Below are positions 1 to 64,000 of a stretch of DNA of 64,000 nucleotides, one piece after another. This DNA comes from Dictyostelium discoideum (taxonomy: Eukaryota): contig CM000152.2 in assembly GCA_000004695.1 (NCBI GenBank), forward strand, positions 3,104,001-3,168,000. Reading direction: 5' to 3'. How positions within the stretch are numbered: the stretch's first letter is position 1; each line of letters begins with the position of its first letter. The position numbers and the translations under genes were made by a program. The notes beneath the pieces were generated by a model. That model was not told where the DNA came from. It saw nothing but the letters and a program-made list of their open reading frames with translations, and did no database searches.

Positions 1-1144
1 GTTGTTTAGTATCGAAATCATGTAAAACGGCCTCTTCATCGATGCCATCGTGGGAAACTGGTTTTTGAACTGGTTTTGGTTTTGGAAGTATTTTCTCCAA
101 GAGCTTAGCGTTTTCGGGTGTGATTTGACCAGAGGTTGGGAAAACGACATTGAATTTGATAAAGAGTCTACCCTTTTCAAAAGGTCTCTTGTAACCTGGC
201 ATACCTTCGTTATAAATACATTTGATATCACCTTGTTTGATGATTTGAGTTGGTGGATTCTTTACGGTGATGACACGACCATCCAAATGGGTGATGTAAA
301 AGGTGAAACCTGTCAAAGCCTCTAAAAGGGTCAACTCATGCTCCATGACGAGATCGTCGCCATCACGTTGGAATACTGGATGCTCCTTTTGAACGAGTAC
401 AACGATGACGTCACCTGGTACGATATCAGGTGATTCGTAATCACCTTCCTCTGGGAAAACGATCTTTTGACCGTGTTTCATACCCTTGTCAATGTTTACT
501 TCGAGTGTTTTCTTCTCTTGAATGGTTTTGTTACCTTTACATTTTGGACATCTATCTTTCTCACGGATAACATTGCCCTCACCTTTGCAAGATGGACATT
601 GTGATTGTAACTTTTGGACCATACCTGGACCGATTTGTCTATGAATAACCTTGAAACCTTGACCATGACAATCGTCACATTTCTTTACACCATCCTTGCT
701 TGTTGAACCTTTACCTGCGCAATCTGGACATTTGCTACTCTTTTGTAAGGCGAGTTTTTGAACTTTACCCTTGTATAAATCCTCGAGTGTAACTTTAAGA
801 TTATGTTGGAGTGGTTCTCCTTTTCTTGGTCCACGTCTACCACCACGTCCTCCAAATCCTCCAAATCCACCACCACCAAAGAATTGTGAAAAGATATCAT
901 CTGGTGAAAATCCTGCTCCACCTTCTTTCAAACCTTCTTCACCATATTTATCATAAAGTTCTCTCTTTTCAGTATCAGATAAAACTTCATATGCAACTGT
1001 AAGTTCTTTAAACTAAATTTTAAAAATAAAAAAAATTAGTAAAATAATAAATAAATATAAATATAATAATAAATATAATATTATTATTATATATATAATG
1101 TGTTGTGGGAATAAATTTGAATTTGAAATTTCAAATTCTAAACT

Positions 1145-1189
<45 letters not shown>

Positions 1190-1333
1190 AAATCTTACTT
1201 TCTCTACTGCAGCTGGATCTGGATTCTTATCTGGATGATATTTAATTGCTAATTTACGGTATGCCTTTTTAATATCAGTTTCTGATGCATCACGTGCAAC
1301 TCCTAAAATATCATAAAATTTATTATCGGGCAT
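1..1333 (-). CDS. DnaJ/Hsp40 type I (DNAJA/Ydj1-like), two exons: exon1 ~1197..1333 (ATG at 1333), intron ~1013..1196 (GTAAGA...TTTAG), exon2 1..1012. The C-terminal codons lie beyond the window start.
   Basis: Exon 1 translates to [45 protein letters not shown], a J-domain with the HPD motif. Exon 2 reads [27 protein letters not shown], then a G/F-rich linker ([13 protein letters not shown]), then a four-fold CxxCxGxG zinc-finger region ([32 protein letters not shown]), then a C-terminal peptide-binding domain. The ORF still runs open at position 1. Confidence 0.9.
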
Positions 1334-1746
1334 TTTGTTTTATGCGCTAATGTATATTTATATAAATGTTGTTGAAAATAAAAAAATATGAAAAACCCTA
1401 TAATTTATTTATTTGTTTTATTTGTGTTTGTTTTAAGAGTTTGTTAGTTTGTGTTTAAACATTTAAATAAAAATAAATAAAATAAAAAATGGTAAAAAAT
1501 TTAAAAAACAAATTAGATAAAAACACACACGGTTTAAAAAACAAAAAAAAACAAATTTAAAAAAAATAAATAAAAAATAAAATTAAAAATTATAAACTAT
1601 TTCTTTTTAGAAATGTAATATAACAATTAATCCTACATACTTTGTTTTAATTAATTTTAAAAAAAAAAAAAAAAAAATTATATATATATAAATATCCTTA
1701 AAAGAAAAAAAAAAAAAAAAAAAAAAATGAAAAAAAAATTAAAGTC

Positions 1747-1782
<36 letters not shown>

Positions 1783-2630
1783 GAAAAAAATTAAATTTTT
1801 GTCGTTATAATTCGTTTTAATTTCACCCAAATTTCATTTTTTTTTCTTTTTTTTTTGTTTTGTTCGTGAAGTTTTAATAACCGAAAACAAAGTTTTAAGG
1901 AATATAGTTTTAATTTAAGTTGAAGAAAAAAAATAAAATAAAAATAAAAACCCTCAACTTAATTTCGATTATTTTCATTTTTTTTCTTATTTTAATAACA
2001 GTTTAACTTCCCCAAAAAAAAAAAAAAAAAAAATTAAAAAAAAAAAAAAAAAAAATAAAATGAATTTTTTTTTTTTTTGCAAAAACTCCTTAAATACCGA
2101 AGTTCGATTTAATATATTCAGTTATTTAAATTATTTTAATTTTAATTTTAATTTTTATAAAAATAAAATAAAATGAAATAAAGAAAATCTTAACAAACGA
2201 ACTTTTTTTTTTTTTTTTTTCCTAAAAATATTTGGAAAAATATAATTATATAAAAAATTTTTATACATATGTATTGTCAGTCCATAAATTATTTATTTTT
2301 TTATATTTTTCCAAATATGTTTAAAAAAAAAAAAAAAAAATGATACAACAATAATTTTTTTTTTTTTTTGTTATTTTTTAATTTTATTTCCAAAGGAATC
2401 TTGGTTTGATAAACATTTTATTTATTTTTTTTTGGATATTTTTTTTTATTTATTTTATGTTTTTTATTATTTTATATTTTTTTTTTTATATTTTTACTAT
2501 TATATATTGTAAATATAGATAGATATATGTACATTGTAATATTATTTTTATTATTATTATTATTATTTGGATTATTATAATTTTGAGAATAAAAAAGACA
2601 GATAATAATTAAAATTTTAATATATTATTA

Positions 2631-2725
2631 TTAAAACATTAATTCATCATCTTCATCTAAAATTTGTTCTTGTTGTCGTTCTTCTTGTTGTTCACCTTCT
2701 TGTTGTTCTTGTTGTTCTTTAATTA

Positions 2726-2756
<31 letters not shown>

Positions 2757-3033
2757 TCTTGGTATATAAGTACTATTATTATTTTCATCGAAATCCAAAA
2801 CATCATCATCAATTAAACTATCATGTACAGAATCTTCCAACCAATTAAAATCTACATCAGCAGTAGTTGATTCTTTTATACTATTTGTAAATGATGAAAC
2901 ACTACTTCTTTTACTATTATTATTACTATTACTATTACTATTGCTATTGCTATTATTGTTGTTGTTATTTTCCAAGTCGTCCAAAGTTAATTCTGTAAAT
3001 AAAAATAAAAATATCAATATTATTAATATCAAT

Positions 3034-3074
<41 letters not shown>

Positions 3075-4372
3075 ATAATTACCTTTTTCATAAAAAGATA
3101 AACCTTTTTTAGCATCTCTTAAATTATTCGAAATTTCATCAGAAATTTCATTAAACGCTAATTTATTATCTTGATTTAAACTAATTTCCAATGACTCTAT
3201 ATCAATTTCATCTACATTATCAGATCGTCTCTTTATGGATGAAGTTGAAGTTGAATTTGCTGTTGTTGTGGTTGTTGTTGTTTTAGTTATTGATTTTGGA
3301 GTTGTAGTTTGTTCATCTGTAGGGTTTGTTTTTGTAATAAATGATTTTTTTGTTGCACTTGATGTTGTTGAGTTTGTAGCTGTAGTTGATGGTGTTTTAG
3401 TTGATGATAAAGTGGCGGAAGAAGAAGAAGATGAAGATGATGATGAAGATTTAGGAGTTGAAGTTAAAGTTGAAGGTCTTTTTAAAGCAGATGTTGTTGT
3501 GGAACCAATTGGTGAAGATGTAGTACTGGATGATATTCTTCTAGTTGGTGTTGTTGAGGTTGTCGTTGTTGAGGTTGAGGTTGTTGTATTAGTAGATGAT
3601 GATAATTTTGAAGGTGTAGGAGTTGAAAGTGGTGAAGATGGAGTTGATTTTGATTTTGTTAAAGTTGGAGCAGGTGGTGTTGGTCCTGGTGGTGAAATTG
3701 GTGATTTAATAATTGGTGGTAATGATCTAGTTAAATTTGAACTTGATGATTGTTTAGATAATGAAGTTGTAATTGCTCTAGTTCCAATACTACTATATCT
3801 ACCAGACTGTGTCGATGTTGCTAAATTTGGACTTGATGATGATGCAGTTTTAGTTATCATTGTTGTTGGTGTTTTTGATATTGGTGATTGTGATGAAGTA
3901 CTCATACCACCACCACCTCCACCACCACTACCACCAGTAATAACATCTTTTCTGGTTGTACCTAAACTTGATTTACTTCTAATTATATTTGATGCATCTA
4001 AAGGTCTTTTTATTGAACTACTAACTTCAGTTCTATTACCTATTGATGAACCTGATCTTAAGCTTGTTGATGATGATGATTGTGTTTTATTTGGTGTAGT
4101 TGTAGTAGTAGTGGTAGTTGTTGTTGTTGGGGTAGTATTTGTTGAAGATCTTATTTTTAAACCAGAAGCTCTACCAGTTGTTGGAGTTTTTGATCTAGTT
4201 GTTGATGTATTATTATTATTATTATTATCATTATTATTATTATTATTATTATCCTTTTTAAAATCATTTAAATCAAAATCTAAATCATTTGAATCTTCAA
4301 CCATTTTTTGATGTTGTTCCTCTTCAAAGAGGGAATTTTTTAATTTTTCACAAAATTCCAATTGATCACCTT
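2631..4372 (-). CDS. Ser/Thr/Asn-rich low-complexity ORF (>576 codons) directly downstream of, and out of frame with, the CLASP_N ORF. It is probably the C-terminal continuation of that gene through an undetected intron or a frameshift, but could be a separate gene.
   Basis: A long open frame on the minus strand (track ORF 2631..4361) with poly-T, poly-S, poly-N, PPGPTPP and GGGGGGG runs. It stays open upstream to ~4440, overlapping the 3' end of the CLASP_N ORF in another frame. The first in-frame ATG (MVEDSND) lies inside the ORF. Confidence 0.45.
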
Positions 4373-5388
4373 TTAGATGTTCTTGAACAGTGAAAAGATT
4401 CTTTTGAGTGGTTGGAGTGAAATGAGTGTAGAATAAAGGGTTGCACTCTTTTCATTTAGTTCAGAATAAGCCCAAAAACAATAACGTGCCATTTGACGAG
4501 TTTCACTAGCGCCATCGATTAACAGCTTTTGAATGGATTTCTCCAATGCAGGCACACTGCTAACCAGAATCATACCATCGTTCTCGATGGCCCTGCTTAG
4601 AACTATGTAAATATACTCTGAGCATCTTTTACGTAATTGCTCGTTATGTTGGTCTAATGATGCGTCTAAAAAAGTTTGTAAAAGGTTTTTGGTTGAAACA
4701 CTCTCTAGAATATCTTTCAATGTCTGATGTGCAGATTCAGAGATTATCGTTGTTTTAACAGGTACCATTCTAATTAATGCTTGAGTATATTGTAATGCGA
4801 ATGGTTCAAACTTTGATTTCATTCTAAATCCCAACAAACTAACACTTGCACATGCCTCTTTAACAATGGTTGATCTTAATTCTGTCAATTGTTCAATCAA
4901 TGCTGGTGAAATCGATCTCAACATTGAACTCCACCCTTTAAATTCTATACCATTACCATTTATAATCCTTTGTAAAATTTGTAATGCTTTTAATCTAAAT
5001 GTCCATTCTTTATCTTTATTTCTAAATTCACTAACAATATCATCTAATTTTTTTTGTAATTCTTTTTCATTTTCAAACTAAAATTTTTTAATAATAATAA
5101 AAAAAAAAAATAAAAAAATAAAAAAAAATTTAAATAATAATAATAACATATTAATATTTATATATGTATGTGTGTGTGTATGTGTGTTTTTTATATTTTT
5201 TATTATTTTTTTTTTAAAAATAAAAAAAAACTTACATCTAATGGTGAATTATCAACTTTAGTTTGTGTAAATAATCTTGAACCTACTGTGTTAGTGCTAC
5301 TACCACTACCACTACTACTTGAAGGTGATGATGATGTTGATGTTGAGGAGGATGATGTTGGTACAGTTGATAATCTTGATGTTTTCAT
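4373..5388 (-). CDS. CLASP_N / TOG-like HEAT-repeat protein, N-terminal part: exon1 ~5236..5388 (ATG 5388; MKTSRLSTVPTSSSS...NSPLD), intron ~5078..5235, exon2 4373..5077 ending at a TAA.
   Basis: Exon 2 reads FENEKELQKKLDDIVSEFRNKDKEWTFRLKALQILQRIINGNGIEFKGWSSMLRSISPALIEQLTELRSTIVKEACASVSLLGFRMKSKFEPFALQYTQALIRMVPVKTTIISESAHQTLKDILESVS... This matches the CLASP_N consensus from memory (W..R..AL..L, LRS.VVKEAC, spaced HEAT helices). Donor GTAAGT and acceptor TTTTAG were seen in the sequence. Confidence 0.6.
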
Positions 5389-5408
5389 ATCATTTAAAAT
5401 TACAAATT

Positions 5409-5450
<42 letters not shown>

Positions 5451-5600
5451 TTGTTTAATAAATATAAATATGTGTGGATTTTGTGAAAAAATTTTCAATA
5501 TTTTTTTTTTTTTATTTTCATTTTTTTTTTTTTTTATTTTTTTTTTTTTTTTTTTTGTTCCCAATTTTTCAACCGAAGTCACCATTTACTTTCATTTTTC

Positions 5601-5643
<43 letters not shown>

Positions 5644-5724
5644 TATTTTTATCTTTTTTATTTTTATCTATTTTATTTTTACCTTTTTTTTTATTTTATT
5701 TTTATTTATATTTTTATTTTTATT

Positions 5725-10793
<5,069 letters not shown>

Positions 10794-11386
10794 TATGATG
10801 AGTTGAATTTATTTTTTTAATTTAAAAATGAAAAAAAAAAAAAAAAAAATAAATTAAAAATGAAAAATTATGAAACGAAAAAAAAAAATAAAATAAAAAA
10901 TTAAAAAATTGGGTTTTTTTTTTTGGGTGAATAGAAGATACACATTTTATTTATTTAAATTCTTTACTAAATATGTATAAATTCTATTGGGAGGTTTTTT
11001 TTTTTTTTTTTTTTTTTTAATTTTTTTTATATTATTATTTGTATTATTTTTGTAATTATTGGTGTTATTTCTATTAATATTATTATTATTATTTTTTTTT
11101 TTTTTATTATTTGATTTATTTTTATTATTTTTTTTTTTATTATTTTTATTATTTTTTATTATTTTTTTTATTATTTTTATTTTTTTTATTTTTATTATTT
11201 ATTTTTATTATTGATTTGGAATTATTTATTTATTATATTTATTATTTTTATTATTTTTTAAATCCCTTTCTCATTAAATATTTTTTTTTTTTTTTTTATT
11301 TTTTTTTTTTTTTTTTTTTTTCAAGAAGAAAAAAAAAAATTAGAAAATAAAAAAAAATAAAAATATTTTCCAAATGTTTAATTGAA

Positions 11387-12136
11387 TTATTTTTGGGAAA
11401 TATTTGCAATTAATGATTTTGAATTTAACCAAGGATTATTTTGATTTAAATTCTTTTTTAGCATTTGAGTTGAACAGGTTGAGGCGAGACGTGGGAACTC
11501 TATTTCAGAGAAATTGTAAGGAGTGGTGACAAAGTTGACCAAGGAGGAGCTACATTCATCCATAAGTTCCCAATGTTCTAATTCCTTTTCTCTTTCATCT
11601 GGTTGTTCATTGAAAACGACAAAGTCGTTTTCAATGTCATCATTTGGATTCTTTACAATGACGACATCTGTTTGTTTTAGACTCAATTCGATGGCCTTTT
11701 GGATGTCGGAATTCTCTCTAGCATTGGCATTGGTGAAACGAAGTTCATGTTGGAATACACCATTTGGACCGAGTTTGACACAGAACGAGGTTTCGTAGGT
11801 TGGTTCATCAACATCATAATCTTGTGGTTCTGGGAATAAAGATTTCTTATCTTTATCCTCGCCATAAATTAATGGTGGACGATTTGTTTTTATATTGTTG
11901 TTGTTGTTGTTATTATTATTGATACTATTTGTTTGTGGTGGAGCATTGGCTAAACGAATTAAAGTAAGTCTATGCTTTTCTTCTTGTTCCTTCAACTTTT
12001 TTTGATCCTCCAACTTTTTAATTTCAAGTTTTTTTAATTTGTCAACTTTAAGGATTTCTTTTTGTTTTCTAATATTTACATCTTTTTTGTTTCTATTTCT
12101 ACAGTCGAGGCCAAATCTTGGTGGTGTTGATTCCAT
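11387..12136 (-). CDS. Hypothetical 249-aa protein with a ubiquitin-interacting-motif-like segment; single exon.
   Basis: ATG at 12136 (MESTPPRFGLDCRNRNKK...). It contains ENSDIQKAIELSLKQ, which fits the UIM pattern (acidic residues, then A...S). The N-terminus is lysine-rich and there is a poly-N tract. I recognise no other family. Confidence 0.55.
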   Translation of the reverse strand: MESTPPRFGLDCRNRNKKDVNIRKQKEILKVDKLKKLEIKKLEDQKKLKEQEEKHRLTLIRLANAPPQTNSINNNNNNNNNIKTNRPPLIYGEDKDKKSLFPEPQDYDVDEPTYETSFCVKLGPNGVFQHELRFTNANARENSDIQKAIELSLKQTDVVIVKNPNDDIENDFVVFNEQPDEREKELEHWELMDECSSSLVNFVTTPYNFSEIEFPRLASTCSTQMLKKNLNQNNPWLNSKSLIANISQK

Positions 12137-12685
12137 TTTTTTAATATTATATATATATATATTATACTTTTGATAAGGTTTGGTAGATAATTTATATAAA
12201 AAAAAAATAAAAAAAATAAAAAATTAAATTTAATAAATAATTATATAATTTATATATTATCTATTTAAAAGAATGAAAAGGAAAATTTATTTTATACAAG
12301 AAAAAATTTTTTAAAAAAAAAATTATTTATTATTTTTAATAAAAAAAGACAAAAAGAGTATAAAAAAAATATTTGGAAAAAATTATTATTATTTAAAAAA
12401 AAAATTATTATTATTTAAAAAAAAAAGAGGATATTATTATTATATTTACAAAAATGAAAAGAAAAAAAAACAAAAAATAAAATAAAAAGGTTTATATAAT
12501 TAAAAAAAAATAAAAAATAAAAAAAAAAAAAATAAAAAAAAATAAAAAAAAACAAAAAAAAATAAAAAAAAATAAATATTTAAAAAAAAAAAAAATTAAA
12601 TTATTATAAAATTATTTTGATGACAAATGGATAATTTAATATGGGAAATATAAAATAAAATGGGTTTTGTATATATATGTATATA

Positions 12686-12718
<33 letters not shown>

Positions 12719-12760
12719 ATTATTTAAATTTATGATAAATAAAGATAATTGTGGTGAGGT

Positions 12761-12809
<49 letters not shown>

Positions 12810-13746
12810 GGTTAGATTATGTGGACTGAGAATTTGAGAAAAAATAAATAAATAAAATAAAAAAAAAAAAAAGAAAAAAAATAAAATAAAATATAAAAAA
12901 AATGTTAATATTTAAATTTCAAAAAATTGATATTATTTAAATTTTTAAATTTCCAACAAAACAAAAAAATAATGTTGTGATGATAGTCATTTTTTTTTTT
13001 TTTTTTTTTTTTTGGAATCTAATAAACCCTCCAAAATTTTTTTATTCGTTATACATGTAGAGAGATGGGTAAAAAGAAAAAAAATATTTAAATAAAACCA
13101 CCACCAATATATTACACTAGATACCCAAATTTCCCCATGTGTTAATTTGTTTACAGATAAAAAATATTTTTTAAAAAATGTCAATTTATTATTTTTTATT
13201 CTTAAAAAACTACCACTCTTATAATACACACACATACATAAAATACAATACATGTAAGCTTGGTAAAATATTCTATTTTTTTTTTTTTTTTTTTTTTTTC
13301 CAATTTTTTTTTTTTAATTTTTTGGTTTTAATTAATTAAAAATTATTATTATTATTATAATAAAGAAATTACCACTTTTATATATTACAACAGAGAATTC
13401 TCTTACCGTATCTATTTTATTATAATAATGGTTTTTTATTTTAATTTATTTTTTATTTATTTTTTATTTTTGTTTTTTTTTGTTTTTTTTGAATGGATTT
13501 GGGGGTAATTTAAAATAGTAATGAAATAATAAAAATAATAAAAATAATAAAAATAATAATAAAAATAATAAAAAAATTAAATGAAATGAAACATTCATAA
13601 TAAATGAAGTAAAAAATAATTTAAATTAACAAAAATTAACAAATTTATCAGTTGCATATGAAATTAAAATAAATTATTATTATTATATGAATAAAAAAAA
13701 TATTTGGAAAAAGAAAATAATTGTGTTTTATAATTTTATAATTTAA

Positions 13747-13788
<42 letters not shown>

Positions 13789-14610
13789 AAAGTTAGAAAA
13801 TATGGAATAATATTAATATTTTAATCACTTACCAATTGCTATTGAATCCAAAAGGAAATGGTTTTTTTTTAAAAAAATATAAAAAAAAGGGAAATACAAG
13901 TTAAATTTTTTTAAAAAAAATATAAAAAAAAGATATATACAAATAAATACAGAAAAAAGAAAAAAAAAAAAATTAAAAAAAGATAAAAAAGAAAAAGAAG
14001 GAAAAAAAAAATAAAAAAAAAATAAAAAAAAAATAAAAATAAAAAAATAAAAAAAGGTTAAAAAAAAGTTAAAAAATTAAATATATAAAAAAAACAAAGA
14101 TTGAAATAAATTGGTGATTAGATTAGGATGATGAGTGATTGTTAAAATGAAAAAAAAAAAAAAAAAAAAAAAAAAATGAAAAAAATTAAAACAATATTAT
14201 TAAGAAAAAATTAATAAAATTTAATTAAATTTATGATCATTTTTTTTAATTTTTTTTTTTATTAAAAAAAAAAAAAAAAAAAACCACTTGATATCTCACA
14301 AAAATGAGAGCACTGCAAATTTTTAATAAAAAATACATTTAATAACCCAGTCAAAAAATTAAAATTAAAAAAAAAAAAAATATTCAAAAATAAAAAATTA
14401 ATAAAAATAATAAATATAATATGACATCCAACTGTCTTGATTTTTTTTAATTTTAATTTTTTGAATTTTTTTTTTTTTTTTTTTTGAATTTTTTTTTTTT
14501 TTTTTTTTGATTTATTAAAATTAAATTGTAATTTACAATAAAACAAATTTTTTGTGTGTGTTTTTTTTTTTTTTTTTATATCTTTAATAAATATTGAGAG
14601 ATATTGATAG

Positions 14611-14632
14611 AGAGAGAGAGAGAGAGAGAGAA
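14611..14632. repeat. (GA)11 dinucleotide microsatellite immediately 5' of the MGN-gene ATG.
   Basis: agagagagagagagagagagag seen directly in the sequence. Confidence 0.95.
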
Positions 14633-14642
14633 AATATAAAAT

Positions 14643-15911
14643 ATGGGAAATGTAGAATCGCTTTCAAATTCAATTTCTGAGGAATATCATAGGGTAGATG
14701 CTACAAACAGAGGATATTTGGTATGTTAATGATTTATAATTCGCAATCCAATAAAAAAAAAAAAGTGGTGTATACAAAATCATTTTAATGTTGTAAATAA
14801 AAAAAAAACAAATACAAATATATATATTATTTAATAAATACCTTTAACACTTTCAAAATTTTACAAGAAATTTTCAACTTATCAAAAAATTGATATACCC
14901 CCACACACTCACACACTCACACACCACATACACACACTTTCCAAAAAATAAATTTCATTTTTAATCACTTATTTCCTAATCTCATATATTTTTACTTTTT
15001 GGAATACAAATTTACCAAACTACTTTTTTGTTTTCTTTGATAACTTAGTATGAAAGTTTAATTATAGAATCTACTGTCTATCTGGCATTCAAAAAAAAAA
15101 AAAAAAAAAAAAATAATAATAAATAATAAAAATAATAAAATTAAAACATTAAAAAAATTACATAATGACAACACTTTTATAAAATTCTATATTTAAAATA
15201 ATCTATTTTTAAGTTTTTTACATTTATTGACTTTTTTTTTTTTTTTTTCTATTATCATAATAATTCTTTTTTTTTTTTTTAATTTATTTGAAATTTTATT
15301 ATTAATAATTATTACCTTTTTTTTTATTATTATTATTATTAATTATAATGATTTATAAAAGTTATTGGATGAATTATTACAAATGCAACCACCTAGAGAG
15401 AGTACGATTGATATATGTCATCTTGGTACATTATTTGTAATTGATAAAAGAAGGACAGGTAGATTCTATCATAATGATATACTTGAATTTGCAAGGACCT
15501 ATGCATCACAGGCTTTATTAAATGGTAGGAAAGATGATTTTCAATCAAAATTTCAGGCTTATTGTACTTTAAAAATGTGGAACGAGATTTCAAAAGATAG
15601 AGATGAAATATTTGTTGAATGGTTTGTTGTTTTTTTTTTTTTTTGATTTTTTTTTTTTTTATTATTGATATTATTAATATTAACATTTTGTTTGAAAGGT
15701 TTACAAAACTATTCACAGAGAATCCAAACTATATACAAAAATTTGATCAACATAGTGAAACTTATTTAACAAGTGATGCTATAAATAAAATGTATCAGGT
15801 AATTATTATTATTATCATTATTATTAATTATTATTTTATTATAATTATCTTTTTGATTTTTATTTTTGTGATTATTTAAGGAGATAGGGGTTAGATTTTA
15901 TTGTGGGATGG

Positions 15912-15980
<69 letters not shown>

Positions 15981-16514
15981 TTATTTTTTTTTTTTTTTTT
16001 CGAGAAATCTTTTTAAATATTAAAGAAAACTAATTTTTAAAACCACAACACATTTAGATATTATCAATTAAAAATTATTATGGGGGTGATTTTAGAAGTT
16101 TTCTAGATTTAATGCAAAGATCTGCAGAGGAAGAAGATTTAATGAAATTAGATGAAGATGAATTGGACGATGTAGTACCAGCTCAAATTTTAAAAAACTT
16201 TTCAAAACATTTTATTGATGGTTTTAAAAAATTAATGGTAAGCAAATTATTTAATTTTATTTCTGTTAATAATTTAATTTTTTTTTTTTTTTTTTTTATT
16301 TTATTTTATTTTATTAATATTATTTTGGGTAAAAAAAAAAAAAAAATCTATTTAAATTTGTATATATATTGATAAAATATTTATATATCTCATTCTTTTA
16401 AAATAATATTATTTTCTAAATCTTATTCTAATTCTAAAAAAAAAAAAAAATAAAAAAATGAATTTCTAGTCTGAACTTGGTTTCCAACCAGATTTACTTT
16501 CAAATGTTCAATAG
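14643..16514 (+). CDS. N-myristoylation-type (MGN...) hypothetical protein, 5 exons: 14643..14720, ~15362..15621, ~15699..15798, ~16096..16237, ~16470..16514. Exon 1 carries a weak EF-hand-like loop.
   Basis: Exon 1 is MGNVESLSNSISEEYHRVDATNRGYL followed by a GTATGT donor. Exon 2 reads LLDELLQMQPPRESTIDICHLGTLFVIDKRRTGRFYHNDILEFARTYASQALLNGRKDDFQSKFQAYCTLKMWNEISKDRDEIFVEW. Exon 3 reads FTKLFTENPNYIQKFDQHSETYLTSDAINKMYQ. Exon 4 reads SFLDLMQRSAEEEDLMKLDEDELDDVVPAQILKNFSKHFIDGFKKLM. Exon 5 reads SELGFQPDLLSNVQ then stop. The exon 2 donor is a weak GTTTGT, and the exon 3/4 phase does not close in my hand count, so the internal junctions are uncertain. Confidence 0.45.
15912..15982. repeat. (ATT)n microsatellite (~24 units) in the putative intron 3 of the MGN gene.
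   Basis: Seen directly in the sequence. Confidence 0.95.
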
Positions 16515-17268
16515 AATATGAAAAAACTAGTTTTTCTATTTTTTTATAAAAAAAAAAAAAAAAAATTTGTAAATAATAATAAAAGATAGTTAACAATTAT
16601 GTATCAATTTTTTTTTTTTTTTAAAATTTCATATAATTTTTATTCATTTTTTTTTTTTTTTATTTTATTTTTTAAATTTCATACTTGATGTGAAATTAAT
16701 TCAATTTAGAATCACAAATGGTTAAAATAAATATTGTGAAAAAGGAAAAAAAATAAAAAATAAAAAAAAAAATAAAAAATAAATGTGGTAAAAAATATTT
16801 ACTAAAGTTTCAATTAAAAATGTTCAAATTATCCTATCCAATTAACATAAAAACTATATTGTGTGGTAAATAAATTTTAAAAGGAAAGTTGTCTAAAAAA
16901 AAAAAAAAAAAAAAATAATTAAATTTTGTTGTGGTATGGGGTAAATTCGATTTATTGAAAAAAAAATAATAGCTAATTAGTAAAATTCCTCAATTCATTA
17001 TTTACTCTTTAGCTATGGTGTGTTTCCGATAAATTATGGAAATTCATAATAAAAAAAAAAAAAAAAAAAAAATATTGGTGTTCTAAATAATTACTATTTA
17101 AAATAAAAATTATCATAATTCTAAATATCAATTATTAAAATAATAATAATTATCAATTATAATAATAATAATAATTTAATATTTATTTAAAAAAAACAAA
17201 AAAACAAAAAATAAAAATTTATATTTTATTTTTTTTATATTTAAATACTTTTCAATACATATAACAAA

Positions 17269-18626
17269 ATGAGCATTAATTGGTTAACTCACCCATTTGA
17301 AGAATTAAGTAATTTAAAACATTCTTTGGATGAAACTTTAAAAAATTGGACTGAACCAGCACCAACTGCTGCAACATCAATGGATTGGGGTTGGAAGCCA
17401 AGAATGGATGTTTGTGAAAACAAGGATTATTACAAAATCATCTTGGAATTACCATCGTTCAACAAGGATGAAATTGAAGTCCAAGTAAATGGTCGTTTCT
17501 TATCCATCAAAGGTCAAAAAATTGAACATACCACTGATGAATGGAAATATCATAGAAGAGAAAGATATTCTGGTGGTGAATTCCATCGTGCAGTTGCACT
17601 TCCAGAAGGTAATTTTAATATTATTTTTTAAATATATATTTAATAAATCTAATAATAATAAAAACTAACTTTTTTTTTTTTTTTTTTTCTTTCTTTCTTT
17701 CTTTCTATTTTTTAGGTATTGATGGTTCATCAATTCAAGCAAAATTCCAAAGTGGAGTTTTATTATTATTAATTCCAAAGACTGGAGGTAAAACTAGTCA
17801 ACATATTTCATTATTTGGTCGTGAAGAACATGGTAATAAAAGAAATGTAATTGATTTAGAAGAGAAAGAAAGAAAAAGAAGAATGGAAGAATCAGATCCA
17901 ATGTTAGGTCGTCGTTGGGGTACTGGTCGTTCATTGTTTAGTGGTTCAAAATTGAATAATCAAAATGATACCATGTATCGTAAACCAAGTGCATCTGATT
18001 TAAGATTAGTTAAACAGATGGAAACTAAAGAACGTGAAAGAAGAATTAGAGATACCAAAGGTGAAACTGAAAAGAAGAAGAACGCACTCAAAGTCAGTCG
18101 TTACATTAAATCACTTGGTATGAATCCAAGATCAACCTTGAGAAGAGGTGGTCGTGAAATGGAAAAGATTATTCATCTTGAAGAACGTGAACGTCAAGCA
18201 AGAATCAGAGACAAAGGTAGAATGAGACAACAACAAGCTCTCGCTAAAAAAGTTTCCAATTTAATTAAACACTCTGGTGGAGCTGCTAGACTTCGTCATA
18301 CCGGTTTCAACTATTCTACCATTACTAAAGGTTACAATACCAACAAGACCAAATTTGATCGTTTCGGTAAAGAAAATGACTCCTTTGGTGGTTTCAACAT
18401 TAACAAATCATTCACCAACCAATTCAAAGGATTTGGAAAGAATAGTGGTGGTAAATCAATAAACATTACCACTGGTGGTTTCAAAGCTCCATCTCAATTC
18501 AACAAATTCACTCACAACTTGGAAGAAAAAGAACGTCAAAGAAGATTAAATGATAAAAAAGGTCAAAATGATGCTAAACGTTTAGCTGCTGAAATCTCTC
18601 ATATGATTGGTAATGCTCATTTTTAA
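17269..18626 (+). CDS. Small heat-shock protein (HSP20/alpha-crystallin domain) with a long basic Lys/Arg-rich C-terminal extension. Two exons: 17269..17608 and 17716..18626.
   Basis: Exon 1 reads ...WKPRMDVCENKDYYKIILELPSFNKDEIEVQVNGRFLSIKGQK...RRERYSGGEFHRAVALPEG. The GTAATT donor and TTTTAG acceptor restore ...GIDGSSIQAKFQSGVLLLLIPK, the canonical end of the alpha-crystallin domain. The rest of exon 2 is a continuous open frame to a TAA at 18624..18626. Confidence 0.85.
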
Positions 18627-18880
18627 AAATTTTTTCATTAATTGATTAAAAAAGGTTAAATAACTATTTACTTTTTCAAATTCATACATATTTTCATACA
18701 AACAATAATTCTCGAATTTGAGGATTTTAATATTTTCTTAAATATTTAAATAAAAATTTATATATTTATTAATTAAAAAAATGAGTGAGAGATAATGGTG
18801 ATGTATATTTTTAGTGTTATTAAAGTGTATTTTTTTTTTTTTTTGATGGTTGGGATGAGATATGGTTTTTTTTATTTTTT

Positions 18881-19051
18881 TTATGCAGCAATACGATCTT
18901 TTCCACCTTGTTTTACAAAGACAACAGTTTCTTTTGGATTCCATCTTGATAATTCATTTGATGATTGATTGACTAAGCCATTGTAATTATTAAAATTAAA
19001 ATCATTTGATTTATTTGATTTAAAAGAAATATTAAATGATGATAAAGATCC

Positions 19052-19095
<44 letters not shown>

Positions 19096-19172
19096 TTTTT
19101 TTTTTTAATAAAATTAATATCTTTAAAGTTTTTTTTTTTTAAAAAATATATATACTTACTAAAAATGGACAT
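18881..19172 (-). CDS. Candidate micro-protein gene (34 aa): 13-nt first exon ATGTCCATTTTTA (~19160..19172), intron ~18973..19159 (GTAAGT...CTTAG, with a long T-tract), second exon ~18881..18972.
   Basis: The minus-strand sequence aaggaagaATGTCCATTTTTAgtaagtat is preceded ~90 nt upstream by a TATAAATAAA element. After the acceptor cttag the frame reads ..INQSSNELSRWNPKETVVFVKQGGKDRIAA then TAA. I have no homology assignment, so this is speculative. Confidence 0.25.
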
Positions 19173-20644
19173 TCTTCCTTTAATTAATTATTGTAATGGA
19201 TTGAAACAATTGTAATTTATTTAATTAATGAAATTATTGTAAAAGAATTAAGTTTATTTATACTGATTTTTTTATTTTTTTTTTTTTTTTATTTAAAAAA
19301 AATTAATTTTTATTAATATTAAACTGATAATAAAAATAATGGAAATAAAAAAAATAATAACGAAAAGAATAATAATACCAATATTAAGTTAATTATTATT
19401 ATTAATATTTTATTTTTTTAAACTCAATGAGTAGATTTTTTTTTTTTTTTTTTAAAAAAATACCATAAAAAATTTTAACCAAATTAAATATTGTTACATA
19501 CCTAATCTCTCTTATTAAAATACATAAATGGAATTGTTTAATTATTAATTAAAATAAATAAAAAAAAAAGACTTGCTAAAAAATTAATTTTAATTTTTGC
19601 CCCTAAATAACCTCATCATTTCACAAAAATAGTTAAAACTATCAATTTAAAACAGTTTAAAATAATTTTCAAAACCCAATTGACAAATGATAATTTTAAA
19701 ATAATATTAAAATAAAACCAAAGATATTTAATTTTTTTTTTTTTTAAAAAAAAAAAGAAAACATTAAATAAATTATTCATTAATGTATTAATATATGTAT
19801 ATGTTTGGTCCTTATTAATTTAAAAGACAAAAATAAAACAAAAATTTCATCGGCATTATAAAAAAAAAAAAAAAAAACTTCGGCATTCAATCAAAAACCC
19901 AATCGAGATTTTGATTTATTGATTGGAATTATATATCTTTCATTATTTATTTTTTTTTTTTTTCTGCTTTTTTTTTTAATTTATCATAAAAAAAAAAATA
20001 CTGAAAAAAAATATAAAAAATATAAAAAATATATATAGAATATTATTCACACACCATTACCACCCAATGCAATTAAATAGATTATTTTTTATTTAATTTT
20101 ATTTATTTATTTTTTTTTTTTTAAAAATATTTTTATTGTTTTCAACGCCATCGATGGTGAATAATTAATTTTAAAATTATATAAAAAAAAAAAAATTTAT
20201 ATATTAAACCAATATAAATAAACATATACATTTAAAAAGAAATTTATTTGTTTTTGGTTTATTTTTTTTATTTATTTTTTTTTTTTACTTGAAATTATTA
20301 TTTATTAATAATATTTTGAATATGATTTTTAAAAAATTATCTCCTTACTAGAATATTTTCGAGAATAAATAGTGCGAAGAAATATAAATTAAAAAACCAA
20401 ATTAATCATCAACCATAAAATGAAAAATGAAAAATACAAATCAATACTAATATTTTTAAAAAAGAAAAAAAAGATAAAAAAGAAAAAAAAGAAAAAAAGA
20501 AAAAAATAAAAAAAAAAAAAATGAATGATTATTATTATTATTTATTTTTTAATTATTTTATTAGTTGAAAAAAATAAAAAAAAAAAATAAAAGAAATTTA
20601 TTATTACTATTTTTTAATTATTATTATTATTATTTTTATTTTAT

Positions 20645-23046
20645 TTAAAGTTCGTCATGGGTTGATTGTGGTGGTTGTTGGAAATCTTGTTGTTGATTTT
20701 CATCATCATCACCAAATGAAACTGATGGACCAGAATTTTCATTTTTAGTGGTTTCGAAATTAGTTTGAGCTAAACTATCACCATTAATCATCATTAATTT
20801 GTAAATGAAATCGGCAAAGTTTGTTGGATTATCAATGGAATAACCAGCGGTAAGAGCAGAAGTTTCATATAAAACATGAGCGCTAACTTTGGTAGTTTCA
20901 TCTTCTTCACCAAATTCATTCAATCTATTCAAGAGTTTTTTAATGAGTGGATGGGAAGGATTAATTTCCATGATTTTCTTTGAATTGAATTGTGGTTGAG
21001 CGTTTGCTTGATGAGCTTGAGCTTTCATGATACGTTCTTGATTGGCAGTGACACCCCAAGAATTTGAGACTAAAATACTTGGTGAATCAGCTAAAACCTT
21101 TGAAATGACGACTTTTTCCAATTTATCAGAGAGAGTCTTTTTGAGGTAAGAAAGGAGTGGTTTGAATTCTTCGGCGGTTTGTTTACGTTGATCCTCTTCC
21201 TCTTTGTCTTCATTGAATTTAACACCACTACGTGCAAGATTAGTGAATTTGTATTTATCGTCAAATTTATCCAATTGTGGTACTAAATACTCATCGATTG
21301 GATCGACTAAGAATAAAACTTCATAACCTTTTTTAATGGCTTGTTCAATGAGTGGTGAAGCTTCTACGGAATCCTTTGATTTACCAGTGATAAAGTAAAT
21401 TTGATCTTGACCCTCTTTCATACGTTCTACATAACCAGCAAAAGTGGTTAACTCTTCCTTACTTGATGGGAATAAGAGGTATTTAGTTAAACGTTTTTTA
21501 TTGGCTTGATCTTCGATGGCACCTAATTTCATTGAAGAACCGAATTTCTTAAAGAATTCATTGTATTTGGTTTTATCTTCATCTTCAGATAACTCTTTAA
21601 TCATTGAAATGAATTTACCAATGACCTTCTTTTTAATGGCATCTAAAATCTTATTTTGTTGTAACATTTCACGAGAAACATTCAATGGTAAATCATCGGA
21701 ATCAATAACACCAACTAAAAATCTTAACCAATTTGGAACCAATTCCTTAAGGTTATCAGTGATGAAAACACGACGTACAAATAATTTAAGACCACTACCG
21801 GCAGCTTCTAAATCAAACATATTTGATGGTGGATTCTCTGGAATGTAAAGAATTGAACGGAATTCAGTATCACCTTCAGTCTTAAAATGTGAATAAGTGA
21901 TTGGTGTATCTTGAGTTTTACTTAATGATCTAAAGAATTCAGTGTATTCTTCTTTGGTAACATCTTTTGCTGCTTTCATCCATAATGGTTTTGAATCATT
22001 TAATTCTTCCCATTTATAAACGGTTTTAGTTTTCTTTTCTTCAGTTTGTCCTTCTTCTTCGGTTGTAGTCTCTTCTTCACCTTCTTCTGTGGTGGTGGTA
22101 GTTTCTTCAACTTGATCATCGGTGATTGGTTTTGAATCTTCTTGTTCTTCTTTTGGAATTTCAACTTCTTCAGAAACGTATAAATAAATTGGGAAATTAA
22201 TGAATTGTGAGTACTTCTTTACGAGTTGTTTAATAACTTCTTGATCTAAGAATTCTTTAGAGTCATCTTTAATGTGAAGACTAATACGAGTACCTCTACC
22301 AAGTGTATTACCTTTTGGATCTTTGGCAATGGTGTATGATGATTGTGAATCTGATGTCCAAACGTATTGATCATCATCATTACTCTTTGAGGTTACAACA
22401 ACAGAATCGGCAACTAAAAATAATGAATAGAAACCAACACCAAATTGACCAATTAAATTGGATGATTCTGCTGAATCACTAACTTTCTTTATGAATTCTT
22501 TAGTTCCTGATTGGGCAATAGTACCTAAATTTCTAACTAATTCATCTTTAGTCATACCAACACCTCTATCAGTAATATGGAGAACATTATTAGCTTTATC
22601 AATTTTAATATGAATATCTAAGTTTGATTGTTCACCTTCACCTAATAAATCTGCATTTGTTAATGCTAAAAATCTAATTTTATCTAATGCCTTTTTTTAG
22701 AAAAAAAAAAAAAATAAATAAATAAAAATAATTAATAATCTTTTTTTTTTTTTTTTTTTTTTTTGTTTAAAAAAAAATTAAAACTTACATCTGATGCATT
22801 TGAAATTAATTCTCTTAAAAAGATTTCTTTTTTAGAATATAAGGAATTAATGATAATATTCATTAATTTATTGACTTCAGTTTGGAAAGTGAATTTTTCA
22901 CCCTTTTCTTCAATTAATTTTGCTTCAGCTTCTGTGTATCCATCACTTTCAAGGTTAACAGTGGCAACACTTGAACTTGGAGCGAATGCAACTAAAAGGA
23001 ATGCAAATAAACCAAGAATTAAAAATATTTTTGTAATACTTTTCAT
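20645..23046 (-). CDS. grp94: Grp94/endoplasmin (ER Hsp90 paralogue). Two exons: 22789..23046 (ATG 23046, signal peptide) and 20645..22690. It ends in HDEL.
   Basis: Exon 1 reads [30 protein letters not shown]...[33 protein letters not shown], then a GTAAGT donor. Exon 2 reads [20 protein letters not shown]...[26 protein letters not shown]...[15 protein letters not shown]... This covers the Hsp90 N-terminal ATPase (Bergerat fold), middle and C-terminal domains. The C-terminal ...THDEL is an ER-retrieval signal. Confidence 0.93.
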
Positions 23047-23090
23047 CTTTTTTTTATAAGTATGTTTTTTAATTTAATGTATAATTGATG

Positions 23091-23128
<38 letters not shown>

Positions 23129-23246
23129 AAAAATGAAAAAAAAAAAAAAAAAAAAAATGAAAAAAAAACAGTGCATCGTCACCTTTTATTTTTAAAATAA
23201 AATGAAGCCCATCAGATGGAGTTCGATTTTTTCTAAAATTTTTTTT

Positions 23247-23650
23247 TTTTTATTTTCCCAAAACTTTAAAGGGAATAAAAAAATATTGTGTGACGATGCA
23301 AATTGATTAATGTAAAAATCAAAAGTTTTGATGCATTGTTTTAAATTTACAGGGTTTTTTTTTTTTTTTTTTTTTTTTTCTTTTTTCTTTCCTTTCTATT
23401 GATGTTTATATTGGAAGGGTTCAATTTTTTTATTTTTTTTTTTTTATTTTATTTTTTTATTTTATTTTATTTTTGTTTTGTTTTCTCAAAACTTTAAAGG
23501 GAATTAAAAAATATTGTGTGACGATGCAAATTGATTAATATAAAATCAAAAGTTTTGATGTATTGTTTTAAATTTACAGGTTTTTTTTTTTTTCATTTTT
23601 TTTTTCATTTTTCTTTTTTTTCTTTCTATTGATGTTTATATTATTATTAA
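23247..23650. repeat. Tandem direct duplication of an ~170-bp unit in the Grp94 5' flank (~23247..23420 and ~23474..23650), plus a third inverted copy of the core motif at ~23171..23190.
   Basis: The segment aaatattgtgtgacgatgcaaattgattaat(g/a)taaaa(a)tcaaaagttttgatg(c/t)attgttttaaatttacagg, followed by a T-run and ctttctattgatgtttatatt, is present twice. The core gtgacgatgca also occurs in reverse orientation as cagtgcatcgtcacc at ~23171. Confidence 0.8.
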
Positions 23651-23669
23651 TTGTTTTTTTTTTTTTTTT

Positions 23670-24180
23670 TTACCAATTATTGTCTTCATCATTATGTCTA
23701 TTAAAGAACCAAAGGAATGTAATAATTGTTGCATAAACTGTAACACCGCCTGCCATTGAAAATGCAAGTGCTTTTCCTGAAATCTGGAAATTTTTTTTAA
23801 AAAAAAAAATACGATTAGTTATTCATTCTTTTAACATATATATTTAAAATTATATTTAAATAAACCTACAATATCTGAATGGGCTAAAATCATTGGAATT
23901 GCAAATCCAGATGTAATAAATAGACCTGTTAAAAATAACCCAATATCTTCAAATGTTCTGTTTAGTTGTATTTTTTTAAAAAAAAAAAAAGAATGAGTAA
24001 TTAATTAATTGGAATTTTTAAAAAAAAAATAAAAAAATAAAAAAAGAACAAAATAATTAATAAATAATACAAACCCTTTTTCACTTGAAAAACTATCTCT
24101 ATTTCTACATAATATATTTGGGAACGGAGCAAGAAAATATGATGCAACTTTTTTTTTTTTTTTTTTTAAAACAAATTAGT

Positions 24181-24213
<33 letters not shown>

Positions 24214-24628
24214 TTTTTTTTTTTTTTTTTTTTTTGATTCTGATATAAATTTTGAAATATACATACCAACTATAATTGGATAACCAGAGTGAGAAACTAT
24301 ACATGCTAAAATATTAAATAATAAACCAACTGCAAATGCGCAAGAAAAACCTATAATTCTATATTATAATGTAAATATTTTATCTTTTTTTTTTTAATCT
24401 TTTTTTTATTTATTTTTATTTGTTTTTATTGTTTCATTTTCTTTCATATAAATATTGATCTTACGCTATAATTATAGTAATATTAAAATAAAATAATGAG
24501 ATGTTAATAAAGAGATTAAACTTTTTATTCTCGAAAAAAAAAAAAAAATAAAAAAAAAAAAAATAATAATAATAAAATAATCAAAAAATATGTTCAAATA
24601 ATTAAATACCTTTAATATCATGTCCCAT
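23670..24628 (-). CDS. Vps55 / LEPROT (OB-R gene-related, endospanin) family 4-TM protein, 5 exons: 24610..24628, 24268..24351, 24075..24147, 23870..23957, 23670..23783. About 125 aa.
   Basis: Spliced product: MGHDIKGFSCAFAVGLLFNILACIVSHSGYPIIVVASYFLAPFPNILCRNRDSFSSEKGTFEDIGLFLTGLFITSGFAIPMILAHSDIISGKALAFSMAGGVTVYATIITFLWFFNRHNDEDNNW. From memory it aligns block by block with human LEPROTL1 (...YILSPIPYCIARR..., ...FLTTGIVVSAFGLPIVFARAHLI..., ...[22 protein letters not shown]). All donors are GTATGT/GTAGGT/GTTTGT/GTATTT with T-rich ...AG acceptors, and the exon lengths sum to 378 nt in frame. Confidence 0.8.
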
Positions 24629-25178
24629 TTTTTTGATGTTTATGTGTGATTAAATAAATATATAAATAAAAAAAAAAAAAAAAAATAAAAAAATAAAAAA
24701 AAAATTAATTTAAAAAAAAAAAAAAAAAAAAATAGAAATTAATTTAAAAAAAAATAAAAAAAAAAAATAATTGTTATTCACCCAAAAAATTAAAATTTTT
24801 TTTTTTGAAAACAACTCAAAAAAAAGGGTGAGGACGATTGTTTTATATATTTTTTTTTTTTTACAACAAATAATATTCGGATTAAAATGTTGATTATAAT
24901 TATCAAAAGATCCAATTTGGATGTATACATTTATTTTTTATTTTTTATATTTTTTTTTCTTTTCTGGAAAAACAAATTGATTTATTTAATCCTTAATTTT
25001 TCATTTTTTAATTAATTTTTAATCAATTTTTAATGAATTAATTTCTTTAAAATATTTATAAAAACTATTAAAAAATGAGAAATTGAGGAATTTAATAATT
25101 TCTTTTTTCCAGGATTATTATTTGTTTTTTTTTTTTTTAAAAATTTTTTAATTGTTTTATTTTTTTTTTATTTTTTTT

Positions 25179-27389
25179 TTATCTACCTCTAAAATCTAAA
25201 TTGAATTGAATAATTTTAGCATTTTTATCCCAAGAAGTAGTTACAATTGAAGAATCATAAGTTGTTAAAGAAGATATACGATTTGAATGATTATAAAGTG
25301 TTCTTTTACATTTTCCATTATCAACATCCCATAATTTAACGGTACCATCAAAGGAAGCAGAAACCACGAAATTATTGATAAATTTGGAAAGATTGACAAC
25401 TTCATCAGTGTGACCTTCTAAACAATGATAGGATTCACCATAGTTTGAATCCCAAACTTTTAGAGTTGAATCGGAGCTTGCAGTTAAGAATTTCTTTGGA
25501 GCAGTTGTACCATCGGTATCAACTTTACCATAGACCAAGATTGAATTTACACTACCACTATGAGATTGAAGAGTTTTAATACATTCACCATTATCCAATG
25601 ACCAAACTTTAACTCTACCATCACACGAGCCACTAATTAAAGTATCGGTAGAGTCAACTTCTAAACATTTAATCCAATCACTATGACCCGATAAAACATT
25701 TGTACTGGTACTGGTACGGATATCCCAAACTCTAATATTTGAATCATTTGAGCCAGAGATTACACGATATTGATCATTAACCACCAAACACATTACAGCT
25801 TGTTGATGACCAAACAATGTGATTGCAGGTTTATGACTACGACTATCCCAAACATTGATATTATTATCATTGGAGCCCGATACGAATATATTTGAATCTT
25901 GATTGACCAAACAAGTGATTGAACCTTTATGACCTCTAAATGATTTAATTTTTTGACCTTTTTGTAAATCCCAATATTTGATGGTTTTATCATATGAACC
26001 ACTTAACAATTTGGAGCCATCGGAACCCATAATCTCACAAGTTGTAACCCAACCACTATGATCCGATAAAGTGTTGATACATTTTGTAGTTGTTACATCC
26101 CAAACTTTTAATGTCGAATCGGCTGAACCCGTAATCAATAGATTATTTTCACGCTGAGAAATGGTTGAACATAAAACACCTTCAGAATGACCAGTGAACA
26201 ACTTCACCACATAATCACCTCTACTTTCAGAGATTTCTTTAATTGAGAAATTATTATTTTTGGTTGAATCTTTCTTTTTACTTGACTTACTCTCCTCCCA
26301 AGTTGATTTAATATTCATAATTTTATTCAATGAAACATGACCCTTTTCATCGAATAGATTTTGAAATATTTCATTGCCAACCTTGTTGTTTTTAGAATCT
26401 TTACCGCCACTACCAATCTTTGTAATCAATTGATAGGAATCCTCTTTTTCTCTCATTATATGTTTACGATGAACCAATTCATTATTATTATTATTATCTT
26501 GAAGTTTGGTTGAATTGATACCATTGTTAACTGTACTATCAAGATCTGATAATTCTCTAGCTCTTGACATATTTGAAACCACTTGTAACATTGTATCAGA
26601 ATCCAAATTAACTGAAGCACACATTCTATTTACAAATCTACGTACTAAATCGGGGGTTGAACCCAATGTAATCATTTTAAAAGTTTGATTTGATAATAAT
26701 GAAAATGCCATATCTTCTTCTTGTTTTATTAATTCCTTTTTAGTATCATCATTCTTTATTGACCATTCTACCATTTCTATTAACATTGAATTACCAATAC
26801 CATAAAGGTTTTTACATTTTGCTTCAATATGATCATAAAATAATTTTTCCCAAAACTTTTGGTTTTGCCAAAGGTCAATATTTGTTTGTAACTTTTCATG
26901 TAAATATTCATTTTGTCCTTTAAAAATTCTATGATAAATAAAAATTGATTCTAAAAATAATTGTGATGATATAAAATCTAATTGTGTATTACATTCTCTT
27001 AATGTAAATCTAATTATATCAACTAAACAATTAAATATTAAATCTGATAATTTAGTTTTACTATGATTTACACTACTACCAATACTACCACTTCTACTAC
27101 CACCACTTTTTGTATTTGAATTACTACTACCACCACCACCACCACTATGTAAACTCATTTGTGAAACATTTGAACCAACATAATTTTGTTTATGATGATT
27201 TAATAATAATTTACCAAAAATATGTCTACCATAATCAAATTGTAATACATCTAAAATTTGTTGAATATCATCAATTGGCACTTGATCACTAAAAATCTTA
27301 TCTAAAAATTTTTCAATTAAAATTACAAATGATTTATGTTGATCTTCATTAAATGAAAATTGTTGTAAACTTGATGAAATAATTGATAA

Positions 27390-27482
<93 letters not shown>

Positions 27483-30378
27483 TGATAATTCAATATTATT
27501 ATTATTATTATTATTATAAATATCATAAAGTGGTTTTAATTGATCTTGATTTAATAATGAAGTTGATGAAGAAGTTAATGAAGTTGAAGTTGAAGAAGTT
27601 GAAGAAGGTGAAGAAGTTATTGAACCAAATAAATCCAATTTTAAAGGTGATGGGAATTTTGAATATTCTTTTAATGTTGAATTATGTTGTGATGGATATG
27701 AAACTGATTGATAACTACTATAATGTGAAGATTTAATTGAGGATGGATTTGAAGATTGAATTATATTTACACTGAATGGATCAATTAAACCCAATGCTAG
27801 AGGTATTTGTGATTGATATTGTTGTTGTAATTCATCGATGGTTAATTTTTGATATCTTTTTGAATGCACAAGATAATCGAATAAATTCTTTGTTGGCCAA
27901 CTATGTTGTTCTAAAAAGTAAATGAATGCTTGAGTTTTAATAAACATTGAAATGAATGGTCTTGACGCAACAGCTTTTGATTTAATATATTCTTCATTAT
28001 TAAAAATTGGTACAGGTTGAGGGAAAACTCTTAAATATTTATAATATTTTCTATAATCATGTAATAAATTACAAAAATATTGTAAAAATGAAAATCTAAT
28101 ATGTTGATCAGGATTTGATGATATTGTTGGTAATGGTGGTATTGGTTGACTATTTGTTGTTGAATTACGTGATGAAGAATTTGAAGTTGTTGTTGAAGTT
28201 GTTGTTGTTGAAGATCTTTTATTACTAATTGAATCATTTGAGTTATTATTATTATTATTATTACTTGTTTTAATTGATGATAATGTATTTGGATTAAAAT
28301 TTGGTAAATCTGATGATAAAATTTCAAATTGTACAACTTTTTTTAATTGATTAATTAGTATTTGAGTTTCTTTTTCAGGTAATTGAATATCTTTTGTAGA
28401 GGTTGGAATATTGATTGAATTATTATCTAAATCGACTATTACCAATTCGTTTAATAGATCTTCTTTTGAAAGGATACGATCAGCATATGATCTATGAATG
28501 CCCATTATGAATGGGAACGGTGTACTACCCGCAATGTCAACTAAAACCTCTGGTAATACAGGTACATAGATATGAGTATACACTAATGGATGAATTAATG
28601 TTGTAATGATTTCGCAAATATAAGTTAAAAGAGTATACTGTGATGAAATGATTAAAATCTTTTCTTCCAATAATAAACACTTTATCAATGAAAGTACATT
28701 TCTAATATCCAAACTAAGGAATAACATTCTATAGGAGATGTCAGGTTCTGGTAATAAACATGGATCTGGTTGCTTCAATAAACATTGATTTAATCCACCC
28801 AAACTAAAGGTAACTGGATTCTTTCCTGGTCTTGGTAATTGAATTTCACTAACTAAATTGAATATATATCTTTCAATTGGAATTGGTGATGGATTATGAA
28901 ATACTCTATGATAAATTTCATTCAATGCAACTCTAAATGAACTAAAAAATGGAAAATGTGATAAAACACAAATACATTTTGGTGCATATAATTTAATTGG
29001 AAAATCATCAATTATTGTTGTTGTTATTGTTGTTGAAGAATTTGTTGAATTATTATTATTTGTTGTATTAGTTGTAGTAGTAGTTGTATTGGTTACATTA
29101 GTAGTATTTGAATTAGAATCTTGTGGCGAAGAAGAAGAAGAAGAAGAAGATGTTGTTGTTGTTACTGCTGCTGTTGGAATTGTAGTTGTTTGAGAATTTC
29201 CAATAGTTGGTGAGGAATTTGAAGAAGATGAAGAAATTGTTGGTGAAATTGCAGTTACATTTGCTTCAGAAATTGTTGAATCTCTTATTAATGACTCAAT
29301 ATCTTTTTCTTTAACATCATTATTTTGTTCATTATTATTATTACTATTATTATTATTATTATTTAAATTACTATTATTTAAATTATTATTATTATTTAAA
29401 ATTAAATTATTAAAATTTTTAGAATCTAAAGTTTCTTTATGTAATTCTTGATAAATTGAATCATTAATTTGTTCATAAAAAGTTAAACAAGAGGCATAAA
29501 AACGTTGACCAGTTTCATTTGTTAAAACAAAAGGAAAGAATGATGGTTGTGGTTGTTCAGTTTTAAAATTAATACCACGTGGAAAACAATACATCCAAAT
29601 ATGTTTTGGTAGAATACCTTCTTTAATTAAATCTTTTTCTTCTTTGTGAGGGTAGTAATCTAAAAGTTCACCTTTATAAGATTTCTCCAATGGTAATGGT
29701 AGAATTGTGGTTGTAGTATTACCCGATGTACCTCTATGACTATTATGAAATTGTTGTTCATTCAATTGATCCAATGGGTCAAGATTTTTAGTTGATGATA
29801 AACCACAAACAAAGAAATAATCAATCGGTCTATCTGGTACATACTTTTTCTCTCTTTCTAATTTCTTTTTCTCTTCTTTCTCTCTTTTACGTGCCTCCCT
29901 TCTTTCAGCTTCAATCTTTTTATGAATTTCCTCTTGTTCCAATTGTCTTAATTTTTCACGTGCCATAGCTTTCTCTTTTTCAATTCTTTCCGATTCTTGT
30001 TCTTTTGCTAATTGTTCCTCTATTATTTTTCTTTCTTGTTCTTTTCTTGCTTTTTCAATTGCTATTGAATCTTTATTATTAGTTATTAAAAATGATGAAC
30101 CTGAATTATTTCCTGTAGAATTTGTTGTATTGGTTGTTTGTACATTTGGTGAACCTGCTATTGATGCTGTAGTTGTTGTTGTTGTTGTTGTTGTTGTCGT
30201 TGTAGTTGTTGCTATATTATTTTGTGTTATAGGTGATGGTGGTGCTGTTGTTACTGTTGATGATTGTGATGAAATTGATTGTGAATGTAGTGGTGGTGTT
30301 GTTGGTTCTGATTGATTACCCGCTATATTATTATGATCACTATTACTTGGTGTAATATTACAACTATTACTATTATTA

Positions 30379-30446
<68 letters not shown>

Positions 30447-31066
30447 GGTACCATTTACATTATTTTGATTTTGAGTTTGATTTTGATTTTTTGATGACGA
30501 TGATGATGATGATGATGATGATGATGTTGTTTTATCTATTCTTGAAGTTATTTTCTTTTTTAATTTTAAAATTTGACTACCACCCTTACCAATAAAAGAC
30601 ATTTCTTTTGGATTTACAGGTTCTGGTTTATAATCTTTTGGTGGTGCTTGTACACCATTTATATTATTGCTGTTTACATTGTTGCTATTATTACTATTAC
30701 TATTACTATTACTATTACTATTACTATTACTATTACTATTACTATTACTATTACTATTACTATTACTATTAGTTCCACCTCCACCTATTATACCACTACT
30801 GCTACTATCATCAATTGATTGAGCACTATTTGTATTTGTATCAGTATCAAAATAAATATCCCTAATTTTAACCATTATTTTTACACGTAATTCTGAAAGG
30901 ATTTGAGGTGAATTTGATGATGGTTTTATATCTCTATCTACAGGTGTCCAACAATCAATTGTAAATATTTCAAATACTGATGTTGATTCCGATGTTATTG
31001 AATTTGAATTCATTGATGCTATACCATCAATACTATTACTATTCACCATTATGCTATTTCTATTAC

Positions 31067-31097
<31 letters not shown>

Positions 31098-31525
31098 TGT
31101 AATATTATTCATATTATTAGAAATTGAAGGTGACGATGATATTTGAGCACTTGTTAATGTTTGTTCATTCGTTGATGTTGATGTTGATGTTGATGATGGT
31201 GGTGGTGGTGACGTAGGTACTGATGGTGATGTTACATCTGATATTACCGTTGTTGGTGTTGGTGTTGAGGCTATTGTTGATGTTGGTGTTGGTGTAGTTG
31301 CTATTGTTGGTGTTGATGTTGGTGTATTTGTTATATTTTGATCATCACTAACACCATTTGGCTTTATATCTGTAATTATTATTGGTGATGGTGTGGTTAT
31401 TATTGAATTTGGTGATACAATTGGTATTTTTATTGAACCAACTCGTATATCATTACCAATTATATTTTGACTATAAATTTGAAATAAAACAAGATCTACT
31501 GTTTCTGTAGTTGTTCTATAAAATT

Positions 31526-31566
<41 letters not shown>

Positions 31567-31878
31567 TAGTTTAAATTTATTATTTTTTATAATAGATTAA
31601 AAATATATATAAAAAAGAAAAATTACACTGTAAATTTATCACTCCAGGAAGGATTTTGAGTTTTTTTATGCACTTTTGTTCTAAACTTTTTCCCATCTAC
31701 AGAGAATTTTATAAATGTATCTTTATCTGTTATATTCTTTGCTTGAAGCCCTATTGGAAATTATAAGTAATATGATCATTTTTTATTAAAAAAAAAAAAA
31801 GAACTTACCCTCAATCATTAATGTTGTTAACCTCGAAAAATTTGGTCTTGGAGATATTGGTGGTGTTGTTGTGGACAT
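25179..31878 (-). CDS. Large C2-domain + DENN-domain + C-terminal WD40-repeat protein (~2175 aa), 3 exons: 31809..31878 (ATG 31878), 31627..31750, 25179..31515.
   Basis: The N-terminus MSTTTPPISPRPNFSRLTTLMIEG|GLQAKNITDKDTFIKFSVDGKKFRTKVHKKTQNPSWSDKFTV|TTTETVDLVLFQIYSQNIIGNDIRVGSIK is C2-domain-like and is split by two introns. The middle has u/DENN signatures (CFPRGINFKTEQPQPSFFPFVLTNETGQRFYASCLTFYE... and ...ICVLSHFPFFSSFRVALNEIYH...). The C-terminus has about 7 WD40 repeats (...GHSEGVLCSTISQ...LKVWDV..., repeated WD dipeptides). It also carries very long poly-N and poly-T/S tracts encoded by (AAT)n. Confidence 0.85.
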
Positions 31879-32183
31879 TTTATATTCTGTCAATTACTTT
31901 TTTTTTTTTTTTTTTTTTTTTTAATGATAAGTTTTTTTTATTTTTTTTTAGGGCGAAATTATTATTATTATTACTATTATAATTTTATTATATATTATTA
32001 TTAATTTATATCCCTATATAGTTTTGATTCAATTAAAAAAAAAAAAAAAAAAGTTATTACAAATTTATTTTTATTACTACTATTATACAATGGAATAATC
32101 CTATTCTGTTTTTAAATGAATCTGATGCGATATTGTTGAAAAAATAAAAAAAAAAAAAATAAAAAAAAAAATTTAAAAAATAG

Positions 32184-32221
<38 letters not shown>

Positions 32222-32364
32222 AAAAAAAAAAAATCTGAAAAAAAAAGGATTATTTGAATTAAAACAAAAAAAAAAATAAAAAAAAATAAAATATAATGTA
32301 TATCTTTATTTATTATTTATTATTTATTTGATGTGATTATTAACTATTTTTTTTAAAAATCTAA

Positions 32365-32399
<35 letters not shown>

Positions 32400-32579
32400 A
32401 TTACTATTTGTGTTTGGGTAATTAATTTGCGCAGTTTGTGTTGCAAAAAAAAAAAAAAAAATAAAAAAATAAAAAAAAATAAAAAAAAAATAAATAAAAA
32501 TAATTAATATTTGAATATAAAAAAATAATTAAACTAATTTTTAATTACAAATTTCATTGTTGTGTATTTTCTTTGTTTT

Positions 32580-32614
<35 letters not shown>

Positions 32615-32904
32615 CATATAAATAATTAAAAATAATTTTCCATTGATTCAATTTCATTTAATTTTTTTTTTCCTAATTAAATCTCCAATACAACCAAATA
32701 TATTTTTAAAAAATTAATATGCACACACACATATATATAAAAAAATTTATATTACCATATAAATTTCATTTTAAAAATTACTATTAACTTATAAAAATAA
32801 ATAAAAAATAAAAAACAAATAAAAAAATAAAAAATAAATAAAATAAGAAATTTTAGGGAATAGAAATTAAAATAAAATTTTATTTTTATTTATTTAATAA
32901 AGAA

Positions 32905-32944
<40 letters not shown>

Positions 32945-32948
<4 letters not shown>

Positions 32949-33289
32949 TCAAAGGAAGTTGCAATATAATCAGCTCTAAGAGAATAACATAAATTTTCTT
33001 CCCAAGTGTAGAAAACAGCATTGAAACCAGTGGTGGTGATATCTTGAGCTTGGACACCACAACGAATTTGGAATGATTTGTCAGGATTTTGACCAGCAAC
33101 ACAATCGATGTGATCCAAAGTTAAGCAAACCTTTGGTGTAGTTCCAAATGGGGCATCGAATTTAACAGGTACAATCACTTCACGTTTACCAACAACTGGT
33201 CTATTCAATAAGCAATCATTACCGGTATATAAGTCTGAACCAGTTTCAATATGACATTTTGTATTTTTTTTTTTAAAAAAATATTTCAA
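32945..33289 (-). pseudogene. H-type lectin (Helix pomatia agglutinin-like) domain ORF with no in-frame Met. Either a pseudogene or a sequencing frameshift, or its first exon is unrecognised.
   Basis: The ORF reads ...[103 protein letters not shown] then stop. It aligns to the HPA/discoidin-II H-type lectin pattern (F..PF..PPVV.L..ID........R......I...GF.A..YTW....YS....I). No ATG codon exists in this frame. The only nearby ATG (aaaATGtcatattga) is +1 out of frame and stops after 3 codons. A TATAAATTAAG box lies ~70 nt upstream. Confidence 0.55.
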
Positions 33290-33753
33290 TTTGTTCTTGG
33301 AAAAAAAAAAAAAAAGTAAAAAAAAACTTAATTTATACCTCCCCCTTTTTTTTTTCGATTCGAATTTGAGATCTTCGTTGAAATAATTTAATTAATTTAA
33401 ATTTTTTAAGTTCAATTTCCTTAATTGGAAAAAAAAAAATAAAAAAAATAAAAAAAAATATTTTAATTACTAAAAAAAGAAAAATGAATATATAAAACAA
33501 AAAAAAATAAAAAGAAAAAAAAAAAAAAAAAAAAAAGTGTGGTGTGGTATCGCCTAAAAATAAAAATGAAAAAATTTATCCGAGTTTATTTTTAATTTAT
33601 CTTTGTGATGTTACTAATTAAAAAAAATGAAAAAAAAAAAAAAAAAATTATTAATTATTTTAAATTAAAATTAAAATATTAAACATATTATACGCATAAT
33701 TTAGAGTAATGCTTTTTTTTTTTTTTTTATTAACAAGTTAAACTTTCTTTTTT

Positions 33754-33791
<38 letters not shown>

Positions 33792-34543
33792 ATGATTATT
33801 AATTCTAAAAAAAAAATTGTTGTGTCTCTTTACGAATGCAGGGGACATTTTATTTTTTTTTTTTTTTTTTCTTCTTTAGTAAAAAAAAGATGGACTCATT
33901 GACACAAAGAAATGATTGGGTGGTTAAATAAAAATTAAAAAAAAAATTCGAAAAAAAAAAAAAAACACAATTTCAACTTTTCTTTTTTTTGTCAAATAAA
34001 CATCCGAAAATAAAGGGCTCTTAACTGAACCCAGTGTCATCTAAAAACTATTTGGTTTTTTTTATTCTGGTCAATTATAAAAAAAGATAAAAAGAGAGAA
34101 AAAAAAAAATAAAAAAAAAAAAATATAAGAAAAAAAAAAAAAATATAAGAAAAAAAAAAAAAAAGAAAGAAAAGTTATTTATAAATAAATTAAATTATTA
34201 TAATTTTTTTTTTTATTTATTTTTATTTTTTTTATTTTTATTTTTAATTTTTTTTTTTTTTTTTTTTTTTTTTAAACAAAGATAAAAATAATTTTTCAAT
34301 TAAAAATTTTTTGGGGTTTTGTTTTTTGATTAAATATATTCATTTTCTAAAAAGTTTTTTTTATTTTAATTTTTATTTTTATTTTTATTTTTTAATCCAA
34401 TTCCACACACAAACAGGTCGGTTTTAAAAAATTATAATTAATTTTTTTATAAAAAGTGTTTTTTTAAAAAAAAGTATTAAAATTAAGGATTAGTTTTTAA
34501 ACATGATTATTTTTAAATTTTAAATTTTTTTTTTTTTTTTTTT

Positions 34544-34591
<48 letters not shown>

Positions 34592-34803
34592 TTTTTTAAC
34601 TTTTTTTTTTTTTATTTTTTTATTTTTTTATTTTTTCGATTACAACATTAAATTAAAAAAAAATATATTTTTATTCGGTATGTGTGGTTAAATTTAAATA
34701 AAAATTTTAATATCTTTTTTTATAAAACTAATTAATTTTTTTTTTTTTTTTTTTTTTAGTTAACCTTTAGTTTCTTAAAGTAAAATTATAAATTAGATTA
34801 ATC

Positions 34804-35214
34804 ATGGGTGCAAAGGTAATTAATATTTATTATTTGATCATTATCTTTATAGTCTTAATACTAATCAAAATATATATATTTTTTTTAAACAGGAACATTT
34901 CATGCCATCAGCAATTCCATCTTTGGAAAAGAATGTTATGATTATATGTGGTATTTTAGATTTCTTCTGTATGTATTTTGAAAATCTAAAAAAAAAAAAA
35001 TCTTAAAAATAACTTTAATTCTAATTTTTTATTATTATCATTTTTTATTTATTTCAATCTAGTTTTTGGTGTTGGTACAATTATTTTAGGTGCTCTCGAT
35101 GACTGTAATGTTTGGTGTGTTCTCATTGGTGTTTTACAATTATGTTTACCATTCGTTGGTTGGTTCTGGTCCATCATTTGGGGTGTTTTAATTCTCTTAA
35201 AAGCATTAGCTTAA
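34804..35214 (+). CDS. Stum / SPEC3-family small two-TM membrane protein (79 aa), 3 exons: 34804..34815, 34893..34968, 35063..35214.
   Basis: ATGGGTGCAAAG|gtaatt..., then ...aaacag|GAACATTTC...TTCTTCT|gtatgt..., then ...tctag|TTTTTGGT... This gives MGAKEHFMPSAIPSLEKNVMIICGILDFFFFGVGTIILGALDDCNVWCVLIGVLQLCLPFVGWFWSIIWGVLILLKALA. It matches the Stum/SPEC3 C-terminal signature (...GLGTI..G......C..LQLLT.PF.VGWIWSI.WG.L...). The exon lengths sum to 240 nt in frame. Confidence 0.7.
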
Positions 35215-35340
35215 ATTATTATTATTATTATAAACTTCATTTACATATAATTACCTTAAACTCCATCATCTCTGTTTGTGATGGTTTTTTTTAAAAAAAA
35301 AAAATAAAAAAAAAAAATAATAAAAAAAAAGAAATGTATT

Positions 35341-35379
<39 letters not shown>

Positions 35380-35656
35380 TTTCTGTGTGATTATTAAAAA
35401 AAAAAAAAAAAAAAAATGTTTATTTTTAGTTTTGTTGGACCGATTATTGATTTGTTTATAAATCTGTTAGATATTAAAAAAAATATCCAAAGCAATTGTT
35501 TTATTTATTCAAAGAAAAAAAATAAAAATAAAAATTATTTAGTATAAGGTTACAACTTTTTTTTATTTTTTATTTTTTATTTTTTATTTTTTTTTTTTTA
35601 AATTTTAAGTTTTTGATCATTGTAAAATATCCCATATCACTTGATAACTTATTATT

Positions 35657-37535
35657 TTAAGTTGTAATAGTTTTTAATAGTATACAACTTGTTTCTATTG
35701 ATGAATTTAAAATTGATAATTTCATTGATTTCGGCTCAAATAAATTTAAATCTAAAATATCACCAATTTTATTTTCTTCAATATTAATACAAGAATTATT
35801 ATTATTATTATTAATTTGGAATAATTGATCAATTAAATCTAAATTTAAATCACTATTTAAAAGTAATAATTTAATAATATCTTTAATTGATTTTTGTAAT
35901 GATTTTATAATTAAAACCTCTTTAATTAAATTTGTTGATAATGATGATGATGATGATGATGATGAATTTTGTTTATTTTTAATTAATTCATTTAATAAAT
36001 TAATTATTATAAATTCAAAATTTGAAGAAGAACCAACAAATTTAAAATCATCATCAATTATAATTGATCTAAATATTGTTAATAATGATTCTAAACCGAG
36101 TTTAGCCTCTTTTAGGAATTTTTTACTTGAGCCTTTCAATATAATAGTTTGAGTATCACTAAATTGACAACCCTCAAATAATTCATATGATTTTTTACCA
36201 ATTATAATTTGTTTATATTTTTTACAAGTTCCATAAAATGATGAATCTAATGATAGATTTTGTAAACTTGATTGAGTATTACCACCAATTGATTTTTTAA
36301 TAAATTCAAATTCATTTATATTATTAATTGAACCAATACAATTAATTTTATTATTATTATTTTGATTTTGGCTACTTATTTTAACAAATTCTTGAATTGC
36401 TAAATCACCAATTACTTTTTTATTTAATATTAAATTTATATTTAAATTGTAAATATTTTCCAATTGTTTTGAAATTAATGATTTCTCTGCATTTATAAAC
36501 TCTAAATAATCATTAACATTTGAAATTTCAATATTTGCAAACTCTTTTTGATGTTTTAATTCAATTTCATAATCTAATAATAATATTTTAGGATTTTCAA
36601 TTACTTTAATTAATTTATCTCTACCTGCAAATGAAAATTTAGATTTTATTAAAATTCCATTTAATAATTTAATTTCAATTTCATCATTATCATCATCATC
36701 TTCCTCTTCTTTTTTTTCATCTTCATCTTCATTATTATTATTATGATCTTCATTACTTGAAATTATAGTTTTAATTTTAATTTTATTTTTATCTAAATTG
36801 GGTAAAATTTTAATTAACTTTTTAAAAATTTTAGAAATTCTTTTAAAATAAATTGATAATATATTTTTTGATAAATTGGTTTTTATAATTGATTCTAATA
36901 ATTGATCATTTTTACCACCACTACTACTAAATATTTCATCTTTTAAATTTATAATAAATCTTTCATTAAAATTATTTTTAATAAATAATCTGCATTCTTG
37001 AAATATATTTAATATTTGATTTATTGAAAATGTTGATGTTGATGAAGATGATGAACCTTTATTATTAATTAATTTTATTGATCTTTTTAATATATTATTT
37101 GTTAATATTATATATTGTGAAACACCACACCCAAATCTATTTTTTATATAATTTGATTGTTGTAATATAATTTTATAATATGGTGAATCATTATTTAATG
37201 ATTTAAATATCAATAGCCCATCTTTTTTTTTTTTTAAAAAAAAAAAATAAAATTTTAAAATTAATATGTTAATGATTTAAAGATTAAAAATAAAAAAATT
37301 AAATAAAAATAATAAAATATAGTAAAGAAAAAAAAAAAAAAAATCTATATTAAATAAACTTACCATTTGTAAATATAATTTTTTGTGTGGAATTAACAAC
37401 ATTATCATTCTCACCCTCATCATTTTTATGATCAAAAACTTGTGATATTAATTTTAATTTACCATGAATTCCAAAACTTGATTCTATAAGTTTCGCAATA
37501 TTATCAATTATTTTAAATTCTTGATAATTATTCAT
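35657..37535 (-). CDS. Highly divergent CCT/TCP-1-like (group II chaperonin fold) protein lacking the canonical GDGTT nucleotide-binding motif. Two exons: ~37363..37535 (ATG 37535) and 35657..~37221. About 580 aa.
   Basis: Exon 1 reads MNNYQEFKIIDNIAKLIESSFGIHGKLKLISQVFDHKNDEGENDNVVNSTQKIIFTNG (compare CCT ...LGPkGmdKml...iTNDGaTIl). Exon 2 reads DGLLIFKSLNNDSPYYKIILQQSNYIKNRFGCGVSQYIILTNNIL..., so RFGCGVSQ sits where GDGTT is expected. Further on are ...FAGRDKLIKVIENPKILLLDYEIEL... (apical-domain pattern kI.nakIlLld..le) and ...ELFEGCQFSDTQTIILKGSSKKFLKEAKLGLESLLTIFRSIIID (compare ...c.TIlLRG......E.eRslhDAl.vvr). Low-complexity N/S/D/E insertions are spread throughout. Confidence 0.7.
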
Positions 37536-37581
37536 AATAAAAAAAAAAAAAAAAAAAAAAAAAAATGGAAAATCAAAAGTG

Positions 37582-37625
<44 letters not shown>

Positions 37626-37942
37626 TTGAGTAAAATTAATTAATTGTAAAAAAAAAAAAAATAATAAACAAAGTAAAATAAAAAAATAAGTAAATAAAAT
37701 GAAATGAATTAAAATATAGAAAAAAATAAAAAAAATTTTAAAAACTTAAAGTTATAAACTTGTAAAAAAAAAAAAATTATTGGTTAAAAAAAAAAATTAT
37801 TGTTAAAAAAAAAAAAAAATTGATAACGAAAAATTTTGATTTTTTTTTTTTTGAAAAAAAAAAAATTTCGAAATCAACCGTGCGGGGAAAAAAAAATGAA
37901 AAATTTCAAATTGTTATTTGTTTGTAGCTAACCAATCACACA

Positions 37943-38654
37943 ATGAAGTATGTCACACTCGTGTTATAATATCACATATCACCCTTTAAATTCACTGTCA
38001 TATATTATATAAAAATTATAATGATAATGCAATAATAATATATCATAAAAGATAATCAACACAATTGAATGATAATTATGATAGATTAAAGATTGATGAT
38101 AGTGGATATAAGATTAAAGATTAAAGAGAAAATTTATAAATAAAATTATATAAATATTAATCATAAACTTTTATTATAGGACCTCTCTTTGCAACTACAG
38201 TGAATTCAAAATCTACCCAGCTCGTGGTATGTATAATAATATTTAGGTTTAGGATTATATAGGATATTAGGCAGGATTTAGGGAATTTTTTATATTAATC
38301 AATCAATCAATTCAATATTTAGGTATGAAATTCGTTAGAGGTGACTCTAAAGTTTTCCACTTTATCAACACTAAAGTTGAATCTCTCTTCTTCAGAAAGA
38401 TCAACCCAAGAGATATTAGATGGTCAATGGTTTACCGTAGAATCTACAAAAACACCACCACTGATGTTTCAGCCAAAAAGAAGGCCAGAAAGACCAAGAA
38501 AGTCGAAAGAAACATCGTCGGTGCTTCATTAGAAGTCATCCAACAAAAACGTGCCCAAAAACCAGAAGTCAAACAAGCTGCTGCCGAACAAGCCAAAAGA
38601 GAAATCAAAGAAAAGAAGAAAGCTGCTGCCAAAAAAGCTGCCCCAAAAAAATAA
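37943..38654 (+). CDS. rpl24: 60S ribosomal protein L24e, 3 exons: 37943..37947 (a 5-nt first exon, ATGAA), 38180..38226, 38323..38654.
   Basis: ATGAA|gtatgt, then ...ttattatag|GACCTCTCTTTGCAACTACAGTGAATTCAAAATCTACCCAGCTCGTG|gtatgt, then ...atttag|GTATGAAATTCGTTAGAGGT... This gives MKTSLCNYSEFKIYPARGGMKFVRGDSKVFHFINTKVESLFFRKINPRDIRWSMVYRRIYKNTTTDVSAKKKARKTKKVERNIVGASLEVIQQKRAQKPE...KKAAPKK. It matches L24e (MK.ELCsfSGyKIYPGhG.r..R.D.kvF.F...KC...f..k.NPR...WT..yRR). The exon lengths sum to 384 nt in frame. Confidence 0.9.
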
Positions 38655-38949
38655 ATGATTAAATAAACGTTGGATCATTATTGTTTTAAAAAAAAAAAAT
38701 ATTATATTTAATTAATTTGAGAAAATTGAATAATTGGTGGATAGGATAAAAATAAAAAAAAAAAAAATTTATTTCAGTGTTTATTTTTAAAAGAAATTAT
38801 TTGTTTTAAAGTTTCTATTTTTTTTTTTTTCCTTTGTTTTTAATTTGATGTTTATTTAAATTTATTAAAGTATATTAAATATTTATAGTTTATTTAAGTG
38901 GAATAATATGTTTTTGAATTTATTATTTTTTTTATGTATTTTTATAAAA

Positions 38950-39430
38950 TGGAAATTTTTTGGCTGTAATCGCTATGTCCAAATGGTTTAATTATTAGCT
39001 ATTACAGTGAGATTCTGTAAAATACTTTTTCATGGATGCGGTTATAGTGAGTTGTGTGTGTAATTCTTTTAATCTCTTCAAAGGGATTTGAGATTTGCCA
39101 ATTTCTACACGGATAGATTTAGGCCAAGTTGGAGATAATAAATATAGGTCTTGATTTTAGTTTTAAATGGATAGGTGCAGCTGTGCTGTAGTTGGTAATG
39201 ATGGATTGGTATTGCCCATTCCGTGGGTATTTTCATTTTTCCAGAAGTGTTTTCTTGTGGTTTGTTGAATTTGGTTAGGTTTCAATTGTCCACTTGTTTT
39301 TTAACTAATTTTTGTTTAATTGGATAGCGCAATTCTGGGTAGCTTCTCATTGAGATGCTAGATCTCATTTTATTTGTAATATATTTATAGGGCCTCTGAA
39401 AGAGGGGGTTAGTTTTCTTACCTTATATTA
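38950..39430. other. About 480-bp GC-richer (~38% G+C) non-coding island between the rpl24 3' end and tRNA-Ser, with no ORF. Candidate remnant of a tRNA-gene-targeting retroelement or an unannotated structured ncRNA.
   Basis: Its composition departs sharply from the flanking AT-rich spacer. It contains hairpin-prone motifs, for example gggCCTCTgaaaGAGGGggtta (a 5-bp stem with a GAAA tetraloop) at ~39389..39410, and AAATTTTTTGG at ~38949. Every frame has stops, and it ends ~180 bp upstream of the tRNA. Confidence 0.3.
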
Positions 39431-39610
39431 TTATTTTTTTTATTTGTTTTTTTTTTTTTTTACAAATGTTCGCAAAAGTTCCCAAATTGGGTGCTTTTTT
39501 TTTCTTTTTTTTTCTTTTTGTTATTATTATGGATGTAGTAATTTTTTTATTACTATTATTTTCAATTTTTAACTAATATTTTTTACTATTATGAAAAAGT
39601 TTTCATCAAA

Positions 39611-39692
39611 GACATCGTAGCAAAGTGGTCTAATGCGTCTGACTAGAAATCAGATCCCTTCGGGGGCGCAGGTTCGAACCCTGCCGATGTCG
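39611..39692 (+). tRNA. tRNA-Ser, anticodon AGA, class II with long variable arm (82 nt).
   Basis: The 7-bp acceptor stem GACATCG pairs with CGATGTC. The D-arm is AGTGGTCTAA. The anticodon stem-loop is CGTCTGACTAGAAATCAGAT, whose loop CT-AGA-AA gives anticodon AGA. The long variable arm is CCCTTCGGGGGCG. The T-arm is GCAGGTTCGAACCCTGC (B-box GGTTCGAACC), then discriminator G. There is no intron. Confidence 0.9.
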
Positions 39693-39718
39693 ATACATTT
39701 TTAATTAGAAGCCTATTA

Positions 39719-39735
39719 CCCGAAGTTCGCATTTC
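39719..39735 (+). promoter_or_regulatory. Possible external B-box-like element ~30 bp downstream of tRNA-Ser (cccGAAGTTCGCAtttc).
   Basis: It resembles the internal B box GGTTCGAANCC (shared GTTCG core). Dictyostelium tRNA genes are known to often carry an extra B box 20-40 bp 3' of the gene. The match here is partial. Confidence 0.3.
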
Positions 39736-40065
39736 TTATGAGGTTATACTCTGCCCACGAATTATTTTAATCTACCAAAATAATAATTGAATTTTAAGTA
39801 AACCTATCGATTCATGTTTTTTTACTTCAATGGGCAAATATCGATATATTGAAAGAAAAGAAAAAAAAAAATATTTGTTAATAATTTTTGAAATTTCTTT
39901 TTTTTTAAAACTAAAAATCAATTCAATCATTCAATATAGTTATAAAGAAGGTTCTGTTGCTGACGAGTCATAGAAATGTATCAAGTACACATGCTGTTCT
40001 TTCTTGTAATATTGGTGAATTAATATTATCAATTTCTAAATATTACAATATTATGGAAAATTGAA

Positions 40066-40302
40066 ATGTGGAAATCTGTATCTTTGATTTGTAAATCCAT
40101 TTTTAATAAATTAAAATTGCAACATCAACAACAACAACAACTTCATGAAAAAGAGGATCACTTTTTAAAACATCTGCAATATGATGAAAATGTTTTATTT
40201 TCAAAAAATATAGATGCAAAATCATTATCTAAAATGCATTTACAAACTGATAATAAAGAAAATTTTACCACTTCAATTATGAATCCATTATGCAATTTAT
40301 AA
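40066..40302 (+). CDS. Hypothetical 78-aa ORF (MWKSVSLICKSIFNKLKLQHQQQQQLHEKEDHF...). Weak call.
   Basis: It starts with ATG, shows non-repetitive codon usage and is not antisense to another gene. There is no homology or recognisable promoter. Confidence 0.2.
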   Translation: MWKSVSLICKSIFNKLKLQHQQQQQLHEKEDHFLKHLQYDENVLFSKNIDAKSLSKMHLQTDNKENFTTSIMNPLCNL

Positions 40303-40888
40303 ATATTAAATAATAGTAATGTAAACAATTCGATAATATTAATTCAGGTATACCAGAGAAATTTTTGATACATTCAAAATCAAAAAAAAAAAATTTTGAT
40401 CAACTAGTTTAATTTTTTTATTTTTTATGTAGCTCCCTTTAATAAAAATACCGAATTTTTTTTTTTTTGTTTTTTTCCCCACCATTCTTGTTTAATTAAA
40501 AAAAATAAAATAAAATAAAATCCACTTATTCTGCCACCAAAATAAATTTTTAATCTGAAATCATTTGTTTCGTTTTTTTTTTTTTTTTTTTTTTTTTAAA
40601 ATTTTGTTAAAGATTTTTAATACCTGATGTCATTTGTTTTATTTTTTTTGCAAAACTTTATTTTTTTTTGGTTTCTAAAAAAAAAAAAAAACGGTTCGAG
40701 TTGTTTTCCACCTCATAACAAAACGTTTTTCCCACCTAGCTGTGGCGTTTAAAAAAAAAAAAATGAAAATAAAAATCCCACAACCCGGGTTACATAACGA
40801 ATTTGATCAATTTTTTCCACTATAAATTGTTTTTTTTTTTATATATTTTTTTTTTATTATTTTTTACATTATAAACAAAGAATAAAAA

Positions 40889-42276
<1,388 letters not shown>

Positions 42277-42637
42277 CAACTTTGTTTTAAATGCATGGGC
42301 TTTTATTTAAAAAAATAATAAAAAAAATTATTTAAAAAAATTTTAATATTATCTAGTTTTTATTTTAATTCTAAAAATAGTTATTTTTAAAAATTTAATA
42401 ACTTTACTATTAATGGTTATTTCTAAATTGTTAATAATAATTTAATTTTTTAAAAAATTTCATAATATTTTATTTTTATATATTTAATAAAAAAATTGAA
42501 AGAGTTTTTAATTATATATATATATGTATATATTTTTTTTTTTTTTTTTAAATTGTTTATTTGATTTGATTTTTTATTTTTATTTTTTATTTTTTTTAAT
42601 ATATTTATAAATTTAAATTTTGAATAAAAAAAAGGAT

Positions 42638-42914
42638 TTAACCCAAGATAACCTTTGTTTTACCGCCAGAAGTTCTCTTTTTAAGTTGTTTTTGATATTC
42701 TTTCTCATCTTTCTTTCTTTGTTGTTCAGGAGTTAATTTACCAATTGCTTCTTTTTCTTTTAATTTCTTTTCGAATTTCTTTTTTTGAATTTCTTCTTGT
42801 CTTTCTAATTGAGCTTGTTTTTCAATATTTTCTTTTGCTTTATCTCTAAGTTTATCTGCTTTTGCTTTATACTATTTAATTATTAGTTAAATGTAGGTAT
42901 ATATATTGAAAATA

Positions 42915-42985
<71 letters not shown>

Positions 42986-44033
42986 AAACATTTTTTGGTA
43001 ATTCAAGATTAGCAACTACATCAATGTAATGAAGTGCTACTCTAGTTAAAAGTACTAATTTATCCATTTCAGAAGCTTTTGGAATTTTGAAAACAAATTT
43101 AAGAGCTTTTGGGTATTTTGGATTAATTAAACTATGATCAGTAAAGTGAAAAAGTTCAATTAAATTCTCATTTTGATTGATAACTTGAATTTCTTGTTGT
43201 TTTAATAATAATGATGGAAGGATATCAGTGTCACATAAAACTCCAAAACTATTTGATAAGGTATTAATACTTGATCCTGTATATTTTGAACAGAATAAAT
43301 CCTAAATATAATATATTTTTTTTATTTATTAATATTATTATTATTATTTACAAGTAAAAATAAAAATATACACATACGACATCACTATTATCAGATTTAA
43401 ATTTCTTTAATGATTTTGTTTTTACTAATGCAAATACTAATGGATCCATATTTTCTTTATTCATTGCAATTTCAAGAGTCATACGATCAGGATTACCATA
43501 ACCAATGAAATCTAATAAAATTGAGAATAGATCATGTCTTTTCTTTAAATCCAATGAAGCTTGTAAACCAAAACAATTGTTTCTACCAGTTGCAATGAAT
43601 GAATATGAAGATGGATTCACTTTTAAAATTGTGAAATCACCTCTATTACCTGTTTTTGAAAAATTTGACATGAAAACTGGTTGTAATTTAGCTCCCCATA
43701 ATTGAATTAATTCACGATTTGCTTTTGATCCAATGAAATAATTTGCAATATATCCAATAATTATTAAAATAAAACAACTTTCTAAAATCCAATTATTTGG
43801 TTTCTTTGGTGTTGGTGTTGATGGAATTTTATCATTATCTGTTGTTGTTGTTGTTGGTGGTGGAATTTTATCTTCTGGTGCTTCACTACCACCATCATAA
43901 TTTATAAATTCTTCACTATCTGTTGTTACATCCTTTTATTATAAATTAATTATTAGTATTATATTGTTGTACAAAAAATAAATAAAAAAAAAAAAAAAAA
44001 AAAATTTTATTTTCATACGAGAATGAAGATCAA

Positions 44034-44072
<39 letters not shown>

Positions 44073-44177
44073 TTTATAAATAAAATTTAAACTTACATTT
44101 GATTGTGAAATTGATAATGAAAAAAGTGAAAATAATAAAACAAATAATGCAAATATTATTAATTTATTGATTTTCAT
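42638..44177 (-). CDS. CCDC47 / calumin (PAT-complex subunit, DUF1682) homologue, 4 exons: 44097..44177 (ATG 44177, signal peptide), 43378..43932, 42990..43301, 42638..42871. 393 aa.
   Basis: The protein reads MKINKLIIFALFVLLFSLFSLSISQSN|DVTTDSEEFINYDGGSEAPEDKIPPPTTTTT...KKPNNWILESCFILIIIGYIANYFIGSKANRELIQLWGAKLQPVFMSNFSKTGNRGDFTILKVNPSSYSFIATGRNNCFGLQASLDLKKRHDLFSILLDFIGYGNPDRMTLEIAMNKENMDPLVFALVKTKSLKKF...|DLFCSKYTGSS...LELPKN|YKAKADKLRDKAKENIEKQAQLERQEEIQKKKFEKKLKEKEAIGKLTPEQQRKKDEKEYQKQLKKRTSGGKTKVILG. From memory it aligns with human CCDC47 ([56 protein letters not shown]; K/E-rich coiled-coil tail). The exon lengths are 81+555+312+234 nt, all in frame. The third intron contains (ATT)n. 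Confidence 0.85.
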
Positions 44178-44497
44178 TTTTTTTTATTTATTTTGTTTTT
44201 TTTTTTATTTGTATAAAGGTTGAGGTGGCAAATAAAAAAAATGAATAGTGATGACTTTTTTTTTTTTCATTTTTTTTTTTTTCATTTTTTTTATTTTTTA
44301 TAAAATTAAAAAATTTTATTTTAAAAAAATAAAAAAAAATTGAAAGCGAATCTGTAAAAAAAAAAAATAAAAAAATAAAAAATTAAAAAATAAAAAACTT
44401 TCATATTTTACATTTTTTTGTTTGTGTGTGTACAAATAATTTTTAATTCTTTATATATATTTTATTTATTTATTTCTCAATAAAAGTAATTGAATAA

Positions 44498-45553
<1,056 letters not shown>

Positions 45554-45781
45554 AATTAAAATTAAAAATAAAAATAAAATTAAATATAAAAATCTGAAAA
45601 AAAAAAAAAAACGAAGTTCTTATTTTTTTATTTTTTTTATTTTTTGTAAAATTTTGAAAAAAAAAAAAAAAAAAAAAAAAAAAAGTGTTTTGTGTTTGTT
45701 TTTTCAATTTTTTTTATTTTTTTTTTATTTCAAATTTTTCATTTTATATCTTTTAATATATATAAAATTTAAAATTAAAAA

Positions 45782-46495
45782 ATGTTACACCCACAACAAA
45801 TGCAAGAGCAGCAACAGCAACAACAAGAAGCTCAAGCTGCATCAATCATACCAGAACATTATGAAATGGAATATATTCAAAGAAATAATAAAACTGTTTC
45901 ATTTTGGTAATAATCAATATTATAATAACCATAGTTATTTTATTATTATTATTATTATTATTTTAAATATGTTTAGTATTTTACTAATTAAATTTAATTA
46001 AATTTAAAAATTTTAGTCAAATTCCAATTTCAATTTTAGGAGGAGCAATTGCAGGTGTTATTGGATTTTCAGGAGTTTATGGCTTTTTATTTTATTTTTT
46101 TATATATATTACATTTTGTTCATTATTTACATTAAAAGAAAACAAAAATTTACATTTATATTTTCCAAATCCAAGATCAATTTGGTTTGATAGTATTGGT
46201 GCAGGTTTAATGGTATGTTTATTAAACATCCAAAAATATATATATATATTTATATATCACCCCTTCCAAAATCCTATTCCCAAAATTACTAATCCTATTT
46301 TTTTTTTTTAAAAATTACTTATTTTATGATTACTTTAATATTGTTATTTAGCCATATATTTTATTTTGGACGTAAGTGGAAAAAAAAAAAAAAAAAAAAA
46401 AATCTTCAAGATATTTTCCATAATTAGCAATTACTAATTTTAAATTTCTATTTTTATTTTTTAGATTTTTATATAATATAATACATATTTATTAA
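45782..46495 (+). CDS. ER membrane protein complex subunit 6 (EMC6/TMEM93), 4 exons: 45782..45906, 46017..46212, 46352..46371 (a 20-nt micro-exon), 46465..46495. 123 aa.
   Basis: The product reads MLHPQQMQEQQQQQQEAQAASIIPEHYEMEYIQRNNKTVSF|CQIPISILGGAIAGVIGFSGVYGFLFYFFIYITFCSLFTLKENKNLHLYFPNPRSIWFDSIGAGLM|PYILFW|TFLYNIIHIY. From memory it matches human EMC6 ...[26 protein letters not shown]...[39 protein letters not shown]. Only the 4-exon model reproduces the conserved C-terminal LFWTFLY...HxY. Donors are GTAATA, GTATGT and GTAAGT. Confidence 0.85.
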
Positions 46496-46569
46496 ATTAA
46501 TTGGGCTCAAAATGTTTTGTATATAAATATAAATATAAATAAAATACATCTATACAGTGCGTTTGGTGT

Positions 46570-46614
<45 letters not shown>

Positions 46615-47037
46615 GAAAAGGCTTCAAAATTTATTTTTATTTATTTATTTTATTTTATTTTATCAAGTCCAATAATCAAATCATCTTAAATCTAATTTTA
46701 TTTATTTTTATTATTTTTTATTTTATTTTCCCATAACTTTTTCGTTTGTTTTTTTTTTTTTTTTTTGTTTTTTTGTTTTTTTTTTTTTTTTTTATTTTAC
46801 AAAAAATAATAATAATTACAAGTTCACTTCACTTCACCCACTTTCTATTTTTTTTAATTTTTTTTTTTTTTATTTTTTTTTTCAATATTATTATATTATT
46901 TTTTTTTTTTAATATTATTATTACAACATATAAAAAAATAATTAATTTTTTTTTAATTTTTTATTGTTTTTTTTTTTAATTACAACACACACATATAAAA
47001 TAATTAAATTTATACATATTTATTTAAATAAATAAAA

Positions 47038-48966
47038 ATGATAATAATAATTAATCAAAAATATTTAATTAAAAAAATATTAAATTATTATTTATCATTT
47101 TATTCAAAATATGGTGATGAAGAGAATGGTATATTATTTTTAAGTTATTCAATAATGAAATTAAGTTCAATTTGTAAAGATTGGAAAAGGGATTTAGTAC
47201 GTAAATTGACATACCCAAGAATTGAGATTACAAATATGGAAGTATTAGCATACGTAGTTGAATGGATTGAAAAGTTGAAATTACCAATAAACAATCTCAA
47301 ATTCCCATTCCATCAACAGAAAACCATGTTTAAAGATGATTTCCTATCACCACAATTAACCGAATCAGTACCAATAATTGCGGATCGTATTAGATCAATT
47401 TCATTCAGATCTGGTAAAATCGATTACGGTGGTACCATTCTGTTAACAGAGAGTATAGAGAGTGCAAGTTTTGGTGTTTTCAATAATAAAGAGTATCAAA
47501 AGTTTTGTAATATCCTAGTAAACTATAAAGAAGTAATTAAAAAATCATTAACATCATTAACATTAACTACAATCCTATATGAATGTGATATCGATATTCA
47601 AGATATTAAAGAATCAATTAAATCATTACAAGTACTTGACTCTTTAATTTTAGTAAGTTGTTTTCAAAATCAAATTCAATCATTAGATTTAATACCACAA
47701 TTATCAAAAACTTTAAGAAAAATTAAATTATTATATATAAATATAGAATATGAAATGTTATTAAATATGATTAAATTAATAATTGAAAATCAACAAAAAT
47801 ATAATAATAATAATAATATAGGTGGTGATGATGATGAAATTTGTAATATATCATATTTTGAATTAAATGCAAAATTTTTAAATCATCATCTTTTAAATAA
47901 TAACAATAATAGTGGTAGTAAAATTAATAATAGTGATAATAGTAATCAATTACCTGATAATGGCGTATTATGGGAGGATGAAGATAAATTTAATCAACAA
48001 TTTTCAGAATCTTCAAATTGCTTTTATTTAGATGGTGTTTTTGAATTATTATCAAATTGGAAATCTTTAAAATCTTTTAAAATTATAATGCCTGACGAGA
48101 CTGTAAACGTTTCAAGCGTTTTAAATTTTTTAGGTTGTCAAGAAAATTTAAAAAAATTCACTTTTATTGTCAAATTAAATGATGATATTAATAAAAATAA
48201 AAATAATAATGAATATATAACATCAATTGATAATTTAAATTATTCAGTTAAAAAGATAATGATTAAATCATTTATTGAAAATGATAAAGATTGTATACCA
48301 ATGATATGGAATAAATGTAAAGAATTGAATAGATTAGAATTACATTTAGAAGGTGATACAATTGAAAGTGATAAATTTTATAGTTTTAATGATAGTGATA
48401 ATAATAATAAATCAGATTTAGAGATTAAAATATTTAGTTTAAATCATCCATATTCAAATAGATTATTTAATTCAATTCATTCAAATTTAAATGTAGTTTC
48501 AGTTACAATAATTAATGAACAAGATGAATTGGATTCTTTAAGAGAGGTATTGTTATGGAATCATCCAACTATTAAAACTTTGAATTTCAATAAATCAGAT
48601 TGTAAATCTCCACAAACTTTATCACTTATAGACCCAATAATTAATAATAATACAATTGAATTCCTTTATATTGCTGGTGTATTACAAAAAGATTCACTCT
48701 ATCCTCAACATGATAATTTAGAACTATTAATTCAAATTCTATCTCGTAATAATACTTTAATTCATTTAGATTTTAGTTTTAATTCATTACCATCGAAAAT
48801 GACTGATGATGAATTATCTAAACTTTTAAATGCAATTCAATCAAATAAAACAATTCAATCACTAACTTTAAATGGTTGTTGGGATATATCCTCAAAATAT
48901 ATTAATATCATTAATAAAACATTATTAATATGTGGTATATTATCAACTTATTGTGATCCATTTTAA
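47038..48966 (+). CDS. Hypothetical 642-aa leucine-rich-repeat-like protein; single exon.
   Basis: ATG at 47038, with one continuous ORF. The C-terminal half has LRR-like periodicity (...NNTLIHLDFSFNSLPSKMTDDELSKLLNAIQSNKTIQSLTLNGCWDIS...). The N-terminus (...MKLSSICKDWKRDLVRKL...) is weakly F-box-like. I could not assign a family with confidence. Confidence 0.55.
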   Translation: MIIIINQKYLIKKILNYYLSFYSKYGDEENGILFLSYSIMKLSSICKDWKRDLVRKLTYPRIEITNMEVLAYVVEWIEKLKLPINNLKFPFHQQKTMFKDDFLSPQLTESVPIIADRIRSISFRSGKIDYGGTILLTESIESASFGVFNNKEYQKFCNILVNYKEVIKKSLTSLTLTTILYECDIDIQDIKESIKSLQVLDSLILVSCFQNQIQSLDLIPQLSKTLRKIKLLYINIEYEMLLNMIKLIIENQQKYNNNNNIGGDDDEICNISYFELNAKFLNHHLLNNNNNSGSKINNSDNSNQLPDNGVLWEDEDKFNQQFSESSNCFYLDGVFELLSNWKSLKSFKIIMPDETVNVSSVLNFLGCQENLKKFTFIVKLNDDINKNKNNNEYITSIDNLNYSVKKIMIKSFIENDKDCIPMIWNKCKELNRLELHLEGDTIESDKFYSFNDSDNNNKSDLEIKIFSLNHPYSNRLFNSIHSNLNVVSVTIINEQDELDSLREVLLWNHPTIKTLNFNKSDCKSPQTLSLIDPIINNNTIEFLYIAGVLQKDSLYPQHDNLELLIQILSRNNTLIHLDFSFNSLPSKMTDDELSKLLNAIQSNKTIQSLTLNGCWDISSKYINIINKTLLICGILSTYCDPF

Positions 48967-49115
48967 AAATAATAAAAAAATAAATAATAATAAATAATAA
49001 ATTTAAAATAATTAAAAAAAAAAAAAAAAAAAACATCCTTTAAATATAATTTATTTATTTTATTTTTATATTTATATTTAAAAAAAAAAATATATACACC
49101 TCCTTATTATATAGT

Positions 49116-49580
49116 TTATTTATTTATAATTTGATCAAATTGTTGGATTAAATTTAGAGGTGAATGTAAATCATTTTCAAGTGTTGGTAGAGTAATATTC
49201 TCTTGAATTGATTTTTCATTTGTTAAATCTTTTAAAGAATCTGGAATATTTAGAAATAAATCCTCATTCAAATTTGGTAAAATAAAACTCTTATTATTAT
49301 TATTTCCTTCAATATTAGTTGAAATAATATTATTTGAGTTATAATCATTGTCATTATTACTATAATTTGTTATTGGTAACAATGATAAATTTGATAGGGG
49401 TGATTGGAAATTGATACTATTATATAATTGTAAGAATTGATTAAAAAGTGTATCCATTATTTCTCTATTGGAATTCAATTGATTGAATAATTGTTTAATA
49501 TTTTCAATTGGCAATAAATTATTTAAATCAATATTGTTTGTTGTAGTTATTGTCGTTGTTGATATGTAATTCATTTTCTT
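49116..49580 (-). CDS. Hypothetical small Asn-rich protein. The first in-frame ATG is near 49568 (MNYISTTTITTTNNIDL...), but the frame is open further upstream to ~49700.
   Basis: It is a minus-strand ORF ending at a TAA at 49116 (...LIQQFDQIINK). I recognise no domain. The composition is low-complexity, so this is a weak call. Confidence 0.3.
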   Translation of the reverse strand, partial: KKMNYISTTTITTTNNIDLNNLLPIENIKQLFNQLNSNREIMDTLFNQFLQLYNSINFQSPLSNLSLLPITNYSNNDNDYNSNNIISTNIEGNNNNKSFILPNLNEDLFLNIPDSLKDLTNEKSIQENITLPTLENDLHSPLNLIQQFDQIINK

Positions 49581-49714
49581 TAATTTTTTATAATTATTGT
49601 TTTTATTGTTGTTACTACCATCCAATAATGGTTCAATTGAATTTGTAATTGGATTTGGTTGAAAATGATGAAATTTTTGAACTTTAAATTTATCTTTATG
49701 TTTTTAAAATAATA

Positions 49715-49748
<34 letters not shown>

Positions 49749-50237
49749 AATTTAGATTAAATTAATTAATCTTTTCAAATTCGGTCCAATTTTTTTTTAA
49801 ATTTTATAATTTACCAATTTGATAAGGTAATTTTCTCTTTTTAATTTGATTTGTTTGATTATTTTTCATTTCAATTGATCTTAATTTTATATAATTATCT
49901 CTTTTTTATTTGTTATTGTTATTTTTTAAAAAAAGAAAATATTGTTTGAAATTTAGAATAAATAAAAAAAATAATAATGAAAAAAAAAAAAAAAGCTATT
50001 TATACTTCCATTTTAATAAATTTTTTTAAAAAATAAAAAAAATAATAAAAAAAATAATAAAAAATAAAAAATAAATAAAAAATAAATTAAGTTAATTATA
50101 AAATTATTATCCAAATGAAGATATTTTTTTAAATTTAGAATAAGGTGGTTTTCTATGATTTTAAATATTTATATATATATTTTTCCTAAACCAGAGGTTT
50201 TTTTTTTTATTATTATTTATTAATTTATTTTATTTAT

Positions 50238-51321
50238 TTATTTATCAACTAATTCAGCTTCTTTTTCTTCAAATTCAATAACATTTGAAATTAATTTAGA
50301 TTGTTTATCATCCAAAAGTGACATAGAATCCATATTCTTTATGACATCATTGAAATCGAATTCATTTGGACGATTAGTAAATGTTTGCATAATTTTATAT
50401 TTATTATCATCCAAGAGATAAGTTTGAAGTTGGTTATAAAGATATTGAGCTTGTATATTATTTAAAACTTCTCTATAATTTTTTTTTAATAATAAAAAAA
50501 ATTAATAAAAGGGGGTCACATTAAAAAATTAATTAATTTTATTTTATTTTATTTTACTTACAAATTTGGTTCAGCTCTCATTAAAACGATTTCTTTAGAA
50601 TCAATAAAATCGATATAGTGTGAAGCGACCATCCATGGTACAGCATTGACTGTATGTTTTTTATATTGTTCTAAATAGGTGAAAACAAAATGATCACCTT
50701 GATTTTGATATAACATTGAAATAAAACCTTTATCACCTGGAAGTGGGAAAATAAAGATTGGACTATGTAAATTCACAAAACACAAAATAAAAAAAAAAAA
50801 AGAATTATTAAATATAATAAAATAATAATAATAATAATAATATTGTTCACTTACCATGCTTTTGATCTTTCAATTAATTTTTTATAAATATCTTTTGGAA
50901 TTACAGCACAAAGGCAATCTTTTTTTAAATGATATTGTAACCAAATATCTTTGATTGTGGCAACATCTTCTTTTTCCATTAATTCAATCTTTACAACTTC
51001 ATTTAGTTTACCTGGTGGACCCAAGAATGGTTTATCTGCTTTATAATCTGGTTTAGTTGTATAAAATTTATTACCAATTAATGCTTGCGCGCATTGTGAC
51101 ATTGGTGTGGTTGTAGTTGTTGATGGTTTGGTAATATTATTATTATTATTATTAACTTTTGATGGTGTTGCTAATTTTTTATTTTGAAACATATTATTAT
51201 TATTAATTGCTTTATTTGTTAATAAATTGAAAGAAGTTGTTGTTGTAGTTGTGGTTGTGGTTGAATTAGTAGTCTTTTTTAATAAAGATCCTACTGTGGA
51301 TAATCTATTTACTAAATTCAT
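50238..51321 (-). CDS. ATP11 (mitochondrial F1-ATPase beta-subunit assembly factor 1) homologue, 3 exons: 50855..51321 (ATG 51321), 50562..50762, 50238..50472. 300 aa.
   Basis: The product reads MNLVNRLSTVGSLLKKTT... (presequence-like, then a poly-T/N linker) then ...KADKPFLGPPGKLNEVVKIELMEKEDVATIKDIWLQYHLKKDCLCAVIPKDIYKKLIERSKA|CPIFIFPLPGDKGFISMLYQNQGDHFVFTYLEQYKKHTVNAVPWMVASHYIDFIDSKEIVLMRAEPN|LEVLNNIQAQYLYNQLQTYLLDDNKYKIMQTFTNRPNEFDFNDVIKNMDSMSLLDDKQSKLISNVIEFEEKEAELVDK. It matches the ATP11 family pattern (...IW..yH......A.IP...Y.....RA...P.F..PLPR..G.EF...Q...). Both donors are GTAAGT, and the exon lengths are 467+201+235 nt in frame. Confidence 0.85.
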
Positions 51322-51624
51322 CTAAACAATAGTTCGTTTTTTATGAAAATGAATTGGGTTTTTTTTTTTTTTTTTTTTTTTTTTGGAAAAATAAAAAAAA
51401 TAAAAAATAAAATAAAAAAAAAATGAAAAAAAAAATAAAATAAATAAAATTTTTTTTTAATTAAAATATCAGAAAAAAAAAAAAAAAAAGTAATTTATTT
51501 GTAAAAGTGATGATGATAGTATTACTCATTGTGGAAATGTGAAAATTAAAAGAGTGGTTTAGATATATATATATATAAATTTTTAAAATTGATTTAAAAT
51601 TTTGTGGGTAATTCATTTTTATAA

Positions 51625-51658
<34 letters not shown>

Positions 51659-52252
51659 GTTATTATTATTATAATTAAACTGTTATTTTAAATTATTTTT
51701 ATCTCTTTTTTTATTTTATTTTTATTTTATTTTATTTTATTTTATTTTATTTTATTTTTTAGATTATGTCTGGTAAAAAAAAAAAAAAAATAAACCAATT
51801 TTACAAAGTGGTGGGGAACTGATAAAATTGAGATAATTTGTTGTTTTTAATTTTTTTTTTTTTTTTATAATTTTATTTTTTTTGAATTAAATTTTTTTTT
51901 TTTTTTTTTATTTTAAATTTTATATTTTTTTTTTTTTTTTCATTTTCTTATTAATTTATAAATTCCTTCCTTCATAAAACTACACAATTTAAAAATTTTA
52001 TTATTCCATCTTTAATAATAATAATAATAATAATAATAACAGTAAAATAGAAATAAATAAAAACAAAAAAATAGATAAATAAAATTTTAATAGATACAAA
52101 TAAAAAAAAAAAAAAAAAAAAAAAAAATAATTTTAGTTACATATATACACACATTAACATAACATATATATAAAATATAAACATATATAAAAAAAATAAA
52201 AAAAAAAAAAACAAATAAAAAATAAAAATAAAAAAAAACAACTTGTAAATAA

Positions 52253-52283
<31 letters not shown>

Positions 52284-52311
52284 AAAAATTTAGATTTAAA
52301 ATACAAAAAAA

Positions 52312-52566
52312 ATGAATATAATTAGAACTACCCAAACATTAAATGCTCAATCAAAGCAATTGTTTAGGTCTTATTCATCACTTACACCATCACAACATCT
52401 TCCAAAGAAACTTAATTTCCCAATAAAAAACAAATTTCATCCAGTAGATTCTATTAAAGCAGTAAATAAAACACGTCATTCAATATTTAAAGCAAGAAAA
52501 TCATTAGATAGAGGTTTATTAAAAAAAGCAGAAGATTTGCTGTGTCATCTGTCAGAGATTTTATGA
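52312..52566 (+). CDS. 84-codon ORF with a mitochondrial-presequence-like N-terminus (MNIIRTTQTLNAQSKQLFRSYSSLTPSQHLPKKLNFPIKNKFHP...). It ends at a TGA one codon before the GTAAGT donor and is out of frame with the downstream TPR exons.
   Basis: The N-terminus is rich in R/K/S/T and has no acidic residues in the first 40 aa. The reading frame is +1 relative to the frame needed to splice into exon 2. It is either the true 5' coding exon disrupted by a 1-nt indel (sequence error or pseudogene) or a separate uORF. Confidence 0.35.
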   Translation: MNIIRTTQTLNAQSKQLFRSYSSLTPSQHLPKKLNFPIKNKFHPVDSIKAVNKTRHSIFKARKSLDRGLLKKAEDLLCHLSEIL

Positions 52567-53836
52567 AGTAAGTTTTATTATTATTATTTTTTAAAATTAA
52601 TTTAAATCATAAAACTAATTAATTTTATTATTATTTATTATTTTTTATTATTTATTATAAATAGAAAAATTGATTTAGCATCATCATTATATGCATATCC
52701 AACATATGCACTTGGATTAGTTTCATTAAAAAAAGGTTATTATTCGACTAGTGAAGATCTTTTAAGAGATTCTTTGAGAAGAAGTGAAGCAATCGATAAC
52801 ATTAGTAAAAATGTTAGAAAGAATATGATAGAGTCTACAAATGATTTAGGTTTAGCATTATTAAGACAAGGTGACTATGGAAAATCTTTTTCAAATTTCT
52901 CTAAAGCAGAAGAAATGGTCAAAGAAGAAATGCTTAACGATAATATTGATCTGTAATTATCTATATTAATTATTACTTTTAAAAATTTTAAAACACTAAT
53001 TTATTTAAACTTTTTTTTTTTTTTTTTACAGTTACTTTTTACTTCCAGCAATTTACTCAAATATTGGCGAATATTATAGAGAATTTCATTGTTATGATAC
53101 ATCGATTGAGTTTCATGCAAGAGCACATAATTGTTTATTAGCATTTCCAGAAGAACAATTAAATTTAGCAAGATGTCTCCTTAATAGAGGACAATTATAT
53201 AGAATATCCAATCAAATCGAGGTAGGCAAAGAGTTTTTAGATGCTGGTCAAAAGAAATTGATAAGTTATTTGAACTCTATAGACTCAAGACCAACACCAA
53301 ATCATATGGATTGGTCAAAATTTTTAATGGAGTATGGACATTATTATTTCAGTATAGGTAATATTGAAAAAGCTAGAAAAAAGTTTACCTCTGCAAAAGA
53401 TCATTTCATATCAATGGATAATTCAGAAACACCAGATGCAATTATAAACATGATCAATCTCGCCATCATTGAAAAAAATTTCCCAACCTTACCATCAGCT
53501 CAATCCGACACTTACATCTCTGAAATTTTAGCTTCCATTCAATCACCACTTCACAAATTAAAGAATCAAAGATTCAATTTAGATTCATATGAAATAGATT
53601 CAGCAATTCAAAGTTTAGTGAATGATCCAATTCAAACAACAACAACTACAACAACTACAACAACACCAAATCACAATAACAATACTAAAGCGGCATCCAA
53701 AAATACTAACATCACTTTTAAACCAGAAATCACTTTTAAACCAGAACCAAGTAAAGTGAAATTAGTTGAACCACTTGCATTCCAATTAATGTTTATTGAA
53801 TCTCAAACTCAACCAAGCTTCGGGTTAAAATATTAA
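52563..53836 (+). CDS. TPR-repeat protein (possibly TTC19-like, mitochondrial), 3 exons in the best model: 52563..52567 (ATGAA), 52665..52952, 53032..53836. The upstream ORF 52312..52566 is reported separately.
   Basis: Exon 2 reads KIDLASSLYAYPTYALGLVSLKKGYYSTSEDLLRDSLRRSEAIDNISKNVRKNMIESTNDLGLALLRQGDYGKSFSNFSKAEEMVKEEMLNDNIDL. Exon 3 reads YFLLPAIYSNIGEYYREFHCYDTSIEFHARAHNCLLAFPEEQLNLARCLLNRGQLYRISNQIEVGKEFLDAGQKKLISYLNS...GHYYFSIGNIEKARKKFTSAKDHF..., which has the alternating A/Y/L/G periodicity typical of TPR. Donors are GTAAGT and GTAATT. The TTC19 assignment is a guess from domain content. Confidence 0.55.
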
Positions 53837-53958
53837 TTTAATAAATTGTTTGATTGATTTATTATTTTGTATCATATTAAAAAAAAGATTCACTGTTTTT
53901 GTTTTTTTTTTTTTTTAATTTACAAATAATTGATTAAATTAGAATCTTAGATTTTTTT

Positions 53959-54216
53959 TTGAAACCTGAGTTCATTGAGAAGAAGTAGAAGAAGAGGGTA
54001 TCTACTACTTTAAAATGATTTAATTTTGGTAAGGCCAAATCTCTTTTCTTTTTTTTCTGGGAAATTTCATCTAAATTAAATTGGCTGCTACCAAAATCTA
54101 AAATGTGTTTTAATAATACAATTATACAATACTTATTTAGATTTAAATACTCCAAAATAATTATTTTAAAGTAGTAGATACCCTCTTCTTCTACTTCTTC
54201 TCAATGAACTCAGGTT
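53959..54216. mobile_element. About 258-bp foldback/MITE-like element: perfect ~56-bp terminal inverted repeats flanking an ~145-bp AT-rich core. No coding capacity.
   Basis: The left arm gaaacctgagttcattgagaagaagtagaagaagagggtatctactactttaaaat (~53959..54015) is the exact reverse complement of the right arm attttaaagtagtagataccctcttcttctacttcttctcaatgaactcaggttt (~54160..54216). The core also has partial internal symmetry (ttttggtaaggcc / ggctgctaccaaaa). The 73-aa track ORF on the minus strand here is an artefact. Confidence 0.65.
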
Positions 54217-54658
54217 TTTAACTTTGTTAACATTGTACACCAAAATTGAAAAGTAAAATTTATATTTCCCTAATAATTTTTAAATTATAAAGTTTGTGGT
54301 ATTTTTATTTTTATTAATTTTAAATAGGCCTCTTTTAAATTTAATTAACATTTAATTTAATTGAAATTAATATATTAATAAAAAACTCAATCTAATCCCA
54401 AAAAATTCATTTTAGGAATTAAACTTGTTTCAGCCATTAAACTATTTTTTTTTTTTTAAAATAGTTTATAATATAATTAATAAAAAATTATGATAAAAAT
54501 TAAGAAAATCTAATGAAAAAGAAAAAAATAAACCAGATAGTTAAAAACAATAATAAATTTATATCAATCAAATTTTTGTTGAATAATATTAAATATTTAA
54601 TATTTAATAAAATTTATTTTTTTAAAATTAAACTTGATTTTAAAAATGGATAGGTGGT

Positions 54659-55132
54659 TTAAAAAGAAACAGATAAAACATCCAAATTTGCAGGTTGAGT
54701 ACCTTCAAGAATGAAACCAAATGTAAAGGAAGCATGGGCATTGATTGATGGTTGGTATGATGGAAGAGTGAGAATACCGTTTGGTAAAAGGTTAACATTC
54801 CAGATTGAAGTATTTGAATGATCTCTTAATCTTAAAGTGTAATCAGTGGCAATGTAAATTTGTTTAATATTTGTATTTAAATTATTTGTGATTGTAATAT
54901 CATATTGAGTGAATCTTTTATTACCACGTGAACCATCTACCCAAGTACCAATTACCTTTGTTGATAATGAAACTTCATGACAATCATTAATTGGAATACA
55001 ATTACAAACACCATTATCAATTCTACAAACTTGACCATATTGACAACTATATGGGCCACATTGGTATGGGAAACTTGCTGAAGCAAATGCAATTGTTAAT
55101 AATAAACTTAATAAAATAAGGATTGATCTCAT
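54659..55132 (-). CDS. Secreted 157-aa protein: signal peptide, a Cys-rich knot, then a Dictyostelium-type carbohydrate-binding (CBM49-like) domain. Single exon.
   Basis: It begins MRSILILLSLLLTIAFASASFPYQCGPYSCQYGQVCRIDNGVCNCIPINDCHEVS... (8 Cys in 40 aa), then VIGTWVDGSRGNKRFTQYDITITNNLNTNIKQIYIATDYTLRLRDHSNTSIWNVNLLPNGILTLPSYQPSINAHASFTFGFILEGTQPANLDVLSVSF. The W..G......Y...I.N...I...W.V....LP....FGF pattern is that of the cellulose-binding domains of slime-mould spore-coat/CelB-type proteins. I assigned the domain from memory. Confidence 0.65.
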   Translation of the reverse strand: MRSILILLSLLLTIAFASASFPYQCGPYSCQYGQVCRIDNGVCNCIPINDCHEVSLSTKVIGTWVDGSRGNKRFTQYDITITNNLNTNIKQIYIATDYTLRLRDHSNTSIWNVNLLPNGILTLPSYQPSINAHASFTFGFILEGTQPANLDVLSVSF

Positions 55133-55697
55133 TTTAATTATTAAAAAAAACTCTTTTATTATTTGTTTTTATATATATATATTTTTTTTTGGAATGAATG
55201 GTTTAAAAAAAAAAAAATAACTATTTATACAAATATTTTTCTTCTTTAAAAATTAGAAATATAATTTTTAAATAATATTAAAATTGTGTTTTTTAAAATG
55301 GGAATCAAATGATTAATAATCAAATCCATTTGCCATAAATATTAAATAATTAAAAAAAAAAAAAATAAAAAATAAAATAAAGTGTATAGGTTATAAAATA
55401 AACCTTTACCGCAATAGTTTAATTAAAAAAAAAAAAAAATTATCTCTTATTTGTTAAAAAATATTATCTAGAAAAAAAAAAAAAAGTAGCACAATTTATC
55501 TCTTCGATACAATTTTGGAATCAATATAATTAATAATGAAACTTCCTTTATTCCAAATTTAATTTAAATTATACTTTTATTTCAAAGAAAGCCATACAAA
55601 AAAAAAATTCCCAATATCTTAAAAATACCTAAAAGAACGATTAATATTTGTTTATTTATTCAATTATTTTTTCTTTATTTTTTATTTTTTTTTTTTC

Positions 55698-55737
<40 letters not shown>

Positions 55738-55771
55738 GGGTTTGGTGTTATCTTAACAATTAATTAATTTA

Positions 55772-55882
<111 letters not shown>

Positions 55883-55962
55883 TTTATTTTTATTATTATT
55901 ATTATTTAATTTTAATTTAAAATTTATATTCAATTTTTATATATTATTATTGTTATTATTAA

Positions 55963-56430
55963 TTATTCACTTGAACCAGAAATAGGTGTAGTAGAATAAG
56001 GTGAATGTCTACCACTATATAATACAGGACTTCCTTTGTGCAATAAATTTGTGGTTTCATCATCGGAATCATAACGTTGTGGATCCAAAAATAATCTTGA
56101 AGGTTGTTGTTGAATGATTCTACCGGGTATGACAGCTGTTTGAGGTGGATATGCAAATGAATTAACATTTTTATTTCTTCTGGCTAGACCACCGATATGA
56201 GTGGTTGGTATTCTCCAAAATAAAACTAAAATTAAAATATATGGTAAAATCTCCCATACTAAATATGTAAAGAAAACGGTTAAATTCTCTCTTAATGATA
56301 ATTGATCACTTAATGATATATTAACTTTTCCAAATGCTGCAATAAAATCATAAACACATCTACTTGTAAAACATAAAAATATGAAAAATGTAATTGGTAT
56401 AATTGATAATGGTAATTGAGATTGTAACTA

Positions 56431-56463
<33 letters not shown>

Positions 56464-57380
56464 TTTGATTAATATCTGGTATCTGTTATCTATTATCTGT
56501 TAACTTTTTTTTTTTTTTTTTTTTTTTTTTGATCTACACTTACATGACGATTTGTATTTTGCTTAATAATTCTTAACTTCCAACCATAAAATGCTAAAAT
56601 TGAAACTAATAATAAAAATACAACACCATTCAAAATCGATTGAATTTGTGTTAGCAAAGACATATCTGAATATTTTACATATATTGCTATCCATACTGCG
56701 TACATTTAAAAAATGATAAAAATGATAAAAATAATTAATATTTATGATTTACTTAATTTTTTTTTATTATTTGTTATTTGAGAATATTCTCCTCAAAGGA
56801 AAAAATAAAAAAATAAAAAAGGGAGGGGGTAGGTTGACTTCTTTATAATTTTCACAGTGAGAATGTCATTGGTGATGATGATATTTTTTTAATTTGTAAA
56901 ACTTACCAATTTGTAAAACTAATAAAATTATATTGACAGATGAATAAACTATTGTGAATCTCATCCTAGTGAATCTTTCCCATGTTGTTCTATGTACTAC
57001 ATGAGCATAAAATAAAACTAAAAGTGAAAATGTTGCGAATTGAATATTGATTGGAATTAAAAAAAAGGTAGTTAAAACTGCTTTATTTGAACTAAAAATA
57101 TCAAAAAATCCCCAAAATATTGCTCTTAATAATCCCCATATAAATCCAAGTAATAGAAATCCAAATCTAAATGAAAATATATTATGCCTATAGGTATTTG
57201 TTTTAAAAAATTTTATTTGTTAATAAAAAAATACATTGTTATTTCTTTATTTCTTCTGATTCTAAATAACTATACATACTTATTGTAAAGAATTCTTACT
57301 ATTTGAAATGATACAATAAGTGTTAAAGATGAATATAGTATTAATAAAGGGAAAGGTATCCCTGAAAAATATGATGTCAT
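55963..57380 (-). CDS. TOM1/THH1/TOM3-family (DUF1084) seven-TM protein, 4 exons: 57280..57380 (ATG 57380), 56907..57187, 56544..56695, 55963..56427. 332 aa.
   Basis: The product reads MTSYFSGIPFPLLILYSSLTLIVSFQIVRILYNK|HNIFSFRFGFLLLGFIWGLLRAIFWGFFDIFSSNKAVLTTFFLIPINIQFATFSLLVLFYAHVVHRTTWERFTRMRFTIVYSSVNIILLVLQIG|VWIAIYVKYSDMSLLTQIQSILNGVVFLLLVSILAFYGWKLRIIKQNTNRH|LQSQLPLSIIPITFFIFLCFTSRCVYDFIAAFGKVNISLSDQLSLRENLTVFFTYLVWEILPYILILVLFWRIPTTHIGGLARRNKN... From memory it aligns block by block with plant TOM1 (LIQLIRIQRRV..., VRAILFGFHRQVF..., [64 protein letters not shown]). Donors are GTATGT and GTAAGT, and the exon lengths are 101+281+152+465 nt in frame. Confidence 0.8.
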
Positions 57381-57391
57381 TTGCTATATTT

Positions 57392-57431
<40 letters not shown>

Positions 57432-58631
57432 TATGTTAAAAAAAAAAAAGAGTCGATTAAATAAAAAAGTGTATAAATCGGTATAGTTCTTATTTATTGA
57501 TAAATGTATGTTTTATTATTAGTTGATGTTGTATGTATTTGTATATTATTATTATTATTATTATTATTTATTTGAAATTTTCAATGTATGTATATATATA
57601 TAATGTAGGTAATAAGTGTTTATAGTTGTTAAATTTTTCTGTCCATGGGAGATTAAAAACGATAATATATTATATAATATATATATTCTTATCTTTTTAT
57701 TTATTCTCTATATTTAGATTTTTTATTTACAAAAAAAAAAATTACAAAAAATAAAAAAATAAGAAAAAAAAAAAAAAATAAAAAATAAAAAAATTGATAT
57801 TATTTTTTTTTAAAAAAAAAAAAAATCTTTTTTTTGTTTTTCCTTTTCTTTTTCTTTTTTTATTTATTTTTATTTTTATTTTATTTTATTTTATTTTTTC
57901 GTTGTTGTGATATTTTTATCCTTTATTATAAACAAGTTTGATTTTATTTGTTTAAATATTTATTTATTTATTTAATTAATTAATTAATTATTCTTATTTT
58001 TTTATGTTTTATGGCAAATCATTAAATAAAAATTTAATACCTCGCACAATATTTGCAATTCGCCTGGTTGAAAAAAAAAAAAAATAAAAAAATAAAAAAA
58101 TAAAAAAAAAAAATAAAAATAAAATAAAATAAATTTTCAAAATTCGTTATCCAATTTTTTTGAGTTTTACCGCTTGCTGTTTTTTTTTATTTTCACACCC
58201 CTTTCTAGTTTTGTTATTACTTCTTTTTTTAAAAAATTATTATTATTTTAATTTATTCTCAAAAAAATGAAAAAAAAAAAAATAAATAAATAAAAATATA
58301 TATACAAATAAATAAAAATAAATAAAAAACAAATAAAAAATTAAGATTAAAATTTAGTATAACCAAATATTTTTTTTTTTTCCATGTTTTTCCATGTTTT
58401 TCCAACTTTACCAAAAAAATAAAAAAATATGAATATATAAAACAACCAAGGTGACAAATTTATATTTTTTTTTCTTAATAATTTTTTTTTTTTTTTTATT
58501 TATTTATTTATATAATAATTTTTTTATTTGATTTGAAACGAATTAGCTTTTCAAATCAAAATTATTTTGTTTTGTTTTTTTTTTTTTTTAAAAGTTTATA
58601 TACATAAGAAAAGAAATGGTTTGTGGATCGG

Positions 58632-58665
<34 letters not shown>

Positions 58666-58670
58666 CTTTT

Positions 58671-58788
58671 TTATATCATTGTATCATCCATAATTAAATC
58701 ATCATTATATTGATGATTGTTTATCATGATTGAGTCATTGCTATTACTTTTATAAATACCATTGTTTAAAGTTGGATTTGGGTGCATA

Positions 58789-58824
<36 letters not shown>

Positions 58825-59072
58825 GGTGGTTGATGGATAATATATGAACCATTACCATTACTATGAGAGGATGTTTGTGATGAACGAGAGGATTGAGATG
58901 ATACTGATGAAGTTGGTGATACTATTGGTACCATTGAGACATTAGAATGATGTTGTAATTGTTGGTGTTGTAATTGTTGTTGCTTATTTTCAGTAATTGT
59001 TGGTGAAATTCTTGATATTGGTCTCTTTACAGCAGCGGTAGTTGAGGATTTATTATTAACAATATTTTGTTG

Positions 59073-59108
<36 letters not shown>

Positions 59109-60284
59109 TAAGTTTGTATTTAATGAGAACTGAATCTTTTTTTTATTATTTGGTGACAATTTTGAAGCGGCAGTTGAACGATTACTATTAGTACCTGGTG
59201 TATTTGTTAAAGATTTAATTGGAAGTGGTGAAAGTGGTGATCTTTTCTTAAGTAATGTTTTTGTTGAAAGTGCCGATGAATATGGTGATTGTGTTAAATT
59301 CTCAAGTGTTGATTTTGATTTTGGTGTTTTTGGTGTTGAAGGTGTTTGAACACTTTTAAAAACTCTTGATGATGTTGGTGTTTTTGGTCCATTATTATTA
59401 TTATTATTATTATTATTACTACTAATATTACTACTATTTATATTATTATTATTATTAAAGGTAGTTGAAGTGGATTTCTTTATTGGACCACCAACACCAT
59501 TACCATTACCATTTATATTTACATTATTACCATTATTACAATTGATAGCATTTGATTTCATTTCATCAACTTTATTTTGTTTTTCTCTTTCTTTTCTTAA
59601 CTTTTCAGTTTCTTTTAATTTCTTCTCATTATCAGCTTGTTGTTGCATAACTTCTAAATAATTAAAACCTTCATATGTAAATGGTTGACCATATGTTTTA
59701 TCCCAAATTAATAATTGTTTCTTTAAATTATCTTCAATAACTGGTAATTTTTGAAATGCTGTACTTAACTAATAATGATGATGATGATGATTATTATTAT
59801 TATTAATAAATATTTTTTTTTATTTATTTATTTTTAAAAAAAGATTTTTAAACTTACTTCTTTTTCTTTTTCAAATCTAGCACGATCGAATTTTTTACTT
59901 AATAAACGTTCTTTATCACCTAAAATAGTTTGTTCATATTCTATTTTATAATTTCTAATTGTTTCTCTTTTTTCAATTAATAAAAGTAATGGTTTTGAAA
60001 TTTCATAAAGTTTACCAACACGTGTTAGTTCCAATTCATAAAGTTCTAAAAGTTCTTCAGAATCATTATTTATATCTAAATTATTATCGATAACCAATTT
60101 CTTTAATTTTTCAATTGGTAAATGTAAATGATTATAAAATGTTTGAATCTTTTCAACCACTTTTTTAATTAAATCTGATAAACAATTATTTCTAATTTCT
60201 TCAACTCTTTCTAATTCTTCTCTACACTATAAAAATAAAATAAAATAAATAATAATTATTGAATAAGTACCAATTATAATGTAT

Positions 60285-60332
<48 letters not shown>

Positions 60333-61464
60333 TAGTTAGTTACTTACAGCTTCAATTACATCAAAACCAAGACCAGAAGTTTTTGCAAAAAAAGAATCTC
60401 TTTCATCGGTAGGTATTTCTAATTTATTCCAAAGTAAAGTGATCTGAGTAGCATATTTACAAACCATTTCTTCATGTTCGGCTTTAATAATATATAATCT
60501 ATACCTCTTTTGTTCCAATGCTGTTAGAGTAGCTTGACCAAGTGGTATTGGTGATACTTTATCAATTGTAGATTGAGTCATTAATAAAATTGATTTCTCT
60601 AATTCTGTATCTGGTGAAACTCTTAATTCTTCCCATAATTGAACAATTTCATTTGATATTTTTTGAACTTCAAAAAATAATTCATCCTATAATAATAATA
60701 ATAATAATAATAATAAATTAATAAAATAAATTAATAAAACAGCAATAAATAAATAATGAAATACCAATAAAATAAAGATTTACATACTCTTTGAGTTTTT
60801 AAAATTTTTAATTTTCTTCCAAGTGAGGATATTTTATCCATAGAGTAATCATTACCTTGCATTGCACTTTCGTCTATAGTACTTTGATGTAAATCTTTTA
60901 ATTCCATTTCTTTTGAGTAATCGTCAATTCCAGCTTCCAATTCTTCAATTATCGCCATTCTATCCTCTGTTCTTTTTCTTAATTTACTTTTTTCAATCTC
61001 AATATATTCTAATCTTTGAAAAAGTGTCATTGATGATAATGTTTGATGATTCTATATTTTTAAAATTATTTAATTAGTTCTTTAAAAAAAAAAAAAAGGA
61101 ATAAAATAAAAATTATAAAAATTATAATATTAATAATAACTACATCATTAACAGTTTCACCTAATTCAGTTGACATTGAACATAATGATTCTAAACCAGA
61201 GATAATATCTTTAATTATATCCTCTTTATATTGTTCTTCTTTTTTTAATAATGAATTATAAATTTCTATGATTTTTTCTGATGCTCTATTATTATTATAA
61301 TTATTATAAATGTATTAGTATTATTATTAAAAAAAAAAAAAAAAAAAATATTATACATACGTATCAATTTGATTTTTTCTATATGCTTGATCAATTCCTA
61401 GCTCATCCCAAATTTTAGCCACTTTGACTAAAACCTCTTTAATTATTTCGGATTCTATTGTCAT
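58671..61464 (-). CDS. MAP65/Ase1/PRC1-family microtubule-bundling protein, 6 exons: ~61361..61464 (ATG 61464), ~61144..61285, ~60788..61051, 60348..60686, 59858..60226, 58671..59768. About 771 aa.
   Basis: Exon 1 reads MTIESEIIKEVLVKVAKIWDELGIDQAYRKNQID, matching the PRC1 N-terminus (L..IWdeiG). Exon 3 reads ...MTLFQRLEYIEIEKSKLRK...DDYSKEMELKDLHQ.... Exon 4 reads DELFFEVQKISNEIVQLWEELRVSPDTELEKSILL...ITLLWNKLEIPTDERDSFFAKTSGLGFDVIEA, which contains the hallmark LW..L.IP.EER repeats. Exon 5 reads CREELERVEEIRNNCLSDLIKKVVEKIQTFYNHLHLPIEKLKK.... Exon 6 reads LSTAFQKLPVIEDNLKKQLLIWDKTYGQPFTYEGFNYLEVMQQQADNEKKLKETEKLRKEREK..., followed by a long unstructured S/T/N/Q/P tail typical of the PRC1 C-terminal regulatory region. 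All introns are 70-110 nt with GTAAGT/GTATGT donors. Confidence 0.8.
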
Positions 61465-61869
61465 TTTTTCTAGTATAAAATAAAATAAAATAAAATAAAA
61501 TAAAATATATATATAAATTTTTCTAATTAAATAAAAAATATATTATTTATTCATAAAATTATTATTATTATTATTATTATTGTTTCTTTTTTTTTTAAAT
61601 TTTTTTTTTTTTTTTTTTTAAATTATTTTATTTTATTTTATTTGTTGCTTCTTAATAATATGCCAATGAACAATTAAAATATAGTTATGAAAAATTTTAG
61701 TTTTGGAATTAAAACAAATTATTTTTTTTATTTTTTTTTTTTTTTAAAAAAAATAATGGACTTTTTTGAAAATTTAAATTTTTTAGCGGGTGAAGTGATT
61801 TAAAATTTAAAAAATAACTGTCAAAAAATTAAACAATAAAGGAATATTTTTTTGATTTTGATTTTGATT

Positions 61870-61915
<46 letters not shown>

Positions 61916-61970
61916 TTTTATTTATTAATTTATTTATTTATTTATTTATTATAATTAATTAATTAATTTA

Positions 61971-62945
61971 TTAATTTGAAATTTCTTTTAGAGTTTTATC
62001 CATTATATTTAAAATTTTAACACCAACTACTTTTGCAGTATTTATCATTTGATTTATTGTAGTTGGATCTAAACCATCGATACCACCTTTTTGAATACTA
62101 CAAATGTTTGCAAGTGAATTAACACCAACGGTTAAACGAGCATTCATACAAAGTTCTTCTTGTAATGTCGTATCGATTACGAATTGATTACCAATCTTTG
62201 TTAGAGTGACACAAATTGGTACATTATCAATTGATAATGATAATGTATCTTCTGGGTCGTCAGACACTTCAAATGTAATCTCTTCATATTCGCCTTGAAT
62301 TGCTTTCACTCTTGGTATTCTTGTATTTTGTAAGGCAGATCTACATGCAATTGATAATGCATCAAATAAATTACCATCTGAATCCAAAACAATTGCATCA
62401 ACATATAATGTCCAATAATATTTACCTGAAACAATTGAAAAACAATTATCATCACCACTATTTGTTATAATATCTCCTTCTTTTTCTTTTTCTTTTCCCT
62501 CCTCTGCTTCTTTTATTTTATTATTATTATTATTATTATTTGATATAATTGGATTTGTTAATTTTAAATTTTTAATAACATTTGGATGTGAATATAATCT
62601 TTCTAATTGTTTTGATAATTCTATATTTAAAAATTCTGATCCTTTTCCTTCAAATTCTGGTGATGCTGATGGACAACAATTCACCGAGAATACTAATCTC
62701 TTTGATGTATCTGATTGTTGTAAATTTGATGTGATCTCTGATTGAATATGTGTAATCTCTGCTTTAACTCCAACCAATACTTCGGTTTGTGATAACTTTA
62801 CTCTTGCTGACCCATTTGCATGTATAATCTCACCAGTTTCAATTGCAAAATTTCTATAATCTACACGATTTCTACCATCACTTCTAATATTATTTTCAAC
62901 ACCTTGCTGTATAAATAATGATTCTGATGGTGATATCTTTTGCAT
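61971..62945 (-). CDS. Exosome complex component Rrp42 (EXOSC7), RNase PH-like non-catalytic subunit; single exon, 324 aa.
   Basis: The product reads MQKISPSESLFIQQGVENNIRSDGRNRVDYRNFAIETGEIIHANGSARVKLSQTEVLVGVKAEITHIQ...SVNCCPSASPEFEGKGSEFLNIELSKQLERLY...YWTLYVDAIVLDSDGNLFDALSIACRSALQNTRIPRVKAIQ...LSIDNVPICVTLTKIGNQFVIDTTLQEELCMNARLTVGVNS.... From memory it matches human EXOSC7 (GSARVKLGHTDILVGVKAEM; NATPEFEGRGG; LYVDVLLLECGGNLFDAISIAVKAALFNTRIPRV; ENVPCIVTLCKIG...VVDATLQEEACS). It has a poly-N/K/E insertion. Confidence 0.9.
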   Translation of the reverse strand: MQKISPSESLFIQQGVENNIRSDGRNRVDYRNFAIETGEIIHANGSARVKLSQTEVLVGVKAEITHIQSEITSNLQQSDTSKRLVFSVNCCPSASPEFEGKGSEFLNIELSKQLERLYSHPNVIKNLKLTNPIISNNNNNNNKIKEAEEGKEKEKEGDIITNSGDDNCFSIVSGKYYWTLYVDAIVLDSDGNLFDALSIACRSALQNTRIPRVKAIQGEYEEITFEVSDDPEDTLSLSIDNVPICVTLTKIGNQFVIDTTLQEELCMNARLTVGVNSLANICSIQKGGIDGLDPTTINQMINTAKVVGVKILNIMDKTLKEISN

Positions 62946-63017
62946 TGTGTTGTATTGTGTTTTTTTTATTTTACAAAGTTTTGATTAAATTCGATGCCTT
63001 TTTTTTTTTTTCGTTTT

Positions 63018-63065
<48 letters not shown>

Positions 63066-63510
63066 CAAAATTATTTTTATTTTTTTTAATTTTTTATTTT
63101 TTTTAATTTATTTTTATTTTTATTTTTATTTTTTATTTCTTTAAATCTTGGAAAATTAATAAAAAAAAAAGAAAAAAAATAAAAAGAAGAGATAATTCAA
63201 TAATACATTTTTAAAAAATAAAAATAAAAAAAAAAAAAAAAAATTATTGTGACCTAAATCAAATTAAAAAATAAAAAAAAATAAAATAAAAATAAATTAT
63301 TTGTTATTATTTAAATTCCAAAATAAATAAAAAAATAAAAAAGGAATATATTAAAAAGGAAATAAAAAAAAATAAAAAAAAAATGAAATCTTTTAAAAAC
63401 CTTTTACCCAATTTTATTATAAATATTTCAAACATTTTTATTTTTTTACTTTTTTTTTTAAAACAGAATTTTCAAAGCAAAAATAAAATTTTTTTTTTTT
63501 CCCACAAAAA

Positions 63511-63545
<35 letters not shown>

Positions 63546-63632
63546 TTTTTTTTTTTTTTAAAATTTATTTGTAACTTAAAAAAAAACCACTAACCAAGGG
63601 GGAGGGGGTATTCTTAAATTTATAAATAAAGA

Positions 63633-64000
63633 TGGAGGATAATGATATTAGTTTTAGTATTTTTGGAAATAGTGATGACATTTTAGATAATACAAAAAAG
63701 AGTAAATCCAATATTAATAATAGTGGCAGTAGTATCTTTGGTAATGGCAATGAAAATAATAATAATATGAACACTAATAATAATAATAGCAATCAAAATA
63801 ATAATGATATCAATTACAATAATAATAATAATAATAATAATAACAATAATAGTAACAATAGTAACAATAGTAATAATAATAATAATAATATTAACAATAA
63901 TAATAATAGAAATAATAATAACTTTAATAATAATAACAATAATAATGTTAACTACTTTGAACAAGATGTAGATTTTGGTGAAAATGCCCATTCTTCAAAC
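63633..64000 (+). CDS. 5' part of an Asn-rich protein gene running off the window end (MEDNDISFSIFGNSDDILDNTKKSKSNINNSGSSIFGNGNENNNNMNTNNNNSNQNNNDINYNNNNN...NYFEQDVDFGENAHSSN...).
   Basis: ATG at 63633 opens a frame that stays open to position 64000. The minus-strand track ORFs 63565..63991 are poly-Ile/Leu antisense artefacts of the (AAT)n coding repeat. Confidence 0.45.

Follow-up and report, generated by a model that had tools for sequence, protein, structure and literature searches.

In Dictyostelium discoideum, the gene for the endoplasmic reticulum (ER) chaperone Grp94 is preceded by three copies of an 11-base motif, GTGACGATGCA, which recurs upstream of grp94 in other dictyostelids while the spacer DNA around it does not. 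This pattern strongly supports the original prediction, made from the D. discoideum letters alone, that the repeated motif is a cis-regulatory element. Because the motif is conserved at grp94 in all major groups of social amoebae and has a variant at the gene for a second chaperone, BiP, it is very probably a real transcription factor site. The fuller reading, to which a probability of roughly 60% is assigned, is that GTGACGATGCA (family RTGACGNKGCR, universal core GGTGACG) would be bound by a transcription factor, most likely a bZIP dimer, that drives the dictyostelid ER-lumenal chaperone genes grp94 and BiP.

The window analyzed is a 64-kb stretch of AT-rich dictyostelid DNA. Within it, grp94 (20645-23046, minus strand) encodes an ER Hsp90 of 767 amino acids with a C-terminal HDEL, and consists of exon 1 (23046-22789), a 98-nt intron (22788-22691, GTAAGT...AG), and exon 2 (22690-20645). 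The gene model, together with a protein match of 755/767 identical residues to a D. discoideum Grp94, confirms the predicted minus-strand gene with its ATG at 23046. Identity to the proteins of D. firmibasis and D. dimigraforme is 91-92%, measured with a 636-residue exon-2 query. The gene upstream of grp94 belongs to the Vps55 family and lies on the same strand. Since its stop codon is at 23672-23674, the 625-nt spacer of the window sequence contains both the 3′ flank of the Vps55-family gene and the grp94 promoter. Beyond the Vps55-family gene lies an open reading frame of 1977 amino acids (25179-31112, minus strand), whose product has very long runs of Asn, Ser, and Thr and a C-terminal series of WD40-like repeats; its position is kept in D. 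firmibasis and D. dimigraforme. A Pfam scan of ten large open reading frames in the window found no other ER genes among them, and Rfam yielded only one family match in the window that passed the gathering score, a tRNA gene (39611-39692, plus strand). A scan for bacterial-type promoters and terminators, irrelevant to this eukaryote, returned nothing.

Exactly three matches to GTGACGATGCA occur in the window, all of them inside the grp94 spacer, against a chance expectation of 0.04; none of 100 shuffles gave three, and allowing one mismatch yielded no additional match in the 64 kb. The proximal site (23172-23182, minus strand) is an exact match in the sense orientation of grp94, at -126 to -136 from the ATG, just where an inverted third copy had been claimed at about 130 bp. 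It lies directly 5′ of the promoter's long oligo(dT) tract (23091-23168 on the grp94, or minus, strand; TRF period 1, 78 nt, 89%), a tract that sits between the proximal site and the likely start-site region. Orthologues of this site are found at matching positions, -135 in a second D. discoideum strain and -133 in D. firmibasis. The middle site (23290-23300, plus strand; -244 to -254) and the distal site (23518-23528, plus strand; -472 to -482) are also exact matches, both antisense to grp94. By alignment, the middle site is orthologous to the lone distal site of D. firmibasis at -248.

The middle and distal sites fall in copies A and B, respectively, of a tandem duplication (23238-23672; TRF period 228, 1.9 copies, 87% matches, score 667). 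The near-identical cores of the two copies, 23255-23353 in A and 23483-23580 in B, align in blastn at 95% over 99 nt. Direct copies had been correctly predicted, but their dimensions had been set too small, at about 170 bp with a 70-bp core, where the period is 228 and the core about 99. The block ATATAAACATCAATAGAAAG, in the Vps55-family 3′ flank, marks the start of the duplicated unit, which extends through the distal grp94 promoter, and the distal repeat copy adjoins the 3′ end of the Vps55-family gene, as the position of that gene's stop codon implies. A 21-nt block, CTTTCTATTGATGTTTATATT (AATATAAACATCAATAGAAAG on the grp94 strand), is found in its original copy at 23622-23642 (minus strand), about 30 nt downstream of the Vps55-family stop, and in an identical duplicated copy at 23392-23412 (minus strand); its orthologue comes after the Vps55-family stop codon in D. 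firmibasis and D. dimigraforme.

Both of these relatives keep the order Vps55-family gene then grp94, and both D. discoideum repeat copies align to one unit in each of them. The spacer measures 625 nt in one D. discoideum strain and 601 nt in the other, compared with 387 nt for D. firmibasis and 349 nt for D. dimigraforme, and the second D. discoideum strain carries the same duplication with the same copy-specific differences. The single-copy counterpart occupies the orthologous place, so the duplicated unit did not arrive by insertion. The two copies adjoin head to tail and correspond to only one unit at the matching position in each relative, as a tandem segmental duplication should; by this comparison the event is young and specific to D. 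discoideum. The distal GTGACGATGCA arose through it, and the number of motif copies was raised from two to three. The triplication noted at the outset is correct as to three motif copies, but it is no ancient arrangement. Like other lineage-specific tandem promoter duplications, this one consists of two head-to-tail copies, here of 228 bp and 87-95% identical, with nothing unusual about it.

Such an origin raises the question of whether the reiteration means anything at all. If the repeat were no more than spacer DNA duplicated neutrally in tandem, or one member of a dispersed repeat family, the reiterated motif would be functionless, and the event is indeed recent, confined to one lineage, and inclusive of a neighbor's 3′ flank that has no obvious promoter role. 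For these reasons the copy number of three is best seen as a by-product of one event; the 228-bp duplication itself may well be neutral, and its two distal motif copies may be neutral passengers. Neutrality accounts for the copy number, however, and not for the conservation of a motif that is older than the duplication and is kept across Dictyostelia. As for a dispersed repeat, blastn of the window and about 84 kb of related loci found no copy of the 99-nt core or of the 228-bp unit beyond the tandem two (the best further match to the core in these 148 kb had E=0.01), and the unit lies at the orthologous position in the sister species. The prospect that the unit recurs in unrelated intergenic regions, which would have undone a regulatory interpretation, is thus not borne out in the 148 kb examined, and a functionless motif is improbable. 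Two further features of the repeat were set aside. The palindrome ATCAAAAGTTTTGAT within the unit is without conservation in the sister species. A CCAAT (sense strand, about 23413-23417) lies at the duplication junction, and an ERSE-type reading of it was dropped because it is confined to the middle copy and is not conserved.

The case for a transcription factor site is carried by the comparison of grp94 upstream regions. Eight dictyostelid species have, 70-260 nt ahead of grp94, either the 9-mer TGACGATGC or the core GGTGACG, in one orientation or the other and within spacer DNA that is AT-rich and otherwise unalignable between species. Distances from motif to ATG can be compared because the annotated grp94 ATGs align. 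D. discoideum has antisense copies at -482 and -254 and a sense copy at -136, with three copies also in the second strain. D. firmibasis has two, at -248 (antisense) and -133 (sense), and D. dimigraforme has one perfect copy at -148 (antisense), retained while its orthologue of the distal copy has decayed to TTTGCATCTCATTGG. In D. purpureum, ATGACGATGCG is found at -103 and a degenerate GTAACGATACA at -136. Heterostelium album has GTGACGATGCA at -254 and GTGACGAGGCA at -173, Cavenderia fasciculata has GGTGACGATGCT at -105, Tieghemostelium lacteum has GTGACGGTGTA at -91 and GGTGACGCGGC at about -70, and Acytostelium subglobosum has GGTGACGTGTC at about -150. For P. violaceum, the upstream sequence spans just 128 nt and is uninformative for the motif.

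Chance does not readily produce this distribution. A word search of five lineages that was blind to the motif returned, as the only G/C-containing 8- to 10-mers common to four of them, fragments of (A)GGTGACGATGC(A). The 9-mer TGACGATGC never appeared in more than one lineage across 2000 dinucleotide shuffles, and a 9-mer of any kind common to four lineages arose in 1 of 500. In every 8-10 kb locus that has it, TGACGATGC is found only upstream of grp94. The upstream neighbor is a different gene in D. purpureum, T. lacteum, H. album, C. fasciculata, and A. subglobosum, so the motif accompanies grp94 rather than the Vps55-family gene. Its orientation and position vary from species to species, with at least one good copy kept in each of the eight, which is the pattern expected of binding-site turnover under selection. 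Judged from these comparisons, the motif is old and conserved at grp94 across all major groups of social amoebae.

Individual loci show some local peculiarities. In C. fasciculata the site (locus L009, 2892-2916), read in the orientation of the motif, is GGTGACGATGCTGACGCATC, that is, two overlapping half-site units with the second TGACG abutting the first. The -148 copy of D. dimigraforme (locus L002, 3800-3870) runs opposite to the proximal copy that D. discoideum and D. firmibasis have at a near-equal distance, and this reversal could reflect a small inversion or site turnover. Between the proximal and middle motifs of D. discoideum lies a G/C-richer island, AATCGAACTCCATCTGATGGGCTTC (23205-23229, minus strand), with counterparts AATCGAAATCCACCATC in D. 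firmibasis and AATCGAAAGCCCC in P. violaceum. A palindrome in this island, CCATCTGATGG, is broken in the second D. discoideum strain, and the word GAACTCC also occurs at -429 of BiP.

Some features of the repeat recall a different class of element. Class I RNAs are 42-65 nt long, with an 11-nt motif, a terminal stem, and a CUGU end beyond which T-runs follow, and they are preceded by a DUSE about 60 nt upstream (PMC7919456). The unit could accordingly be proposed as a small non-coding RNA of this kind, with a DUSE-like TCCCAAAA box and a T-run end, or as a 3′-end processing signal of the Vps55-family gene. The sequence TTTTCCCAAAAC (23263-23274, plus strand) resembles a DUSE box, the proximal copy reads ...GCACUGUUUUUUUUU, comparable to Class I RNA ends, and the distal copy lies about 150 nt past the Vps55-family stop codon. 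Yet Rfam has no match to the unit, whether the gathering threshold is applied or E values up to 10 are allowed, and the unit folds no better than shuffled sequence on either strand (z from -0.8 to +0.4). The box is imperfect and is lost in copy B, which has CTC in place of CCC; D. firmibasis reads GAG there when viewed on the grp94-sense strand. A start 60 nt downstream of it would leave only about 25-30 nt before the T-run, versus the 42-65 nt of Class I RNAs. The motif, moreover, remains with grp94 where the neighbor differs, and does so in either orientation. With Rfam empty, folding null, the box unconserved, and the motif following grp94, both the RNA gene and the 3′-end signal were rejected as very improbable.

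The box region also figures among the words shared between upstream regions. The word TTCCCAAA / TTTGGGAA (23263-23274 and 23491-23502, both plus strand) is the next most widely shared G/C-containing word upstream of grp94, being present in three to four of five lineages, and it is found at about -165 in locus L006, about -395 in the C. fasciculata locus L009, and -566 in the BiP locus L013. Its CCC is CTC in the distal copy, and TGGGAAAAT is present in the BiP spacer too. For this specified word 8 of 2000 shuffles did as well, a figure uncorrected for multiple testing and of uncertain significance.

Whether the motif belongs to ER chaperone genes more widely was assessed at BiP and PDI, using BiP and PDI1 query proteins that are 97% and 100% identical, respectively, to the named D. 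discoideum proteins. The D. discoideum BiP promoter has a single close variant, GATGACGCTGCA, in the sense orientation at -168/-169 in the two strains. This variant is the only TGACG in the 867-nt BiP spacer and differs from the 11-mer GTGACGATGCA at two positions. Among 3000 shuffles of the BiP promoter, 13-19 contained a match to the 11-mer with at most two mismatches, and 3-4 contained one that also kept TGACG. In the D. purpureum PDI promoter (681 nt, 9% G+C), no copy of the motif occurs within two mismatches; looser relatives are ATGACAAAGCA at -550 and the TRE-like GGTGACTCAC at -422. The proposal that the motif would be found at other ER-stress genes therefore holds in part, for the BiP variant of D. 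discoideum and not for PDI of D. purpureum. One independent gene speaks for the link to ER chaperones and one does not, the positive case outside grp94 being a single gene in a single species.

Two of the few G/C-containing islands of the D. purpureum PDI promoter deserve mention. One is ATGACAAAGCA (locus L011, 2451-2461), followed by a long T-run, and another is GGGGTGACTCAC (about 2578-2587), which contains the AP-1/Gcn4-type TGACTCA. The two islands may have diverged from the motif, or they may be recognized by another bZIP protein.

The consensus RTGACGNKGCR has 15 matches in 175,184 nt of dictyostelid DNA, all of them in grp94 or BiP promoters. Because this consensus was derived post hoc from the very instances counted, its presence at the source sites is circular, while its absence everywhere else is still informative. 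That absence bears on a serious rival, in which the motif is a real regulatory site serving growth-phase expression or the shut-off of genes in starvation, and not ER stress. The conservation evidence fits this explanation equally, and Dd-GRP94 has been tied to the starvation response. Control of this general kind is harder to reconcile with the absence of the motif from every other promoter in the window and the locus flanks, among them those of housekeeping genes (encoding, for example, a CCT chaperonin subunit, an RNase PH subunit, and ribosomal proteins), and with its being shared specifically with BiP. Growth or starvation control is on balance unlikely, at perhaps a third of the weight given to a site that would drive ER chaperone genes as such.

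A second word is shared between the grp94 and BiP promoters. The 12-mer AATTGTACATTA is found at -36/-37 of grp94 in D. firmibasis and D. dimigraforme (L003, 3965-3976; L002, about 3964-3975) and at -34 of D. discoideum BiP (L013, 3967-3978). In both D. discoideum strains the grp94 copy has one mismatch; in the window this copy is AATTATACATTA (23075-23086, minus strand), about -30 to -41 from the grp94 ATG, and it is the only match there with at most one mismatch to the core-promoter word of BiP. At both genes the word directly follows a long T-run that TTCATTTTT interrupts. About 10 of 5000 shuffles produced a shared word of this length. General use as a start-site word can be dismissed: the window has 26 matches with at most two mismatches against 53 expected. 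The word may represent a second shared element, or a start-site or 5′-UTR signal of ER chaperone genes.

Taken together, the distribution of GTGACGATGCA and its relatives indicates that it is probably a genuine and previously undescribed cis-regulatory element of ER chaperone genes, and probably one of bZIP type. The candidate site would function in either orientation, with at least one copy 70-260 nt upstream of the ATG per species, and in the D. discoideum group it lies directly 5′ of the oligo(dT) tract ahead of the start-site region. Two sites, one distal and antisense and one proximal and sense, were presumably present in the ancestor of this group. In the D. discoideum lineage, the 228-bp tandem duplication would then have copied the Vps55-family 3′ flank together with the distal promoter and so produced the third site. 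A sequence-specific activator is predicted to bind the motif, with the invariant TGACG serving as a bZIP half-site; the form TGAC-NNN-GC, in which GC(A) follows three bases on, suggests a dimer with two unequal halves. What we infer, then, is that a protein binds, that it is of the bZIP class, that the site may answer to ER stress, and whatever consequence the third copy may have.

A response of the motif to ER stress is plausible. The transcriptional ER-stress response of Dictyostelium depends only partly on IreA, and few ER chaperones depend on it (PMC6025073). No XBP1/Hac1 or ATF6 counterpart has been identified in Dictyostelium, and 19 bZIP genes, uncharacterized for a role in ER stress, remain candidates (PMC6025073). 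A later paper on Dictyostelium ER stress used CdcD as its marker, not grp94 or BiP. In the searchable literature, neither a description of a Dictyostelium UPR element or factor nor evidence of tunicamycin induction of D. discoideum grp94 was found, and a search for the literal motif gave primer matches only. A bolder and decidedly tentative hypothesis is that RTGACGNKGCR is the ER-stress response element of Dictyostelia, read in an ARE/Maf-like manner, as two unequal halves, by a bZIP pair, and that it defines an IreA-independent, ATF6-like branch inducing ER chaperones. If true, this would be an amoebozoan cis-code for the UPR whose sequence is unlike the ACGT-core elements of animals, fungi, and plants. 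A defined and conserved element common to grp94 and BiP makes the identity of the factor for ER chaperones a directly testable question, and the 11-base element offers a bait for DNA-affinity and one-hybrid screening as well as a target that can be mutated in reporters. The duplication adds a natural comparison, with three sites in D. discoideum versus two or one in its sister species.

Among known elements, those of the UPR are the obvious point of reference. Like UPREs and ERSEs, the motif precedes its genes, those for the ER chaperones Grp94 and BiP, by no more than a few hundred bases, and it carries a TGACG bZIP half-site in either orientation and in one to three copies; mammalian GRP promoters have several ERSEs each. 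Known UPR elements confer induction by tunicamycin or DTT and bind bZIP factors of the XBP1/Hac1/bZIP60 or ATF6/bZIP28 type. This location in ER chaperone promoters holds for grp94 in eight species and for BiP in D. discoideum, with the motif absent at D. purpureum PDI. The sequence itself is another matter. The canonical definitions are the mammalian UPRE/ATF6 site TGACGTGG and the ERSE CCAAT-N9-CCACG, the yeast UPRE-1 CAGNGTG and UPRE-2 TACGTGT, and TGACGTG in K. lactis KAR2 (PMC6116095). Most dictyostelid instances are TGACGATGC, and TGACGTG occurs only in A. subglobosum, whose GGTGACGTGTC contains both the TGACGTG of the K. lactis KAR2 type and the ACGTGT of the yeast UPRE-2 type. In contrast to mammalian and yeast UPREs, groups 1, 2A, and 4 read TGACGATGC(A), without an ACGT core, and the grp94 upstream regions examined have no conserved CCAAT partner. 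Since its sequence fails every canonical UPR definition in most species, the motif is not to be filed as a UPRE despite its UPRE-like position.

Two other families offer partial likenesses. The TGACG half-site is shared with the CRE, TGACGTCA, and with ATF/CREB sites generally, and it is present in all instances, but only as the half-site; the palindromic CRE does not occur, as the dictyostelid motif is not palindromic and its conserved second half is (A/C)TGCA instead of TCA. Closer in form is the ARE, originally defined as RGTGACNNNGC (PMC3488259). The sequence GGTGACGATGC fits this definition exactly, all RTGACGNKGCR instances fit TGACNNNGC, and the variants at BiP and in D. purpureum, H. 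album, and T. lacteum keep the ARE/Maf-like arrangement of TGAC, three bases, and GC, which is suggestive of a heterodimer-type site. AREs are bound by CNC-small Maf heterodimers and occur at cytoprotective genes. The resemblance is purely formal: the G after TGAC is invariant in the dictyostelid motif, whereas functional AREs favor TCA in the spacer, and the dictyostelid genes encode ER chaperones, not detoxification proteins.

Follow-up and report, generated by a model that had tools for sequence, protein, structure and literature searches.

An eta-derived group II chaperonin paralogue without ATP motifs in Dictyostelium discoideum

Accounts of TRiC/CCT generally assign it the same eight paralogues in all eukaryotes, and the known exceptions to this set are animal-centred (BBS6/10/12, CCT8L and CCT6B). 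In a 64-kb stretch of Dictyostelium discoideum DNA (hereafter, the window), a first-pass annotation had picked out a strongly diverged CCT-like protein in which the ATP-binding GDGTT loop is replaced. This locus raises the questions of whether the gene is real and functional, from which chaperonin it derives, and what role its product might have. Such a protein offers a natural experiment on the capabilities of a chaperonin subunit that does not cycle nucleotide, in an organism that is haploid and genetically tractable and for which knockouts and pull-downs are routine.

Gene model and chaperonin fold

The coordinates initially assigned to the gene, 35657 to 37535, are right. The coding sequence lies on the minus strand, in two exons, and is arranged as follows:

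37364..37535, minus strand: exon 1, from Met1 to the first base of Asp58, with the shortened N-terminus and the degenerate LGPxGxDK motif
37222..37363, minus strand: intron of 142 nt (GTAAGT...AG), which splits the TN|DG codon; the splice is confirmed by the database protein
35657..37221, minus strand: exon 2, from Asp58 to Thr578 and the stop codon
37536..37943, no strand: divergent intergenic region of 408 bp, rich in A/T tracts, common to DDB_G0280227 and rpl24

Splicing gives a product of 578 aa that matches DDB_G0280227 of D. discoideum AX4 at 100% identity; this entry is labelled "hypothetical protein" in the database. The intron (AAT G|gt) falls at the same place in three other genomes of the D. 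discoideum complex and in D. purpureum. The first-pass reading of the exon junction, IIFTNGDGLLIF, was wrong; the correct reading is IIFTNDGLLIF, and since the codon split by the intron encodes Asp, the canonical TNDG motif is restored at the junction. The ribosomal protein gene rpl24 lies head-to-head with DDB_G0280227 (ATG at 37944, plus strand), and head-to-head pairing with Ribosomal_L24e is also found in strains of the D. discoideum complex and in D. purpureum.

The proposal that this gene encodes a group II chaperonin paralogue is borne out by Pfam, PDB, NCBIfam, an AF2 model and Foldseek. The Pfam profile Cpn60_TCP1 (PF00118) places DDB_G0280227 in the superfamily with 155.2 bits (E=3.3e-45, cut-off 34.3 bits), and the match covers residues 45-574. 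The sequence landmarks quoted in support of the proposal were all found, namely FGIHGKLKLI (residues 21-30), RFGCGVSQ (86-93), NPKILLLDYEIEL (267-279) and TQTIILKGSSKKFLKEAKLGLESLLTIFRSIIID (415-448), but the last of these, described as C-terminal, sits in the second intermediate-domain segment and not at the C-terminus. The AF2 model (pLDDT 84.5, pTM 0.82) is that of a three-domain group II chaperonin with a helical-protrusion region, and Foldseek aligns it with TRiC and thermosome chains at TM 0.71-0.79.

Sequence, profile and fold searches agree in ranking CCT-eta first. The best PDB sequence matches are all CCT-eta (yeast CCT-eta, E=7e-33), and the best other subunit is gamma (3.5e-17). 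The NCBIfam subunit models likewise score eta highest (160 bits), ahead of gamma (93), beta (76), alpha (70) and theta (57); of the seven CCT subunit models that match, only two score lower than theta, and zeta does not match. The best nine PDB matches in Foldseek are CCT-eta chains at TM of about 0.78, as assigned by chain letter or PDB search. The tenth is 7lum_C, whose subunit is unassigned. DDB_G0280227 therefore has the full three-domain fold of a group II chaperonin and comes from the CCT-eta lineage.

However, it is no ordinary eta subunit. Its 160 bits on TIGR02345 fall below the eta equivalog cut-off of 669 bits, whereas canonical etas score 818-878. Canonical CCT7 shares with it the three-domain fold, the TNDG motif, the IGDxAxQ pattern and an apical domain that is about 33-36% identical, but differs in having the Gly-Pro dipeptide, GDGTT, the catalytic Asp and GGG, all four of which are missing from DDB_G0280227. 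Canonical CCT7 is also free of the five low-complexity inserts described below, and extends further by 26 residues at the N-terminus and by 28 at the C-terminus; its N-terminal IILLKEGTD segment, its C-terminal VDETxKNP segment and its tail have no counterpart in DDB_G0280227. The canonical cct7 of D. discoideum is presumably UniProt TCPH_DICDI. Members of every CCT family are readily recognised in Dictyostelium (PMC10074162).

Degenerate ATP motifs in an intact gene

Four features record the degeneration of the nucleotide-binding and hydrolysis motifs:

37452..37475, minus strand: FGIHGKLK, residues 21-28, a degenerate LGPRGMDK (nucleotide-binding) without the Gly-Pro dipeptide and the Asp
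37115..37138, minus strand: RFGCGVSQ, residues 86-93, a degenerate P-loop in place of EVGDGTTS
36080..36100, minus strand: LGLESLL, residues 432-438, the counterpart of RSLHDAI, with the catalytic Asp changed to Ser (HDA to ESL)
36014..36037, minus strand: VGSSSNFE, residues 453-460, the counterpart of VAGGGAxE, with GGG changed to SSS

The replacement of GDGTT by RFGCGVSQ, as first described, holds residue for residue in an alignment with EVGDGTTS of canonical eta. A hidden GDGTT exon or an error in the gene model can be ruled out as its cause: the motif is embedded within a 1.5-kb exon, the sequences align collinearly and the orthologues share the change. A search for GDGT, GDGS and GxGTT found none of them encoded in any of the six frames across the 64-kb window, and there is thus no exon in the window with which a corrected model could restore GDGTT. 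The loss of the P-loop is real. Of these motifs and TNDG, only TNDG is kept. The earlier description of the protein as probably ATPase-dead was, if anything, understated, because the Gly-Pro dipeptide, the catalytic Asp and GGG are lost as well. These losses imply that DDB_G0280227 is almost certainly incapable of binding or hydrolysing ATP in the manner of a chaperonin, as far as can be judged from its sequence. The Gly-Pro dipeptide is crucial for ATP binding and is kept even in BBS proteins (PMC2846930).

A gene with such losses might simply be a decaying, non-functional relic. All catalytic motifs are gone, low-complexity insertions are many, and we found no publication on the gene, nor any mention of its accession in the searchable literature. 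The comparative evidence nevertheless makes this explanation extremely improbable. A similarity search with the full-length protein gave 10 matches, the low-complexity words having probably crowded the candidates, and an exhaustive profile search was then used. Orthologues occur in five or more genera of dictyostelids, and were recovered from D. purpureum, P. violaceum, Heterostelium, Acytostelium and a further dictyostelid. The gene is retained in each of the five named genera recovered, which span both major branches of Dictyostelia. The open reading frame is intact in every genome examined. Among four genomes of the D. discoideum complex, dN/dS is 0.14-0.23 (dS 0.04-0.14); by domain, it is 0.09 in the apical domain, 0.09 in the N-equatorial half and 0.51 in the C-equatorial half. 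Five dictyostelid orthologues extend over this region; all have lost the P-loop itself, and even the sequence that replaced it is conserved among them, as GxG[VA][SG]Q. The Dictyostelium group-4 species have lost Gly-Pro, the catalytic Asp and GGG as well, and the loss across Dictyostelia is stepwise.

The orthologues in at least five genera, together with the dN/dS values and the conserved reading frame, rule out a pseudogene. DDB_G0280227 is a real, intact gene under purifying selection: an extra, eta-derived paralogue that has been kept in Dictyostelia despite the loss of every ATP motif.

BBS proteins and a wider eta-like family

Known proteins of this general character are the BBS6/10/12 chaperonin-like proteins, with which DDB_G0280227 had been compared at the outset. 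These function in BBSome and cilium assembly, and Dictyostelium, to our knowledge, has no cilia. BBS6/MKKS, BBS10, BBS12 and CCT8L1/2 are likewise divergent group II paralogues with degenerate ATP-hydrolysis sites (PMC2846930, PMC10074162), and a BBS12-like identity has been proposed for another Dictyostelium gene, DDB_G0268902 (PMC10074162). These resemblances could suggest that DDB_G0280227 is an orthologue of a BBS chaperonin, but we consider this very improbable. The BBS chaperonins reportedly descend from a CCT8-like ancestor (PMC10074162), whereas DDB_G0280227 scores 160 bits with the eta model and 57 with theta; BBS proteins retain Gly-Pro (PMC2846930), whereas DDB_G0280227 reads FGIHG; and the BBS12-like gene of the literature lies at another locus. 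The subunit-model scores and the loss of Gly-Pro lead us to reject BBS orthology. The initial comparison thus survives as a functional analogy, while a shared lineage is not supported. By this analogy, we infer that DDB_G0280227 may be a functional counterpart of the BBS6/10/12 pseudo-chaperonins that arose independently. BBS-type proteins act with TRiC and not as TRiC subunits (PMC2846930, PMC10074162). The D. discoideum orphan DDB_G0268902 is also a non-canonical gene of the group II chaperonin family, but is reported to belong to no CCT family and to have thermosomes as its best outside matches (PMC10074162). DDB_G0280227, clearly affiliated with eta, is unlike it in this respect, a distinction that we draw from the published description of DDB_G0268902.

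Probable closer relatives are found elsewhere among eukaryotes. Eta-like paralogues occur in Naegleria gruberi (NAEGRDRAFT_34419), N. lovaniensis, Willaertia magna, Acrasis kona, Pharyngomonas kirbyi and environmental protists, a list that is a lower bound, as the name-annotated profile search behind it left out several known members. Among the eight NCBIfam CCT subunit models, the one for eta scores best with each family member scanned, yet the score is below the 669-bit cut-off. Further members are possible in Hemimastigophora (Spironema). The family spans aflagellate dictyostelids and taxa with flagellate stages. In Acrasis kona, a canonical CCT7 (P0369) occurs alongside an eta-like protein (P0164, annotated 'TCP-1 eta'). 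No name for the heterolobosean eta-like paralogue was found in the searchable literature, and a search there for Naegleria CCT7 gave no match.

It is newly noted here that the dictyostelid proteins have derived signatures in common with this eta-like paralogue of Heterolobosea, in which the ATP motifs are intact. Common to both are an ELKHQKE[FY]A lid, S[ST][YF]G...K in place of TTLGPRGMDK, and the absence of the IILLKEGTD segment. An eta-like HMM built without dictyostelid sequences is preferred over a canonical-eta HMM by the D. discoideum protein (+95 bits) and by the other dictyostelids (+40 to +77 bits), whereas fast-evolving canonical etas prefer the canonical model (-27 to -200 bits on eta-like). 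These observations give moderate support to the conclusion that DDB_G0280227 is a member of an additional family of eta-like paralogues, found beside canonical CCT7 in Acrasis.

The likeness to heterolobosean proteins could instead reflect convergence or a long-branch artefact, with DDB_G0280227 having originated (whatever its function) as an independent, Dictyostelia-specific duplicate of an amoebozoan cct7. Several observations are compatible with this origin. In a neighbour-joining phylogeny, bootstrap values are 100% for the dictyostelid clade, 80% for the eta-like core and 85% for a wider divergent group, but only 50% for the node that joins dictyostelid and eta-like proteins, where long-branch attraction is possible. 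Of the 39 columns that distinguish eta-like proteins from canonical eta, the dictyostelids agree with the eta-like proteins in 9 and with canonical eta in 5. They also lack the charged C-terminal tail of about 40 residues (ID[YF]VVxMPxxExEE...) that is conserved in eta-like proteins, and we found no named eta-like member in any amoebozoan other than dictyostelids. However, the dictyostelid proteins have the lid and S[ST][YF]G signatures and the N-terminal deletion in common with eta-like proteins, their 40-95 bit preference for the eta-like HMM is absent from other fast-evolving etas, and the apical domain is closer to eta-like proteins than to canonical eta. We therefore regard an independent duplication as rather unlikely.

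If DDB_G0280227 does belong to the eta-like family, the suggestion that it is a lineage-specific pseudo-chaperonin needs qualification: the ATP-dead state is confined to Dictyostelia, but the gene is apparently part of a wider family whose ATP motifs are intact. The eta-like proteins of Heterolobosea and environmental protists keep GDGTT, GGG and Gly-Pro, and all but one of them (an EukProt protein with Ser) keep HDA; none of these is present in DDB_G0280227. A tentative reading, to which we give somewhat less than even credence, is that DDB_G0280227 is the ATP-independent end-member of an undescribed ninth CCT-type paralogue, which would have branched off CCT-eta before Discoba (Heterolobosea) and Amoebozoa (Dictyostelia) parted, or been exchanged between them. 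With the same reserve, we propose as hallmarks of this paralogue the absence of IILLKEGTD, STYGPxGRDK in place of TTLGPRGMDK, the ELKHQKEF lid and the charged C-terminal tail. It would then be a possibly ancient, unnamed CCT family, apparently missed by studies of chaperonin evolution. This would point either to a separate chaperonin complex or to an accessory role at TRiC, kept by Dictyostelia when the ATPase was given up.

One family member, P0008, carries N-terminal ankyrin repeats, and an Ank gene adjoins the P. violaceum orthologue. A tblastn search with the Ank region of P0008 gave no match, either in the window or at the other loci examined, and the ankyrin link is treated as coincidence or as a gene-model fusion.

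Apical domain, ring contacts and possible function

The most conserved part of the protein is its apical domain, which includes two further features:

36164..36658, minus strand: apical domain, approximately residues 246-410
36524..36595, minus strand: lid-region signature NPKILLLDYEIELKHQKEFANIEI, residues 267-290 (canonical eta: ELELKAEKDNAEVR)
36380..36412, minus strand: IGDLAIQEFVK, residues 328-338, the apical substrate-contact helix, with Q/E/K instead of the Q/Y/D signature of canonical eta

The apical domain is 42-43% identical to that of eta-like proteins from Heterolobosea and environmental protists, and 33-36% identical to that of canonical eta, while the equatorial halves are 18-24% identical to proteins outside Dictyostelia and 16-22% identical to canonical eta. 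The lid reads ELKHQKEFAN where canonical eta has ELKAEKDNAE, and ELKHQKEF or a close variant is found in six of six dictyostelid proteins. The QEF of the substrate-contact helix is also kept in all six. (The CCT7 signature Q/Y/D for this helix is that given in PMC2846930.)

Low-complexity insertions, with which the sequence had been said to be peppered, are real and number five (residues 33-48, 113-121, 213-241, 339-346 and 480-490). In group II chaperonins, both termini and the stem-loop build the inter-subunit beta-sheet of the ring. The following features are relevant to these elements and to the domain boundary:

37392..37439, minus strand: low-complexity insertion of 16 residues (33-48) at the tip of the stem-loop hairpin
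36671..36757, minus strand: Asn/acidic low-complexity insertion, residues 213-241, at the intermediate/apical boundary, with pLDDT<50 for 216-236
35660..35683, minus strand: C-terminal end ILLKTITT, where the stop immediately follows the last equatorial helix, with neither the C-terminal segment nor the tail of canonical eta

All dictyostelid orthologues end at or just past this last helix.

Because the apical domain is conserved family-wide and the presumed elements of ring contact have decayed, a nucleotide-independent binding module would be the most likely role. We lean, slightly, towards DDB_G0280227 being an ATP-independent, eta-derived binding or adaptor module of the eta-like family that is probably outside the standard TRiC ring. 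Such a module might serve as a holdase, an adaptor or a TRiC-associated factor through its apical/lid surface, and would be expected to stay outside the cycling 8-membered ring, as the elements expected for ring contacts have decayed. As a counterpoint to the adaptor model, the stem-loop hairpin is still predicted in the AF2 model (strands 28-34 and 50-56, with pLDDT<50 at 41-48).

This hairpin is also compatible with another role, in which DDB_G0280227 is an inert variant subunit that takes the eta position of canonical CCT7 in some TRiC rings and tunes the choice of substrate through its altered apical domain. The protein is, after all, eta-derived, and its N-equatorial half is under constraint (dN/dS 0.09), which could mean that inter-subunit contacts are still in use. 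Being ATP-dead would not in itself bar it from the ring, because mutations in ATP binding or hydrolysis are tolerated in yeast CCT7 (PMC5413064); eta belongs to the hemisphere of low ATP affinity, where ATP-abolishing mutations in yeast have no effect on growth (PMC5413064). However, the protein has lost IILLKEGTD at the N-terminus and the canonical segment and tail at the C-terminus, a disordered insertion sits at the tip of the stem-loop, the equatorial domains are just 16-22% identical to canonical eta, and the C-equatorial half is the fastest-evolving part of the protein (dN/dS 0.51). A variant ring subunit thus seems unlikely to us.

For the preferred binding module, the Fab1_TCP domain provides a precedent, as a chaperonin apical/intermediate-type domain that has been reused for ATP-independent protein binding. 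In Fab1/PIKfyve this domain is embedded in a lipid kinase, whereas DDB_G0280227 is a full-length, three-domain chaperonin. The CCT-like domain of Fab1/PIKfyve has been listed beside the CCTs (PMC2846930).

Gene model and chaperonin identity

Splicing of the flagged region gives a product 100% identical to the DDB_G0280227 protein (578 aa). The window as a whole is AT-rich (G+C of about 13-28% in 2-kb windows), and the gene is organised as follows.

37535..37364, minus strand: exon 1
37363..37222, minus strand: intron of 142 nt, GTAAGT...AG
37221..35657, minus strand: exon 2, including the stop codon

Every sequence landmark described in the first-pass annotation was found, but its reading of the splice junction was wrong. 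The junction reads IIFTNDGLLIF, which brings back the canonical TNDG. Three other genomes of the D. discoideum complex use this intron position, and it is also available in D. purpureum. In the deposited D. purpureum model, DICPUDRAFT_152813 (6201-6300 of the fetched locus L002), the GT donor lies 9 nt further downstream than the conserved donor, so that 'GNI' is inserted into TNDG to give TNGNIDG. The upstream donor (AAT G/GTAACA) yields TNDG, with the intron at the same position as in D. discoideum, and the downstream donor is probably an annotation slip.

The Pfam profile Cpn60_TCP1 matches residues 45-574 with 155 bits (cut-off 34), which places the protein in this family. In a PDB sequence search the top eleven matches are all CCT-eta (yeast, 7e-33), and the best non-eta subunit is gamma (3.5e-17). 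Among the eight subunit-specific NCBIfam models eta is likewise top (160 bits), followed by gamma (93), beta (76), alpha (70) and theta (57). An AlphaFold2 model built on an alignment of 40 sequences is confident (pLDDT 84.5, pTM 0.82) and has the complete equatorial, intermediate and apical architecture. Its top nine Foldseek matches in the PDB are eta chains in human and yeast TRiC structures (TM ~0.78), recognised by chain letter or by the PDB sequence search; the tenth is 7lum_C, with no subunit given. The agreement of these searches identifies a bona fide group II chaperonin fold of eta ancestry, in line with the CCT-like paralogue originally proposed. However, 160 bits is far below the eta equivalog cut-off of 669, while true CCT7 proteins score 818-878. 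DDB_G0280227 is therefore of eta ancestry, yet is not the eta subunit.

Loss of ATP motifs and ring-contact elements

Canonical ATP motifs and their counterparts in DDB_G0280227 (motif alignment)
TTLGPRGMDK: SSFGIHGKLK, Gly-Pro and Asp lost
TNDG: TNDG, kept
VGDGTTS: FGCGVSQ, P-loop lost
RSLHDAI: LGLESLL, catalytic Asp replaced by Ser
AGGGAxE: GSSSNFE, GGG replaced by SSS

The loss of GDGTT noted at first pass is real: a check for hidden exons found no GDGT-like peptide encoded in any frame of the whole 64-kb window, and the degenerate P-loop lies within a long uninterrupted exon. These two observations exclude rescue of the motif by another gene model, and the former also disfavours an annotation artefact. 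A canonical nucleotide site is impossible in this protein.

The Gly-Pro dipeptide is retained even in BBS and CCT8L proteins (Mukherjee et al., PMC2846930), so by that measure DDB_G0280227 has degenerated further than both. Orthology to the BBS proteins is disfavoured by this loss and by the scores of the eta and theta models (160 vs 57 bits).

Relative to the canonical eta of Acrasis, the protein is without the first 26 residues (MMQPGIILLRDGTDTSQGKGQLLSNI) and the last 28 (DETVKNPKSE...), and its stem-loop hairpin carries a disordered 16-residue insert at the tip. The intra-ring beta-sheet of group II chaperonins is formed by the N- and C-terminal strands together with the stem-loop of the neighbouring subunit.

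Dictyostelid orthologues and the eta-like family

Orthologues are present in D. purpureum (48% identity), Polysphondylium violaceum (38%), Heterostelium album, Acytostelium subglobosum and one EukProt dictyostelid; by established phylogeny both major dictyostelid branches are represented among them. Across four genomes of the D. discoideum complex, dN/dS is 0.14-0.23 at dS 0.04-0.14 (Nei-Gojobori), which disfavours a pseudogene. By domain, in a comparison with D. cf. discoideum that involves few substitutions, it is 0.09 (apical), 0.09 (N-equatorial) and 0.51 (C-equatorial). Judged from these sequence comparisons, the gene is old and under selection.

GDGTT is absent from every dictyostelid orthologue that covers the P-loop region, and its replacement is conserved as GxG[VA][SG]Q. 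The catalytic Asp is still present in Acytostelium, Heterostelium, P. violaceum and the EukProt dictyostelid, as is GGG in the first three (GAG in the fourth); among these orthologues both are lost only in D. discoideum and D. purpureum. The alignments thus indicate that the ATP motifs decayed stepwise within Dictyostelia.

When 1.84 billion representative proteins were searched exhaustively with a profile, and names were looked up, relatives emerged for which eta is the best model, but at 385-522 bits, under the cut-off. They occur in Naegleria gruberi (NAEGRDRAFT_34419), N. lovaniensis, Willaertia magna, Acrasis kona (annotated "TCP-1 chaperonin, eta subunit"), Pharyngomonas kirbyi and several environmental contigs, with looser members in Spironema sp. 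and the GILJ01 transcriptome. As Acrasis kona has a second gene that is a canonical CCT7 (66% identity to jakobid eta), and GILJ01 contains both forms, this eta-like family is an extra paralogue rather than a divergent orthologue. Its non-dictyostelid members retain GDGTT, GGG, Gly-Pro and, with a single Asn-for-His exception (NDS, in a EukProt protein), HDA. They also share a conserved, charged C-terminal tail of ~45 residues, ID[YF]VVxMPxxExEE(E/K)R..R.A...(Q/K)W... (profile-search proteins P0015, P0164-P0166, P0011, P0008, P0013, P0023 and P0034), which is in none of the canonical eta sequences compared. Chaperonin subunit termini are usually at the equatorial end; if the tail is so placed, it would project from there.

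Dictyostelid and eta-like proteins have derived characters in common: the lid-region ELKHQKE[FY]A (canonical ELKAEKDNAE), S[ST][YF]G where canonical eta has TTLG, and the absence of the N-terminal IILLKEGTD segment. With an HMM built from non-dictyostelid eta-like proteins only, the scores of the six dictyostelid proteins are 40-95 bits higher than with a canonical-eta HMM, whereas eleven fast-evolving canonical etas have the opposite preference (-27 to -200 bits). In its apical domain, the D. discoideum protein shares 42-43% identity with eta-like proteins and 33-36% with canonical eta; its equatorial halves are 16-24% identical to either. A neighbour-joining tree (200 bootstraps) gives values of 100% for all eta-type proteins, 100% for the dictyostelid clade, 80% for the eta-like core, 50% for the node joining these two and 85% for the whole divergent group. 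At 39 discriminating columns dictyostelids have the eta-like state in nine and the canonical state in five, a pattern in keeping with a sister position and not with a nested one. Taken together, the dictyostelid proteins likely belong to the eta-like family. Its spread across Discoba and Amoebozoa could reflect an ancient origin with losses or horizontal transfer.

The same search also yielded two proteins of roughly double length: P0016 (1057 aa), whose sequence looks like a tandem of two complete thermosome/CCT-like units in one polypeptide, and P0046 (1047 aa), in which two stretches matched. P0008 (EukProt gene11896-5302_t), with intact ATP motifs, carries ankyrin repeats in ~150 N-terminal residues. 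An Ank-containing gene also lies divergently beside the P. violaceum orthologue (884-2668 of locus L005), and tblastn found no homology between the two; the co-occurrence may be coincidence or a gene-model fusion.

Possible function and genomic context

Across the eta-like family as a whole, no module is as well conserved as the apical domain. The substrate-helix signature of eta, Q/Y/D (PMC2846930), is replaced by a dictyostelid-conserved Q-E-F..K. Given the missing terminal segments and the relaxed C-equatorial half, DDB_G0280227 would most likely, from sequence and model, act as an ATP-independent binding or adaptor module, which could operate on its own or use its apical/lid surface to dock to TRiC or another partner. 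The main rival reading, in which the protein occupies the eta position as an inert variant subunit, is plausible because yeast CCT7 tolerates ATP-binding or hydrolysis mutations (PMC5413064); the stem-loop and N-equatorial half are also still constrained.

Catalytically degenerate CCT-like proteins are already known (BBS6/10/12 and CCT8L; PMC2846930). Unlike these, DDB_G0280227 is eta-derived and belongs to a cilium-less lineage. It is also a different gene from DDB_G0268902, another D. discoideum orphan discussed as BBS12-like (PMC10074162). A literature search of incomplete coverage found no paper on DDB_G0280227 or the Naegleria eta-like paralogue. The protein apparently represents the end point reached by an extra, unnamed CCT family.

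The ribosomal protein L24e gene (rpl24; plus strand from 37944, within 37536-38654) is divergent from DDB_G0280227 across a 408-bp intergenic region with many long A/T homopolymer tracts. Strains of the D. discoideum complex and D. purpureum keep this head-to-head pairing, which is not conserved in P. violaceum, and the two genes may share a bidirectional promoter. Other open reading frames in the window are listed here.

25179-31112, minus strand: uninterrupted, 1977 aa, containing long homopolymer runs of Asn/Ser/Thr and a C-terminal block of repeats that by eye are WD40-like
32945-33289, minus strand: resembles an H-type lectin domain
44507-44842 and 45083-45553 (region 44507-45553), plus strand: like a UbiE/COQ5-type methyltransferase, by eye

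The gene syntenic to the lectin-like frame in D. cf. discoideum (10413-11380 of locus L001) is annotated F5_F8_type_C and H_lectin, a discoidin-type architecture. A Ubie_methyltran gene and a CCDC47 gene lie near the P. violaceum orthologue, and this, with the methyltransferase-like frames listed above, suggests loose regional synteny between D. discoideum and P. violaceum.

Follow-up and report, generated by a model that had tools for sequence, protein, structure and literature searches.

In plants, the inverted duplication of a target gene is the established model for the birth of a new miRNA gene. Template switching is a further described route to such structures, as it generates perfect hairpins in a single event and renders quasi-palindromes perfect (PMC10710096), and in yeast promoter inverted repeats it is described to expand imperfect inverted repeats and their arms (PMC13100816). 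In dictyostelids, miRNA repertoires turn over very fast and the origin of new hairpins has not been worked out (PMC11014262). [quoted passage not shown] Dictyostelium also hosts thug-S, a repetitive DNA transposon with multicopy miRNA loci (PMC4894637, PMC6161686).

Here we describe a long perfect hairpin in a 64-kb stretch of D. discoideum DNA (hereafter the window, whose positions are used throughout). With a probability of roughly 70%, we consider this structure a lineage-specific local inverted duplication generated by template switching or fold-back priming, rather than a mobile element or an established RNA gene. On this reading the locus adds one more case to a mutation class already described, the template-switch-type local inverted duplication, and it represents a clean and datable case in which one local inverted copy led to a long perfect hairpin while the relatives display the prior state.

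A repeat scan identified two arms of 59 nt at positions 53962-54020 and 54159-54217, which are 98% complementary, carry one mismatch and are separated by 138 nt. A pattern search returned an exact portion of 55 nt, consisting of 53962-54016 on the left and 54163-54217 on the right (the latter extending to 54159 with the one mismatch), with 0 mismatches between the left arm and the reverse complement of the right one and 0 occurrences expected in shuffled sequences; the core between the arms measures 138-146 nt. A foldback unit with perfect inverted repeats of about 56 bp had been proposed by the first-pass annotation: the repeats are real and exact over 55 nt, and the boundaries assigned to the unit (53959-54216) are off by 1-3 nt. 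Just outside the arms, the G at 53961 and the T at 54218 do not form a Watson-Crick pair and could be joined in RNA by a G-U wobble only. The 55-nt sequence occurs exactly twice in the 64-kb window, once per strand. Nowhere else in the window is an exact inverted repeat within 3 kb as long, the runner-up (GC of at least 0.2) having 15 nt. The GC content of the arms is about 33%, compared with 10-15% for the surrounding spacer.

Folding calculations, performed as had been proposed for the unit, returned a single long hairpin for positions 53962-54217 (about 256 bp), with a predicted energy of -118.5 kcal/mol and a z-score of -17.2 for the plus strand as RNA, -113.2 kcal/mol for the minus strand and -73.8 kcal/mol (z-score of -16) for the DNA. 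The core alone is predicted to form two small local stem-loops (-21.8 kcal/mol, z-score of -2.6) that do not continue the main stem, and in a self-reverse-complement blastn its centre showed about 52% identity with gaps, a value corresponding to the AT-rich background. The partial dyad symmetry formerly attributed to the core is thus weak.

The hairpin is located, as originally described, in an intergenic spacer towards which a TPR-like gene on the plus strand (52312-53836, with the stop at 53836) and a CBM49 gene on the minus strand (54659-55132) converge with their 3' ends, at a distance of 125 nt from the former and 441 nt from the latter. The protein encoded by the CBM49 gene matches D. 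discoideum AX4 XP_641328.1/Q54VM7 without any difference, and the ATP11 gene nearby corresponds to DDB_G0280243. The sole ORF across the hairpin encodes 73 aa, begins with a TTG without an in-frame upstream ATG and is not a called gene, while the arm shows one open frame, N[HY]FKVVDTLFFYFFSMNSGF, with codons ending in C. When the 73-aa ORF was compared with 5.8 billion proteins, no word-sharing match was retrieved even at E ≤ 10; the last TPR exon used as a protein query gave no match. Since the arm frame has no relative among these proteins, the arms do not derive from part of a known coding gene. A coding origin of the arms was ruled out, and the statement that nothing coding lies inside the unit holds, as it contains only the TTG ORF with neither database relatives nor a gene record.

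Orthologous loci were reached via members of the CBM49 and ATP11 protein clusters, and the synteny of the GPR137-like, CBM49, TPR and ATP11 genes confirmed the orthology of the fetched loci. For the CBM49 cluster members P0001, P0003, P0023 and P0026, the locus reached was the paralogous staA/staB cluster, and they were left out. The loci compared belong to L001 (GCA_054883475.1, an independent chromosome-level D. discoideum assembly), L005 (GCA_054859355.1) and L006 (GCA_054859385.1), both labelled D. discoideum, L009 (D. cf. discoideum), L004 (D. citrinum) and L010 (D. dimigraforme). The spacers of the last two species are unalignable or much shorter: the region between TPR and CBM49 is only 367 nt long in D. 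dimigraforme (L010:19485-19851) and about 900 nt in D. citrinum (L004:5475-6375), where it cannot be aligned and includes GC-richer stretches. The alignable spacers are those of L005, L006 and L009. With two assemblies that have the repeat and three lineages without it, the sample is small, which weakens the explanation favoured here. The divergence of L005 and L006 from the window and L001 amounts to about 3.5-4% for the TPR and ATP11 gene regions and reaches about 15-20% for the spacer. Such a divergence from AX4 exceeds the expectation for one species and suggests that cryptic lineages may exist inside the D. discoideum complex.

An assembly or cloning artefact of the reference sequence might be suspected, because assemblers can create or collapse palindromes and the neighbouring TPR gene of the window carries a probable 1-nt error. 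This explanation is barely credible. L001 aligned to the window with 99.45% identity over 19.4 kb (16 mismatches and 18 gaps) and differs from it elsewhere, yet its whole 821-nt spacer, hairpin included, is identical; the presence of the same structure in an independent assembly argues that it does not originate from the assembly.

The orthologous spacers of L005, L006 and L009 contain one arm each (in L009 as judged from the alignment), and a direct repeat scan detected no long inverted repeat in L005, L006 and L004. The origin and orientation of each segment of the AX4 locus are read directly from the alignments. The right flank together with the right arm (54256-54163), segment Y (54167-54091), segment W (54082-54037) and the left flank (53960-53830) are collinear with the relatives. 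In particular, positions 54256-54195 correspond to L006 5834-5898 and positions 54190-54163 to L006 5900-5927, which identifies the right arm, collinear with the single arm of L005/L006, as the ancestral source copy. The core consists of ancestral spacer in its original orientation, namely W (54040-54090), where positions 54082-54039 match L009 3208-3251 with 93% identity and positions 54055-54037 match L005 6198-6216 at 19 out of 19 nucleotides, and Y (54091-54158), collinear with L005, L006 and L009.

The derived tract spans positions 53962-54039 and is a 78-nt reverse-complement copy of the ancestral arm and of the adjacent segment X, which in the relatives consists of about 23 nt flanking the single arm. 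The tract comprises the left arm (53962-54020) plus 'GATTTAATTTTGGTAAGGCCAAA', its X-derived part, X', being located at 54021-54039 ('TAATTTTGGTAAGGCCAAA'), and it finds inverted matches only, in L005/L006, at their single arm and X: positions 54029-53962 align with L006 5940-5876 (85% over 68 nt) and positions 54029-53968 with L005 5879-5821 (87% over 62 nt), 'TTTGGCCTTACCAAA' being identical at 15 out of 15 nucleotides in L005. At the collinear site, L005, L006 and L009 display instead a segment of about 23 nt, K ('TTAAATTAACATTTTCAAGTTAA', also written 'TTAAATTAACATTTTCA(A/C)GT..'), which is nearly the same in L005/6 and L009. As the rest of the spacer is collinear and positions 53962-54039 match in inverted orientation only, the sole novel DNA in AX4 is the 78-nt reverse-complement copy that overwrote K. 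Three losses are also seen in AX4: X is missing beside the source arm, with AAAAT direct repeats at the ends of the deletion, X' is short of 18 nt, with TTTGG repeats at the ends, and a further segment, Z, has lost about 190 nt.

Two observations concern the ancestral parts of the spacer. The L009 arm is a diverged version with expanded GAA/GAT repeats; in this orthologue (L009:2800-2880) both (GAA)n and (GAT)n are expanded, and the arm has a purine-rich centre, GAAGAAGTAGAAGAAGAG, with the behaviour of a microsatellite. Segment Y holds a small AT-rich local stem-loop (AAATCTAAA...TTTAGATTT), and the blocks AAATCTAAA and TTTTAGATTTTGG (54091-54167), which flank this small AT-rich palindrome, are conserved in AX4, L005, L006 and L009; covariation analysis of Y gave no support for a conserved RNA structure (covariation term of +2.19).

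The homology map bears directly on the suggestion that the unit is a MITE-like copy. A non-autonomous DNA transposon, MITE or foldback, inserted in the spacer would account for a short unit of about 256 bp devoid of coding capacity with long terminal inverted repeats (55 nt perfect, 59 nt at 98%), features also shared with thug-S and similar elements, which were compared by description. However, no target-site duplication, the hallmark proposed for verification, was found in the flanks (...TTTTTTTTTG and TTAACTTTG...), and a search for direct repeats of 2-10 bp abutting the arms (...GATTTTTTTTTG | element | TTAACTTTGTT...) was negative. The relatives do not show a precise empty site, since L005, L006 and L009 keep the right arm, Y and W and only positions 53962-54039 are novel; moreover, unlike a MITE-like element, the second arm was demonstrably copied from the adjacent DNA, whose lineage-specific changes the 78 nt carry. 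Neither the 64-kb window nor about 130 kb of related loci yielded an additional copy, and the same holds for JGI metagenome contigs, which were scanned for the arm with the AX4 and L005/6 variants allowed; the ORF across the unit has no database relatives. A transposon origin is consequently very improbable and, as two features that define a MITE, the target-site duplication and the empty site, are absent, the MITE-like assignment was abandoned.

The polarity of the change was evaluated from the flanking genes. The TPR and ATP11 identities were 96.5% and 96.2% between the AX4-like sequences and L005, 94.4% and 93.5% between the AX4-like sequences and L009, and 94.0% and 94.9% between L005 and L009, respectively. 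These values place L009 as the outgroup to AX4 and L005/6, and the single-arm state is thus ancestral by parsimony, although the ATP11 distances would place L009 outside only weakly (94.9% for L005-L009 against 96.2% for AX4-L005). Both AX4 arms share about 5 substitutions and one 3-nt indel with respect to the arm of L005/L006, with 0 differences out of 55 positions between them. As the arms share these lineage-specific changes, the copying came after them; either the copy would be much younger than the split between AX4 and L005/6 or the arms may have been homogenised later. The recent origin originally put forward for the repeat is borne out by the identity of the arms, by the occurrence of the AX4-specific differences in both of them and by the absence of the second arm from three related lineages.

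A different history would be that of an ancient inverted repeat kept perfect in AX4 by arm-to-arm gene conversion, with the left arm independently deleted in the L005/6 and L009 lineages. Long inverted repeats are indeed prone to deletion, and K of L005, L006 and L009 resembles an arm whose inner end is joined to its outer end, the 43 nt in between being absent (TTAAAT..CATTTT + CAAGTT). However, the inverted match of K to the arm/X boundary is borderline, at or near chance in shuffling tests (p = 0.045 for L006 and 0.29 for L005). In addition, K is nearly identical in L005/6 and L009, and a deletion would therefore predate their split, in which case the AX4 arm must have been re-created secondarily. 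This history requires more events than a single gain and we regard it as unlikely. From its sequence, K could still be the relic of an older, internally deleted left arm, with the AX4 structure representing the re-conversion of an old repeat; since L005/6 and L009 share K, the AX4 arm would be a secondary re-creation under this interpretation too.

The local inverted duplication may be reconstructed as follows. The ancestral spacer, read 5' to 3' on the minus strand of the window, would have consisted of the right flank, the arm, X, Y, Z, W, K, a poly(A) stretch and the left flank, with one arm and no long inverted repeat, an arrangement preserved in L005/L006 and in the more distant L009. In the AX4 lineage, the 78 nt of arm plus X would have been copied in reverse complement onto K, about 310-400 nt away, overwriting about 23 nt, and the perfect stem would have arisen from this copying in one step. 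Most likely, a polymerase switched template or was primed by a fold-back in the course of replication or break repair; microhomologies at the inner (TTT) and outer (CA(G/A)GTT) junctions, together with a quasi-palindromic match of 18-20 nt that K shows to the arm/X boundary, may have guided the event. Subsequently, X in the source (AAAAT), 18 nt of X' (TTTGG) and about 190 nt of Z would have been deleted between short direct repeats, leading to the present stem of 55-59 bp and loop of 138 nt. The segment map with its orientations, the lack of the second arm in three lineages, the tree and the identical arms are direct observations, from which we infer how the copy was made and in which order the deletions followed. 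A reverse-complement copy that overwrites its target and carries microhomologies at its junctions represents the signature of template switching or fold-back priming.

The locus was then compared with the described template-switch mutations, i.e., the primate and mouse hairpins, including de novo miRNAs (PMC10710096), and the yeast promoter inverted repeats (PMC13100816). In these, as in AX4, a nearby sequence copied in reverse complement overwrites the target, the whole stem is paired in one step, sister and outgroup lineages lack the hairpin, and microhomologies at the junctions accompany a weak pre-existing inverted match at the target. According to PMC10710096, a template switch is recognised by an inverted copy of at least 15 nt with a nearby source that explains at least 5 mismatches, and here the 78-nt tract replaces the roughly 23 nt of K. 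The parental sequence is expected to be free of an equally long hairpin, and none was found by scanning L005, L006 and L004, while L009 has a single arm. The same work considers a single event with an intact source, whereas the AX4 source is now without X, a part of the duplicated segment that was lost afterwards, and Z is shorter by about 190 nt, so that additional deletions must be assumed. The three deletions needed besides the duplication count against our explanation, as do the length of the tract (78 nt) and its distance from the source (about 310-400 nt in the ancestral layout), which exceed those of the described template-switch hairpins, the miRNA-like stems of PMC10710096 being 30-55 nt long. 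A further difference is that the polymerase mechanism is deduced here from the outcome.

The other candidate put forward for the unit was a hairpin-RNA or miRNA-type precursor. It might be a functional gene, either a young miRNA or a hairpin-siRNA precursor. Transcription would then start at the T-run/G just upstream or result from read-through of the TPR gene, and DrnB/DrnA would cut the product into 21-nt RNAs. The predicted fold, with its perfect stem of 55-59 bp and -118.5 kcal/mol (z-score of -17), is of the type described for miRNA genes (PMC11014262, PMC4894637). Fast turnover and the location of young dictyostelid miRNAs on unusually long, near-perfect hairpins (PMC11014262) are in line with this proposal, and new miRNA genes are known to arise from template switches (PMC10710096). 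A run of nine T followed by G (53952-53961, plus strand) lies immediately 5' of the hairpin base and is reminiscent of the T-rich/G motif at which the transcription of pri-miRNAs is described to start (PMC6161686, section 2.8); however, this motif is generic, at least nine T followed by G occurring 42 times in the 64-kb window.

Neither Liao 2018 nor Edelbroek 2024 lists the arm sequences in its D. discoideum miRNA tables (supplements to PMC6161686 and PMC11014262), and the candidacy of the arms as a known miRNA was discarded. Six to twelve tiled arm subsequences, in both DNA and RNA alphabets, gave no match in the full-text literature searched or in those two supplements, and a search of Rfam returned nothing above threshold, the hits being of the chance type (e.g., mir-7957, 21.2 bits against a gathering score of 76). 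A perfect stem with a 138-nt loop is moreover atypical for canonical miRNA precursors. [quoted passage not shown] The comparison with miRNA birth in plants leads to a similar distinction. Both involve an inverted duplication that yields a perfect hairpin able to enter the siRNA/miRNA pathway, but the AX4 segment is intergenic and the arm frame has no protein match; as the window also holds no other copy of the duplicated sequence, no target is evident. A functional RNA gene is doubtful, if slightly more probable than the other alternatives weighed here.

If transcribed, the hairpin would be a good substrate for Dicer (DrnA/DrnB), and its 59-bp duplex would then be raw material for a new small-RNA locus. 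There is also a slight chance that the hairpin, created in one template-switch step downstream of the T-run/G, already undergoes transcription and dicing, its products being lineage-specific siRNAs or a proto-miRNA that stringent miRNA annotation would have filtered out. The analysis yielded no sign of a function: the local inverted duplication is most likely selectively neutral, and the relatives L005, L006 and L009 do without the hairpin. Should small RNAs derive from the hairpin, the locus would link template switching directly to the birth of small-RNA genes outside animals; should they not, it would be an unremarkable, neutral structural variant that warns against taking every foldback for a MITE.

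Finally, some features of the flanking genes were recorded. The CBM49 gene and its staA/staB-type paralogues (L002, L003, L007 and L008) share 94-98% protein identity both within a genome and between species, and the CBM49 90% cluster has 32 members. At this level of identity orthology is unreadable from sequence alone, and the pattern points to concerted evolution of the gene and its paralogues, whose downstream homology ends about 190 nt past the stop, short of the arm.

In exon 1 of the TPR-like gene, L001 and L005 carry GATTTTGC at the place where the window reads GATTTGC (52530-52540). The deletion removes 1 nt from a T-run and causes a frameshift, with a premature stop (52564-52566) shortly ahead of the GTAAGT donor. 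The exon 1 product in all relatives is ...AEDFAVSSVRDFMK; the deletion may be either a sequencing error of the reference or a real frameshift in this strain. Within the TPR coding region, positions 53711-53746 consist of a perfect 18-bp tandem duplication (ATCACTTTTAAACCAGAA x2) encoding ITFKPE-ITFKPE. The motif is single in the L005 and L006 proteins, and the repeat is a second duplication specific to the AX4 lineage, only about 220 nt from the hairpin.
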